DNA of 34,288 nucleotides from Candidatus Heimdallarchaeota archaeon (lineage in GTDB: Archaea; Asgardarchaeota; Heimdallarchaeia; Hodarchaeales; Hodarchaeaceae). Location of the stretch: assembly GCA_048881705.1 (NCBI GenBank), contig JBHLSH010000040.1:1-34288 (forward strand). The letters run 5' to 3'. Shown here piece after piece: positions 1-34,288 of the stretch (positions are counted from its first letter, which is position 1; each line of letters starts with the position of its first letter). A program made the position numbers and the translations under genes. The notes under the pieces were generated by a model. That model had not been told where the DNA came from, searched no databases, and was given only the letters and a program-made list of their open reading frames with translations.

Positions 1-2
1 GA

Positions 3-458
3 GTCGTCATAAAGCGTCGTCAGCTCTGGAAAAGACTAATCAATTCTGATTTTCGACCCAAATGGTTTGCAACCAGAATTAAACCACATATGTGGGCTAT
101 TGACGAAATTTACCGGCATATGCTTGGTTCGGAGATTTTTTATATACATAGTAAATTTGGGGAGAGAAGAGTTCTTGAAGAATGGGCTGTGGCAGCCCAG
201 TGGGTTGGAGATAGGCACTTTGGCCTTAAAGAAAGCAAACATTATTCACGAGAAGAGCTTATTAAATTGACTGGACCAATTGCAGAGAAATCGCAGGGTT
301 ATCTCCAGGATTTAACGGAATCCGACCTTGAAAAGCCTGTCGTCGCTCCTTGGGGGGAGGAAATGTCCTTTAGAGAGATAATTCATCATTGTTTTGAACA
401 TGATCTTCAGCATCAAGGTCAAATCCAATTCCTGATTACCTATTTTAGACAGCTCTAG
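3..458 (+). CDS. DinB/DUF664-superfamily protein (5' partial)
   Basis: The frame of track ORF 90..458 is open back to base 3 (VVIKRRQLWKRLINSDFRPKWFATRIKPHMW...), so the gene starts before the window. It has a DinB-type His pattern: IYRHM and HHCFEHDLQHQGQI. Confidence 0.8.
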   Translation, partial: VVIKRRQLWKRLINSDFRPKWFATRIKPHMWAIDEIYRHMLGSEIFYIHSKFGERRVLEEWAVAAQWVGDRHFGLKESKHYSREELIKLTGPIAEKSQGYLQDLTESDLEKPVVAPWGEEMSFREIIHHCFEHDLQHQGQIQFLITYFRQL

Positions 459-574
459 TTTCTTCGCGATTCGTTGCGCAATATTAGGCAAATTCAGAAC
501 TATGATTATCCACCGTCATTAAATGGCTGTAATCTGCCATTTGCATTGGGATATCGGAGGATCAATTAAAAAAC

Positions 575-1654
575 CTATCCTATGATCTTTCCGTGCATCA
601 TAATTTTAGATGGCGGTTTTCTTATAATTTCAATATCCTTTCTGGGATCTTCCGCGAAGAATATTAAGTCTGCATCGGCCCCTTCTTCAATACCGTTTTC
701 GCCCAAGTAGCTTCTTGGTATAGTTGTCGCAGTTGCAATGGCATCTTCAGCTGAGAGTCCAAATTCATACATTTTCAGAATTTCGTTCCCCACAGATCCA
801 TGCGAAAGCATGTCCGTACCAGCCAAAAGAGTCAAATGTTCGTTTGCCAACGGAATAAGATCTTTCATATTATCATTGATGAAAGGGATTTGTTTATCCA
901 TTCCAGTATAGTTTCTTAATAAATTGATAATCGAAAGAGTGGGAGTCCAGGAAATGTGTTTTTGTGCCATCTGATCCAATTGGTTCTTCGATAAGTGAAA
1001 CCCGTGCTCTAAAGTGTCTACTCCGGAATTTATAGCTAGTTGAACACCTTCCTTATTTGTTACGTGAACAGCTACTCTACCACCTATTTTTTGAACAGCT
1101 TTCACTGTTTGGTGAACGTTTTCTTCAGCGAAATTTAATTGAGAATTCGAGAAATCTCCCCCCTTAGGAAAATCAAGAATGATCTTTACCCATTGGAATC
1201 CATCTTTTACCTGATTCACTGCCCTTTCCTCTAGGTTTTCACCTTTAACGGGATCAATAAAATCAAAATAGCCATGTTTGGGAGCGAGGAATGACCCCGC
1301 CGAATGGACAATTGGTAATCCGTCATTTCGTGCGATTTTAAGCGTGCTAGATTCATTCACAGTTCCAATATCTCTTAATAATAGTGTTCCTGATTCCAGG
1401 TGAGCTCTTCTATTTGCTTGCACCAATTCCTTACTTGCTGGATTTAGATTAAAGCCATTAAAATCGATTGTTAGATGAACATGTGCATCCACAAGACCCG
1501 GTGCCGCAAAAACGGGTTTTTCAAACAATAAAGGAGCATCCTGCTTTTCTTTAAACGTAATTTTGTTATTAACAACCCAGAACTCTGTGATTTCGTCATG
1601 GAAAGGAAGTTCATATGCCTTAATTCGAAAACCGTTGGATTCGCTTTTCACCAC
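575..1654 (-). CDS. Amidohydrolase-superfamily metal-dependent hydrolase (prolidase/imidazolonepropionase-like)
   Basis: Complete metal-ligand set: PGLVDAHVH (HxH), WVKI (Lys), VAVH, LEHG, AGTD, plus C-terminal GADADLI. Confidence 0.9.
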   Translation of the reverse strand: MVKSESNGFRIKAYELPFHDEITEFWVVNNKITFKEKQDAPLLFEKPVFAAPGLVDAHVHLTIDFNGFNLNPASKELVQANRRAHLESGTLLLRDIGTVNESSTLKIARNDGLPIVHSAGSFLAPKHGYFDFIDPVKGENLEERAVNQVKDGFQWVKIILDFPKGGDFSNSQLNFAEENVHQTVKAVQKIGGRVAVHVTNKEGVQLAINSGVDTLEHGFHLSKNQLDQMAQKHISWTPTLSIINLLRNYTGMDKQIPFINDNMKDLIPLANEHLTLLAGTDMLSHGSVGNEILKMYEFGLSAEDAIATATTIPRSYLGENGIEEGADADLIFFAEDPRKDIEIIRKPPSKIMMHGKIIG

Positions 1655-2139
1655 GATCTACAAACCCCTATTCATCTATTGAAGTTGAATAAACCTCATG
1701 TTTGCTTAGCAGATTAAACTACTGAATTTTGAGGTATATATAGATTCATGCGGGTCCCTCGATTTTCCCCTAAAGAAAGCCCCTCAAGCGATTATCGGAA
1801 AAAATCGCTGTTCCCAAATGAGAGTAATTTTATTCCTTTCTTCCTAATACCTTTGCAAAATCCATTTTTCGACTTTCGAGGTTGTTTCTCCTTGATCACA
1901 CCTCTGAGGGAGTGTTTAGTTATGGCTGAGCTTGTGGAATTTGTCGGAGATGCCCGAAAACAGCCAAATCAGAAAATCCTTGCCTATGAATAGGAAGGGG
2001 TTCCATAGCGAACCACAACGCTGCCCAAACGGCAAATGTTTGTTTCTTGGGTTTTCCATCCCAATATTGGCATGCGGCTTTTTATCTGAGAAGATTAGCG
2101 ATCTCGAACTCTTCAGAAAATCGACATGGAAATACAGTA

Positions 2140-3096
2140 TCAAGTGGCCCTTTTTCGCGCAGTTAGGACCAAAATTCCTGCAAGTAGCACATATAGAGGC
2201 CAAGCTGGGGTCGTTCCAGAAGTACCAGTTGGTTGTTCTGGAGCTACAGTATTATACATGCTCGGATCGTCATAGAATTTATCGAGCGTGCCGGTAATGT
2301 GGTGAGCGAACATATTAAAAGTGAGATTTACAGAATTATAGAGTAGTAGAGTAGAATGGGGCTCCTTACCACGGTAGTAATAGTGTTTAATCCGCAAACT
2401 AGTCAAACCTTGAGAAAAGTTGTCCATGGCAAGGACATTAGTGCCATATTGACCATAATTGGTTCCGCTCGCCAAGAATAAAGTTTTCGTCCCAAAAAAT
2501 TCCAGATTTAGAAGAGGATCCAGATTATAAAAGTCGGAGGAATTGTCCCAAGTGTCAACTGTAGCAGCAGGATTATACCAGGCCATGCCATCTCCATTGT
2601 ATATTCCAGCAAAGAGGTTTGGATGACGTAGAGAGATCGTTATTGCGCCAGTCCCTCCCATTGAAAATCCATAAACAAACCAATAATGACTGGCGATCTT
2701 TAAAGTGGCATTAGCAGCTTCCAAACATGCAAGAACCTTCTTTTCTCCATTATTAGGAGAATACCAGTCCTCAGGAACACCTTCCGCCAGAACCAAGGCC
2801 AGACCAAACTTTTTTGCTGCTTTGATGATCGAATTTTTCTCCAATTGATCATTAAGAATCTCTTCCTCCGTGAATATCATAAAATGGTTTTCGTGGAGAC
2901 TTGGAAGCACCAAAACCGCTCCCCTAGGATTTGTCGGTGCATAAAGTATGTATTCTTGAGTATCACCATCAACCATTACGCTTTTGAAGGTTATTTCATC
3001 CGTTGTGGGTACAGCTTTACTGGCGGCCAAAATAGGAATAGAAATGACGAGTGAAACAAAGATAATAATGAACAACAAATCTCTAATCGATTTCAT
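2140..3096 (-). CDS. Secreted, C-terminally anchored alpha/beta-hydrolase (esterase-like)
   Basis: N-terminal signal/TM (MKSIRDLLFIIIFVSLVISIPILAA), nucleophile elbow GFSMGG, candidate catalytic His (EPHS), Thr-rich linker + TM + RKR tail. Confidence 0.8.
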   Translation of the reverse strand: MKSIRDLLFIIIFVSLVISIPILAASKAVPTTDEITFKSVMVDGDTQEYILYAPTNPRGAVLVLPSLHENHFMIFTEEEILNDQLEKNSIIKAAKKFGLALVLAEGVPEDWYSPNNGEKKVLACLEAANATLKIASHYWFVYGFSMGGTGAITISLRHPNLFAGIYNGDGMAWYNPAATVDTWDNSSDFYNLDPLLNLEFFGTKTLFLASGTNYGQYGTNVLAMDNFSQGLTSLRIKHYYYRGKEPHSTLLLYNSVNLTFNMFAHHITGTLDKFYDDPSMYNTVAPEQPTGTSGTTPAWPLYVLLAGILVLTARKRAT

Positions 3097-3358
3097 GTCT
3101 TATCCACCCAAGATATTCTTTCAAATTAATGCAATTTGAAAAGGAGTTATGTTTTTTATCTTTTATTACATGTTTAATACGAGGATTTCATTCCTCTCAA
3201 CTACAAACTCATTGAGAGTCATAAGATGAGTCGTACCTAAACAAAGAAATTACTACAGGTAATAGAAGACTGAGAGCCCTAAGATTTGTAACTTTTCTGA
3301 CAATGATCACCATATAAGTCCTAGACAAAGAGAGAACTTTTCTACAATTGGGTTATAC

Positions 3359-4288
3359 TTGGCTTCAGTCCATAATTGTAGGAATGAAGCATGGAAGTGT
3401 TATCAAGATATTCAAGAAAGGGGAATAGAACATTATTTATCGACTCCACTGGTACTCGCCTCAGTGGTAGATTTGCCGGACAATCTGATAGTAGAGTTGG
3501 TTCTGATAGTATTTTTTCTTCTTTTTGCTGGATTGGCTGGTGCAGTTGGAATAGGAGGAGGAGCTCTATTTACTCCATTGTTACTCATTATTGGTGGGTT
3601 GACAGTGTCACAGGCCATTCCAATCGCTAGTGCGACAATTGTTGGGGTCGGACTAGCCTCAACATTTGTGAATGCACAAGAAAAAACCATTAACTACGGA
3701 CTAGCGATAACTCTAGAACCCTTTACCATTATCGGGACAATCATTGGTGTTCAGATCTTTCTCTACGTCCCAGAAGATCTAATATTGTTTCTTTTTGTCA
3801 TACTTATGGTCTTGTTGTCATTTAGGACAAGTTTCAATGCATATGAACTAAAAAAAAAGGCGAACCCCTTGAATGAGAACCTAATAGATATGGAAAATTC
3901 CAATCTCACTCTGAAAAAAACTGAATTCGCCATCATAGGGTCTTTAGTTGCGGGAATGATTTCTTCGATTGTTGGAATAGGAGGAGGTCTAATAAAGGTC
4001 CCCATGTTGAGTGAATTAGGGCTATCGCCCAGGATTGCAAGCGGAACAGGAAGTTTCATGGTATTATTTACTTCTTTGTCGGCTGCACTTCAATTCATCA
4101 TATTTAGTAGACTTGAACCACTCCTGGGCATCGTATTCTTTTCAATGGGATTTTTGGGATCGCTTTTGGGTACGTATATTTCTAGAAAAAGTGGCCAATC
4201 CTATTCCCTGCAGCTCCTCTTGACATTGACAATAATCTTGTCAACGATTTTTATTGTTGGAGAATCACTTTTAGGTTTACTGATATGA
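3359..4288 (+). CDS. TauE/SafE (TSUP) family permease
   Basis: Two internal-repeat motifs GAVGIGGGALFTP and GIGGGLIKVPML, and many TM segments. The true start is probably GTG 3464 or TTG 3473 rather than 3359. Confidence 0.88.
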   Translation: MASVHNCRNEAWKCYQDIQERGIEHYLSTPLVLASVVDLPDNLIVELVLIVFFLLFAGLAGAVGIGGGALFTPLLLIIGGLTVSQAIPIASATIVGVGLASTFVNAQEKTINYGLAITLEPFTIIGTIIGVQIFLYVPEDLILFLFVILMVLLSFRTSFNAYELKKKANPLNENLIDMENSNLTLKKTEFAIIGSLVAGMISSIVGIGGGLIKVPMLSELGLSPRIASGTGSFMVLFTSLSAALQFIIFSRLEPLLGIVFFSMGFLGSLLGTYISRKSGQSYSLQLLLTLTIILSTIFIVGESLLGLLI

Positions 4289-4439
4289 CGTTAGAATTAG
4301 CAGGAGATAACAGATGGTCATTTAAACCTTCATAGACATGCCAAATATCTCTTAATTAAGCATTGAGGTAAAACAAGAAGTAACCTCATAATTTGAAGAC
4401 CGAATGGTTAATTTAGCATGATCAAATAGAAATCTGATT

Positions 4440-5207
4440 TTGATGTTTTCCAAGGAAAAGGTAGAATCAATCGAAATTGAGCATTTGTCGTGGAAAGAGG
4501 CAGAGAAGGCATTTCAGAAGTACAGGATTGTCTTGATTGCCTTAGGGGCGCGAACGAAGGAACATGGTCCTCATTTGCAGCTCAATAATGATTATATTCT
4601 TGCAGAATATTTGAAATTTCAAGTTATGAAACGATTCCCAGTTCTAGTATTCCCTACCTTGCAGTATGGCTATTATCCTGCCTTCCTGGAGTATCCAGGC
4701 TCTGTTTCTCTAAGTCAAAATACTTTTAGAGACCACGTAATTGATATTTGCAAATCAATAGCTGGATATGGTATTAGGAAATTCTATGTGTTAAATACAG
4801 GAATTTCCACTCTTCAACCGTTAGAGGACGCGGCGAACGAATTAAGGAAAAACTGGGGATTTGAACTTCGGTATCTCGACTTAAATATAGTGGATGAAAA
4901 GATACCCACAGGTTTTTTGAGTCAGGAAGGTGGTACGCATGCAGATGAAAGCGAGACTTCTATGATGCTCTTCATTGCACCAGATAAGGTTAAAATGTCG
5001 AAGGCAGTTAAGGACTATGACCCAAGGTTGGATCGGAAAGGGTTAACTAGAAATCCAAAAGGTAATGGCATATACAGTCCGACAGGCATTTGGGGAGATC
5101 CAACCTTAGCAACCGTAGAAAAAGGGAAACTAATTATTGACAGAATCCTGGAAATAATCGTCTCAGAATTAAAACTTCTATCTCAACTGAATATTAATCC
5201 GAAATGA
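4440..5207 (+). CDS. Creatininase/creatinine amidohydrolase-family protein
   Basis: EHGPHLQLNND and GGTHADESETS motifs. The usual NxHGGN segment reads NTGIST. Confidence 0.88.
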   Translation: MMFSKEKVESIEIEHLSWKEAEKAFQKYRIVLIALGARTKEHGPHLQLNNDYILAEYLKFQVMKRFPVLVFPTLQYGYYPAFLEYPGSVSLSQNTFRDHVIDICKSIAGYGIRKFYVLNTGISTLQPLEDAANELRKNWGFELRYLDLNIVDEKIPTGFLSQEGGTHADESETSMMLFIAPDKVKMSKAVKDYDPRLDRKGLTRNPKGNGIYSPTGIWGDPTLATVEKGKLIIDRILEIIVSELKLLSQLNINPK

Positions 5208-5541
5208 GCATCATATTATAATAAAACGATATTGGAGGCCCGAATTTTGGCCTCTACTCATGAGGAGCTAGGAGGTTTCTCTAATATTATTTTAAGAAAA
5301 GGATCAATTAAAATGGCCAAACAATAGTTGCTCGAGCTACCGCAAATAGTGGAAGCTCTTTTGAAGAGATCACCCTCAAAGATAACACTCACTACTACCA
5401 TGACTCAAAATACCGTTAAGGATTAAGTATATCCCAGATCAAAAAAAATAAAAGAAAAAAGAAAATGAAAAAAGGATGTGCAAGCGAATCCTTATTATGG
5501 CTAAGGTCATCAACATGGCGAGATGATTTGGAGGTAAAAAC

Positions 5542-6081
5542 GTGAATAGTGATCAAAGATTGTGGAAAATCGTGCTAGCGGGAGACGGAGCTGTTGGAAA
5601 AACCTCTTTAAGAAGAAGCTACTTGGGCGAGGGGTTCGATGCGGAATATAAAGCAACGATGGGTGCGGATTTTGCCTTATACGACACATCCGTGGGCGAT
5701 ACGCAAATTCGATGGCAGATTTGGGATCTGGCCGGACAACCTGTGTTTAGGGATGTTACAAAGGCCTATTATGATCGGATATTTGGAGGGGTACTGGTTT
5801 ATGATATCACACGCGGTGAAACTTTGGATAGTATTGAGAAGTGGCTAGAGGACCTTTGGGCCAATTCGGGGCGAGAACCTAAAGTTCCTGTGGTTCTTCT
5901 TGCCAATAAAATAGATTTGCGCGAGGAAGGAGGAGAAACAATATCTACGGAAGAAGGAGGAAGTCTGGCAAAACGATTAGGGATCCCAAGGTTTGTAGAG
6001 ACTTCTGCAAAAACGGGTGATGGAGTTAAGGTTGCATTTGAACAGCTGGGAAAAGATATCTTGAAGTATACTCGTGGGTGA
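5542..6081 (+). CDS. Rab-like Ras-superfamily small GTPase
   Basis: G1 GDGAVGKTS, G2 YKATMGADF, G3 WDLAGQ, G4 NKID, G5 ETSAK, RabF5-like LVYDIT. No C-terminal Cys. GGAGGT Shine-Dalgarno upstream of the GTG start. Confidence 0.93.
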   Translation: MNSDQRLWKIVLAGDGAVGKTSLRRSYLGEGFDAEYKATMGADFALYDTSVGDTQIRWQIWDLAGQPVFRDVTKAYYDRIFGGVLVYDITRGETLDSIEKWLEDLWANSGREPKVPVVLLANKIDLREEGGETISTEEGGSLAKRLGIPRFVETSAKTGDGVKVAFEQLGKDILKYTRG

Positions 6082-6174
6082 AATTCGTTACTCAATTAAC
6101 GGTGGAGTCTGAATACACCCATATCCACCAAATTTCAGGATTAGTTACCTTGCTCGTATTGGGAGCGTCTGGTG

Positions 6175-6408
6175 TTAAGGAATTAATGTTGTAGTGAAAT
6201 ACTTTACATAGTGTTTGATAAACCACATATCCTCAATTGTTGGCAACCGCGGCTCACCGCTGACATAAAGTTCACAGCCAGAGAAATGGTATGACTCTGT
6301 TCGTTTTTCTGTCTTGACCACCTGTTTAAAGGTTCCCTTGAAAACGTTGCCGTCAATTGTATAGATGAAATAAGGTTTATCTATTTCCAGTTCCGCCATT
6401 TTTAACAT
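6175..6408 (-). CDS. Small hypothetical protein, possible Sm/LSm-like beta fold
   Basis: 77 aa. The segment KPYFIYTIDGNVFKGTFKQV resembles an Sm1-type strand-turn-strand pattern. Fold assignment is by eye only. Confidence 0.5.
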   Translation of the reverse strand: MLKMAELEIDKPYFIYTIDGNVFKGTFKQVVKTEKRTESYHFSGCELYVSGEPRLPTIEDMWFIKHYVKYFTTTLIP

Positions 6409-6581
6409 CTCAAGCTTTTGCTTGGTATCTTTTTCACAAAGTTTAAAATGACAGGGTTGAAGGAAAAAGCTATTTTTCGGAAATCTGTATTTTGAACGAA
6501 GGCAGGGAAACCCATATGGATAATTTATTCCTCCCTAAGATTAGAAGCTGATGATTCCTCTTGTGATGTGAATCTTGGCCG

Positions 6582-6902
6582 TCAAACCGCTTCTTTAAGT
6601 AAGGCCTTGAGAAAATCTCTAATGGAGCGTACCCCACGAAGACGTGTTTCTCCAATTATGGTCAGGGGGCCCTGTGAACTTAGGTTTGGTGATTCATAAA
6701 CCATCAGAGGGGAATGATTCATACACATTTTTTTTGCCAAATCTAGACGAGATAGAACCAACTTCTCGTCAGAGCCAAGTGATTCTTCAATACAACGCTG
6801 CCCTTTTACAGATCTCATAACTTCAGTGTAGTTGATACTGTCAGAAGGAGAAGAAACTGCTTTTGAATGATTTTTTCGCTTTACCAGGACCTCTATTTTC
6901 AT
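6582..6902 (-). CDS. Hypothetical protein
   Basis: 106-aa ORF with protein-like composition filling an otherwise empty gap. No recognisable motif. Confidence 0.45.
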   Translation of the reverse strand: MKIEVLVKRKNHSKAVSSPSDSINYTEVMRSVKGQRCIEESLGSDEKLVLSRLDLAKKMCMNHSPLMVYESPNLSSQGPLTIIGETRLRGVRSIRDFLKALLKEAV

Positions 6903-6980
6903 GAGGAGATTACCCCCTGGATTCTTAGTTCATAGGAGGGAGATCTAGAATCAATTAAAAAAACCTAAGGAACTAATTCC

Positions 6981-7007
6981 GCTACACGGGGGTTGGAAAC
7001 CCCCAGC
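6981..7007. other. GC-rich hairpin in intergenic region
   Basis: GGGGGTT-GGA-AACCCCC (6988-7004) is a perfect 7-bp stem, extendable by GCT/AGC across a 4-nt bulge. Confidence 0.4.
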
Positions 7008-7169
7008 TTGCCAAGAAGTATACAAAAAACTCCTTTAGCATCTGATAGTCTACCTATTCTGATCTTTTAGTTTCTCTCTTTCAGAAAAACTTGCTTCGCT
7101 ATCTGTTCTCCACAACTCCCCCTTTTTATATTTGAAAACCTTCCGCATATTTAAGGGATTGAAGGGAGG

Positions 7170-7379
7170 GTGCACGATCTTCGGACAATGGTTCAATACA
7201 ATCCATTCGAAGAGGCGAACGAAATGAAACTGAAACTTCGAGATAAACTATGTAATTTACCGGCCCAACTCTCATGGGGAAATTTTATTTGGTTGACTGC
7301 ATGGCTATTAATCCTCTTGGTGACTGTTACCCAAGGCATGGCAAATCCTGCTGGTGGTCCAATCCCTCCTCGCACTTAA
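7170..7379 (+). CDS. Small membrane or secreted peptide precursor
   Basis: One hydrophobic segment (FIWLTAWLLILLVTVT) followed by QGMA and a short tail NPAGGPIPPRT. TATA-like TATTTAAG at 7148-7155. The start could be 7170, 7188 or 7224. Confidence 0.5.
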   Translation: MHDLRTMVQYNPFEEANEMKLKLRDKLCNLPAQLSWGNFIWLTAWLLILLVTVTQGMANPAGGPIPPRT

Positions 7380-7594
7380 ACATGATTTTGCTTCGGTGTA
7401 GAGGATTATCGGCCGATTCAACCATCTCCCTTGCTTTTTTTCTTCCTCAATAAGCATAAAGCCCGCGGACATTCTAATTTATCCAGAAAAGATGGCGCAG
7501 ATTAATCTTGACTGCAGGTATAGTTCATGCTTAATAAGATCTCAAATCTAATAATTTCCCAACCTTTTTACAATTTCCTTGGAGAAAGATCTCA

Positions 7595-9007
7595 TTGTGG
7601 ACTCGTCTTTGGATTATAATCATTCTGCTGGGGATAAACAACATCGATACAGTCACAAGGGCCTCTAATAATAGCGAAATCTCACAAATTACAAAATTCT
7701 CTGATAATATCCTCTTAAGTACCACGGATGATCTCTATCCTCATCACGTGGAGGTGACAATGGCCATCAGCGACCAAGATGCGATTTTTGTAGGATGGAA
7801 AAACGCCCTTACCCATTACGGCCCAGGCGTTCGAGTTAGCTTCACAAGATCATTGGACAATGGACGAAGTTGGTCAGATCCCTTCAATATGCCGCATTTC
7901 AATGGTCTGGATACAAAGCAATCAGATCCGTGGATGATTTGGAACAATGGCGTCCTGTATTATGCCTACATGGATTATATGGGGGACTTCGGGGAGGGTT
8001 TTTCTCAGCTTACAGTTGCTACCAGTTTCGATAACGGTGAAACATGGAATCCAGTAACAGCAAGCAATAATTTGGGCCTTGCAGATAAAGAAACGATTGC
8101 TGTAAGCGATGATGGAACTATTTACGTAGCCTATTCTGATTTTGTGCTTAACAACGAAATCGAGAAGGAATATATGCGTGTAAGCAGCTCAACAGATGGA
8201 GGATTGACGTATTATGAAAAAAGCGTCATAGCGGAGGATGATATCGGATATCCTTACGTTACAACTGATAGTTTTAACCGAGTATATGTAGCATATGTTC
8301 GATTTACTGATGGAAGATGGGGTGATGTTTACCTTAGCTCATCGAACGATGGAGGATTAACCTTTTCTGATGGCAGAGATATTAATCGTGACAGCGAAAA
8401 TGCTACCAGCGACGCTGGAACTGGACTTTCCCGGTTAACTCTACCAAATATCCGGTTTGATCAAAATAATCGATTATATGCTTTGTGGGCGGCAAAATTA
8501 GAAGAGGGCGGAGAATGGGATATATATATCCGTTACTCTGATGATTATGGAGAGTCATGGGGCCCCCGATATCGAGTTAATCCAACAATCGCAGGGATGC
8601 AATGGCATCCTGACATGGATTTTGATTCTGAAGGACGTTGTCATATCGTTTACTACGAGCAAAAGGAGAATTCCTACAAACCATATTACAGGATGATTAC
8701 TTTCCCAAGAGATTCGACTTCTGATCCTATATTTAGTGAGACGATTCCAGTTGCCAATGTTAGTACGCCTGCTCCATATAATAGACGCCCTGGAGAATAC
8801 TTTACGATAAGACTTGACTCAAAGGATATCCCACACGTTGTCTGGTCCGATGGAAGAGAAGGGGAGATGGATATCTATTATAGCCACGGAGTGACACCAG
8901 AAACCTCCGCTACGTCTTTTATTGGTTTTCCTCTCTCAATTGGCGTTCTCATAGTCTTTATCCTAATGACACATCGGAAAAAACGAATAAAAACCATATC
9001 CGAGTAA
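7595..9007 (+). CDS. BNR/Asp-box beta-propeller (sialidase-like) surface protein
   Basis: Five Asp boxes (SLDNGRSW, SFDNGETW, STDGGLTY, SNDGGLTF, SDDYGESW), an N-terminal signal, and a C-terminal TM + RKKR tail. Glycosidase activity is not shown. Confidence 0.88.
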   Translation: MWTRLWIIIILLGINNIDTVTRASNNSEISQITKFSDNILLSTTDDLYPHHVEVTMAISDQDAIFVGWKNALTHYGPGVRVSFTRSLDNGRSWSDPFNMPHFNGLDTKQSDPWMIWNNGVLYYAYMDYMGDFGEGFSQLTVATSFDNGETWNPVTASNNLGLADKETIAVSDDGTIYVAYSDFVLNNEIEKEYMRVSSSTDGGLTYYEKSVIAEDDIGYPYVTTDSFNRVYVAYVRFTDGRWGDVYLSSSNDGGLTFSDGRDINRDSENATSDAGTGLSRLTLPNIRFDQNNRLYALWAAKLEEGGEWDIYIRYSDDYGESWGPRYRVNPTIAGMQWHPDMDFDSEGRCHIVYYEQKENSYKPYYRMITFPRDSTSDPIFSETIPVANVSTPAPYNRRPGEYFTIRLDSKDIPHVVWSDGREGEMDIYYSHGVTPETSATSFIGFPLSIGVLIVFILMTHRKKRIKTISE

Positions 9008-9036
9008 TGATATTCGCCAATTTGGGCGAGAATTGG

Positions 9037-10272
9037 TCATCTTTCCAAAAATCTCTTTTTTCTGTGCACCACAAATATCCCTAAGGCTAGAATGATTGGA
9101 ATTACATAAAGCGACGTATTAAGTGATCCCGTTGTCGTGGTTGTTGTGGTCGGAGGGACATATCCAATCGCTGGGATAATATATTGGTCGATTAATGTCT
9201 GATAAAGTTCCCACAGCATAACTGAGTCGCCAGTGAAGACGATGAGCATATCGTATTCGGGAATTACAAGGAGGTATTGTCCTTTATATCCTCTCGCACT
9301 ATATGCATTCCGTGAGGGCTCAACCCACCATTGGTAACCATAGTATGATGTCGTATCTGATGCTTGAGTAGCGGCCGCAACCCATTCTTTTGATACGATC
9401 TGTTGCCCATCCCATTGGCCTTCAAAGAGGAATAGATAGCCAAATTTGGCCAGTTCACGAGCCGTTATCCTAAGATTTGACCCTCCATAAGGTATTCGTT
9501 GGTTATCTAGGGTCCAATCGGGATGTTCGATCCCTAATGGATCAAATAATCGGGTTTGAGCGAATTCCTTGGTTCCAATGCCAGTGGTATTATCTACAAT
9601 AGCCGATAACAGATGCGAATTACCAGTGTTATATACCCAGGATCGTCCAGGAATGCTGACCATCGGTCTATCAAGAACATATTGGACTGCATTTGGGCTT
9701 CCATACATTTGGGAATAATCATTAAGGGGATCATCGTAGTTAGATTCGTCCCAAGTAAATCCTGACCTCATCGTTAACAGATCCTCAATTGTCATGGATT
9801 CTTTCCAACTATCAATGTTCTGAATGGTACGATTGGGAAAATAATTCAAAATCGGGTCATTAACAGATCCAATGTGACCCTCCTCAATAGCTATTCCGAT
9901 AAGAGTTGAAGTAATGCTCTTAGTACAAGAGAAGATATTTCCACTTGAATTTTCATTTCCAAAGGATGAGAAATAATTCTCGTGGATTAGGTAACTATTA
10001 CGGATAATCAGAAGTGATCTCATTGCAACCTGGAGTATCCCCAGTTCCCAGGTCGAATTCAAATATTCGTAAATTTCCTGTAACTTGACAGAGCTAACAC
10101 CCTGATCTTCAGGTGTAGATGTCCTCCAACCATCAGTAGGCCAATAGTCTGGAGTTTGGGAGGAACCTCTGGATTTGGCCATCGTAATTGAGGGAGATTC
10201 GCTATTTGTAAACAGAATTAATAATACAAGTAAAATAAGGAGATATTTGCTGTTTATCCGCTTCATCCTCAT
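9037..10272 (-). CDS. Anchored serine hydrolase, beta-lactamase class C/NylB-like fold (paralog 1)
   Basis: SxxK (SCTK), LLTMRSG, WVYNTG, GYQWW, ARGYKGQ; signal peptide and Thr-run/TM/RKKR tail. The start is placed at ATG 10272 (not 10344) from TATA spacing and comparison with paralog 2. Confidence 0.9.
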   Translation of the reverse strand: MRMKRINSKYLLILLVLLILFTNSESPSITMAKSRGSSQTPDYWPTDGWRTSTPEDQGVSSVKLQEIYEYLNSTWELGILQVAMRSLLIIRNSYLIHENYFSSFGNENSSGNIFSCTKSITSTLIGIAIEEGHIGSVNDPILNYFPNRTIQNIDSWKESMTIEDLLTMRSGFTWDESNYDDPLNDYSQMYGSPNAVQYVLDRPMVSIPGRSWVYNTGNSHLLSAIVDNTTGIGTKEFAQTRLFDPLGIEHPDWTLDNQRIPYGGSNLRITARELAKFGYLFLFEGQWDGQQIVSKEWVAAATQASDTTSYYGYQWWVEPSRNAYSARGYKGQYLLVIPEYDMLIVFTGDSVMLWELYQTLIDQYIIPAIGYVPPTTTTTTTGSLNTSLYVIPIILALGIFVVHRKKRFLER

Positions 10273-10298
10273 CGTTGCAGATTTATATGTGATCGATT

Positions 10299-10321
10299 TT
10301 ATATGAGTATAGAATACGGCA
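10299..10321 (-). promoter_or_regulatory. Conserved 23-bp promoter element, copy 1
   Basis: The minus strand reads TGCCGTATTCTATACTCATATAA, ending 27 nt from ATG 10272. It matches the copy at 12606-12628 at 22 of 23 positions. Confidence 0.6.
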
Positions 10322-10516
10322 TGTGTGGCGTAATCCTGCTTCATCTGAGAAAACTTCCTAAGTAGATCTCTCCGACATCATGTTCATTTTCGGAATCCCA
10401 ACATTTCTTTTCTATTCAATGTTTTCTGTTTGAGAAGGACACTGTGATGACTGAAACTGAATAGGTTTGTCAGAAGCTCAACGCTTTTTACACATAAACG
10501 TGGATCAAGGAACGTT

Positions 10517-11335
10517 ATGGCTTCCATTCTCGAAAACAGATCTCTTACAGGTTTGAGCTTGGCCTTGGAGGCTAATCTTATAGGCCAGGTCAGATATTAT
10601 GGACAATCTCCGATCATCAAGGTTTTCGATGAACATAAAATGGTACGAGTTGTTTCCGGGGTTCCTGTCTCCATTTTCAATTTAATTGCTGGAGCTCAGC
10701 TAGAGGAAACAAATATTGAATATCAGATTGAGGAGGCTCTCGAACCGTTTAATAGGTATCAAGTTCCCATGATTTGGTGGGTCGGCCCAATGACGACACC
10801 CAAGGAATTAGGTACCCATTTAGAAACACAAGGATTGGCAAAAATATTTGACATGCCAGGTATGTATTACGAACTTGCGTCTCTCGAACATCAGCTGCAA
10901 TTACCACCGCACTTTCGCTTTGAACATGTTACATCTGACGATTTACTTCGAGTTTGGGCGGAAACACAAACAAAGGCCTTTGGCGTAGCTTCCTCTGAAA
11001 CACAGATGATTTATGAGTTTGAAAAAAGTTTGGGTGTAAGAAGGGAGGCCCCCTGGTTACGGTACATTGGATTTTGTAATGAAGAACCCGTAGGTGTGTC
11101 TATCCTATTCTTCCATGCAGGAGTCGCAGCTATTTTCAATGTAGCTACTATTCCCGAATATCGACGTCAGGGAATAGGGCAATTGATGACTAAAATCCCT
11201 CTTTTCAGAGCAAGACGTTTAGGATACAAGTTTGGCGTCCTGAAAGCCTCAAAAATGGGGCAACATCTCTATAGTTCCATGGATTTTGCGGAGATTTGCA
11301 AGATCAGCTACTATTACTACGATCCCAGGGGGTAA
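10517..11335 (+). CDS. GNAT-family N-acetyltransferase
   Basis: Acetyl-CoA motif A: VATIPEYRRQGIGQLM, followed by LKASKMGQHLYSSMDF. Confidence 0.88.
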   Translation: MASILENRSLTGLSLALEANLIGQVRYYGQSPIIKVFDEHKMVRVVSGVPVSIFNLIAGAQLEETNIEYQIEEALEPFNRYQVPMIWWVGPMTTPKELGTHLETQGLAKIFDMPGMYYELASLEHQLQLPPHFRFEHVTSDDLLRVWAETQTKAFGVASSETQMIYEFEKSLGVRREAPWLRYIGFCNEEPVGVSILFFHAGVAAIFNVATIPEYRRQGIGQLMTKIPLFRARRLGYKFGVLKASKMGQHLYSSMDFAEICKISYYYYDPRG

Positions 11336-11349
11336 TGTAAACATTTCAT

Positions 11350-12582
11350 CTAATTGGTTCTTTTTCTTCGCGTTAGTAAAGTTCCTAGAGCAAGAATTAC
11401 GGGAAAAATCAGAAATGAGGTTCTTTGTGATTCTGTTGTGGTTGAGGACTGAGGTATATAACCAATCGCTGGGATAATGTACTGGTCGATCAGGATCGGA
11501 TACAGGTCCCAATCAGCAAATGTGTTTGCTGTGAAAACAATAACCAAATCGTAGTTTGGAATAATTACGATGCGTTGACCCTTATAGCCTCGTGCACTAT
11601 AAGAATATCGTGCAGGTTCGATCCACCATTGGTATCCATAGAAAGAGGTTGTATCTGTTTGTTTAGTGGCCGCAGCAATCCAATCTTGAGAAACAAGCTG
11701 TTGTCCTTCCCAAGTTCCGTTCTGTAAGAATAGGTAACCAAACTTAGCCATCTCACGAGGTTTCATTTTTAGATTTGATCCTCCAAATGGCACATTTTGT
11801 GAATCCAAACTCCAACCAGTGGGAGAAATTCCTAGTGGATTAAATAGACGAGTTTGCGCGAATTCTTTTGTCCCATTCTCGGTAGTTTTATCAATTATGG
11901 CAGATAGGAGATGGGAATTGCCAGTATTATACACCCAGGATGTTCCTGGAAAACTGGTCATGGGTTTATCCAGCACATACTGAACAGCATTTTGAGACGA
12001 ATACATTTGAAAATAATCATTATTGGGATCATTATAATCAGATTCGTCCCAGGAGAGTCCAGATCTCATCGTTAATAGATCTTCTATTGTCATTGCTTCC
12101 TTCCAACTATCTCGATCCTGAAAGGTACGATTCGGAAAATAGCTCAAAATTTTATCTTCAACGCCTCCAATATAACCTTCCTCCAGAGCAATGCCAATCA
12201 AAGTTGAGGTAATGCTCTTAGTACACGAATAAATATTTAAACCTCTTTCTCCGTGCAAATATGATGAGAAATAGTTTTCATGAATGAGATAACCGTTTCT
12301 AATAATAAGTAGGGACCCCATACTGGATAGTGTATTTCTCAATACTAAAGTGGAATTGAAATATCCATAAAGTTCTTCCAGCTTGATCGAACTCACACCC
12401 TGTTCTTCTGGTGTGGAAGTTCTCCAACCGTTAGTAGGCCAATAGCTGGGTTCCTGTTCGGTTCTACCAGATTTACTAGTTGTAGAGCGAGTAGAGAGGG
12501 TGTAAAAACAATTCGTTTCAAGAATTGATATCATAATAAGGAGAATGAGGAGTTTTCTGGTCCAATCCATCATCTGAATCAT
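11350..12582 (-). CDS. Anchored serine hydrolase, beta-lactamase class C/NylB-like fold (paralog 2)
   Basis: Same motifs as 9037..10272 (SCTK, YNTG, ARGYKGQ) and collinear with it from YWPTxGWRTSTPE to LIDQYIIPAIGY. Confidence 0.9.
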   Translation of the reverse strand: MIQMMDWTRKLLILLIMISILETNCFYTLSTRSTTSKSGRTEQEPSYWPTNGWRTSTPEEQGVSSIKLEELYGYFNSTLVLRNTLSSMGSLLIIRNGYLIHENYFSSYLHGERGLNIYSCTKSITSTLIGIALEEGYIGGVEDKILSYFPNRTFQDRDSWKEAMTIEDLLTMRSGLSWDESDYNDPNNDYFQMYSSQNAVQYVLDKPMTSFPGTSWVYNTGNSHLLSAIIDKTTENGTKEFAQTRLFNPLGISPTGWSLDSQNVPFGGSNLKMKPREMAKFGYLFLQNGTWEGQQLVSQDWIAAATKQTDTTSFYGYQWWIEPARYSYSARGYKGQRIVIIPNYDLVIVFTANTFADWDLYPILIDQYIIPAIGYIPQSSTTTESQRTSFLIFPVILALGTLLTRRKRTN

Positions 12583-12605
12583 CGCAAGTTTCTACGACAT
12601 TGGCG

Positions 12606-12628
12606 TTATATGAATATAGAATACGGCA
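12606..12628 (-). promoter_or_regulatory. Conserved 23-bp promoter element, copy 2
   Basis: The minus strand reads TGCCGTATTCTATATTCATATAA, ending 24 nt from ATG 12582. Confidence 0.6.
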
Positions 12629-12899
12629 ATTGAGGCCATGTTAGATCAGAATCGGAAATTCTCTGATCCATTTGTGTCGTAATTCCGTAACAAATTGTAG
12701 CCCATTTTGTCTATTCCAGGTCTCGATTTCCAACCGTCCCGACCTTTGGTTTCTTGTTTTACCAGGAACGTTTCATTCTTTAATTTGAATAAAACTGCCT
12801 TTCCAAATGATCTTCGGGAGAAATATCAGCCTTCGTCTCTGAAACCAATTCGATAAGGAGAAAAGGGTAAATTTTCGTGGATTAATGGAGGTATTATGT

Positions 12900-13907
12900 A
12901 TGAAGTACAGAAATATGGGAAAACATGGTCTTAAATTATCTGAAATCAGTATTGGTACAATGTATCACGGTTCTTACTTTTCAGAAAAGCAGTCTCACAT
13001 TGTTTTAAAAGAAGCCATTAATCAAGGGATAAACTTCATTGACTGTGCAGACAGATACGGAATAGAAGATTCAAATCTGCCAATGGAACAAAGAACCCCC
13101 GCAGAAAAAGTGCTGGGTACGTTTTTGAAAACCCAGAACCGAGATGACCTTGTAATTTCTTCTAAGGTCTTTAAGCAACTCAGGAAAACTCCAAATAATG
13201 GTGGACTATCTCGAAAACATATCCAAGAATCGATTAGGCAATCCTTGGGATACTTACAGACCGATTATCTGGATATTTATTTTTGCCATCGGGTAGATAA
13301 TCAAGTTCCACTTGAAGAAACGATACGTACTATGACCAATCTTATTGATGACGGACGCGTACACTATTGGGGAACATCGTGGGCCCCTCCATACATCATA
13401 GAGCGAGCTATTGGAATCGCGAAGGAGAATGGATTAATTTCACCGACCGTAGAAGAGCCACCCTATCATATCAACGCACGTTTCATAGAATCAGATCTAT
13501 TTCATGTCGCAGATTATCATGGGTTAGGGATCACCGCTTTCGAGGCTCTCGCAACTGGTTTTTATACGGGCAAATATCTAGATGGAATTCCTGAGGACAG
13601 TCGTGGGGCAATAGTTGAGCATCTTCCACAAAACATCATAGATGAACGCCGAGAGCAAATTTTAGCGTTAAGAGAGGTAGCTTCTTCTCTAGAGATCCCC
13701 TTGAGTCAGCTGATGTTCGCGTGGGTGCTTAGGAATCCCCAGATATCTTCAGCCATTATGGGTGCATCGAAACCAGAGCAGGTGATTGAAAATTGTGGCG
13801 CATCTGGAATTGTACTTCCTCAAGACGCTCTTGAAAAAATTGAAGCTATTCTCGACAATGATCCCAGGAAGAAATACCACTATCGTTTTGACCAACGACC
13901 TGATTAG
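12900..13907 (+). CDS. Aldo/keto reductase
   Basis: MKYRNMGKHGLKLSEISIGT start, catalytic D/Y (FIDCADRYG), K (SSKV), H (YFCHR), and AIMGASKPEQV. GGAGGT at 12887-12892 supports ATG 12900. Confidence 0.92.
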   Translation: MKYRNMGKHGLKLSEISIGTMYHGSYFSEKQSHIVLKEAINQGINFIDCADRYGIEDSNLPMEQRTPAEKVLGTFLKTQNRDDLVISSKVFKQLRKTPNNGGLSRKHIQESIRQSLGYLQTDYLDIYFCHRVDNQVPLEETIRTMTNLIDDGRVHYWGTSWAPPYIIERAIGIAKENGLISPTVEEPPYHINARFIESDLFHVADYHGLGITAFEALATGFYTGKYLDGIPEDSRGAIVEHLPQNIIDERREQILALREVASSLEIPLSQLMFAWVLRNPQISSAIMGASKPEQVIENCGASGIVLPQDALEKIEAILDNDPRKKYHYRFDQRPD

Positions 13908-14797
13908 AAAGCCTGAATGTCATCACCTGAAGTATTTGGTATGGACACTGTTCTGATTTGGGAGACTTCGTCCCAATGAACCTCATATTCGATGTGCAAA
14001 TGCGATAGAAGGGTTTCTAGAATTTCAAGATAAAAGCAATCGAACTGATTCTCACATAACCTACACTCCGCACAATTCAAGGTAAACTCTCTATCAACAC
14101 GCGAAATATGATAGCTCTCAATTCGCTCCAATAGTAATTCTACGAGTTGGAGGCGATGAATTGTTTTCCAAGAGCGCCCATACAACGAATTTTGCTTTAA
14201 CAGACGTCCTGAAACAATTGAAGTCCACTCTAAAGGATCTAGGTCTTGAACTTCTTCCTCTTTGATTAGGGTCTCATCGAGTAACAATAGTAGGAGGTTT
14301 AAATGAGCATCCAAAAGGTTAAACCGAGCGGCGGCTTGTATTTTAAAGGGATCAAATTGAGTGACATCAAAAACGAGAGATTCACCGCAAGTTAGAAGAA
14401 CGGATGGAAATTGTCGGCAAAATGTTTCGTGGATATCCGCCAATGGTTTTGCCACCCAGTTATATTTTACTTTCGAATCTACAACAAGAATGAAGATGAT
14501 ACCTTCCTGCCTGCGAAAGAACATCTGTTCACGACTCATACGAATGGATTCAAGGGTATCCTCCTTGACTTGGGTGGTAAAACTAACCAAAGCGCTCACT
14601 AGATTAGCCTGCAATATGGCAGAAGGGGGAGGATCTATGTCGGGAAAAGTCAAGTGGAAAAGGAGACCCCCATGCTCAATTATTCCAATCAAAGCCTTGA
14701 TTCGTGTACTTTCGGACCGCGCGGTCTGGGAAGCAAGATGCCGATTCAACAGCCATTCACCTCCTTGCACTCCTTGAGAATCTGATTTGGTGAACAT
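13904..14797 (-). CDS. Longin-like domain protein with a Cys-rich, V4R-like C-terminal domain
   Basis: The N-terminal half follows a longin pattern (GLLFHLTF...LVSALVSFTTQV...LESIRM...IIFILVVD...LADIHETFCRQF...FDPF). The C-terminus has FTLNCAECRLCENQFDC. GGAGGTG lies 8 nt before TTG 14749, the probable start. Confidence 0.65.
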   Translation of the reverse strand: MFTKSDSQGVQGGEWLLNRHLASQTARSESTRIKALIGIIEHGGLLFHLTFPDIDPPPSAILQANLVSALVSFTTQVKEDTLESIRMSREQMFFRRQEGIIFILVVDSKVKYNWVAKPLADIHETFCRQFPSVLLTCGESLVFDVTQFDPFKIQAAARFNLLDAHLNLLLLLLDETLIKEEEVQDLDPLEWTSIVSGRLLKQNSLYGRSWKTIHRLQLVELLLERIESYHISRVDREFTLNCAECRLCENQFDCFYLEILETLLSHLHIEYEVHWDEVSQIRTVSIPNTSGDDIQAF

Positions 14798-14959
14798 AAG
14801 GCCCTAGAAACCTTTTGATAAACCGTTCATGTTCTATGATTTGACCCAGTTCCATTGCACTGCAGCACTGTTTTCATCCGTTCTTGATAGGTGGGCGGCG
14901 ATTTCCTTTTATACCAGAAAACAAAACTATGACAAATAAACACTTAACGGGTAGGTATT

Positions 14960-15577
14960 TTGAAAACACATTGGAATGAAGTATATAACTCCAAAGAGAC
15001 CACAAATCTGGGTTGGTATGAAGAAACACCAGTAAAATGCTTGGAGTTATTAGAAAAATCAAAAATTAGGCATTCGGACCTAATTGTAGACGTCGGGTGT
15101 GGTACGGCCTCATTTATCATGAATCTATTGGATCAGGGTTATACTAATCTTATTGGACTCGATATTAGTGATGTAGCCATAAATAAAGTCAAGAAGCATA
15201 TGGGGGAAAAAGCAGGCCGTGTTCATTGGATAGTTGATGATATTACAAGGCCAGAACGAATTACCGAGTTTAAGGATATAGCGCTGTGGCACGATAGGGC
15301 TGTACTCCACTTCTTGCAGACAAAGAATGAGCGGCAGAAGTACCTTCGAACGTTAAAAACCGTCCTGAAGATCGCTGGTTATGTAATCATTGCTGTATTC
15401 AATCTAGAGGGTGTGAGGGAATGCTCAGGTCTTACTACTTACAATTACAGTTCAGAAACCCTTGGTGACTTTCTAGGATCCTCCTTCCTCTTAAAAGATT
15501 CATTTAATTTCACGTACAAAACTCCATGGGGAAAACCCAGGCCTTATGTTTACACACTATTTCAAAGATTCGATTGA
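14960..15577 (+). CDS. Class I SAM-dependent methyltransferase
   Basis: IVDVGCG (motif I), GLDIS (motif II), VDDIT, LWHDRAVLHFL. Confidence 0.88.
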   Translation: MKTHWNEVYNSKETTNLGWYEETPVKCLELLEKSKIRHSDLIVDVGCGTASFIMNLLDQGYTNLIGLDISDVAINKVKKHMGEKAGRVHWIVDDITRPERITEFKDIALWHDRAVLHFLQTKNERQKYLRTLKTVLKIAGYVIIAVFNLEGVRECSGLTTYNYSSETLGDFLGSSFLLKDSFNFTYKTPWGKPRPYVYTLFQRFD

Positions 15578-15633
15578 CTTCTGTCTTGATTTGATTTGTA
15601 ACCTGAGATTAGTGAAATTGTTAACTCAAGGTT

Positions 15634-15870
15634 TTATCTTTCAAACTTTTTTCTATTGCTAGCTTTTTTGAGATCCTTAATAGAATCTCTTTGCAGTCGA
15701 GAATATGTTAATAGATCATCACGTTCCTTTAACTCTTCAAACGTTAGATCGCTGCCTTTATACATGATATTTTTGGCTCTTTCCTCAGAAACTTGAGCCA
15801 TCCTTTGTTTAAACTTCCGAATTCCATCCTTTACTCGGTTTTGATCCCGTAATGACTTGCTTCCCATCAA
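15634..15870 (-). CDS. Small basic helical hypothetical protein
   Basis: 78 aa, charge-rich. AGGAG Shine-Dalgarno upstream of TTG 15870/ATG 15867. Confidence 0.55.
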   Translation of the reverse strand: MMGSKSLRDQNRVKDGIRKFKQRMAQVSEERAKNIMYKGSDLTFEELKERDDLLTYSRLQRDSIKDLKKASNRKKFER

Positions 15871-15997
15871 TTGTACTCCTATTTATCGTAAATTTCTCGG
15901 TCATCCGAGATAATGAAGGATCCTGTCCGCCAACTACTTGTCTTCCCTATTTCTGTATTAAAATCTATTTGGCTTATAATCTCACCAATTCTACTCC

Positions 15998-16558
15998 CTA
16001 AACTGAGGTGAGTTCTCCTCGTTCGAAGGCCTCTAAAAAGGGGAGTAGACTGTAATCTTCGTTCTCTAGGATCTTTTTGAGCCTGGATTTGGTGACACGA
16101 ACACACTCAAGGGATTTTGGAAAAGGTAAGCTGGAACTACCTGTAACACGCCTGTAAGCTTCTGCTATTATTGCCCCCGCCCAAGTACCAAGCTTGTTCT
16201 TCTTCAAACGCTGAAAATCTCGTCTTAACGAAAGTTCTGTGACGATAAAATCCACTTCATTTTCAACCCTTCTTATGATCAAAGGATCAGTTTCCTTCAC
16301 AAAAGCCCATAAAATGTCCAAGGTTGCCTGGAGCGTCTGTACGCGTTCAATGTGATGACGCTGATATATCTGGCGTCTCTGATCTGACGAACGATTTAAT
16401 TTTAGTCGCGCCTTGATTTTTCTTATGCTTTTCACAGAAGTGACATATTTCTGGGCTAATTCATGATCGAGCATTGCGGAATAATTGCGTTTTACTCCGT
16501 TTTCAATCGTGGGTCTTGCCTGGAAATCACCATTTTCTTTGGGACTCATCCATATCAC
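15998..16558 (-). CDS. Basic helical hypothetical protein, possible TFIIB/cyclin-box-like C-terminal part
   Basis: 186 aa; a GGTGA SD favours ATG 16549. KNKLGTWAGAIIAEAYRR...VRVTKSRLKKIL loosely resembles a TFB cyclin-fold repeat. The family call is weak. Confidence 0.55.
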   Translation of the reverse strand: MIWMSPKENGDFQARPTIENGVKRNYSAMLDHELAQKYVTSVKSIRKIKARLKLNRSSDQRRQIYQRHHIERVQTLQATLDILWAFVKETDPLIIRRVENEVDFIVTELSLRRDFQRLKKNKLGTWAGAIIAEAYRRVTGSSSLPFPKSLECVRVTKSRLKKILENEDYSLLPFLEAFERGELTSV

Positions 16559-16620
16559 CTAGCGATCTTGGCCTGCTACTCTTGCAGAATCTGGTCATAA
16601 TTTCGTCACTGGGAGTTACA

Positions 16621-16818
16621 TCAGGTCCATCCGAGGACAATATGAACGAAAAACTCTCCTACATCTAGATCCGTCGATTGAGCTCGGCTGATAATGTTCT
16701 TTAGCTTAGATTCCTGTATTGCGCTTAAATGGGCCATAATGACACCATGATGTCGCCTGAGACGAGTAAGCAGCTGATGTTGGTTTATTGTATTTATGAG
16801 GGAAGAAGTATAGGACAT
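16621..16818 (-). CDS. Possible small hypothetical protein
   Basis: 65-aa 3' part (MSYTSSLINT...) of track ORF 16621..16962. The longer version overlaps the helicase start and is unlikely. Confidence 0.3.
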   Translation of the reverse strand: MSYTSSLINTINQHQLLTRLRRHHGVIMAHLSAIQESKLKNIISRAQSTDLDVGEFFVHIVLGWT

Positions 16819-16905
16819 TTTCTTTTTCTCCGAGACGCATATTTTCATGGGGCCGATATGCATACTCTTTGCCATCTTTGTATTGATTTCACTTAAATAG
16901 GAGAA

Positions 16906-19716
16906 ATGAAAAGATCGTTTTCCAATATAAAAGCAAGATTCGACCCTGTTGTTTGGTACCACATGACTTCAATTTCGGATAAATCTCCCATCTTATGGCG
17001 CCAATACGACAATATCTTGGAAGACTTGGCTCAATCTCGCGATATTGAGACTGCGATCCAAGAACTAGAACAAATCGTCAAAGCCAATGATCCACAACCC
17101 CCTATCGATCTCCTCCTGGCCATAACCAAGATTTACCTTCGTTTTAAACGAGTATCCAAAGTAAAACGCACATACGCACGGATCCTCCAGTTGGATCCCG
17201 GTCATCGCCAAACTTGGAAACTCTTGTCAGAAATGTACTTCAAAGAAAAGGATGTCGAAAAAGGGCAATTCTGTATGCAAAAATATTACTCATTAGGGGG
17301 TGGAAATGCTCAGATATCCAGTACAACCAAAAAAAGGTTGACTAGCACAGGTCGATTGAAACGGCTTCCATCAGGCCAGCCACTAGGGTTAGTGAGTGGG
17401 CGGGCTGTCCACCAGCAGTCACCGCAGCAGACACTATCCAGCCAGGATTTTGAGACCCGTTTCAAACTTAATCCCTCTTCTCTTCCCCAGGCGCTTCGTC
17501 GAGTTTTAAACTTCGGTGAACATCAAATTGTGGATTACCGTTGTTATGATGCCCGTCCTGGAGAATTTGGGGACCCTGACCTGGATTTGATCTCTAATTC
17601 CGAACTTAAAGCTCATCTTTATGATAAAGGCATTATACGATTATTCAAGTTCCAAGAACAGGCATTTCGAGCCATTCTCAAAGGCGAGGATGTCTGCATC
17701 GTTGCACCAACCGGGAACGGGAAGACTGAGGCATTTATTCTCCCCACTTTGGTAAGTCTCCAAGAATATCAGGGTTATGGAGTACAAATGGTTATTATAT
17801 ACCCCCAAAAGGCGCTAGCTAAAGACCAGCTAAGAAAAATTGAAAATTTTGCATCCACTGTGGGTTTGTCAGTCAAAGTATTTGATGGCGATACTTCGCA
17901 CTATTGGCGGAAGAAGATCTACCAAGATCCGCCCGAAATTCTTATTACAAATCCTGATATATTACATTACCATCTTGGCATTGGCAAGAATGCCTCACGC
18001 TTTCAGAATCTCCTATCAGGCTTGAAAATCGTAGTTTTGGATGAAGTCCACACATTCTCAGGGACGTTCGGGAGTAATATGTTCTATATTCTACAACGCC
18101 TAGAGCGAGTGGTGGGGCAAGCCCTGCAATATATCTCGTCATCTGCCACCATGGCCAACGCCCAAGATTTTGTATCACGCCTCATTCAACGAAAAGCTAG
18201 GGTTATCGAGTGTAAGAATGGAAAAAGAGGTCGTTTCCACTTCCTGATGGTAGCTCCCTTCGAAGGGGTCAATACACTGGATTCTACCGTGAACTTAGTG
18301 AATACAATACGACAATATGGGAAGACATTGGTGTTTCAAGATTCTCATCGGAGGGTAGAGCAAATGTATCAGGCTTTGGGACGTTCATCTAAACGCGTTG
18401 GAATTCACCGAGCTGGCTTGAGTAAGAAAATGCGAGAAAATGTAGAAGCTGATTTTCGTGAGGGAAAACTTGAGGTTCTCGTCGCTACGCCCACCATGGA
18501 ACTGGGTGTAGACATTGGTGATCTCACCCACGTCATTACTCCCCCTATCTCAGTGAATCGTGCCATGCAGAGGTTTGGCAGGGCAGGTAGAAAGGGCCAG
18601 GAATCCCTCGCAATAGTTGTATTGAATGCGGACGATCCTATTTCCAATTATTATTATCAACATCCTGATCGATATTATCAAGACCTGGAAGGAGTGTTCT
18701 TTGATCCTGGAAACCCAGAAGTTCAAACACACCAATTATTGTGTGCGGCATTAGATCTCCCTATTAACGCGGATGAGTTTCCCTTATACCAACACGTCTT
18801 ACAGGAGTTGGTGACGAATCGACTCTTAGAGAAAATAGGGGATACTTATATACCAACGAAAGCAGGTACAAAACAAGCACACAAGTACTCAATCCGAGGA
18901 ATAGCTCATCAGATCACCATCAAAATTAGAGAGGGGCAGACCATTGGAAAAAGATCTCAACCCCAAGCTATGTTGGAACTTCATCCTGGGGCTATTTACT
19001 ACGCTGCTGGAAGACGTTACCAAGTAGCTAACTTTTGGTTTAACGGAACTCGGGGGGGAGCCGATTTAATCTCTCCCTCTCATAAATGGGGAACCACCAG
19101 TCCCCTGTATCGAATGAAGCCTAAAATCCTTGAGATACTCAATTTATCCAATATCTTCAAACTCGAAACCGCATTTGTGGAAACTAAGATTCTCCATAGT
19201 GTGTTTGGATACGTACTTCGAACTCCAGATCGGATTCAGGCTAAGAACTTGAAAGACCCTCTTTACTATACCACACAAGGGAAAGGGCTTCTATTCCATA
19301 TTCCCCAAGTTGGTATGGTAATGGAACGGCCAGCTTATGAAAAGGCGGCTCATACGGTGGTTCATACATTGCTACACGCAAGTCTCCCCTTCATCGGTGG
19401 GCAACTTCAAGATATCGGGGGTGTTTTACTCCTTCCGTTTGGATATATCCTTCTGTTCGACCAACCAACTGGCGCAGGAGTCTGTACTATGCTTCAAGGC
19501 CACCTTCCATCTTTGTTCGAACGAGCTCATGATCTCCTTGGATGTACTTGTAAAAATCCTATTGGTTGCCCGCGCTGCACATTTCTTCCTCGCTGTACGT
19601 CACAAAACACCAATCTAGATAAATATGGAGCACGAGCGATCCTTCATGGCATTCTCAATAATGTATCCATGCCGCTAGGAGACCTCTACGACCAATGCAC
19701 TCAAACGTTAATGTAA
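16906..19716 (+). CDS. SF2 DEAH-box helicase with C-terminal DUF1998 Zn domain (Hrq1/MrfA/SftH type) and N-terminal TPR extension
   Basis: Q motif (LFKFQEQA), APTGNGKT, DEVH, SSAT, HRAGL, TPTMELGVDIG, QRFGRAGR, YSIRG, ELHPGAIY and CTCKNPIGCPRC. TPR-like helices lie in about the first 130 aa. The start may be ATG 16963. Confidence 0.92.
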   Translation: MKRSFSNIKARFDPVVWYHMTSISDKSPILWRQYDNILEDLAQSRDIETAIQELEQIVKANDPQPPIDLLLAITKIYLRFKRVSKVKRTYARILQLDPGHRQTWKLLSEMYFKEKDVEKGQFCMQKYYSLGGGNAQISSTTKKRLTSTGRLKRLPSGQPLGLVSGRAVHQQSPQQTLSSQDFETRFKLNPSSLPQALRRVLNFGEHQIVDYRCYDARPGEFGDPDLDLISNSELKAHLYDKGIIRLFKFQEQAFRAILKGEDVCIVAPTGNGKTEAFILPTLVSLQEYQGYGVQMVIIYPQKALAKDQLRKIENFASTVGLSVKVFDGDTSHYWRKKIYQDPPEILITNPDILHYHLGIGKNASRFQNLLSGLKIVVLDEVHTFSGTFGSNMFYILQRLERVVGQALQYISSSATMANAQDFVSRLIQRKARVIECKNGKRGRFHFLMVAPFEGVNTLDSTVNLVNTIRQYGKTLVFQDSHRRVEQMYQALGRSSKRVGIHRAGLSKKMRENVEADFREGKLEVLVATPTMELGVDIGDLTHVITPPISVNRAMQRFGRAGRKGQESLAIVVLNADDPISNYYYQHPDRYYQDLEGVFFDPGNPEVQTHQLLCAALDLPINADEFPLYQHVLQELVTNRLLEKIGDTYIPTKAGTKQAHKYSIRGIAHQITIKIREGQTIGKRSQPQAMLELHPGAIYYAAGRRYQVANFWFNGTRGGADLISPSHKWGTTSPLYRMKPKILEILNLSNIFKLETAFVETKILHSVFGYVLRTPDRIQAKNLKDPLYYTTQGKGLLFHIPQVGMVMERPAYEKAAHTVVHTLLHASLPFIGGQLQDIGGVLLLPFGYILLFDQPTGAGVCTMLQGHLPSLFERAHDLLGCTCKNPIGCPRCTFLPRCTSQNTNLDKYGARAILHGILNNVSMPLGDLYDQCTQTLM

Positions 19717-19789
19717 CCTCAGAAATTTTTTCACTTCAAGTATAAATACTCTGCAAGTTATGGAGGACGGTTAATTATGAAAGGAATGC

Positions 19790-20902
19790 GTGATTATGCA
19801 GGTAAGTCGTAGCGTCCTCGTTGCCGTCATAGGCTTCCTCCTAGGCTGGCTTCTTACCCTTTACCTAAGTCTGCCGAGTCTTATCACTCTAATATTGGGT
19901 GGAATCGGTTACGTTATTGGCCTTTTCTTAGATTACGCGGATACCCAAAGTCAGATATCTACATTTCATTTTACAAATTTAAATGGTAACATCCAAGCAT
20001 ATCCCCTGCAAGATTCCCGTATCCATTATTCACCCATTGAAAACGTTACCAAGGTCTTGTTATTCTTTGAGGTCAAGCGAAAGCCTGAAAACTTTCGTTT
20101 GGGGGTTCTCAAGAATTTTGCAGATTTCGAGTACAGCATTTCGGAAGATGATTCCCGCACACTTCTCACCGTGTTTCTGGAGTACCCCGAGTATAACTAT
20201 CTCAGAGAACAAGGAAGCCTGCATCACGAGCGATTCCTGTTTGATATTGAGCAAAAGGGTACAGAGTTCATAGCGGCAGTTGATAAGATCATACCTGGAA
20301 CCATTTTACGACGAATATATTATCCATCTCAACAGGGGGCTGAAGAAGATTGGCATACTTATGGGAGTTCTCATGGTGATCATCCTTCCTCTGGTTCGGG
20401 AACTCCCGCAGCAAAACCTGGATCTTCTTTTCCTCCTACCGATACCCGTCCAGTCACTAACCCACCGACGCATTTGAATAATCTAATTTCCGTGATGGCC
20501 CAACCTGAAGATAGAACAGAAATGCCACCTTCTAATCTTTCCACCCCGAACTCTGTAAATGAATCCACTATCATGGACGACCTTCTTGGTGAACCATCTA
20601 CCCCGACACTTCCTCCTGAAGAGATCGCAAACCTTCAAGATTCAAATATCCGAGCGTTAGAGGCCTTCTTGAATGAGGAACTAAAGCATAACCAAGCCAG
20701 CGAAGATATTGAAGACAGTGTTACCTCTCAAAAACCTGAAATGGGAGAATTGTCTCCCCCACATCCTAACAACTTGGGAAAATCTTCTGAAATTGGTGAA
20801 GATATAACAATCCGTCCAAAGGATTCGAAACTATCTACATTCGATAAACAGATTATTGACAGGATCGATGGTTTTCCCAATCGCCCCCAACCGGAGGACT
20901 GA
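19790..20902 (+). CDS. Membrane protein: two N-terminal TM helices, alpha/beta domain, long Pro/Ser/acidic disordered tail
   Basis: Hydrophobic aa ~9-47 and a low-complexity C-terminal half. Own TATA (TATAAATA) at 19741-19748. Confidence 0.75.
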   Translation: MIMQVSRSVLVAVIGFLLGWLLTLYLSLPSLITLILGGIGYVIGLFLDYADTQSQISTFHFTNLNGNIQAYPLQDSRIHYSPIENVTKVLLFFEVKRKPENFRLGVLKNFADFEYSISEDDSRTLLTVFLEYPEYNYLREQGSLHHERFLFDIEQKGTEFIAAVDKIIPGTILRRIYYPSQQGAEEDWHTYGSSHGDHPSSGSGTPAAKPGSSFPPTDTRPVTNPPTHLNNLISVMAQPEDRTEMPPSNLSTPNSVNESTIMDDLLGEPSTPTLPPEEIANLQDSNIRALEAFLNEELKHNQASEDIEDSVTSQKPEMGELSPPHPNNLGKSSEIGEDITIRPKDSKLSTFDKQIIDRIDGFPNRPQPED

Positions 20903-20904
20903 CC

Positions 20905-21408
20905 TCAGTCTTTACGATAATTGTTACATTTCAAACATTGGAGAACTCCATTGATGAAAAACTGAGGTTTGAAACACCTAGAGCAATATATGAATAGGTG
21001 ATTCGACTCTAAGATTTGACCATTCTGTTTTTCCATAATAAGACGAAAAAGCGATTCTTTTTCGTACCGAGATAGGGGGACCTTTGAAAGCTGCCAAATT
21101 GCTTCCTGGGTGTTCCCGACCCGAAGAAGACTTTCAATCAACATGCGTATTACAGTGATATCAGTAGAAGGGAGGAGAGGATATAAATACTTAAGAGCGG
21201 ATCTTGAATTACCCCTTGCTAAATATAATTTGGCCAATTTGAGATTTACCGCAATTCGGAGCGAAGGGGCGTTTCTATACAGATACTGAAGCATTTCTAG
21301 GGCTTTATCCCATTCTGCCGTCTCAATATACTGATCAGCTAGGTTAAACCACTCCGCTTTTCTCTTATCTGTCTCACTGGCCACCTGAGTCTTTCGGCGA
21401 TAAGACAT
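20905..21408 (-). CDS. TPR-repeat protein with C-terminal Zn ribbon
   Basis: TPR-like helix pairs (AEWDKALEMLQ, LAKLYLARGNSRSALKYL, LLRVGNTQEA) and CSRC-x12-CLKC. Confidence 0.75.
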   Translation of the reverse strand: MSYRRKTQVASETDKRKAEWFNLADQYIETAEWDKALEMLQYLYRNAPSLRIAVNLKLAKLYLARGNSRSALKYLYPLLPSTDITVIRMLIESLLRVGNTQEAIWQLSKVPLSRYEKESLFRLIMEKQNGQILESNHLFIYCSRCFKPQFFINGVLQCLKCNNYRKD

Positions 21409-21429
21409 GAGTGCAATTCACCTTAATTC

Positions 21430-21939
21430 TTATCTTTGGTGATTCCGTTCCCATAATGGGGTTGTTTCGAAGCTTAAACTGGAACGATGGTTCATAAGTC
21501 GAAGGACTTCCTGGCGTACTCCAGGCCGTGGTTCCTGAAAACGAGCTAAGCGACGCACCTGGAGCAATCCAGTTGATGTTAAGGTTATCACTCCGATTCC
21601 CGCTTCTTTTGCCCATTTTAACTGTTGATCCTTTGTAAGGGTGTCCAAGTAGTCAAACTGGGACTCAGGACAGACAAGATAACAATAATCACAGAAAGGG
21701 CGGTACAATTGAGGATGTTGGATGTGGAACTGTGATTCGATTTCGAAAAAATGGATTGATGCATCAAGAGGATGGATACCAGCAAGATCTATTCTAACCT
21801 GACTCTGACCTACTAGATCTTCAAGATGGAGGTGTTTCGAAGTGATCTGAAGTTCTTGAAATGTTCGAAATTGCATTCTCTCTGCTAGGATGGAGTTTAA
21901 CCGTTGTGTTAACACTGATTCAGGGGGTGGAGATTCCAT
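21430..21939 (-). CDS. MmcB/DUF2161-like PD-(D/E)XK-fold protein
   Basis: RIDLAG...IHFFEIES...LYRPFCDYCYLVCP...GIGVITL matches the recalled MmcB-type layout. ExK reads EIE. Confidence 0.7.
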   Translation of the reverse strand: MESPPPESVLTQRLNSILAERMQFRTFQELQITSKHLHLEDLVGQSQVRIDLAGIHPLDASIHFFEIESQFHIQHPQLYRPFCDYCYLVCPESQFDYLDTLTKDQQLKWAKEAGIGVITLTSTGLLQVRRLARFQEPRPGVRQEVLRLMNHRSSLSFETTPLWERNHQR

Positions 21940-21970
21940 TCCAAGTCGTTTTACTCAGGCCAATTCTAGT

Positions 21971-21979
21971 CTTATATAG
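21971..21979. promoter_or_regulatory. Candidate bidirectional TATA box
   Basis: CTTATATAG sits in the middle of the 69-bp gap between divergent starts at 21939 (-) and 22009/22012 (+). It is TATA-like on both strands. Confidence 0.45.
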
Positions 21980-22008
21980 TAGAAAGTGGAGGGGATTTCA
22001 AATTTCTT

Positions 22009-22284
22009 TTGATGAATGATTTCACCTATTTAAATGGCGAGCAAGGACTAAAGAGTGAGAAATTACAGGATCAGCCGTCAATGCACCAACTTCCAGTTTC
22101 GGATTTGATCTCTAAAAGTCCTGTGTGTCAAATTTGTGAGGCCGGAATTACAAAATCCTGTCCCCTTCTACTGTACGATCAGCTGCCAGGCGTAATTCAG
22201 GTTAAAAACAATAAGATAGTGAGCTGTACTGCACAGCGTATATACCTAGGGTATCCCCATTCCTTCAAGAAAGAGGTGGTGTGA
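22009..22284 (+). CDS. Small Cys-rich (putative metal-binding) protein
   Basis: CxxC-x7-C-x21-C. Its 3' end carries the GAGGTG SD for the next gene, whose start lies 4 nt downstream. Confidence 0.5.
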   Translation: MMNDFTYLNGEQGLKSEKLQDQPSMHQLPVSDLISKSPVCQICEAGITKSCPLLLYDQLPGVIQVKNNKIVSCTAQRIYLGYPHSFKKEVV

Positions 22285-22288
22285 TCTC

Positions 22289-23749
22289 GTGACAACTCCT
22301 CAATCCGCATCCCAGGTTCCCTCCACTTCCCTCCTAAAGTTTGAACCTACAGTAACTGAACAAATGTTACTTCCGCAATTACAAGCATATAATCTTCTGA
22401 TCTTATACAATCGCCCTACGAGCTTATTCCGGATCTTAGCGTTCTTTTCTTTGTTTTACTGCAACCAGATGGAGGGACGGATCCTCATCCTTACAAAAAA
22501 GAGTTTTCAGAAGGAGCTACAGGTAGAACTCAAGAAACGGATCAAATTACATTCCTCTATCCTAAATGGGGCCATCCTACCCAATGCACGTAGAACTGAT
22601 TATGGGCAATTCCCCCTAATTGTCTCGACTCCGAGTACGACAAAGAATGACATTATGAACCACCTGGTTACCGTCGATCACTTTGGATTGATATTAATAG
22701 ATCATGCGGAAATGGGCGCTAGTTCTCGCACTCTACGCTGGCTTTGTTCCCAGTTCAACCACATTCGCCGCTGTGGATTTACCCAAATGACGGAAAGGGG
22801 ACGTTTGAAGCGTGCCCAACTGAATATGGGATTGAATCGAATTATTTCTTATGAACTGGCACCAAAGGGCCCAACACGCCCAAATCTACAGCACTACCCA
22901 ATTCCTCTACCTCAGGAATATCACTTCCTCCTTGATATTCTGAATGAAATTCGGAAATATGAACTGAAAGCCCTCCAGAATCTAGGGTTTCCCGTGTCAC
23001 CCAAAAGCTCACAACGGGAAATCGCTCTGCTTCATGATACATTGAAAACTGACCAGGCTCGCGCAAAGCTCGTGAAAACGGGTAATTTACTCAGAATAAT
23101 CAACCTCCAAAAAACAGTAGTTTCTAAAGGTTTTCCCGCCGCCCTCGACTACCTCCAAAGACTCGAGGATCAACTGTCTGTTGATCAAGACTTCTCGGGT
23201 AAACACGGACTTAATGAGTTCCTCTCAAACCCAAAAATAATGAAAATCAGGGATTTCCTTTTTACTTACAAGGATCTCATGCACCCAAAAATCCAGATGT
23301 TATTGAAGATTGTACGCGAAAATACAGGTCTAATATTGGTGATTACCCCCAATTTCGACATCGCAAGCTATATAACTTCTATTGTTCAGGCCCATGAGAT
23401 TCCCCTTTCCTATTTTTCAGACCCTCTTAGTAAGTACAGTGAAATTCAAATCAAACAACGCTTGGCAAAAATTAGTGGTTTCCAAACCCGGGTAGCTATT
23501 GCTAATACAGTGAATACGGTCTTAGCGGAGCGAGCCAAGATAATAATCGGATTTGAGGTATCGGCAGCCTTAATGGAACGCTTCGATAGGATCGAAGTAG
23601 AAATTCCTAGAATTTTTCTTATCGCAAAGCAAACCACTGAAGAGCAACGATTTTTTCAACTAAAAAACCTTGGTCGACCTCGAACTACACAAACCTCTGA
23701 CGTAATTGAGGGCGAATACCAGGGTAAGAACAAGAGTGATTCATCCTGA
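22289..23749 (+). CDS. Hef/FANCM/Mph1-like SF2 helicase homolog, predicted ATPase-dead, without ERCC4 nuclease
   Basis: Collinear with the recalled archaeal Hef sequence (IVSTPSTTKND, insertion domain PIPLP...KGFPAALDYLQRL, HPKIQML, FLIAKQTTEE). There is no GKT, DEAH reads DHAE at 22700-22711, and motif VI reads ERFDRIEV. Confidence 0.8.
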   Translation: MTTPQSASQVPSTSLLKFEPTVTEQMLLPQLQAYNLLILYNRPTSLFRILAFFSLFYCNQMEGRILILTKKSFQKELQVELKKRIKLHSSILNGAILPNARRTDYGQFPLIVSTPSTTKNDIMNHLVTVDHFGLILIDHAEMGASSRTLRWLCSQFNHIRRCGFTQMTERGRLKRAQLNMGLNRIISYELAPKGPTRPNLQHYPIPLPQEYHFLLDILNEIRKYELKALQNLGFPVSPKSSQREIALLHDTLKTDQARAKLVKTGNLLRIINLQKTVVSKGFPAALDYLQRLEDQLSVDQDFSGKHGLNEFLSNPKIMKIRDFLFTYKDLMHPKIQMLLKIVRENTGLILVITPNFDIASYITSIVQAHEIPLSYFSDPLSKYSEIQIKQRLAKISGFQTRVAIANTVNTVLAERAKIIIGFEVSAALMERFDRIEVEIPRIFLIAKQTTEEQRFFQLKNLGRPRTTQTSDVIEGEYQGKNKSDSS

Positions 23750-24522
23750 GATATCTCTCTTCATCGAACTTATTGGAATATATGACGTGCCCAAGGCAGT
23801 TCGCATATAGACGAATAGCCCACCTAAGTCTTGTTCATCCTCCCTCCCATATGTTTGCTATTCAGGCCCGGACTCATATTCGGCGCGTTACTACTGGTAT
23901 ATTATCCTTTATTTACGAAAAATTTGCCGCAGCTAAACAAATGGGCACAGATAACCTCCGTCACCTTATCGACCTCCATAACAACACATTACAGAGATAT
24001 TGGAACGGGAAGGGCGTTGAAACGTACATCTCTTACTTAGAGGAAGCGATTTATTCACTCATTGAGTATTTTCTAGATAAATTTTGTTTCACTTCCGACC
24101 AACGGGATATTCCTGTTTCCATTCCCATTATGCTCTATCAAATAATTGCATCTCCGGCATTGGGGTTAGTTGGACAACCCTCGGCCGTTTTTCAACATGC
24201 TGACGGTACGGTACTAGTATTGATTCAAAGTTGGCGAGACTCGCATAAGGATATGGAGAAGATGGGAGTCCAGGCAGCGATCTATAACCAGATTTTGACT
24301 TCAATGGGATTTCAGAACACAGAATTCTTCTATGTCAACTATCAGTCCTCAGAGATCGTTTATCGTTCAGTCACTCCCGATGATGTTACGCTTCTCGATC
24401 AAACGCTGTCAGACATTGAGGAACAGTACTTTGAGGGAGAATTTCCACGATCAGCGGCTCCACCTTGCGGATCCTGTGAGTATTTTTTACTATGCGAAAC
24501 TCGACAGAAGGTGATCTACTAA
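23746..24522 (+). CDS. AddB/RecB/Cas4-like PD-(D/E)XK Fe-S nuclease homolog, predicted catalytically dead
   Basis: YLSSSNLLEYMTCPRQFAY N-terminal motif, QAAIY, and CGSCEYFLLC (four-Cys iron staple). Motif II reads GQPS and motif III has no acidic residue or Lys. The first ATG/GTG/TTG is 23773, but the conserved motif begins upstream of it, so a CTG 23746 start is inferred. Confidence 0.78.
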   Translation: MRYLSSSNLLEYMTCPRQFAYRRIAHLSLVHPPSHMFAIQARTHIRRVTTGILSFIYEKFAAAKQMGTDNLRHLIDLHNNTLQRYWNGKGVETYISYLEEAIYSLIEYFLDKFCFTSDQRDIPVSIPIMLYQIIASPALGLVGQPSAVFQHADGTVLVLIQSWRDSHKDMEKMGVQAAIYNQILTSMGFQNTEFFYVNYQSSEIVYRSVTPDDVTLLDQTLSDIEEQYFEGEFPRSAAPPCGSCEYFLLCETRQKVIY

Positions 24523-25422
24523 TTGGCATTGGATGTTATACAAATATTCGTCATAGCTATCTATGGTCTTCTCAAGGTTTATGAACAGTGGCTGTTAACA
24601 CCCATCCAACCTCTCGAGTACTTCATACGTCTGTTTCTCTTTTATTGGTTTCTTCAGTTCTTATTGGGTCTGGTACCTTGGCTGGAGAAAATTGTTTACC
24701 AATTGTGCTTCCCCTTTCGCTGGCTCCATGTTTTCTTACATGTCCGCGCAGCTAAACAGGTAACCGAGGAAGTAGAGAAATTACGGAAGGAATCTGACGA
24801 GAGCTATGACAAACTGCTTGATACCAGTAACCTTCGGGCAACGCTGGTCTCTGGCCTCGATACCGCAGATGAAAATCCAGGATTAGTTTTAGGTATCAAT
24901 AGATTACACCATGCCCGTATGATTGCCTTTGCTCCTTTGAGATTTGCATTAGCAACCGCAGCAGTCTTTGTATTGGTCACTTTTGTCTACTTGTATGTCC
25001 CGATCGATCCATTAAAGAAAATGTTTGAAGTGCCTGTCCTGGTTTCACACTTTTATTTTTACATTGGTATTTTTGGAGTTCTATTTCCCTCCCGTAACGA
25101 TATGTTCTATTATTATCATGCGGCGCTTATCAATCTCAACGTTCGTCCCATATGGCTATATTGGTCCTTGGGAGTATATGTGCTTGTGATTTTAGAGATT
25201 CTTTGGCGTACAGAGGATTTTTTCATATCCCTTTTTGTTGCAACTATCGCATTTCACCTTTACATCCTCGGTCTCTTTAGTGTTGCGATTTTTGCTCTAG
25301 GGCGTAAAGCAAGTCCATCAGAGATTTTTTTCTTCCCCTTTGATCGGTTGCGTGATTGGAAGAACATGCAAGAAGAGGGAGCAGATCTTACATTAATGGC
25401 ATTAGAGGATTTGGATTTATAA
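24523..25422 (+). CDS. M50B/DUF3267-like polytopic membrane metalloprotease homolog lacking the catalytic Glu
   Basis: FPFRWLHVFLH (HExxH changed to HVxxH, 24727-24741), IAFAP, LFPSRND, several TM helices. The TTG start directly abuts the upstream stop. Confidence 0.7.
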   Translation: MALDVIQIFVIAIYGLLKVYEQWLLTPIQPLEYFIRLFLFYWFLQFLLGLVPWLEKIVYQLCFPFRWLHVFLHVRAAKQVTEEVEKLRKESDESYDKLLDTSNLRATLVSGLDTADENPGLVLGINRLHHARMIAFAPLRFALATAAVFVLVTFVYLYVPIDPLKKMFEVPVLVSHFYFYIGIFGVLFPSRNDMFYYYHAALINLNVRPIWLYWSLGVYVLVILEILWRTEDFFISLFVATIAFHLYILGLFSVAIFALGRKASPSEIFFFPFDRLRDWKNMQEEGADLTLMALEDLDL

Positions 25423-25472
25423 AGAGGTAAAGACCCAATTATTTATCCTATCGATTCACTAGTTGGCAGGAT

Positions 25473-26207
25473 TTATTGGATATCTGAAAGCGCAGCTAGA
25501 TTCCACTTGGAAGAAAACGGATACTCACCAAATCGAGAAAAAAAAACTTCAAATGAACCATTATCTTTTACGATATAACAATTAATACACGTAAATTCGC
25601 CAATGACTCCTTGGGCATACTGTTTTCCAAAGTGTGAATGAGGAGCGTTCTGATCGGAAGATTGAACAATTAGATGATTTGTAAAGACAATTGGTACTTG
25701 TAGCTGTGAAGCGAGAATTTTCATGTCTAGTAGGTGATCCGCTAGGAGAGCAATCCATTTTGGTTTCTCTTTCCCCATAAAACAGGCTGCATCTAAGGGA
25801 CTACCAACCAAAGTGTCCAGAACGACTAGATCGTATTTTGAGTTTCCCGATTCATCTAAGAATTTTCGAAAGAAAATAATCTGTTCCACGAGCGACTCTG
25901 GTTTTACGATAGAAATCTGATCTAGGTGCTGAGGTTTCTGTATGATTTTTTTTAAGTTTCCTATACGTAAATGCCCGCAAAAGTCGCTGTATAATACTTG
26001 AGCGTCTGAATTCTGCGTCCAAAGTTCCTTTATGATCTGAAGGCAGAACCAGGTTTTTCCTGCCCCACTATCACCAAATATCGAATATAAATAACCTGGA
26101 CGGAGACCACCTGTTACGCGATCTAGGCTCGGGATGCCAAAAGGAAATTTTCCTAGCTGATTCCATTGGGAGATTATATCACGCAAACTCGTGATCTTCA
26201 ACATCAC
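25473..26207 (-). CDS. Rad51/RadA paralog (RecA-fold ATPase, no N-terminal HhH domain)
   Basis: FGIPSLDRVTGGLRPG, Walker A GDSGAGKT, VLYSD, Walker B LVVLDT, PIVFTNH. It lacks the RadB KHR motif. Confidence 0.85.
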   Translation of the reverse strand: MMLKITSLRDIISQWNQLGKFPFGIPSLDRVTGGLRPGYLYSIFGDSGAGKTWFCLQIIKELWTQNSDAQVLYSDFCGHLRIGNLKKIIQKPQHLDQISIVKPESLVEQIIFFRKFLDESGNSKYDLVVLDTLVGSPLDAACFMGKEKPKWIALLADHLLDMKILASQLQVPIVFTNHLIVQSSDQNAPHSHFGKQYAQGVIGEFTCINCYIVKDNGSFEVFFSRFGEYPFSSKWNLAALSDIQ

Positions 26208-26661
26208 TTTTCACTTCCACGACGGTTATGTCAGAGTGGATTCTACTCCCTCTGAGATCGCTCTCTGCCAAAAAAAATACTTGCATTCTCGTACAGAGGT
26301 AGTTTAAACCCATAAACGCTTCATTTGAAAAATTACGGATATATTTCGGCAGATGTATTATCATGGTTTTGAATCCCAGGTTTGCGGCGGCATGGAGTCT
26401 TTTTGTGGCAAAAAGGATGTGGTAGGTCTCAAAACGAGGAATCTGAAGAAAAAAGAGAGAGTTTACCAATTGAGCCTTTTTTGCTACATGCAAAGCCTGC
26501 AGAAAAATGGGAAGTGGGATAGTGCGATAGTCTACCCACAATATTTGTGCTCTTAATAATGGCAACCACTCAGGACTAAGTAACAGTTTCACTAAGCTCA
26601 AATAATTACCTTGCAATAACTTTGGGGGAGAAATCGAGGAAGTTCTTTGCACCTTCTCCAC
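26179..26661 (-). CDS. Degenerate RecA-fold protein without Walker A
   Basis: The strand/helix order ILWVD - NSLFFLQIP - FKTMIIH - LNYLCTRMQVFFLAE parallels the RecA core. It overlaps the Rad51 paralog by 29 nt. Confidence 0.55.
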   Translation of the reverse strand: MEKVQRTSSISPPKLLQGNYLSLVKLLLSPEWLPLLRAQILWVDYRTIPLPIFLQALHVAKKAQLVNSLFFLQIPRFETYHILFATKRLHAAANLGFKTMIIHLPKYIRNFSNEAFMGLNYLCTRMQVFFLAESDLRGSRIHSDITVVEVKSDVEDHEFA

Positions 26662-26663
26662 CG

Positions 26664-27737
26664 CTAGACTTTCTTTTCTGTTCTTATCTCAAGAAGGGCC
26701 TCAGGTGTGTCTGCTAAATTCTCCTGAAATACATACCAATAAGGAATACCAAATAGACCAATAATAAGCACTAACCACATTAATGGGGCAGGAATTGGGT
26801 GGGGGGGTAGCTCCATAAATGGGAAAATATCTGATCTGGGGCCAACCTGACCTGAGATTTGAATTGACATTCTAACCAGGATAGGTTCTGTTGTCTCTAT
26901 GATTTCGGGTGAAATCATGATGGCTATGGAATAAATGGGTACTTGACGATTAAACACAAGATTCTGAGCAATTCCTATCTGGTGATTACCGTCAAAATGG
27001 GTAGTTTGGCCTTCAATAGTAACGGAATCGATACCAATCCCTTCAACGGACAGATTTACCTGTGTTTCGAGCATTTGGGAGGCGGGATCTTCAATGAGGA
27101 CCGTAAGGAGGCCAGTACCGAGCAGTTTTGTACGCGACCATTGGTATTTCAAGACATTTGGCTGAATCTGGAAATTTCGTTCAGCCCCCAGTATTGGTAG
27201 GACTTTCCATTCCGTCGCTGAACTAGGTTGAAACCCCAATATCGCGGCTTCTAGGATCCGCACGTTTATACCTGGATTATTCCAAGAAAACCCTCCATCA
27301 AAGTTCAAAACGATTTCTAGCTCGTAGTAGGTCTGAGGAGTATGATTAAGGGGGAGTAGCAAGGATTGGGGCAATTCAAACTGATATGCTAGCGCTCGAA
27401 CTCCGATGCTATCCCGAATCTCTTCATATTGCTTGAAGACACCTTCTGAAATATCACCATTAAGATTCACAGTCACGAGAATCTGATCTAACTCATCACC
27501 GATGTTTTGAAGGGTAATGTTGAGTAAAACACGTTCCCACACCTCTGAAAAACTTACGGTTGTATAGAACTTATAGTGGCCTTCAGTTATTTGGACAGAC
27601 CAACCCAGATCCACTATTTCGCTTCTCAACGCTTCGACATCAGACGGGGTGGCCTTAACTGGGTTTGCCACAAATAGACCAAAACCGGACGTACTCATGA
27701 TTAAGAGTAGCGTAACCAAAGTAAATCCATTAGACAT
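26664..27737 (-). CDS. Type I membrane protein with beta-rich extracellular domain
   Basis: Signal peptide ending NPVKA, C-terminal TM (LMWLVLIIGLFGIPYWYVF), acidic tail. ATG 27737 lies 4 nt after the upstream stop and is preferred to 27776. Confidence 0.75.
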   Translation of the reverse strand: MSNGFTLVTLLLIMSTSGFGLFVANPVKATPSDVEALRSEIVDLGWSVQITEGHYKFYTTVSFSEVWERVLLNITLQNIGDELDQILVTVNLNGDISEGVFKQYEEIRDSIGVRALAYQFELPQSLLLPLNHTPQTYYELEIVLNFDGGFSWNNPGINVRILEAAILGFQPSSATEWKVLPILGAERNFQIQPNVLKYQWSRTKLLGTGLLTVLIEDPASQMLETQVNLSVEGIGIDSVTIEGQTTHFDGNHQIGIAQNLVFNRQVPIYSIAIMISPEIIETTEPILVRMSIQISGQVGPRSDIFPFMELPPHPIPAPLMWLVLIIGLFGIPYWYVFQENLADTPEALLEIRTEKKV

Positions 27738-27741
27738 AACG

Positions 27742-28317
27742 CTACGGCCCCCCTGATAAGAAAGTTGTGAGGACAAGTAGTGTTAGATTGAAAATTGCTC
27801 CCCCTATCCCAATACGAGATATTTTTTCATTCTGTGCAAGATCATTGAATGATGTGTACCCTAGTCGGAGCTTTCGGACTGTACGAATCTCTACCCACCT
27901 ATAATGCCTAATTGGATGATTTGTAATGGTGGATTTAGTGCCAAGGGGAATACCTTCCTTGTTAAAGGCGTCAAGTAGAAGGTGCGAGTACCAACCCACC
28001 AAACTGCCAACGAAAAGGAAATTCACAAGGGGAGATTCAATAATTTGGTCAATATACCACAGAGGAAAAAAATAGATGCCAGTCCACGGGGAATGGGTTA
28101 GAGGATGTCGATATCGACGTAGGAGAACCCCGTTATGATCCCATCGGGCACCTACTCGACGATCCAACCAGTTTGGCAATAAACTCAAGCAAGCCACCGC
28201 GAACGCTAATAGGGAAAATCCCCAGGCTAATTGCATTTGCTCAGCCCGCACAACGAAATAGAATATTAATAAGTGGATCAACCCAAGAGCAAAGAGGTAA
28301 TGTGTGAGACTTTTCAC
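27742..28317 (-). CDS. YdjM/DUF457/DUF1286-like membrane metal-dependent hydrolase
   Basis: THYLFALG, LPNWLDR, RHPLTHS, SHLLLDAFNKEGIP. GTGA start/stop overlap with the upstream gene. Confidence 0.78.
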   Translation of the reverse strand: MKSLTHYLFALGLIHLLIFYFVVRAEQMQLAWGFSLLAFAVACLSLLPNWLDRRVGARWDHNGVLLRRYRHPLTHSPWTGIYFFPLWYIDQIIESPLVNFLFVGSLVGWYSHLLLDAFNKEGIPLGTKSTITNHPIRHYRWVEIRTVRKLRLGYTSFNDLAQNEKISRIGIGGAIFNLTLLVLTTFLSGGP

Positions 28318-31300
28318 AGACTCCCTTCCTTACGACGGTTGATCACTAGGTTGCCTGTAGAAATCATCACAACTAAAACAATAGCACCAATTACTATTTG
28401 GGGAAAAAGTTCGTCGTTGAAAGGAACAGACGATTGGTTACTACCAGAAGAAGGATTCGCATTGGTAGAATTTACCTCTGACTCCCCTTCAACAGTAAAA
28501 GGTCCTATAACGCGCACCTGTTCTTGCCCAATATCGTCTGTTGCGACAATTCGAAAGGAATATGTTCCTATATCCAACCAAACCGTAAACGTATAAGTTT
28601 GGCCAGACCTGTGCGAAGGATATTGATCTCCATTAACCTCCAAAAAAACCGCAGTAACCTGATAATCATCAGTTACGTCTACTGTGACTTGAACATTACC
28701 TCCATCCTCTTGAAAATTCGCTTGCTGAATAGTACTATTCCCGATCACAGGTGGGGAGTCTGTTGCATTAAATGTCCCCAGTATAATCCTTTGGGCACCA
28801 TGAATATCAGAAATTACAAGTGAATAATTCCATAATGTTCGTGCGAGCAGGGGTGAACGGAAAATCCATCTCTGTGTCGTGCTTCCAATGGATTCATAGA
28901 TCAGGACACCTGTCACATTTAGGGCGCTTTCATCATTTATGAGTTCAAGGTAGACTGCTGAGGTGTCTATTGATGCATTTTCCTTATTGACAAGTATCGT
29001 GAGAGTAAAGTTTTGCCTTGCTTTCGCATAATTATCAATGAAGATATTGGGAGCAAACCATGAAGTGTAATAGGTACTTGAATGAGAGGGACTACCTAGG
29101 TCCCAAGGATACCATACCATGAGGATTATTGAGAGATTCTGAGGCATTATGTGAATTTGGCCCTCATACCTGTTCCAGATTGCCTGGTAGGTAAGAGGGT
29201 AGTTCTGTCCATTTATCTCAATTGTCACCTGATCTATTGGGAGTCCGATGGTATCCACCTCTACTTGCGCTTCATAATACACGGACTGCCACGTAAAATC
29301 AAATGAAGCGACGGTAGGCGCAGGAGGATACCACGTTACGGTGAAATGACGCATGTCATACTCGCCCAAAGTGGTACGGGCGTATAAAGTGATTCCCCAG
29401 ATCCCAGGAAATGGAAGCTGAAAATCTAGGGTATAATTCTGGGTGAAAAAATCCCATTGTAAGTCGCCAACATAAGATCCATTTCGCCAAACCCCTACAC
29501 TCTCGAAATCAGGGTTGTTTTGTAAAAGGGTTTGAACGTTGTAGCTACCAGCACCATCTACTTCCACCAAACGAGGGTCAATCAATAGATCAGCGGAGGG
29601 GACAATGGAAAAGTCTACTGTTTGGTGAACATTATTCCCTGCCTCGTCAAAAGCATACGCTGTGAGTTGATATTGACCAACTGTCAAATTATAAGCCATT
29701 GGGAGAGTATAGGTCTGATTTGTCGTATGGAGCCCTGAGATGAAATAGAGAATTGTAGCTCCATCAGAGGAGATAGATAAGTTAAAGTCTCCAATGTAGC
29801 TTTGGTTAAACGGGGTATCAATTTGTAGAATAGGTGGAATAGTATCAATGGAAAAACTGACCTGTTGGGTTATATTGTTAGATACCATATCTTCTACGGT
29901 TATTTTGAGAAGGTGACTCCCCTCGGACAGACTTTGGAATATAGAGGGGTATGGAGAGGGAACTGTGTTACCATCCAACCAGACTGAAACCTGGGTACCA
30001 TCCGTAAGAAAGGAAAATTGAACGTCTGAGGAAACATATGACGTATTTATGGGACTAATGATTCCCAAGGAGGGAGCAGTTGTGTCAACGGTGAAATCTG
30101 CAAATACGTGGGTCATTAAACCCCATTGGTTCACCCCATACGCATGTAGGGTATAACTACCTTCAACCAATGAGCGATACACAGTTTTATCCCATGTAAC
30201 GTTGTCAGAATCTACAGTATCGATGAAATACAAATAATTCTGGGCATTTCCGTCCAAAAAAACAGGAAAGATCCCTCCTACTGTGGTGGTGTGCGCAGGA
30301 CTGAGAATATTTACAACTGGAGGTTCTGGTTTCACCTCTAGATACATCATAGGACTCAAAGCCTCTTGGAAATACCCTGATGAGGGAGCTTGTACTTGGA
30401 GGGCATACATTCCAGGTTGATTGAATTGGATGTAGAAGTCATAACGACCCGCGCCATTTGTTACGTCTACCACACTCGAAGTGCCATTGACATATAATAC
30501 AGCATCATGAGCAGTCAGAGGGCCCGTGATCTCCCCAAGGACTAGTCCATCTAGATGAACGGTCACATTTATTGTAGTCGTGGCAGGAGAAGTTAAGGAG
30601 ACAGCCACTTCTTCATAAACTGCAATGAGATTTTGAGTCTCTCGTAAGTAAACGTAGGTGTCATTACAACGAACCATGATATTCTTGGACCCGCGACTAG
30701 TGAAAGTATGACTGTACGGAGTCGGACCTCCACCTCCTCCAACCCAATTCTGCCAAAGGATCCCTTCTATCCAAATTTGATAACGTTCCGAGCTGTTCAC
30801 GGTAAAGTAGTAGGGATCATTAACACTTCCAATACCTGATCCGATAACTGTAAGGTCGGATATGACCCACATGGTACTAGAATCGTACTTGGTATCGCTG
30901 GGGCCTTGCGCGCGGATTGTAAATCCACCCTTATAATAGGGCGTGGACCAATTAAATGTGCCCTGCCCAAAGCCATTGAGTTGAGTTGTTCCAATTACAA
31001 ACCAGCTAGGTTCGCCATTTTTCTGCCAACTCAAGTCGATCAAATCATTAAGACCGCCCTCGAGGGTGATTATGGTCCAATTATTTGCCACCACCTCGGT
31101 AGCGATCATCACGGAGAGAGGAGGCCGTACGGTGAAGCTGAGAATAGGCGTGTTGGTTGCTCCACGATAGAATCGGGGGATATTTCCCGTGTAGGAAACT
31201 TCGACGAAGTGGAGGCCAATTTGGGTTGATCGGGAGATGAAGTAGTCAGAGATAAAGATACCGTTGGCGTCTGTTTGTGCTGTTCCTAAAAAGACCCCTG

Positions 31301-33110
31301 AAGTGGTATCTGTCAAACTAACCTCCTCAAAATAAACCGGATTCCCAATTTCATCCAATAGTTCTCCCCATATTCGAAGTGTGTGTCCTTTCACCACCTC
31401 TGAGGCATTCTGACCAGTCGCATTGAAGGTCGGATTAGAGATTATGCTAAGGTTGAAGATTTCTACATGCGCATCATAGTTAAGAGATCCAAGATAGTGA
31501 ATCTGGTATTTACTAACCCCCAAAACATGATTGGGTTCTATATAGAAGTAAAAGTCCAATCCCGGGGCTGCATTCTTAGTTTCGATAGCGGTACCATTGG
31601 AGAATTCAAGTACGATTTGACCCTCAATTAATGCTACCCCACCGGAAAGTACAGTTGCGGTGATAGTGGTAGTTGTCGCACGATCAACTATCCCTGTTCC
31701 ATAGTCTAGATCAATTGTGGTGATACCTTTGATCGTGACCATGACCTCCACTTGCTGATCTAGGATATCAGATGGTGTGTTGAATGTCCTTAATCCATAC
31801 TTATGGAACCCTACGGTGGCATTGCTCGGGATTTGGGATGTAAATATCACAAACCCGTTAATATCCAATGTTCGGTTCTCCAATGAACGATACCCATCTG
31901 TCACATCTATCAGTTCTACGTCCCCAAAAACAGGTCTAGTCCAAACATCTTCCTCTGTGACGTAAACTGAAAACTTTATCGTCTCATTGTGTCTATATAT
32001 GCTCGAATTGGTTGTCGGATCTATACGGGCGTTATCTACGATAACTAATCCTTGACTGATGTTGTCGTATATATTGGATCCACTTGCATCGGTCAAAACC
32101 GTGAAAATAGTCAACAAACCTAACGTAACGGAGCTATTGGGAGAAAAGGTAAACATAACGTCCCTTGAAGTTAAAATAATCTGGTTTATGGTTATCCTCT
32201 TTCCCCCGCGGAAATAATACGACTCTAAAGGAAGACCCACGGGATAATCTCCTACCACCGTGATATTAAATTCGGATGTTTCCGCATTTCGTTGAATTGT
32301 GGTTTGGTTCACTCGTTGAACCAGAGAGAATCCATCCCCTTCGATTTGGACGCCGAACCATGAGGAAAACGCTGGGGCCGTCCCGCTTAATCCGGACCCC
32401 GTATAATTTGCAATGAAATAGTTCAGACCAACAGGGGAGAATTCTGGGATGGGGTAACTAAAACTATGCGTTAACACTGTGGGATTACTGTCAGGATAGT
32501 AGAACGGGAGGGGACCGTATGTGTAGATAGTGGGGGTTCCTGATAAATTCTGGTTGGTCACAGAAAGATAACCCCCTTCAAAATACCAGTTTTCGAGGAT
32601 GGAGAGCGTCAGCGTAAAACTTACGGTGCCATTCTTATGAGCCACAGTCGAATTAGCATCTAGGTCCAAGAATGGAGATTGTTGGGTTCCAGGTGTTATG
32701 TCCTCTACAAAGACCTTACAGGTTCCCGAACTCGTTTGATAGCCAGGAAATCCCTGAAAATCAGCCCGAAAGATATGGGTACCAGGAGTGGAAAGGCTCC
32801 ATGGCCAAGTGCTAGTGATGCTTCCACTCACTAAGCTAATGACATCCGTTTGAGTAGAATTGAGATGAGTAATAAGAACTGAACCCGTTGGAACCGGATC
32901 CACCCCTGCATAAACAATGACGGTAAAAACTGGAGGTTCGCTTGTTCCAACAACCCCAGTGTCGCTCAAAAGAGTGGTAGTGGTACTTAAAGGAGCCGCA
33001 AGGATAGATGTGGAGCTTGAAAGAACAACAATTACACTTACAATAACCCAGAGTAAAAATCCTCTTTGTAGTTTATTTTCATGCTTCATGTTAGCAGAGC
33101 CATTGAACAT
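28314..33110 (-). CDS. 1598-aa cell-surface protein with tandem Ig-like domains
   Basis: Signal peptide, beta-strand-rich repeats, many NxS/T sequons, Ser/Asn linker, C-terminal TM + RRK tail. No catalytic motif recognised. Confidence 0.88.
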   Translation of the reverse strand: MFNGSANMKHENKLQRGFLLWVIVSVIVVLSSSTSILAAPLSTTTTLLSDTGVVGTSEPPVFTVIVYAGVDPVPTGSVLITHLNSTQTDVISLVSGSITSTWPWSLSTPGTHIFRADFQGFPGYQTSSGTCKVFVEDITPGTQQSPFLDLDANSTVAHKNGTVSFTLTLSILENWYFEGGYLSVTNQNLSGTPTIYTYGPLPFYYPDSNPTVLTHSFSYPIPEFSPVGLNYFIANYTGSGLSGTAPAFSSWFGVQIEGDGFSLVQRVNQTTIQRNAETSEFNITVVGDYPVGLPLESYYFRGGKRITINQIILTSRDVMFTFSPNSSVTLGLLTIFTVLTDASGSNIYDNISQGLVIVDNARIDPTTNSSIYRHNETIKFSVYVTEEDVWTRPVFGDVELIDVTDGYRSLENRTLDINGFVIFTSQIPSNATVGFHKYGLRTFNTPSDILDQQVEVMVTIKGITTIDLDYGTGIVDRATTTTITATVLSGGVALIEGQIVLEFSNGTAIETKNAAPGLDFYFYIEPNHVLGVSKYQIHYLGSLNYDAHVEIFNLSIISNPTFNATGQNASEVVKGHTLRIWGELLDEIGNPVYFEEVSLTDTTSGVFLGTAQTDANGIFISDYFISRSTQIGLHFVEVSYTGNIPRFYRGATNTPILSFTVRPPLSVMIATEVVANNWTIITLEGGLNDLIDLSWQKNGEPSWFVIGTTQLNGFGQGTFNWSTPYYKGGFTIRAQGPSDTKYDSSTMWVISDLTVIGSGIGSVNDPYYFTVNSSERYQIWIEGILWQNWVGGGGGPTPYSHTFTSRGSKNIMVRCNDTYVYLRETQNLIAVYEEVAVSLTSPATTTINVTVHLDGLVLGEITGPLTAHDAVLYVNGTSSVVDVTNGAGRYDFYIQFNQPGMYALQVQAPSSGYFQEALSPMMYLEVKPEPPVVNILSPAHTTTVGGIFPVFLDGNAQNYLYFIDTVDSDNVTWDKTVYRSLVEGSYTLHAYGVNQWGLMTHVFADFTVDTTAPSLGIISPINTSYVSSDVQFSFLTDGTQVSVWLDGNTVPSPYPSIFQSLSEGSHLLKITVEDMVSNNITQQVSFSIDTIPPILQIDTPFNQSYIGDFNLSISSDGATILYFISGLHTTNQTYTLPMAYNLTVGQYQLTAYAFDEAGNNVHQTVDFSIVPSADLLIDPRLVEVDGAGSYNVQTLLQNNPDFESVGVWRNGSYVGDLQWDFFTQNYTLDFQLPFPGIWGITLYARTTLGEYDMRHFTVTWYPPAPTVASFDFTWQSVYYEAQVEVDTIGLPIDQVTIEINGQNYPLTYQAIWNRYEGQIHIMPQNLSIILMVWYPWDLGSPSHSSTYYTSWFAPNIFIDNYAKARQNFTLTILVNKENASIDTSAVYLELINDESALNVTGVLIYESIGSTTQRWIFRSPLLARTLWNYSLVISDIHGAQRIILGTFNATDSPPVIGNSTIQQANFQEDGGNVQVTVDVTDDYQVTAVFLEVNGDQYPSHRSGQTYTFTVWLDIGTYSFRIVATDDIGQEQVRVIGPFTVEGESEVNSTNANPSSGSNQSSVPFNDELFPQIVIGAIVLVVMISTGNLVINRRKEGSL
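29597..30330 (-). repeat. Three tandem ~80-aa Ig-like modules within the surface protein (approximate bounds)
   Basis: PPVVNILSP, DTTAPSLGIISPINTSY and DTIPPILQIDTPFNQSY recur about 240 nt apart. They are followed by EGSYTLHAY, EGSHLLKIT and VGQYQLTAY respectively. Confidence 0.6.
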
Positions 33111-33159
33111 TTCTCATAATACCTCTGTCTGAGTTTTCCCCCTTCCAATGGATGAGTCC

Positions 33160-33211
33160 TTTAAATAGGCGAAAGTGTAGAAGGGGTGATTCTAGTTTTC
33201 TACTATTTAAA
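33160..33211. promoter_or_regulatory. Pair of inverted TATA-like boxes in the divergent promoter
   Basis: TTTAAATAG (33160-33168) and CTATTTAAA (33203-33211) are perfect reverse complements, 34 bp apart. Confidence 0.4.
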
Positions 33212-33289
33212 CAACGCAAAGGATGGATAGCGGAATGGTCTGACTTCGAAAAAAGGAGTCAGCTGTAACTCAACCGAGGTAAACCAATC

Positions 33290-34288: not shown

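What the first reader, a model, noticed from the sequence alone, without database searches (positions are those of the whole stretch)
22289..25422. Three consecutive full-length pseudoenzymes in one operon (helicase, nuclease, protease)
Seen: three abutting intact ORFs from unrelated folds each lack their catalytic residues while keeping structural ones (Hef insertion domain; four Fe-S Cys; both His of the zinc motif). There are no internal stops or truncations. Inference: this is not random decay but co-option of enzyme folds as a non-catalytic, membrane-tethered DNA-binding or signalling complex, like eukaryotic pseudoenzyme scaffolds. I know of no described prokaryotic operon like this.
Basis: partly seen in the sequence, partly recalled or inferred. 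Interest (0 to 1): 0.85.

Follow-up and report, generated by a model that had tools for sequence, protein, structure and literature searches.

The report
Dead helicase, dead nuclease, unknown membrane protein
In one Asgard archaeon, a Hef-type helicase copy and a Cas4-type nuclease copy that have both lost their catalytic residues sit next to a conserved membrane protein of unknown family; all three are kept by selection, but the membrane protein is not a detectable protease and the three-gene arrangement is a recent rearrangement.

Summary
Partly confirmed. The three + strand ORFs are intact (A 22289-23749, B 23773-24522, C 24523-25422). All three are under purifying selection (dN/dS about 0.14, 0.26 and 0.07 against a sister genome).

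- **A** is a paralog of archaeal Hef. Helicase motifs I, II, III and VI are replaced in all 33 family members, and the Hef insertion domain is conserved. The same genome keeps a normal Hef.
- **B** has the Cas4/AddB-type fold with four invariant Fe-S cysteines and the QxxxY helix. Ser/Gln/aromatic residues replace D and ExK in all 15 orthologs.
- **C** is not shown to be a protease relative. It has no Pfam, PDB or fold match, and the M50, M48 and M50B models miss it. Only 12 columns around HxxxH resemble M50. Its family conserves HxxxH, HxY and PSxxD and never has HExxH, so nothing has decayed.

The "one operon" reading is weak. A lies next to B only in this genome and one sister genome, after an inversion. 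In other species A and B-C lie 13-16 kb apart, at opposite ends of a conserved cluster restricted to one genus. That cluster holds paralogs of recombination genes plus membrane and surface proteins. B-C is the conserved pair.

Prokaryotic precedents for dead helicase and nuclease domains exist (RecC, AddB).

The parts
22009..22284 (+). s91: small Cys-containing ORF (91 aa; ATG at 22012), the conserved upstream partner gene of A
   Evidence: Its stop lies 4 nt before A's GTG start, with a GAGGTGG-like ribosome-binding site and a TATA-like TTATATA near 21972. A homologous ORF of about 91 aa precedes A in other genomes. No family match.
22289..23749 (+). A: Hef-paralog pseudo-helicase (486 aa). 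Two RecA-like lobes plus the Hef insertion domain, all ATPase motifs replaced, C-terminal domain of the family absent
   Evidence: dN/dS 0.14.
23750..23772 (.). A-B junction: one end of the inversion that brought B-C next to A
   Evidence: The A-B adjacency is found only in the window and in G070/L003. The in-frame stretch upstream of B's TTG still reads like the N-terminus of B orthologs.
23773..24522 (+). B: Cas4/AddB-type PD-(D/E)XK protein (249 aa) with four Fe-S cysteines and without the D/ExK catalytic residues
   Evidence: The TTG start is kept in the sister genome, which lacks the ATG. dN/dS 0.26.
24523..25422 (+). C: multi-pass membrane protein (299 aa) of an unnamed family. Conserved H69-x3-H73, DENPGL 116-121, H176-x-Y178, P189-S-x-x-D193 and an acidic C-terminal LEDLDL
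   Evidence: No family or fold match. dN/dS 0.065.
25473..26207 (-). RecA/KaiC-like ATPase (244 aa), convergent with C. First gene of the block that accompanies B-C in other species
   Evidence: Pfam Rad51/DnaB_C/KaiC matches at about 1e-5, with a GDSGAGKT Walker A. Synteny.
26179..28317 (-). Three genes: a 160-aa ORF, a 370-aa ORF and a YdjM-like membrane hydrolase (191 aa), in the same conserved block
28314..33110 (-). Giant Ig-repeat protein (1598 aa), head of the same block
   Evidence: Pfam Big_13 and Big_3_3. Conserved next to RadA in all related loci.
33290..34288 (+). Divergent RadA paralog, cut by the contig end. It is the third Rad51-family gene of the genome. XPD follows on contig C101
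16906..21939 (.). Conserved upstream neighbours of A: a DEAD/MZB (Hrq1/MrfA-type) helicase (+), a 370-aa ORF (+), a TPR protein (-) and a 169-aa ORF (-)

Best explanation
The stretch holds three real, selected genes from two different units. An inversion placed the two units side by side.

A is a truncated member of a Hef paralog family restricted to one genus. It cannot bind or hydrolyse ATP in the usual way, because motifs I, II, III and VI are gone. It keeps the Hef insertion (thumb) domain. It most likely acts as an ATP-independent binder or scaffold for branched DNA, as the helicase-like domains of XPF and SHOC1/Zip2 do. Its likely partners are its conserved neighbours: s91, the MZB helicase, XPD and the RadA paralog.

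B is a Cas4/AddB-type Fe-S domain without the metal-binding D/ExK triad. It most likely binds DNA ends or single strands, or plays a structural role, without cutting.

C is a membrane protein of an unnamed family. Its conserved His/His/His/Asp set looks like a genuine metal or active site, not a decayed protease site.

B and C form a translationally coupled pair. The pair normally sits beside an operon for a RecA-like ATPase, membrane proteins and a giant surface protein.

Shown: homology, loss of motifs, selection, synteny and the inversion. Inferred: DNA binding, a B-C contact and any joint function with A.
For: - **A, homology and motif loss:** family profile against 1WP9 Hef helicase E=3.6e-16; against the genome's own canonical Hef E=1.6e-33. 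All 33 members lack motifs I, II, III and VI, while canonical Hefs keep PTGLGKT, DExH, TAT/TAS and QRxGRxGR. The genome also has a normal Hef and a short XPF.
- **B, fold and sites:** PDDEXK_1 matches 14 of 15 orthologs. The top Foldseek hits are Cas4-family proteins, AdnAB and Dna2 (probability 1.00). The four Cys are invariant. The only other conserved polar residues are Q152, Q167 and E236, the last inside the Cys motif. A global profile alignment puts Q152 on the E and W154 on the K of ExK.
- **C, family:** 50 clusters, with H69, H73, H176, Y178 and D193 conserved down to 16-25% identity.
- **Selection:**
- **Synteny:** B-C lie next to the RecA244 block in most species, and A lies far away next to XPD. 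The window and an independent assembly (G070) share the inverted order.
Against: - No experiment and no expression data were available.
- The position of the first catalytic Asp in B rests on motif logic, not on a confident alignment.
- B could use other residues. E236 is invariant.
- The B-C pairing is not universal: 11 of 16 genomes with B have them adjacent.
- Both structure models are of medium confidence (pLDDT 67 and 73).
- dN/dS comes from a single genome pair.
Confidence: 0.6

Rival explanations
1. One reading: A, B and C are subunits of one non-catalytic, membrane-tethered complex for DNA binding or signalling, encoded as an operon.
For: - In the window and in G070 the genes are co-directional, with a 23-nt gap and no gap.
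- All three are under purifying selection.
- In all species, A and B-C belong to the same conserved cluster of about 25 kb.
- C-family paralogs sit near A's neighbours (the 169-aa ORF, s91, the MZB helicase) in three other genomes.
Against: - The A-B adjacency is derived and confined to two sister genomes.
- Elsewhere the genes lie 13-16 kb apart on opposite strands.
- C is not a detectable protease homolog.
Confidence: 0.15
2. B is still a nuclease, or another enzyme, that uses a remodelled active site. It would then not be a pseudoenzyme.
For: The replacement motifs GRPSAVF and LIQT(Y/F) are themselves strongly conserved, and E236 is invariant. An outgroup homolog (P0090) has Glu-Asp just before the aligned position.
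Against: No conserved Asp/Glu/Lys triad lies in the beta-sheet core in any of the 15 orthologs. PD-(D/E)XK nucleases almost always need these metal ligands (PMC1185551).
Confidence: 0.12
3. C is a very distant site-2-protease-like (M50) protein that lost the catalytic Glu across its whole family. It would then be a pseudo-protease family.
For: A local 12-column match of the HxxxH helix to M50 (lHvxxHvxxAk against HEfaHgiAa; hhalign E=0.17). A Peptidase_M50B-like cluster appears at rank 16 with score 0.81 in the language-model search. A conserved PSxxD could stand in for the third zinc ligand.
Against: - Both signals are at noise level.
- The Pfam M50, M48 and M50B models do not hit C, although they find 4 and 6 true proteases in the same genome.
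- No fold match.
- No member of the family has Glu at that position.
Confidence: 0.1
4. The ORFs are decaying remnants or mis-called genes.
For: A lacks the C-terminal domain of its family. B evolves fast: 81% identity to the sister genome against 92-93% for A and C.
Against: dN/dS is well below 1 for all three. There are no stops. Orthologs are intact in up to 20 genomes. Short forms of A recur in other species.
Confidence: 0.02

Closest known systems
Archaeal Hef (helicase part, PDB 1WP9) and the helicase-like domains of eukaryotic XPF and SHOC1/Zip2
   Same: A is a clear homolog of the Hef helicase domain, including the inserted helical domain. Like XPF and SHOC1/Zip2 it has lost the ATPase motifs (established knowledge for XPF; Zip2-Spo16 as an XPF-ERCC1-like DNA-binding complex in PMC6411835).
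   Different: A is confined to one archaeal genus, so the inactivation is probably independent of the eukaryotic one. The window copy has no C-terminal domain at all. In full-length relatives that domain is only weakly ERCC4-like, and no HhH2 was found.
RecC and AddB of bacterial RecBCD/AddAB
   Same: Prokaryotic proteins in which helicase domains and a PD-(D/E)XK nuclease domain are inactivated and reused for DNA binding and guidance (PMC1185551; PMC3321194).
   Different: Those are SF1-type domains fused in one chain and work with active partner subunits. Here a dead SF2 Hef-type protein and a dead Cas4-type protein are separate genes, and no physical link between them is shown.
Cas4 family (SSO0001 4IC1, Cas4-Cas1-Cas2, Argonaute-associated ACE1)
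   Same: B shares the fold, the N-terminal Cys plus CxxCx5C cluster and the QxxxY helix.
   Different: No D/ExK. No cas genes nearby, and no canonical Cas4 in the genome. B scores below the Cas4 curated cut-offs. It is paired with a membrane protein.
Site-2 protease / Peptidase M50
   Same: An HxxxH in a membrane helix, followed by small residues.
   Different: No Glu, no significant profile or fold similarity, and no NxxPxxxxDG motif.

Membership tests
Hef/XPF/FANCM family (Hef-type SF2 helicase domain) | Significant sequence homology to the Hef helicase domain | tested here: met
   NCBIfam PRK13766 E=5e-17, far below the equivalog cut-off (61 against 610 bits). Family profile against 1WP9 E=3.6e-16. 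Against the genome's own Hef E=1.6e-33.
Hef/XPF/FANCM family (Hef-type SF2 helicase domain) | ATPase/helicase motifs I (GxGKT), II (DExH), III and VI (QRxGRxGR) | tested here: not met
   All four are replaced in all 33 family members and intact in canonical Hefs aligned alongside.
Hef/XPF/FANCM family (Hef-type SF2 helicase domain) | Helical insertion domain between the two RecA-like lobes | tested here: met
   It aligns to Hef residues of about 209-311. It holds many of the family's invariant columns.
Hef/XPF/FANCM family (Hef-type SF2 helicase domain) | C-terminal ERCC4 nuclease domain and HhH2 | tested here: not met
   Absent from the 486-aa window protein. In 640-aa relatives there are no Pfam or PDB hits. 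Only weak leads exist.
Cas4 / PD-(D/E)XK with Fe-S cluster (PF01930, PF12705, TIGR00372) | Profile match | tested here: inconclusive
   PDDEXK_1 24.8 bits, above its 22-bit cut-off. Cas_Cas4 17.7 bits (cut-off 22.7) and TIGR00372 30.6 bits (cut-off 65) fall below theirs. 14 of 15 orthologs match PDDEXK_1.
Cas4 / PD-(D/E)XK with Fe-S cluster (PF01930, PF12705, TIGR00372) | Fold | tested here: met
   Top Foldseek hits are ACE1, Cas4-Cas1, AdnAB, Dna2 and SSO0001 (E from 1.4e-5, probability 1.00). The model has pLDDT 72.9 and TM-scores are only 0.25-0.42.
Cas4 / PD-(D/E)XK with Fe-S cluster (PF01930, PF12705, TIGR00372) | Four cluster cysteines (one N-terminal Cys plus CxxCx5C) | tested here: met
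   C6, C232 and C235 are invariant and C241 is present in at least 90% of the 15 orthologs.
Cas4 / PD-(D/E)XK with Fe-S cluster (PF01930, PF12705, TIGR00372) | Catalytic D ... (D/E)xK metal-binding residues | tested here: not met
   Q152 and W154 (Tyr or Phe in orthologs) lie at the ExK positions. GRPSAVF stands where GxxD is expected. No conserved acidic residue or Lys lies in the core.
Cas4 / PD-(D/E)XK with Fe-S cluster (PF01930, PF12705, TIGR00372) | cas gene or CRISPR context | tested here: not met
   No cas genes among the neighbours. No PF01930 match anywhere in the genome, which is 91% complete.
Membrane zinc metalloproteases (M50 site-2 protease, M48, M50B) | Profile match to the family | tested here: not met
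   No Pfam hit at E up to 1 for 10 orthologs and 10 distant members. The M50, M48 and M50B genome searches do not hit C. hhalign aligns 12 columns with E=0.17, or with E=0.1 on an unrelated stretch.
Membrane zinc metalloproteases (M50 site-2 protease, M48, M50B) | HExxH zinc-binding and catalytic motif | tested here: not met
   The motif is HxxxH. Val, Ile, Leu, Gln, His, Ala, Lys or Thr follows the first His in all 24 aligned members, never Glu.
Membrane zinc metalloproteases (M50 site-2 protease, M48, M50B) | Fold | tested here: inconclusive
   No protease among the Foldseek, VIA-align or Atlas matches. The best Z is 6.2, on helical hairpins only, and the model has pLDDT 67.

The most novel reading that the evidence does not exclude
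The cluster of about 25-30 kb, found in one genus, runs from the MZB helicase through s91-A, XPD, the RadA paralog, the giant Ig protein, YdjM and the RecA-like ATPases to C and B. It may be one membrane-linked machine for recombination or DNA exchange. Such a machine would be built from paralogs of core repair proteins, several of them turned into non-catalytic scaffolds. A would be a dead-helicase (and, in its full-length form, dead-nuclease) Hef paralog that works like eukaryotic XPF-family pseudoenzymes (SHOC1/Zip2-Spo16, FANCM-FAAP24). It would have arisen inside an Asgard lineage.
Probability: 0.12. Interest if true: 0.8.

Novelty: new variant of a known kind. Interest (0 to 1): 0.5.

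Why it matters
Catalytically dead copies of XPF/Hef-family proteins and Rad51 paralogs are a hallmark of eukaryotic recombination (XPF, FANCM, SHOC1/Zip2, Rad51 paralogs). This Asgard genus built the same kind of parts from its own Hef, Cas4 and RadA genes and keeps them under selection. That gives a prokaryotic system for testing how dead helicases and dead nucleases are reused. It also flags an uncharacterised membrane protein family with a conserved His/Asp site linked to DNA-repair paralogs. The restriction to one genus, and the precedents in RecC and AddB, limit the surprise.

Tried and rejected
- **B-C complex prediction**: no verdict (score 0.01). It counts neither for nor against binding.
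- **Bacterial-type promoter and terminator scan**: counts at or below the shuffled expectation, so uninformative for an archaeon.
- **tRNA and Rfam scans of the window**: nothing found.
- **B against PDB by sequence**: only a weak match to Cas4 4R5Q, at the Cys regions (E=0.011).
- **Local hhalign of B against Asgard Cas4**: covers only the C-terminal half. The ExK mapping therefore rests on a low-confidence global alignment.
- **C against known families and folds:** Pfam, NCBIfam, PADLOC, PDB sequences, Foldseek PDB, VIA-align wide, Atlas by shape and Atlas by features gave no credible relative.
- **XPD or RadA remnants downstream:** I tested whether the 160-aa and 370-aa ORFs and the 244-aa ATPase downstream are broken XPD or RadA. 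They are not. XPD lies on contig C101.
- **Remnant of A's lost C-terminal domain:** not found downstream of XPD.
- **C-terminal domain of long A relatives:** no Pfam or PDB sequence match. hhalign to ERCC4 gave E=0.47.
- **Defence-system reading:** PADLOC gives nothing beyond Cas4 for B.
Full report
**Anatomy.** Three + strand ORFs fill 22289-25422: A (GTG 22289-23749, 486 aa), B (TTG 23773-24522, 249 aa) and C (TTG 24523-25422, 299 aa). None has an internal stop.
- The A-B gap is 23 nt, and C begins on the base after B's TAA.
- B's TTG start is probably the real one. The sister genome keeps it but has ATC where the window has the next ATG.
- A small ORF, s91 (22009/22012-22284), ends 4 nt before A. 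It is preceded by a TATA-like element.

**Gene A.**
- *Homology.* NCBIfam places A on the Hef model at positions 78-410 of 781 (E=5e-17), far under the equivalog cut-off. A profile of 16 family members hits the P. furiosus Hef helicase structure 1WP9 at E=3.6e-16, over Hef residues 9-430. A profile of the long members hits the genome's own canonical Hef at E=1.6e-33.
- *Motif loss.* In an alignment of all 33 retrieved members with four canonical Asgard Hefs, the Hefs read PTGLGKT, DE(V/A/T)H, TAT/TAS and QRxGRxGR. Every family member has unrelated residues there; the window reads NRPTSLF, IDHAE, TQM and RFDRIEVEIP.
- *What is kept.* Many of the family's invariant columns fall in the inserted helical domain.
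- *Active paralogs.* The genome also has a normal Hef with an ERCC4 domain and a short XPF. All 41 sampled genomes of the class have canonical ERCC4 proteins.
- *Distribution.* Among 400 genomes of the phylum, the family is found (E<=1e-30) in 20 genomes (G000 and 19 of the other 21) of one GTDB genus only. NCBI labels for these genomes vary (Thor-, Heimdall-, Hod-, Promethearchaeota).
- *Length.* Most members are about 640 aa, with an extra C-terminal domain. The window protein and six others are short.

**Gene B.**
- *Profile matches.* Pfam PDDEXK_1 scores 24.8 bits (cut-off 22), and 14 of 15 orthologs match it. Cas4 models match below their cut-offs.
- *Fold.* An AlphaFold model built from 15 orthologs (pLDDT 72.9) finds Cas4-family proteins first: ACE1, Cas4-Cas1, SSO0001, and the AdnAB and Dna2 nuclease domains (E from 1.4e-5, probability 1.00).
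- *Conserved residues.* C6, C232 and C235 are invariant, and C241 and the QxxxY glutamine are nearly so.
- *Catalytic residues.* The strands that should carry D and ExK read GRPSAVF and LIQ(S/T)(W/Y/F) in all orthologs. A global profile alignment to Asgard Cas4 puts Q152 on Glu and W154 on Lys. That alignment is of low confidence, and the Asp position rests on motif logic only.
- *Distribution.* B occurs in 15 of the 21 other genomes of the genus and is barely detectable elsewhere. The genome has no canonical Cas4.

**Gene C.**
- *No known family or fold.* There is no match in Pfam, NCBIfam, PADLOC or PDB sequences. The model (pLDDT 67) has no credible structural neighbour in Foldseek-PDB, VIA-align wide or the Atlas.
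- *Protease models miss it.* The M50, M48 and M50B family models find four and six true proteases in this genome but not C. hhalign to M50 aligns only 12 columns around HxxxH (E=0.17). A language-model hit to an M50B-like cluster (0.81, rank 16) is at noise level.
- *The family is real and wider than the genus.* A profile search finds 50 clusters.
- *Conserved sites.* Across 24 members at 16-38% identity, H69, H73, H176, Y178, P189 and D193 are kept. The residue after H69 is never Glu.

C is therefore not a decayed HExxH protease. It has its own conserved His/Asp set.

**Selection.** Against the sister genome (L003/G070, about 90% nucleotide identity), dN/dS is:

| Gene | dN/dS | Bootstrap range |
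|---|---|---|
| A | 0.14 | 0.09-0.20 |
| B | 0.26 | 0.18-0.41 |
| C | 0.065 | 0.03-0.11 |

These values lie within the range of the neighbouring genes.

**Context.**
- *A's conserved neighbourhood.* Across the genus, A sits in the order MZB-type DEAD helicase, 370-aa ORF, TPR protein, 169-aa ORF, s91, A, XPD, RadA paralog, giant Ig protein.
- *Where B-C sit.* B and C lie at the far end of the same cluster. They are convergent with a block made of the giant Ig protein, YdjM, a 370-aa ORF, a 160-aa ORF and a RecA-like ATPase. That puts them 13-16 kb from A, on the other strand.
- *The inversion.* In the window and in the independent G070 assembly, the segment from XPD to B is inverted. B-C therefore follow a truncated A. 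RadA lies at 33290-34288, and XPD follows on contig C101.
- *B-C pairing.* B and C are adjacent in 11 of 16 genus genomes that carry B. They are also adjacent in one unrelated metagenome contig, whose B-like gene likewise lacks a canonical ExK.
- *C paralogs.* C-family paralogs occur alone, or near the 169-aa ORF, s91 and the MZB helicase, in other genomes.
- *RadA.* The RadA in this cluster is the third Rad51-family gene of the genome.

**Reading.**
- Two of the three proteins are true pseudoenzymes with family-wide, selected losses.
- The third is an uncharacterised membrane protein that may well be active.
- The three-gene operon is young.
- B-C and s91-A are the conserved pairs.
- A link between them at the level of the whole cluster is possible but unproven.

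**Known parallels.**
- RecC has inactivated helicase and PD-(D/E)XK domains (PMC1185551).
- AddB has an inactivated helicase domain (PMC3321194).
- Eukaryotic XPF-family pseudoenzymes include Zip2-Spo16 (PMC6411835) and FANCM-FAAP24 (PMC3763369).

**Leads not settled: the C-terminal domain of long A relatives.**
- It shows an in-register but non-significant hhalign match to ERCC4 (E=0.47).
- The family profile alignment runs about 20 residues into Hef's ERCC4 domain, with Asn and Leu at the catalytic Asp and Glu positions.
- Language-model neighbours are SPO16/SCRE, ERCC4 and FANCM pseudonuclease clusters (0.79-0.88).
- There is no Pfam or PDB match.

**No result.** The B-C complex prediction gave no verdict.

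Noticed in passing
Relatives P0006-P0027, last ~140 residues (alignment A5); absent from window 22289-23749: Full-length members of the A family carry a C-terminal domain. Three weak signals link it to the ERCC4 nuclease fold with the catalytic residues replaced: an in-register hhalign match (E=0.47), a profile alignment running into Hef's ERCC4 domain, and language-model neighbours SPO16/SCRE, ERCC4 and FANCM pseudonuclease (0.79-0.88). If this holds, the family is a doubly dead Hef paralog.
   Followed up: partly
window 22009-22284 (+): A small ORF of about 91 aa with several Cys precedes A in every related locus and ends 4 nt before A. It is a candidate partner of A and has no family match.
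   Followed up: partly
window 33290-34288 (+), continued on G000:C101: The RadA here is a divergent third Rad51-family gene (210 bits against 316 and 302 bits for the two others in the genome). The cluster is thus made of paralogs, not housekeeping copies.
   Followed up: partly
window 25473-33110 (-): A conserved five-gene block: giant Ig-repeat protein, YdjM-like membrane hydrolase, 370-aa ORF, 160-aa ORF and a RecA/KaiC-like ATPase. It keeps its order in all related genomes examined and accompanies B-C.
   Followed up: partly
window 25396-25419 (C-terminus of C): C and its close orthologs end in an acidic L-x-L-E-D-L-D-(L/V/I) tail. It is kept as an acidic tail in many distant members and may be a short docking motif.
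   Followed up: no
L096, L098, L102 (other genomes of the genus and class): Paralogs of the membrane protein C lie next to homologs of the 169-aa ORF, s91 or the MZB helicase, which are A's neighbours. This hints at a recurrent link between the C family and this repair-like neighbourhood.
   Followed up: no
L076:96-1788 (metagenome contig): A distant B-like/C-like gene pair sits beside a NYN-domain gene and a methyl-accepting chemotaxis protein. The pair therefore exists outside the RecA-block context.
   Followed up: partly
L001:5061-5567 (ortholog of window 21430-21939): The ortholog of the 169-aa ORF gives weak 4Fe-4S ferredoxin-type hits (E about 0.006-0.03). It may be another Fe-S protein in the cluster.
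   Followed up: no

What the first reader, a model, noticed from the sequence alone, without database searches (positions are those of the whole stretch)
22289..23749. Dead Hef/FANCM homolog whose DEAH box is reciprocally swapped to DHAE
Seen: the Walker A position reads LILYNRPTSLF, motif II is LILIDHAE (E and H exchanged), motif III TAS reads TQM and motif VI is ERFDRIEV. Both RecA lobes and the Hef-specific insertion are kept, and there is no ERCC4 domain. Known: the Hef/FANCM insertion domain recognises forked DNA. Inference: an ATP-independent fork or junction sensor. The swap may preserve an intramolecular contact or be coincidence.
Basis: partly seen in the sequence, partly recalled or inferred. 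Interest (0 to 1): 0.72.

Follow-up and report, generated by a model that had tools for sequence, protein, structure and literature searches.

The report
Dead Hef paralog, short form
An Asgard (Hodarchaeales-type) archaeon keeps, under purifying selection and beside a normal Hef, a second copy of the Hef fork-repair helicase that has lost its ATP-site residues and has no nuclease domain, much like the inactive helicase module of eukaryotic XPF; the eye-catching DEAH-to-DHAE 'swap' is a lineage-specific accident.

Summary
ORF 22289-23749 (+, 486 aa) carries every quoted string. It is a Hef-type SF2 fold: sequence E 1.4e-6, family profile E 1e-15, Foldseek E 8.5e-24 to P. furiosus Hef 1wp9, then FANCM. 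ATP-site motifs I, Ia, II, III and VI are lost. Lobe-1 motifs Ib/Ic and the Hef insertion signatures are kept. dN/dS is 0.14.

An intact Hef (751 aa) and a short XPF exist elsewhere in the genome.

The 'reciprocal swap' is not conserved. Only Ala-Glu is near-invariant; DHAE occurs in 2 of 22 members.

The family is confined to one GTDB family (19/20 genomes; 0/280 others). Most members are about 640 aa and carry a probable ERCC4-like pseudonuclease domain. The window copy has lost that domain, and it is absent genome-wide.

A small four-Cys protein directly upstream has the same distribution. MmcB-like, TPR and MrfA-type helicase genes are conserved neighbours.

Best reading: an ATP-independent DNA-structure-binding or scaffold subunit of a repair module. 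Binding itself is inferred, not shown.

This scan had already found the long form in other genomes. New here: the short form, the refuted swap, the co-restricted partner, and FANCM-like candidate intermediates. No published description was found.

The parts
22289..23749 (+). Degenerate Hef paralog ('dHef'), short form, 486 aa: RecA1-like aa 12-190, Hef-type helical insertion aa 197-330, RecA2-like aa 331-460, disordered tail aa 461-486
   Evidence: ORF; 1wp9 E 1.4e-6, profile E 1e-15; model pLDDT 80; Foldseek 1wp9 8.5e-24, FANCM 9el5 6e-19; dN/dS 0.14; NF010337 61 bits against cut-off 610
22406..22432 (+). Degenerate motif I (Walker A position): YNRPTSLFR opposite LPTGLGKTV of Hef; no Gly-Lys-Thr
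   Evidence: degenerate in all 25 family members compared
22562..22654 (+). Retained lobe-1 motifs Ib (LNGAILPNARRTDY) and Ic (STPSTTKNDI), near-invariant in the family and similar to Hef SG..P.KR / TPQT..ND
22700..22711 (+). Motif II position: DHAE opposite DE(A/V)H of Hef; only A140 and E141 are near-invariant in the family
22781..22789 (+). Degenerate motif III: TQM opposite TAT/TAS
22901..23290 (+). Hef-type insertion signatures retained: IPLPQEY, NLLRI..LQK...SKGF, HPK
   Evidence: 30 positions at 95% or more within aa 197-330
23576..23599 (+). Degenerate motif VI: ERFDRIEV(EIP) opposite (RAI)QRxGRGR; arginine fingers lost
22009..22284 (+). Small four-Cys protein (up91), 4 nt upstream of dHef, with a GAGGTGGTG Shine-Dalgarno-like run in its 3' end; same phyletic distribution as dHef
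   Evidence: conserved directly upstream in the related loci; 19/20 genomes of the family, 0/280 others; junction sequence; dN/dS 0.19
21430..21939 (-). Divergently transcribed MmcB-like PD-(D/E)XK-fold protein (up169) with invariant RIDLA..FFE(A/I)E..FCDYCYL.CP
   Evidence: Atlas structure TM 0.71-0.75 and features 0.90-0.94 to MmcB-like clusters; alignment; adjacent in the related loci; wider distribution, 60/301 genomes
20905..21408 (-). TPR protein with C-terminal CxxC..CxxC zinc-ribbon-like tail, conserved neighbour
   Evidence: Pfam TPR_14/TPR_19; synteny
16906..19716 (+). MrfA/Hrq1-type helicase with N-terminal TPR; conserved at the edge of the block
   Evidence: Pfam DEAD, Helicase_C, WHD_HRQ1, MZB; synteny in G259, G130, G139, G184, G241, G211
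23746..24522 (+). Cas4/AddB-like PD-(D/E)XK-family gene abutting dHef only in G000 and G102; likely start at CTG 23746 overlapping the dHef stop (cTGA)
   Evidence: Pfam PDDEXK_1, PADLOC Cas4; junction and conserved N-terminal extension; orthologs 7-16 kb away in other genomes

Best explanation
The gene encodes a selectively maintained, catalytically dead paralog of the archaeal fork-repair helicase-nuclease Hef. This much is shown. It has the Hef/FANCM/XPF-type fold (RecA1, helical insertion, RecA2). The residues that bind and hydrolyse ATP (motifs I, Ia, II, III, VI) are gone in every member. Lobe-1 motifs Ib/Ic, the Hef insertion signatures and the post-VI helix stay near-invariant. The family is restricted to one Heimdallarchaeia/Hodarchaeales-type family, which also keeps a normal Hef and a short XPF. 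Most members add a C-terminal domain that is probably an ERCC4-like pseudonuclease. The window's lineage has lost that domain. The rest is inferred. The protein acts without ATP as a DNA-structure-binding or scaffold subunit, the way the inactive helicase-like module of XPF binds ds/ssDNA junctions and partner proteins. It probably works with the small four-Cys protein encoded 4 nt upstream. It probably belongs to a repair module with the neighbouring MmcB-like nuclease-fold protein, TPR protein and MrfA-type helicase, families whose characterised members deal with mitomycin-C-type damage. In long-form relatives the pseudonuclease domain may pair with the Hef or XPF nuclease domain, as ERCC1 pairs with XPF. 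In this lineage that link is gone, and a Cas4-like gene has become translationally coupled instead.
For: Fold and family. Motif loss and retention. Purifying selection (dN/dS 0.144 against 0.110 for Hef in the same genome pair). Intact Hef and XPF in the same genome and throughout the family. Clade restriction; sharply bounded family in 1.84 billion proteins. C-terminal domain of long forms: XPF becomes the top Foldseek hit over about 700-740 columns; Atlas features give SPO16/SCRE 0.89, ERCC4, FANCM pseudonuclease, ERCC1; fold order b-a-b-b-b-a-a-b-a-b-a at pLDDT 80-90. Its absence from this genome. Partner and neighbourhood. Analogies from the literature: XPF helicase-like module lacks ATP residues yet binds DNA and SLX4 (PMC7048804); Zip2-Spo16 is inactive and binds branched DNA with TPR protein Zip4 (PMC5859969); hef mutants are mitomycin-C sensitive (PMC7776575); MmcB and MrfAB act in mitomycin-C repair (PMC13705206). 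Both losses of the pseudonuclease domain coincide with an altered (ELK) or missing Hef nuclease.
Against: No DNA binding, partner binding or lack of ATPase has been measured. The neighbourhood synteny extends to unrelated genes (giant Ig-repeat protein), so part of it may reflect relatedness and not function. Sequence profiles cannot link the long-form C-terminal domain to ERCC4 (hhalign probability 0.2%; Pfam ERCC4 misses it), and it was never folded or searched alone. The small partner is short and fast-evolving, so its absence outside the family could be a detection limit. The Hef-nuclease / pseudonuclease co-loss rests on two or three events. Motif V is also degraded, so lobe-2 nucleic-acid contacts may be weakened.
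Confidence: 0.6

Rival explanations
1. A pure protein-protein adaptor or regulator (for example a decoy or inhibitor of the canonical Hef, or an assembly factor) that no longer touches DNA. The conserved surfaces would then be protein interfaces.
For: Motif V is degraded and motif Ia is lost. There is a tightly coupled small partner, a TPR neighbour, and in this lineage a translationally coupled Cas4-like gene. The XPF helicase-like module also serves as a protein-docking platform for SLX4.
Against: The best conserved stretches are exactly those shared with active Hef in lobe 1 (Ib, Ic) and the insertion, not new family-specific patches. Known dead relatives (XPF module, Zip2-Spo16) still bind DNA.
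Confidence: 0.2
2. A component of an anti-virus or mobile-element defence island and not of chromosomal repair, with the dead helicase acting as a sensor for foreign DNA structures.
For: The neighbourhood holds helicases and PD-(D/E)XK proteins. The MrfA-type helicase gives generic PADLOC hits to BrxHI/DruE-type helicases, and the downstream gene hits Cas4 models. The distribution is clade-restricted.
Against: PADLOC finds nothing for dHef, the small Cys protein, the MmcB-like protein or the TPR protein. The block sits at a stable syntenic position in nearly all genomes of the family, unlike a mobile patchy island. There is one copy per genome and strong purifying selection.
Confidence: 0.1
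3. Still an NTPase, using non-canonical residues in place of the classical motifs.
For: A conserved Glu (E141) remains at the motif II position, and several Arg residues lie near the motif VI position in this copy.
Against: No Gly-Lys-Thr/Ser or any conserved Lys at motif I in 25 members; motif VI arginines are not conserved; motif III is lost; motif V has a two-residue deletion. No Pfam helicase or P-loop model matches at E up to 1.
Confidence: 0.04
4. A decaying pseudogene or truncated remnant with no function.
For: It lacks the C-terminal domain that most relatives have. The window lineage evolved fast (stem 1.1-1.3 substitutions per site).
Against: The 486-codon frame is uninterrupted. dN/dS is 0.144, like the canonical Hef. 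The same short form is intact in G102, and an independent short-form clade exists. A Shine-Dalgarno-like run and operon coupling are present.
Confidence: 0.03

Closest known systems
Archaeal Hef (P. furiosus Hef helicase domain, PDB 1wp9; NCBIfam NF010337)
   Same: Same fold and domain order (RecA1, helical insertion, RecA2). It is the only significant sequence match in the PDB (E 1.4e-6 single sequence, 1e-15 profile). Shared Ib, Ic, PLP.EY, NL.R...QGF, HPK and post-VI signatures.
   Different: All ATP-site motifs are lost. No ERCC4 nuclease and no HhH2. It scores 61 bits against a 610-bit cut-off, while the genome's real Hef scores 641. It is separated from all Hefs by a stem of about 4 substitutions per site.
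Helicase-like module of eukaryotic XPF (human XPF-ERCC1, PDB 6sxa/6sxb, 9qec)
   Same: An SF2 RecA1-helical-RecA2 module that has lost ATP binding and hydrolysis yet is retained. Long-form relatives have XPF as their best full-length structural match (E 3e-22). The XPF module binds DNA junctions and partners (PMC7048804).
   Different: XPF keeps a catalytic GDXnERKX3D nuclease and HhH2 in the same chain. The window protein has no nuclease domain, and the long forms have at best a dead one without HhH2. By sequence and fold ranking the helicase part is closer to Hef and FANCM than to XPF, so this looks like parallel decay, not orthology.
FANCM (translocase, PDB 9el5) with its C-terminal pseudonuclease and FAAP24
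   Different: FANCM is an active ATP-dependent translocase. Here the ATPase is dead.
Zip2/SHOC1-Spo16 (with TPR protein Zip4): the catalytically inactive meiotic XPF-ERCC1-like complex
   Same: A non-catalytic XPF-family module that binds branched DNA structurally (PMC5859969). The long-form C-terminal domain's nearest language-model neighbours are SPO16/SCRE clusters (0.89). A TPR protein is a conserved neighbour.
   Different: There is no evidence of homology beyond the superfamily. The window copy lacks the XPF-like domain altogether. All Atlas scores are below 0.9 and are leads only. The organism is an archaeon without meiosis.

Membership tests
Archaeal Hef (NCBIfam NF010337 equivalog) | Whole-protein score above the curated cut-off (610 bits) | tested here: not met
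   61.3 bits, E 5e-17; the genome's own Hef on contig C1 scores 640.8 bits in the same call
Archaeal Hef (NCBIfam NF010337 equivalog) | SF2 fold with the Hef-type helical insertion between the RecA lobes | tested here: met
Archaeal Hef (NCBIfam NF010337 equivalog) | Intact ATPase motifs I (GxGKT), II (DExH), VI (QRxGRxGR) | tested here: not met
   YNRPTSLFR, DHAE, ERFDRIEVEIP at the aligned positions; lost in all 25 family members compared
Archaeal Hef (NCBIfam NF010337 equivalog) | C-terminal ERCC4 nuclease (GDXnERKX3D) plus HhH2 | tested here: not met
   No Pfam domain; the protein ends after RecA2; the family C-terminal-domain HMM finds nothing in the whole genome (best E 0.14)
XPF-type inactive helicase-like module | RecA1-helical-RecA2 module lacking ATP-binding and hydrolysis residues | tested here: met
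   definition from PMC7048804
XPF-type inactive helicase-like module | Covalently linked catalytic ERCC4 nuclease and HhH2 | tested here: not met
   Absent in the window protein. In long forms there is no GDY/ERK, and Pfam ERCC4 and hhalign are negative
XPF-type inactive helicase-like module | Obligate heterodimer with an ERCC1-family partner | not testable with these tools
   No complex prediction available. Only circumstantial co-loss of the Hef nuclease and the dHef pseudonuclease
FANCM | Active ATP-dependent translocase motifs | tested here: not met
   fold similarity only (9el5 E 6e-19)
ERCC4/ERCC1-superfamily pseudonuclease domain (long-form relatives only) | ERCC4-like (restriction-endonuclease-like) fold without catalytic residues | tested here: inconclusive
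   For: XPF is the top full-length Foldseek hit over about 700-740 columns, Atlas neighbours are SPO16/ERCC4/FANCM-PND/ERCC1 at 0.78-0.89, and the secondary-structure order fits. Against: hhalign 0.2%, and the domain was not reached by VIA because the helicase part filled the list
Known anti-phage defence proteins (PADLOC-DB 2.0) | Match to any defence-system model | tested here: not met
   No hit at E up to 0.001 for dHef, the long form, up91, up169 or the TPR protein

The most novel reading that the evidence does not exclude
Within one archaeal class, the Hef family has gone through the same stepwise loss of catalysis that produced the eukaryotic XPF/FANCM/ERCC1 heterodimers. The series would run from Hef (both activities live), to FANCM-like paralogs (live helicase, dead nuclease, HhH2; P0042, P0043, G268:C424), to the doubly dead long form, to the helicase-like-only short form in this window. 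The dead paralog would work as the non-catalytic partner of the canonical Hef or XPF (through the pseudonuclease domain) or of other nucleases (MmcB-like, Cas4-like). That would make it the first prokaryotic example of a catalytic/non-catalytic XPF-family pairing, in the archaeal group often placed nearest to eukaryotes.
Probability: 0.25. Interest if true: 0.75.

Novelty: new variant of a known kind. Interest (0 to 1): 0.55.

Why it matters
Eukaryotic genome maintenance relies on XPF-family proteins in which one enzymatic module has been converted into a structural one: the XPF helicase-like module, the FANCM and ERCC1/FAAP24/EME1 pseudonucleases, and Zip2-Spo16. Archaeal family members are described as active homodimeric enzymes. 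A conserved, selected, catalytically dead Hef paralog in Heimdallarchaeia/Hodarchaeales-type archaea shows that this kind of pseudoenzyme evolution also occurs in archaea. It offers a small, tractable protein (486 aa, helicase-like module only) for asking what such a module does without ATP. The co-restricted small Cys protein and the MmcB-like, TPR and MrfA-type neighbours give concrete partners to test. The headline feature of the original finding, the DHAE swap, does not matter.

Tried and rejected
1. The 'reciprocal swap' as a conserved feature is rejected: DHAE occurs in 2 of 22 members and only Ala-Glu is conserved.
2. Sole degenerate Hef of the genome is rejected: an intact Hef and a short XPF are present.
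3. C-terminal domain split off as a separate gene is rejected for the assembled 91%-complete genome (best E 0.14). The same HMM finds all the long forms.
4. Sequence-level link of the long-form C-terminal domain to ERCC4 failed (hhalign 0.2%; Pfam ERCC4 misses it). The link to the dead nuclease regions of the FANCM-like paralogs also failed.
5. VIA-align wide search on the 631-aa model told nothing about the C-terminal domain, because helicases filled the list.
6. Orthology with the second active Hef paralog of families f7/f5 ('Hef2', next to the MmcB-like gene) is not favoured but not rejected (AU p 0.114). Duplication from the family's own Hef is also compatible (p 0.575). The origin is unresolved.
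7. The downstream Cas4-like gene as a lineage-specific acquisition replacing the lost domain is rejected: orthologs lie 7-16 kb away in other genomes.
8. Defence-system membership: no PADLOC hit.
9. A -1 frameshift fusion of dHef to the Cas4-like gene: no slippery site is visible in 23740-23749. A CTG start overlapping the stop is more likely.
11. Literature searches found no description of an Asgard dead Hef.
Full report
THE OBSERVATION. The ORF at 22289-23749 (+) is real. It has a GTG start, a TGA stop and 486 codons. Each quoted string occurs once: LILYNRPTSLF (aa 37-47), LILIDHAE (aa 134-141), TQM (aa 165-167) and ERFDRIEV (aa 430-437). Pfam recognises nothing in the protein even at E = 1. 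A plain phmmer search of all PDB sequences finds one significant match, the helicase domain of Pyrococcus furiosus Hef (1wp9, E 1.4e-6). In that alignment PTGLGKT lies over PTSLFRI, DEAH over DHAE and TAS over TQM. A profile of 22 family members raises this to E 1.1e-15 and covers 1wp9 residues 10-481. No other solved family reaches significance.

WHAT IS LOST AND WHAT IS KEPT. I aligned 25 members of the family with 28 canonical Asgard Hefs. Lost in every member: motif I (LPTGLGKT becomes YsteeaLiR-like; no Gly-Lys-Thr), Ia, II, III and VI (QRxGRGR becomes a non-basic stretch). Motif V is degraded and has a two-residue deletion. Kept and near-invariant: Ib (NG..LP.AR..DY against SG..P.KR), Ic (STP.T.KND against TPQT..ND), the insertion signatures PLP.EY, NL.RI...SQGF and HPK, and the post-VI helix KQT.EE.RFF. 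This is the pattern expected of a protein that no longer uses ATP but keeps the surfaces it shares with Hef.

THE 'SWAP'. At the motif II position the 22 aligned members read NQAE (6), DYAE (4), NHAE (3) and DHAE (2, the window and its 92% ortholog). HQAE, DQAE, LQAE, NQSE, NQAR, VDAK and LNAE occur once each. Only Ala140 and Glu141 are conserved at 90% or more. The reciprocal D-E-A-H to D-H-A-E exchange is a coincidence of one shallow lineage. What may deserve attention is the conserved Glu at the former His position.

NOT A PSEUDOGENE AND NOT THE ONLY HEF. Against its ortholog in genome G102, dN/dS is 0.144. The canonical Hef of the same genome pair gives 0.110. The window's genome (3.96 Mb, 155 contigs, 91% complete) carries two further XPF-family genes. 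On contig C1 there is a 751-aa Hef with PTGLGKT, DEVH, TAT, QRQGRGR, an ERCC4 domain and HhH motifs. On contig C29 there is a 236-aa short XPF with GDY...ERK. The real Hef passes the curated NCBIfam Hef model (640.8 bits, cut-off 610). The window protein scores 61.3 bits. It is a divergent relative, not a Hef equivalog.

THE FAMILY. The k-mer-seeded search found 32 relatives. In whole genomes the family is present in 19 of 20 other genomes of the window's GTDB family. It is absent at E <= 1e-30 from 280 other genomes sampled across the phylum. An exhaustive HMM search of 1.84 billion representative proteins shows a sharply bounded family: about 11 representatives score above 170 bits, and canonical Hefs score 95 bits or less. 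In trees the family is monophyletic (support 100). It sits on a stem of about 4 substitutions per site from all Hefs.

LONG AND SHORT FORMS. Most members are 620-660 aa. The extra 130 residues form a compact domain with the order b-a-b-b-b-a-a-b-a-b-a, modelled at pLDDT 80-90. With this domain present, human XPF overtakes Hef as the best Foldseek hit (9qec_A, E 3.3e-22, about 700-740 aligned columns). A protein-language-model search of the domain alone returns SPO16/SCRE (0.89), ERCC4, the FANCM pseudonuclease domain, ERCC1/Rad10 and PARTING DANCERS. No GDY, ERK or D.RE is present, the Pfam ERCC4 model does not see the domain and hhalign against ERCC4 domains of the same genomes is negative. 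I therefore call it a probable ERCC4-like pseudonuclease, and this is not proven. The window protein lacks the domain. An HMM of the domain recovers it in every long-form locus (E 1e-12 to 1e-66) and finds nothing in the window's genome (best E 0.14). Short forms fall in two groups, G000+G102 and G193/G184/G107/G119. The dHef tree does not resolve them as sisters, and the Hef tree separates them. Two independent losses are therefore likely, though one loss is not excluded.

A CORRELATED CHANGE IN THE REAL HEF. In G107, G119, G184, G193 and G301 the canonical Hef is about 522 aa, helicase only, with no ERCC4 domain. For G107, G119, G184 and G193 the dead paralog is the short form; G301 was not in that search. 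In G000 and G102, the other short-form lineage, the Hef nuclease signature reads ELK instead of ERK. It reads EYK in G241, whose long form has the most divergent C-terminal domain. The twelve other long-form genomes compared have ERK. So both losses of the pseudonuclease domain coincide with an altered or missing Hef nuclease. That is what an XPF-ERCC1-like pairing of the two domains would predict. It rests on two or three events, and I treat it as a lead.

NEIGHBOURHOOD. Directly upstream (4-nt gap, with GAGGTGGTG in its 3' end) lies a 91-aa protein with four conserved Cys (CxxC...C...C). It sits at that position in the related loci examined. Its distribution is identical to that of the dead Hef: 19/20 in the family and 0/280 elsewhere. 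The caveat is that a short, fast-evolving protein is hard to detect at a distance. On the branch to the window's lineage these two genes diverged most. The identity ratios are 0.51 and 0.64, against 0.85 for Hef. Divergently transcribed is a 169-aa protein with an MmcB-like PD-(D/E)XK fold (Atlas structure TM 0.71-0.75) and an invariant RIDLA..FFE(A/I)E..FCDYCYL.CP signature. It is older and wider than the dead Hef (60 of 301 genomes). Next come a TPR protein with a zinc-ribbon-like tail, a 370-aa protein, and an MrfA/Hrq1-type helicase (DEAD, Helicase_C, WHD_HRQ1, MrfA Zn-binding domain). This order is kept in G259, G130, G139, G184 and G241. In many genomes an XPD/Rad3-type helicase converges on the 3' end of the gene. 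In the window's genome that helicase is on contig C101. Flanking genes that look unrelated are also syntenic, so gene order alone is weak evidence of function. Characterised members of three of these families act on mitomycin-C-type damage: archaeal hef mutants are MMC-sensitive and Hef acts at stalled forks (PMC7776575), and MmcB and MrfAB are MMC repair factors (PMC13705206). PADLOC gives no hit for the dead Hef or its three closest neighbours.

THE DOWNSTREAM JUNCTION. Only in G000 and G102 does a Cas4/AddB-like gene abut the dead Hef. Its conserved N-terminal stretch (YLSSSNLLEY, and YLSPSSLLEY in G102) begins upstream of the first canonical start codon. A CTG overlaps the dead Hef's stop (cTGA) in both genomes. 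This suggests translational coupling. Orthologs of this gene lie 7-16 kb away on the same contig in other family members, so a local rearrangement brought it next door.

ORIGIN. AU tests reject neither a duplication of the family's own Hef (held-together tree 3.3 log units better, p 0.575) nor common origin with the second, fully active Hef paralog of families f7/f5 that lies near the MmcB-like gene (p 0.114). The best non-family hits of the dead-Hef profile are P0042 and P0043 (128 and 123 bits). Together with a second paralog in the sister family f2 (G268:C424), they have live helicase motifs, a nuclease region without catalytic residues, and HhH2, which is a FANCM-like state. In one tree the dead family shares a bipartition with two of these three (SH-aLRT 93). 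All are long branches, and their C-terminal regions cannot be linked by profiles. It is not established.

MECHANISM AND CONFIDENCE. Shown: Hef-type fold, loss of the ATP site, absence of a nuclease domain, purifying selection, clade restriction, a co-restricted upstream partner gene, and a normal Hef and XPF in the same genome. Inferred: ATP-independent binding of branched or junction DNA and/or scaffolding within a repair module. The analogies are the XPF helicase-like module, which lacks ATP residues yet binds ds/ssDNA and SLX4 (PMC7048804), and Zip2-Spo16, an inactive XPF-ERCC1-like pair that binds D-loops and Holliday junctions with the TPR protein Zip4 (PMC5859969). I put 0.9 on 'selected, catalytically dead Hef paralog' and about 0.6 on the full statement that includes DNA-structure binding or scaffolding.

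NOVELTY. I found no paper describing such an archaeal protein. This scan had already flagged the long form in five other genomes, with the same basic reading. The kind (a non-catalytic XPF/Hef-family module) is well known in eukaryotes. A helicase-like-only archaeal paralog with a dedicated small partner is a new variant of it.

Noticed in passing
G000 contig C1 (L004:688-2943:-) and L057; other Hef loci L058-L077: The canonical Hef nuclease signature is ERK in twelve genomes of the family. It is ELK in G000 and G102 and EYK in G241. In G107, G119, G184, G193 and G301 Hef is a 522-aa helicase-only protein without ERCC4. These changes track the loss or divergence of the dead paralog's C-terminal domain.
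   Followed up: partly
window 23737-23790; L017:2930-2990: The Cas4-like gene's conserved N-terminus (YLSSSNLLEY in G000, YLSPSSLLEY in G102) starts upstream of the first ATG/GTG/TTG. A CTG overlapping the dead Hef's TGA (cTGA) is conserved in both genomes and is the likely start. No slippery site for a -1 fusion is evident.
   Followed up: partly
L094-L099 (G123, G238, G280, G092, G262, G289; families f7/f5): A second, fully active Hef paralog (PTGTGKT, DEAH, TASP, QRxGRTGR; about 790-820 aa) lies 2-5 kb from the MmcB-like gene in these families. This suggests an older Hef-paralog / MmcB-like association.
   Followed up: partly
L108:1-2505:+ (G268 contig C424, family f2); P0042; P0043: These are archaeal FANCM-like Hef paralogs: intact helicase motifs, a nuclease region lacking D.RE/GDY/ERK, and HhH2 retained.
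   Followed up: partly
window 21430-21939 (-): The MmcB-like protein family here has Glu-x-Glu (FFEAE/FFEIE) where PD-(D/E)XK nucleases usually have E-x-K, plus a conserved FCDYCYL.CP Cys cluster. Whether it is catalytically active is open.
   Followed up: no
L012, L016, L018, L020, L021 downstream of dHef; G000 contig C101 (L054): An XPD/Rad3-type helicase (DEAD_2 + Helicase_C_2) converges on the 3' end of dHef in many genomes of the family. In the G107-type short forms it overlaps that end by about 20 nt. In the window's genome it has moved to another contig.
   Followed up: partly
window 16906-19716 (+): The MrfA/Hrq1-type helicase carries an N-terminal TPR stretch. In PADLOC it gives strong but generic hits to BrxHI, SngC and DruE-type helicases.
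   Followed up: no
window 28314-33110 (-) and 33290-34288 (+): The giant Ig-repeat protein and the gene at 33290 are syntenic with the dHef block across the family, at varying orientation. The whole region of about 35 kb behaves as one conserved neighbourhood.
   Followed up: no

What the first reader, a model, noticed from the sequence alone, without database searches (positions are those of the whole stretch)
25473..26661. Overlapping pair of one ATP-binding and one degenerate RecA-fold protein, resembling eukaryotic Rad51-paralog heterodimers
Seen: 25473..26207 has intact Walker A/B but no HhH domain, no RadB KHR and no KaiC-type C-terminal motif; 26179..26661 keeps only the RecA strand/helix pattern; the genes overlap by 29 nt. 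Known: RAD51D-XRCC2, Rad55-Rad57 and Csm2-Psy3 are paralog dimers that load or cap filaments, and Psy3/Csm2 lack Walker motifs. Bacterial ImuA/SulA are also degenerate RecA folds. Inference: an archaeal mediator heterodimer, possibly informative about the origin of RAD51 paralogs.
Basis: partly seen in the sequence, partly recalled or inferred. Interest (0 to 1): 0.76.

Follow-up and report, generated by a model that had tools for sequence, protein, structure and literature searches.

The report
Archaeal Rad51-paralog-like RecA-fold gene pair
Two overlapping genes in a Hodarchaeales (Asgard archaeon) genome encode an ATP-binding Rad51/RadA-like protein and a stripped-down, motif-less RecA-fold partner that are predicted to bind like neighbours in a Rad51 filament. 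They resemble the eukaryotic RAD51D-XRCC2 pair, but they occur in only one genus and their cellular role is untested.

Summary
On the minus strand, 26661..26179 encodes a 160-aa (or 157-aa) protein and 26207..25473 a 244-aa protein. They overlap by 29 nt (26 nt from the ATG).

- **ATPase.** It has Walker A and B motifs and a Rad51/RadA-like fold with no HhH domain. The catalytic Glu is missing in 15 of 16 orthologues.
- **Small protein.** It matches no sequence family, but its model (pLDDT 83) is a RecA core closest to Rad51-family chains (Z about 10.5). It has no Walker motifs.
- **Co-occurrence.** The genes are adjacent in every genome that has them. Both are absent or both broken in four relatives. 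Both are under purifying selection.
- **Predicted contact.** The complex scores ipSAE 0.80 against 0.01 for the best control. The ATPase's N-terminal FxxA-equivalent strand and ATP-cap region dock on strand 3 and the dead nucleotide site of the small protein. This may partly reflect the model's memory of solved Rad51 filaments.
- **Distribution.** Both families are confined to one Hodarchaeales genus. They are therefore a parallel to eukaryotic RAD51 paralogues, not their ancestor.
- **Context.** The pair closes a tightly packed five-gene operon that starts with a giant Ig-like surface protein and two membrane proteins, next to a RadA paralogue. This leaves a filament-capping or mediator role likely but unproven.

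The scan noted the same pair in a related genome (e1-5416315).

The parts
26179..26661 (-). Small Walker-less RecA-fold protein, 160 aa from GTG 26661 or 157 aa from GTG 26652. It is the predicted acceptor or cap subunit.
   Evidence: ORF. The family alignment A1 has 16 orthologues. The AF2 model has pLDDT 83.4 and pTM 0.80. Fold matches are VIA Z 10.5-10.6 to RadA, RAD51, XRCC2 and XRCC3, Foldseek E about 1e-4 and atlas TM 0.65-0.71 to archaeal Rad51/RadB clusters. There is no sequence-family hit. dN/dS is 0.37.
25473..26207 (-). Rad51/RadA-like ATP-binding protein without an HhH domain, 244 aa from GTG or 243 aa from ATG 26204. It is the predicted donor subunit.
   Evidence: Pfam Rad51 scores 23.7 bits against a cut-off of 22, and NCBIfam RadB scores 49 bits against a cut-off of 172. 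The profile search of the PDB gives RadA 1.5e-11, then DMC1, RAD51D and RadB. The AF2 model has pLDDT 78.5. Foldseek tops are RAD51, RAD51D and RadA at E 4e-15 and TM 0.78. dN/dS is 0.21.
26179..26207 (-). Overlap of the two genes, 29 nt (26 nt from the ATG). In most relatives the junction is a 4-nt or 1-nt overlap.
26181..26201 (-). Residues 3-9 of the ATPase (LKITSLR). This N-terminal strand aligns with the RadA FxxA polymerisation motif and is predicted to pair with strand 69-73 of the small protein.
   Evidence: In alignment A3, KITSL lies opposite GFISA and DFETA of the genome's RadA proteins. The complex contacts 1:5-8 with 2:69-72 have an expected error of 0.7-0.9 A.
26052..26075 (-). 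Walker A motif GDSGAGKT (residues 45-52) of the ATPase.
   Evidence: G45, G48, G50 and K51 are invariant in 16 sequences.
25815..25829 (-). Walker B motif LVVLD (residues 127-131) of the ATPase.
   Evidence: D131 is invariant.
25977..25979 (-). Cys77, at the position of the catalytic Glu of the RadA/Rad51 motif IDTEG.
   Evidence: In alignment A3, YSDFCGHLR lies opposite YIDTEGTFR. Only 1 of 16 orthologues has Glu at this position.
26664..27776 (-). Operon gene 3. A 357-370-aa protein with an N-terminal signal or TM segment and a C-terminal TM segment. No family match.
27742..28317 (-). Operon gene 2. A 191-aa YdjM/DUF1286-like polytopic membrane protein.
   Evidence: Pfam YdjM scores 27 bits against a cut-off of 29, and DUF1286 scores 21 bits. 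Synteny.
28314..33110 (-). Operon gene 1. A 1598-aa surface protein with Ig-like repeats, an N-terminal signal and a C-terminal TM segment.
   Evidence: (Big_13, Big_3_3).
33290..34288 (+). Divergently transcribed RadA paralogue with an HhH domain, cut by the window end. It is the third RadA-like gene of the genome and has LKKG where RadA has FxxA.
   Evidence: It is syntenic with the operon in 10 of the 14 further loci examined and in the 3 pair-less genomes.

Best explanation
The two genes encode an obligate heterodimer of RecA-fold proteins built like one step of a Rad51/RadA filament.

**The two subunits.** The 244-aa subunit binds ATP through its Walker A and B motifs. It has lost the catalytic Glu, the Gln of the TNQ motif (His here, TNH) and the RadA-type L1/L2 DNA loops, so it is probably a nucleotide-bound but non-hydrolysing protomer. 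The 160-aa subunit is a minimal RecA core with no N-terminal donor motif and no Walker motifs.

**The predicted contact.** The ATPase's N-terminal strand is equivalent to the FxxA polymerisation motif. That strand and the ATP-cap region (residues 225-228) dock on the edge strand (69-73) and the vestigial nucleotide pocket (Y20, P105) of the small subunit.

**What follows (inferred).** The dimer exposes one free acceptor face, which is the ATPase's own pocket plus its real ATP site, and no free donor motif. It would accept the FxxA of a terminal RadA protomer in an ATP-dependent way and block further growth at that end. This is the filament-end capping or mediator logic described for RAD51D-XRCC2 and proposed for RadB.

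**Status of each step.**
- Predicted or shown here: the folds, the interface geometry, the co-occurrence and co-loss, and the purifying selection.
- Inferred: ATP binding without hydrolysis, any contact with RadA or DNA, and any role in recombination.

The pair is co-transcribed with a giant surface protein and two membrane proteins. That link is unexplained, and it may mean the dimer works at the membrane.
For: **Folds.**
- The small-protein model has pLDDT 83.4. Its best matches in an unfiltered search of 48,161 chains are XRCC3, XRCC2, DMC1, RAD51C/D, Rad51, RecA, FlaH, Psy3-Csm2 and RadB at Z 10.5-8.5.
- The 50 best Foldseek matches listed for the ATPase model are all RAD51, DMC1, RAD51-paralogue or RadA structures; the best has E 4e-15 and TM 0.78.
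- Full-length profile hits of the ATPase family are to RadA, DMC1, RAD51D, RAD51B and RadB. KaiC matches only the P-loop region.

**Motifs.**
- Walker A and B are invariant. The catalytic Glu is lost in 15 of 16 orthologues.
- The N-terminus aligns to the RadA FxxA motif.

**Complex.**
- ipSAE is 0.80 against a best control of 0.01. That mark was reached by 58 of 80 solved complexes and 2 of 110 mismatched pairs. The runs agree in at least 78% of contacts and the partner's pLDDT is at least 73.
- The contacts are exactly the polymerisation strand and the cap-over-nucleotide-site surfaces.

**Genetics.**
- The genes are adjacent with a -4 to +3 nt junction in 11 of 13 other genomes, and with a -35 and a +44 nt junction in the other two.
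- Both are absent in G008, G013 and G003 while the rest of the operon is intact. Those genomes nest among pair-bearing ones.
- Both carry in-frame stops in G021.
- dN/dS is 0.37 and 0.21.

**Context.** A RadA paralogue is divergently adjacent in 10 of the 14 further loci examined and in the 3 pair-less genomes.

**Literature.** XRCC2 lacks an NTD and caps RAD51 filaments. RAD51D and XRCC2 bind ATP but lack the catalytic Glu. RadB is predicted to cap RadA (PMC7618403).
Against: - No experiment or prediction here links the dimer to RadA or to DNA.
- The L1 arginines and the L2 GG of RadA are not conserved, so direct DNA binding is doubtful.
- The pair sits at the end of a five-gene operon with surface and membrane proteins whose junctions are -4 to +21 nt in almost every genome. 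That points to a shared, possibly non-recombinational task.
- The operon and the RadA paralogue persist without the pair in three genomes, so the pair is dispensable.
- The complex score may come from the model's memory of solved Rad51 filaments. No homodimer or RadA-core control was run.
- The tree does not place the ATPase inside RadA or RadB, and it groups loosely with long KaiC-like branches.
- The profile comparison of the two families is not significant, with E 0.036 and probability 1.4%.
Confidence: 0.5

Rival explanations
1. The dimer is the cytoplasmic ATP-switch or adaptor of an envelope complex formed by the giant Ig-like protein, the YdjM-like membrane protein and the type-I membrane protein of the same operon. 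This would be comparable to the RecA/KaiC-fold ArlH (FlaH) in the archaellum. It would have no role in recombination, and its Rad51-like shape would only reflect its ancestry.
For: - The five-gene order is conserved in 14 further loci at 25-45% identity, with abutting or overlapping genes.
- JGI named a relative 'archaellum bioge...'.
- FlaH is among the best fold matches of the small protein at Z 9.4.
- KaiC Pfam hits occur in 12 of 16 ATPase orthologues.
- The DNA-binding loops are degenerate.
- The tree does not separate the family from KaiC-like proteins.
Against: - KaiC hits cover only the P-loop region and fall below the cut-off, whereas Rad51/RadA/RadB hits cover the whole domain.
- The Foldseek list for the ATPase is entirely Rad51/RadA.
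- The segment SDFxGxLR matches the RadA segment DTEGTFR and shows no double Glu, which by my recall KaiC-type proteins carry there.
- The three membrane and surface genes persist intact without the pair in three genomes.
- No ArlI/ArlJ-type partner is present in the operon.
Confidence: 0.28
2. The whole conserved block is one contact-dependent DNA-exchange and recombination apparatus, in which the RecA-fold dimer tethers or regulates recombination at the membrane. The block comprises the RadA paralogue, the five-gene surface/membrane/RecA-fold operon, and the convergent membrane protein, Cas4-like and Hef-like genes.
For: - Block synteny is conserved across the genus: RadA paralogue, then the operon, then the convergent memb299 and Cas4-like genes.
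- The Hef-like helicase scores 61 bits and the PD-(D/E)XK/Cas4-like protein is detected by Pfam and NCBIfam.
- From my own knowledge, not checked here, Sulfolobales cluster UV-inducible Ups pili with DNA-processing genes and use cell contact for DNA exchange.
Against: - This is purely contextual.
- No DNA translocase, pilus or secretion ATPase is recognisable in the block.
- The parts separate in some genomes. The Hef-like, memb299 and Cas4-like genes move or drop out in G008, G013, G010 and G016.
- Synteny among members of one genus may be inherited rather than selected.
Confidence: 0.12
3. The pair is a decaying remnant of a RadA/RadB duplication with no remaining function.
For: - It is lost in three genomes and pseudogenised in one.
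- The catalytic and DNA-binding residues are degenerate.
- The small protein evolves faster, with dN/dS 0.37.
Against: - The ORFs are intact in at least 16 genomes that have diverged to 21-41% identity.
- Interface-type residues and Walker motifs are invariant.
- dN/dS is well below 1.
- The models are confident and a confident interface is predicted.
Confidence: 0.05

Closest known systems
Human RAD51D-XRCC2 (the DX2 module of BCDX2 and of the XRCC3 complex)
   Same: - It is a hetero-assembly of two RecA-fold paralogues joined by the Rad51-type interface, in which the linker and motif of one protomer dock on the core of the next.
- The terminal subunit has no N-terminal domain and can only accept.
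- The donor subunit keeps Walker motifs but lacks the catalytic Glu (PMC7618403).
- XRCC2, XRCC3 and RAD51D chains are among the best fold matches.
   Different: - No sequence-level relationship is detectable for the small protein.
- The small protein has no Walker A at all, whereas XRCC2 binds ATP.
- The ATPase lacks the RAD51D N-terminal domain.
- The family is confined to one archaeal genus.
- It is encoded in an operon with surface proteins.
- No partners equivalent to RAD51C or XRCC3 are known.
Yeast Shu complex Psy3-Csm2 (and human SWSAP1-type Walker-less Rad51 paralogues)
   Same: These are small RecA-core proteins that have lost Walker motifs and act as heterodimers. Psy3-Csm2 (3vu9_B) matches the small protein at Z 8.7 over 133 aligned residues with rmsd 3.5.
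   Different: - In Psy3-Csm2 both subunits are degenerate, whereas here one keeps an ATP site.
- There is no sequence similarity.
- The DNA-binding and Rad55-Rad57 links of Shu are not testable here.
Archaeal RadB (TIGR02237)
   Same: It is an NTD-less, roughly 210-250-aa Rad51-family protein with Walker A and B. It is the best NCBIfam hit of the ATPase at 49 bits and E 6.6e-13. RadB is predicted to cap RadA filaments.
   Different: - The score is far below the equivalog cut-off of 172 bits.
- The IDTEG Glu is lost.
- RadB is not known to need a Walker-less partner.
- Conventional RadB-like genes of a sister family score 109 bits and sit in a different context with no small partner.
- The genome has a separate RadB-like candidate on contig 55.
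Archaeal single-domain KaiC-like/aRadC proteins (for example Sso2452, PH0284) and ArlH/FlaH
   Same: These are NTD-less RecA-superfamily ATPases of similar size. FlaH (Z 9.4), PH0284 (Z 8.0) and Sso2452 (Z 7.4) appear in the fold list of the small protein. PF06745 gives weak hits on the ATPase.
   Different: - Sequence hits are limited to the P-loop and fall below the cut-off.
- The motifs after strand 2 follow RadA, not KaiC.
- These proteins form homo-oligomers, whereas here a heterodimer with a dead partner is predicted.

Membership tests
Rad51/RadA/RadB family (Pfam PF08423), for the 244-aa protein | Whole-domain match to the family model above the curated cut-off | tested here: met
   PF08423 scores 23.7 bits against a cut-off of 22, over residues 27-188. 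Nine of 16 orthologues hit at E<0.01. The match is marginal.
Rad51/RadA/RadB family (Pfam PF08423), for the 244-aa protein | Walker A GxxxxGK[ST] and Walker B hhhhD | tested here: met
   GDSGAGKT at residues 45-52 and LVVLD at 127-131. G45, G48, G50, K51 and D131 are invariant in 16 sequences.
Rad51/RadA/RadB family (Pfam PF08423), for the 244-aa protein | Catalytic Glu of the IDTEG motif | tested here: not met
   The position is Cys77 here. It is Ser, Cys, Gln, Asn, Lys or Arg in 15 of 16 orthologues and Glu in only one. RAD51D and XRCC2 lack it too.
Rad51/RadA/RadB family (Pfam PF08423), for the 244-aa protein | Rad51/RadA-type three-dimensional core | tested here: met
   Foldseek E 3.8e-15 and TMq 0.78 to RAD51. 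All 50 matches listed are Rad51, DMC1, RAD51-paralogue or RadA structures. The model has pLDDT 78.5.
RadA/Rad51 recombinase proper | N-terminal HhH domain, and L1 arginines with an L2 GG loop for DNA binding | tested here: not met
   No HHH Pfam hit and only about 25 residues before the core. The L1 region reads FGSPL with no arginines, and L2 is shortened and lacks the GG.
RadB (NCBIfam TIGR02237 equivalog) | Score above the equivalog cut-off | tested here: not met
   49 bits against a cut-off of 172.4. A RadB-like protein of a sister family scores 109 bits.
KaiC/ArlH-type single-domain ATPases (PF06745) | Whole-domain match above the cut-off | tested here: not met
   23.1 bits against a cut-off of 26.6, covering residues 22-60 only. 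PDB KaiC hits are restricted to profile positions 15-75.
Walker-less or NTD-less Rad51-paralogue partner (XRCC2, Psy3/Csm2 type), for the 160-aa protein | RecA-type alpha/beta core | tested here: met
   The AF2 model has pLDDT 83.4 and pTM 0.80. VIA wide gives Z 10.5 (154 aligned, rmsd 4.6) to a 9omy chain and Z 10.4 (147 aligned, rmsd 4.5) to XRCC2 in 8faz_X. Atlas TM is 0.65-0.71 to Rad51/RadB clusters. The margin over other RecA-superfamily ATPases is only 1-2 Z units.
Walker-less or NTD-less Rad51-paralogue partner (XRCC2, Psy3/Csm2 type), for the 160-aa protein | Loss of nucleotide-binding motifs and no N-terminal domain or donor motif | tested here: met
   The P-loop position reads G18-N-Y20 with no GK[ST]. 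The Walker B strand ends IIHLP with no Asp. The N-terminal 12 residues are unconserved and modelled at low confidence.
Walker-less or NTD-less Rad51-paralogue partner (XRCC2, Psy3/Csm2 type), for the 160-aa protein | Heterodimer with another RecA-fold paralogue through the filament-type interface | tested here: met
   This is a prediction only. ipSAE is 0.80 against a best control of 0.01. That mark was reached by 58 of 80 solved complexes and 2 of 110 mismatched pairs. Contact agreement is at least 78% and partner pLDDT at least 73. The result may reflect likeness to solved Rad51 assemblies.
Walker-less or NTD-less Rad51-paralogue partner (XRCC2, Psy3/Csm2 type), for the 160-aa protein | Detectable sequence homology to XRCC2, Psy3, Csm2 or any Rad51-family model | tested here: not met
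   There is no Pfam or NCBIfam hit and no PDB profile hit at E<=10. hhalign against the partner ATPase family gives E 0.036 and probability 1.4%.
Recombination mediator or filament cap (functional class) | Binds the recombinase filament or ssDNA and alters filament assembly | not testable with these tools
No biochemical data exist.

The most novel reading that the evidence does not exclude
The conserved block is a previously undescribed membrane-anchored, cell-contact-coupled DNA exchange and recombination system of Hodarchaeales. The block comprises the RadA paralogue without FxxA, a giant Ig-like surface protein, two membrane proteins, the RecA-fold heterodimer, and the convergent membrane protein with Cas4-like and Hef-like proteins. 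In this reading the heterodimer links a RadA-family filament to the envelope.
Probability: 0.1. Interest if true: 0.9.

Novelty: new variant of a known kind. Interest (0 to 1): 0.57.

Why it matters
Eukaryotic recombination depends on heteromeric RAD51 paralogue complexes. In these, ATP-bound but inactive subunits and subunits lacking an N-terminal domain nucleate and cap RAD51 filaments. In archaea only single paralogues (RadB, aRadC) have been studied.

The pair described here would be an archaeal two-subunit version with a fully motif-less partner. It occurs in Hodarchaeales, an order of Heimdallarchaeia, the Asgard lineage that PMC12722695 treats as branching closest to eukaryotes. That genome also carries at least three other RadA-like genes.

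Because the pair is genus-specific, it shows that the donor-plus-dead-cap architecture can evolve repeatedly from RadA-like stock. It does not show where the eukaryotic paralogues came from. It would be a small system, readily expressed in the laboratory, for studying filament capping. Its fixed place in an operon for surface and membrane proteins is unexplained and may point to a link between the envelope and recombination.

Tried and rejected
- **Sequence searches with the small protein found nothing outside its own family.** Searches covered Pfam, NCBIfam, PDB sequences at E<=10, the word-indexed 5.8-billion protein search, and an exhaustive profile search of 1.84 billion representatives. 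The exhaustive search returned 17 hits, all 78-153 aa, so no fused form exists there.
- **The protein-atlas search by features was at chance level.** The best score was 0.80, to galactosyltransferase fragments.
- **The profile-profile comparison of the two families was not significant.** It gave E 0.036 and probability 1.4%, although the aligned register follows the equivalent strands. A tandem-duplication origin is possible but not shown.
- **The maximum-likelihood tree did not place the ATPase.** The family forms its own long-stem clade (100/98) in an unresolved fork with other long branches.
- **Looking for distant counterparts in sister families found none.** RadB-like genes of family f4 sit between a 263-264-aa gene (not identified here) and a 330-343-aa gene followed by a Cys-rich 606-630-aa gene, with no small partner.
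- **The atlas search for the 370-aa operon protein was uninformative.** The model has pLDDT 0.45 and TM is at most 0.35.
- **Literature searches found no description of this pair**.
- **A pseudogene or chance-ORF reading of the small gene was rejected** on conservation and dN/dS.
Full report
**What is there.** Two ORFs lie on the minus strand at 26661..26179 (160 aa) and 26207..25473 (244 aa). They overlap by 29 nt counted from the GTG, or 26 nt from the ATG that follows it. Database records use a 157-aa and a 243-aa form. The small gene is upstream. Record titles of relatives name Hodarchaeota or Heimdallarchaeota MAGs, so the organism is an Asgard archaeon of the Hodarchaeales.

**The 244-aa protein.**
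- It just passes the Pfam Rad51 cut-off, at 23.7 bits against 22. Its best NCBIfam hit is RadB at 49 bits, far below that model's cut-off of 172.
- A profile of 16 orthologues hits RadA, DMC1, RAD51D, RAD51B and RadB over the whole domain. KaiC is hit only around the P-loop.
- The AF2 model has pLDDT 78.5, and the 50 best Foldseek matches listed are all RAD51, DMC1, RAD51-paralogue or RadA structures (E 4e-15, TM 0.78).
- Walker A (GDSGAGKT, residues 45-52) and Walker B (LVVLD, 127-131) are invariant.
- Aligned with the genome's own RadA proteins, YSDFCGHLR lies opposite YIDTEGTFR. The catalytic Glu is Cys here and is missing in 15 of 16 orthologues.
- TNQ reads TNH, the L1 arginines and the L2 GG are not kept, and there is no HhH domain.
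- The first nine residues align with the RadA FxxA polymerisation motif, with KITSL opposite GFISA and DFETA.

**The 160-aa protein.**
- It has no hit in Pfam or NCBIfam, and none in PDB sequences even at E 10.
- An alignment of 16 orthologues (21-31% identity apart from one close relative) gives a confident model with pLDDT 83.4 and pTM 0.80. The model is a beta-alpha repeat sheet.
- Foldseek ranks RadA, KaiC, RAD51C-XRCC3 and DMC1 first.
- An aligner run against 48,161 chains without any prefilter ranks XRCC3, XRCC2, DMC1, RAD51C/D, Rad51, RecA, FlaH, Psy3-Csm2, UvsX and RadB first at Z 10.5 to 8.5. Other RecA-superfamily ATPases score about 8.
- A shape search of the ESM Atlas returns mostly archaeal Rad51/RadB clusters, with some KaiC-like and unnamed bacterial ones, at TM 0.65-0.71.
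- The fold is therefore a RecA core, closest to the Rad51 family by a small margin.
- The P-loop position reads G-N-Y and the Walker B strand ends IIHLP, so nucleotide binding is lost.

**Are they a pair?**
- In every locus with enough flank, the ATPase gene follows the small gene on the same strand. The junction is a 4-nt or 1-nt overlap or a 3-nt gap in 11 of 13 other genomes, and -35 and +44 nt in the other two.
- Both families are present in 16 or more of the 22 genomes of the window's GTDB genus.
- Three genomes (G008, 99% complete; G013; G003) keep the upstream genes of the operon and the RadA paralogue but lack both pair genes. G003 has a 32-residue remnant of the small gene, with stops, just after the preceding gene.
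- A tree of two upstream operon proteins nests these three genomes, with 99% support, inside a clade of pair-bearing genomes. These are therefore losses.
- In G021 both genes carry in-frame stops, including within Walker A.
- Against a close relative, dN/dS is 0.37 for the small gene and 0.21 for the ATPase.

**Predicted contact.**
- With paired alignments, the complex scores ipSAE 0.80 against a best control of 0.01. That mark was reached by 58 of 80 solved complexes and 2 of 110 mismatched pairs. The runs agree in at least 78% of contacts and the partner's pLDDT is at least 73.
- ATPase residues 3-9 pair with strand 69-73 of the small protein, which includes the invariant F71.
- ATPase residues 152-164, 200-207 and 225-228 cover residues 20-21, 41-54 and 105-107 of the small protein. 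The covered surface is the small protein's dead nucleotide site.
- This is the geometry of adjacent Rad51 protomers as described in PMC7618403.
- The caveat is serious. Such interfaces are common in the PDB, so the pass may show likeness rather than binding. No homodimer control could be run.

**Mechanism proposed.** The dimer has one free acceptor face, made of the ATPase pocket and its real ATP site, and no free donor motif. It could take the FxxA of a terminal RadA in an ATP-dependent manner and stop growth at that end. This is the logic shown for XRCC3-RAD51C-RAD51D-XRCC2, where XRCC2 lacks the NTD and caps the filament and RAD51D and XRCC2 bind ATP but lack the catalytic Glu. The same logic has been predicted for RadB. 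This step is inference.

**Context that complicates the picture.**
- The pair is the end of a five-gene operon: a 1598-aa Ig-repeat surface protein, a YdjM-like membrane protein, a 357-370-aa bitopic protein, the small protein and the ATPase.
- The operon junctions are -4 to +21 nt in nearly all of 14 further loci, although the proteins have diverged to 25-45% identity.
- A RadA paralogue is divergently adjacent. The genome has two stronger RadA genes, of which this is the third, and it carries LKKG in place of FxxA.
- A membrane protein, a Cas4-like gene and a Hef-like gene are convergent.
- A role of the dimer in an envelope complex, or in a larger surface-linked recombination system, cannot be excluded.

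**Distribution and novelty.**
- The small-protein profile finds nothing in 379 other genomes of the phylum. It finds only 17 clusters, all 78-153 aa, in 1.84 billion proteins.
- The ATPase profile scores 290-356 bits inside the genus and at most 65 bits elsewhere in the class.
- The tree leaves the family's origin unresolved.
- No paper found describes the pair.
- It is best seen as a lineage-specific, probably convergent version of the eukaryotic paralogue heterodimer.
- The scan had flagged the same pair in a related genome.

Noticed in passing
window 33290-34288 (+); G000 contigs C1:22334-23416 and C82:12744-13778: The genome has three HhH-bearing RadA-like genes. Two score 317 and 302 bits on Pfam Rad51 and keep FxxA (GFISA, DFETA). 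The window copy scores 210 bits and reads LKKG at that position. Orthologues of the window copy are 68-73% identical across the genus and 53-55% identical in the sister family of the same order.
   Followed up: partly
G000 contig C49, locus L094:1342-2175 (-): This is a further 278-aa RadA-clade paralogue with a degenerate Walker A (GEWSRGS) and no Walker B Asp, although it keeps the L2 GG. It lies directly downstream of a TnsA-like endonuclease gene (Pfam 56.7 bits).
   Followed up: partly
G000 contig C55:15370-15990 (+): This 206-aa RadB-like protein has Walker A GQPGTYKT. It is the nearest in-genome relative of the pair's ATPase by profile score (37.7 bits). Its context was not examined.
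   Followed up: no
L096 (G008), L097 (G013), L098 (G003), L032 (G021): Both pair genes are lost together in three related genomes and broken together in a fourth. The surface and membrane part of the operon and the RadA paralogue stay intact in all four.
   Followed up: yes
window 22289-25422 (+): Three convergent genes lie here: a Hef-like SF2 helicase (NCBIfam 61 bits), a PD-(D/E)XK/Cas4-like protein and a 299-aa membrane protein. The last two stay next to the pair in most relatives.
   Followed up: no
L101-L105 (family f4 genomes G029, G031, G033, G025): Conventional RadB-like genes (109 bits on TIGR02237) sit in a conserved neighbourhood between a 263-264-aa gene (not identified here) and a 330-343-aa gene followed by a Cys-rich 606-630-aa gene.
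   Followed up: partly
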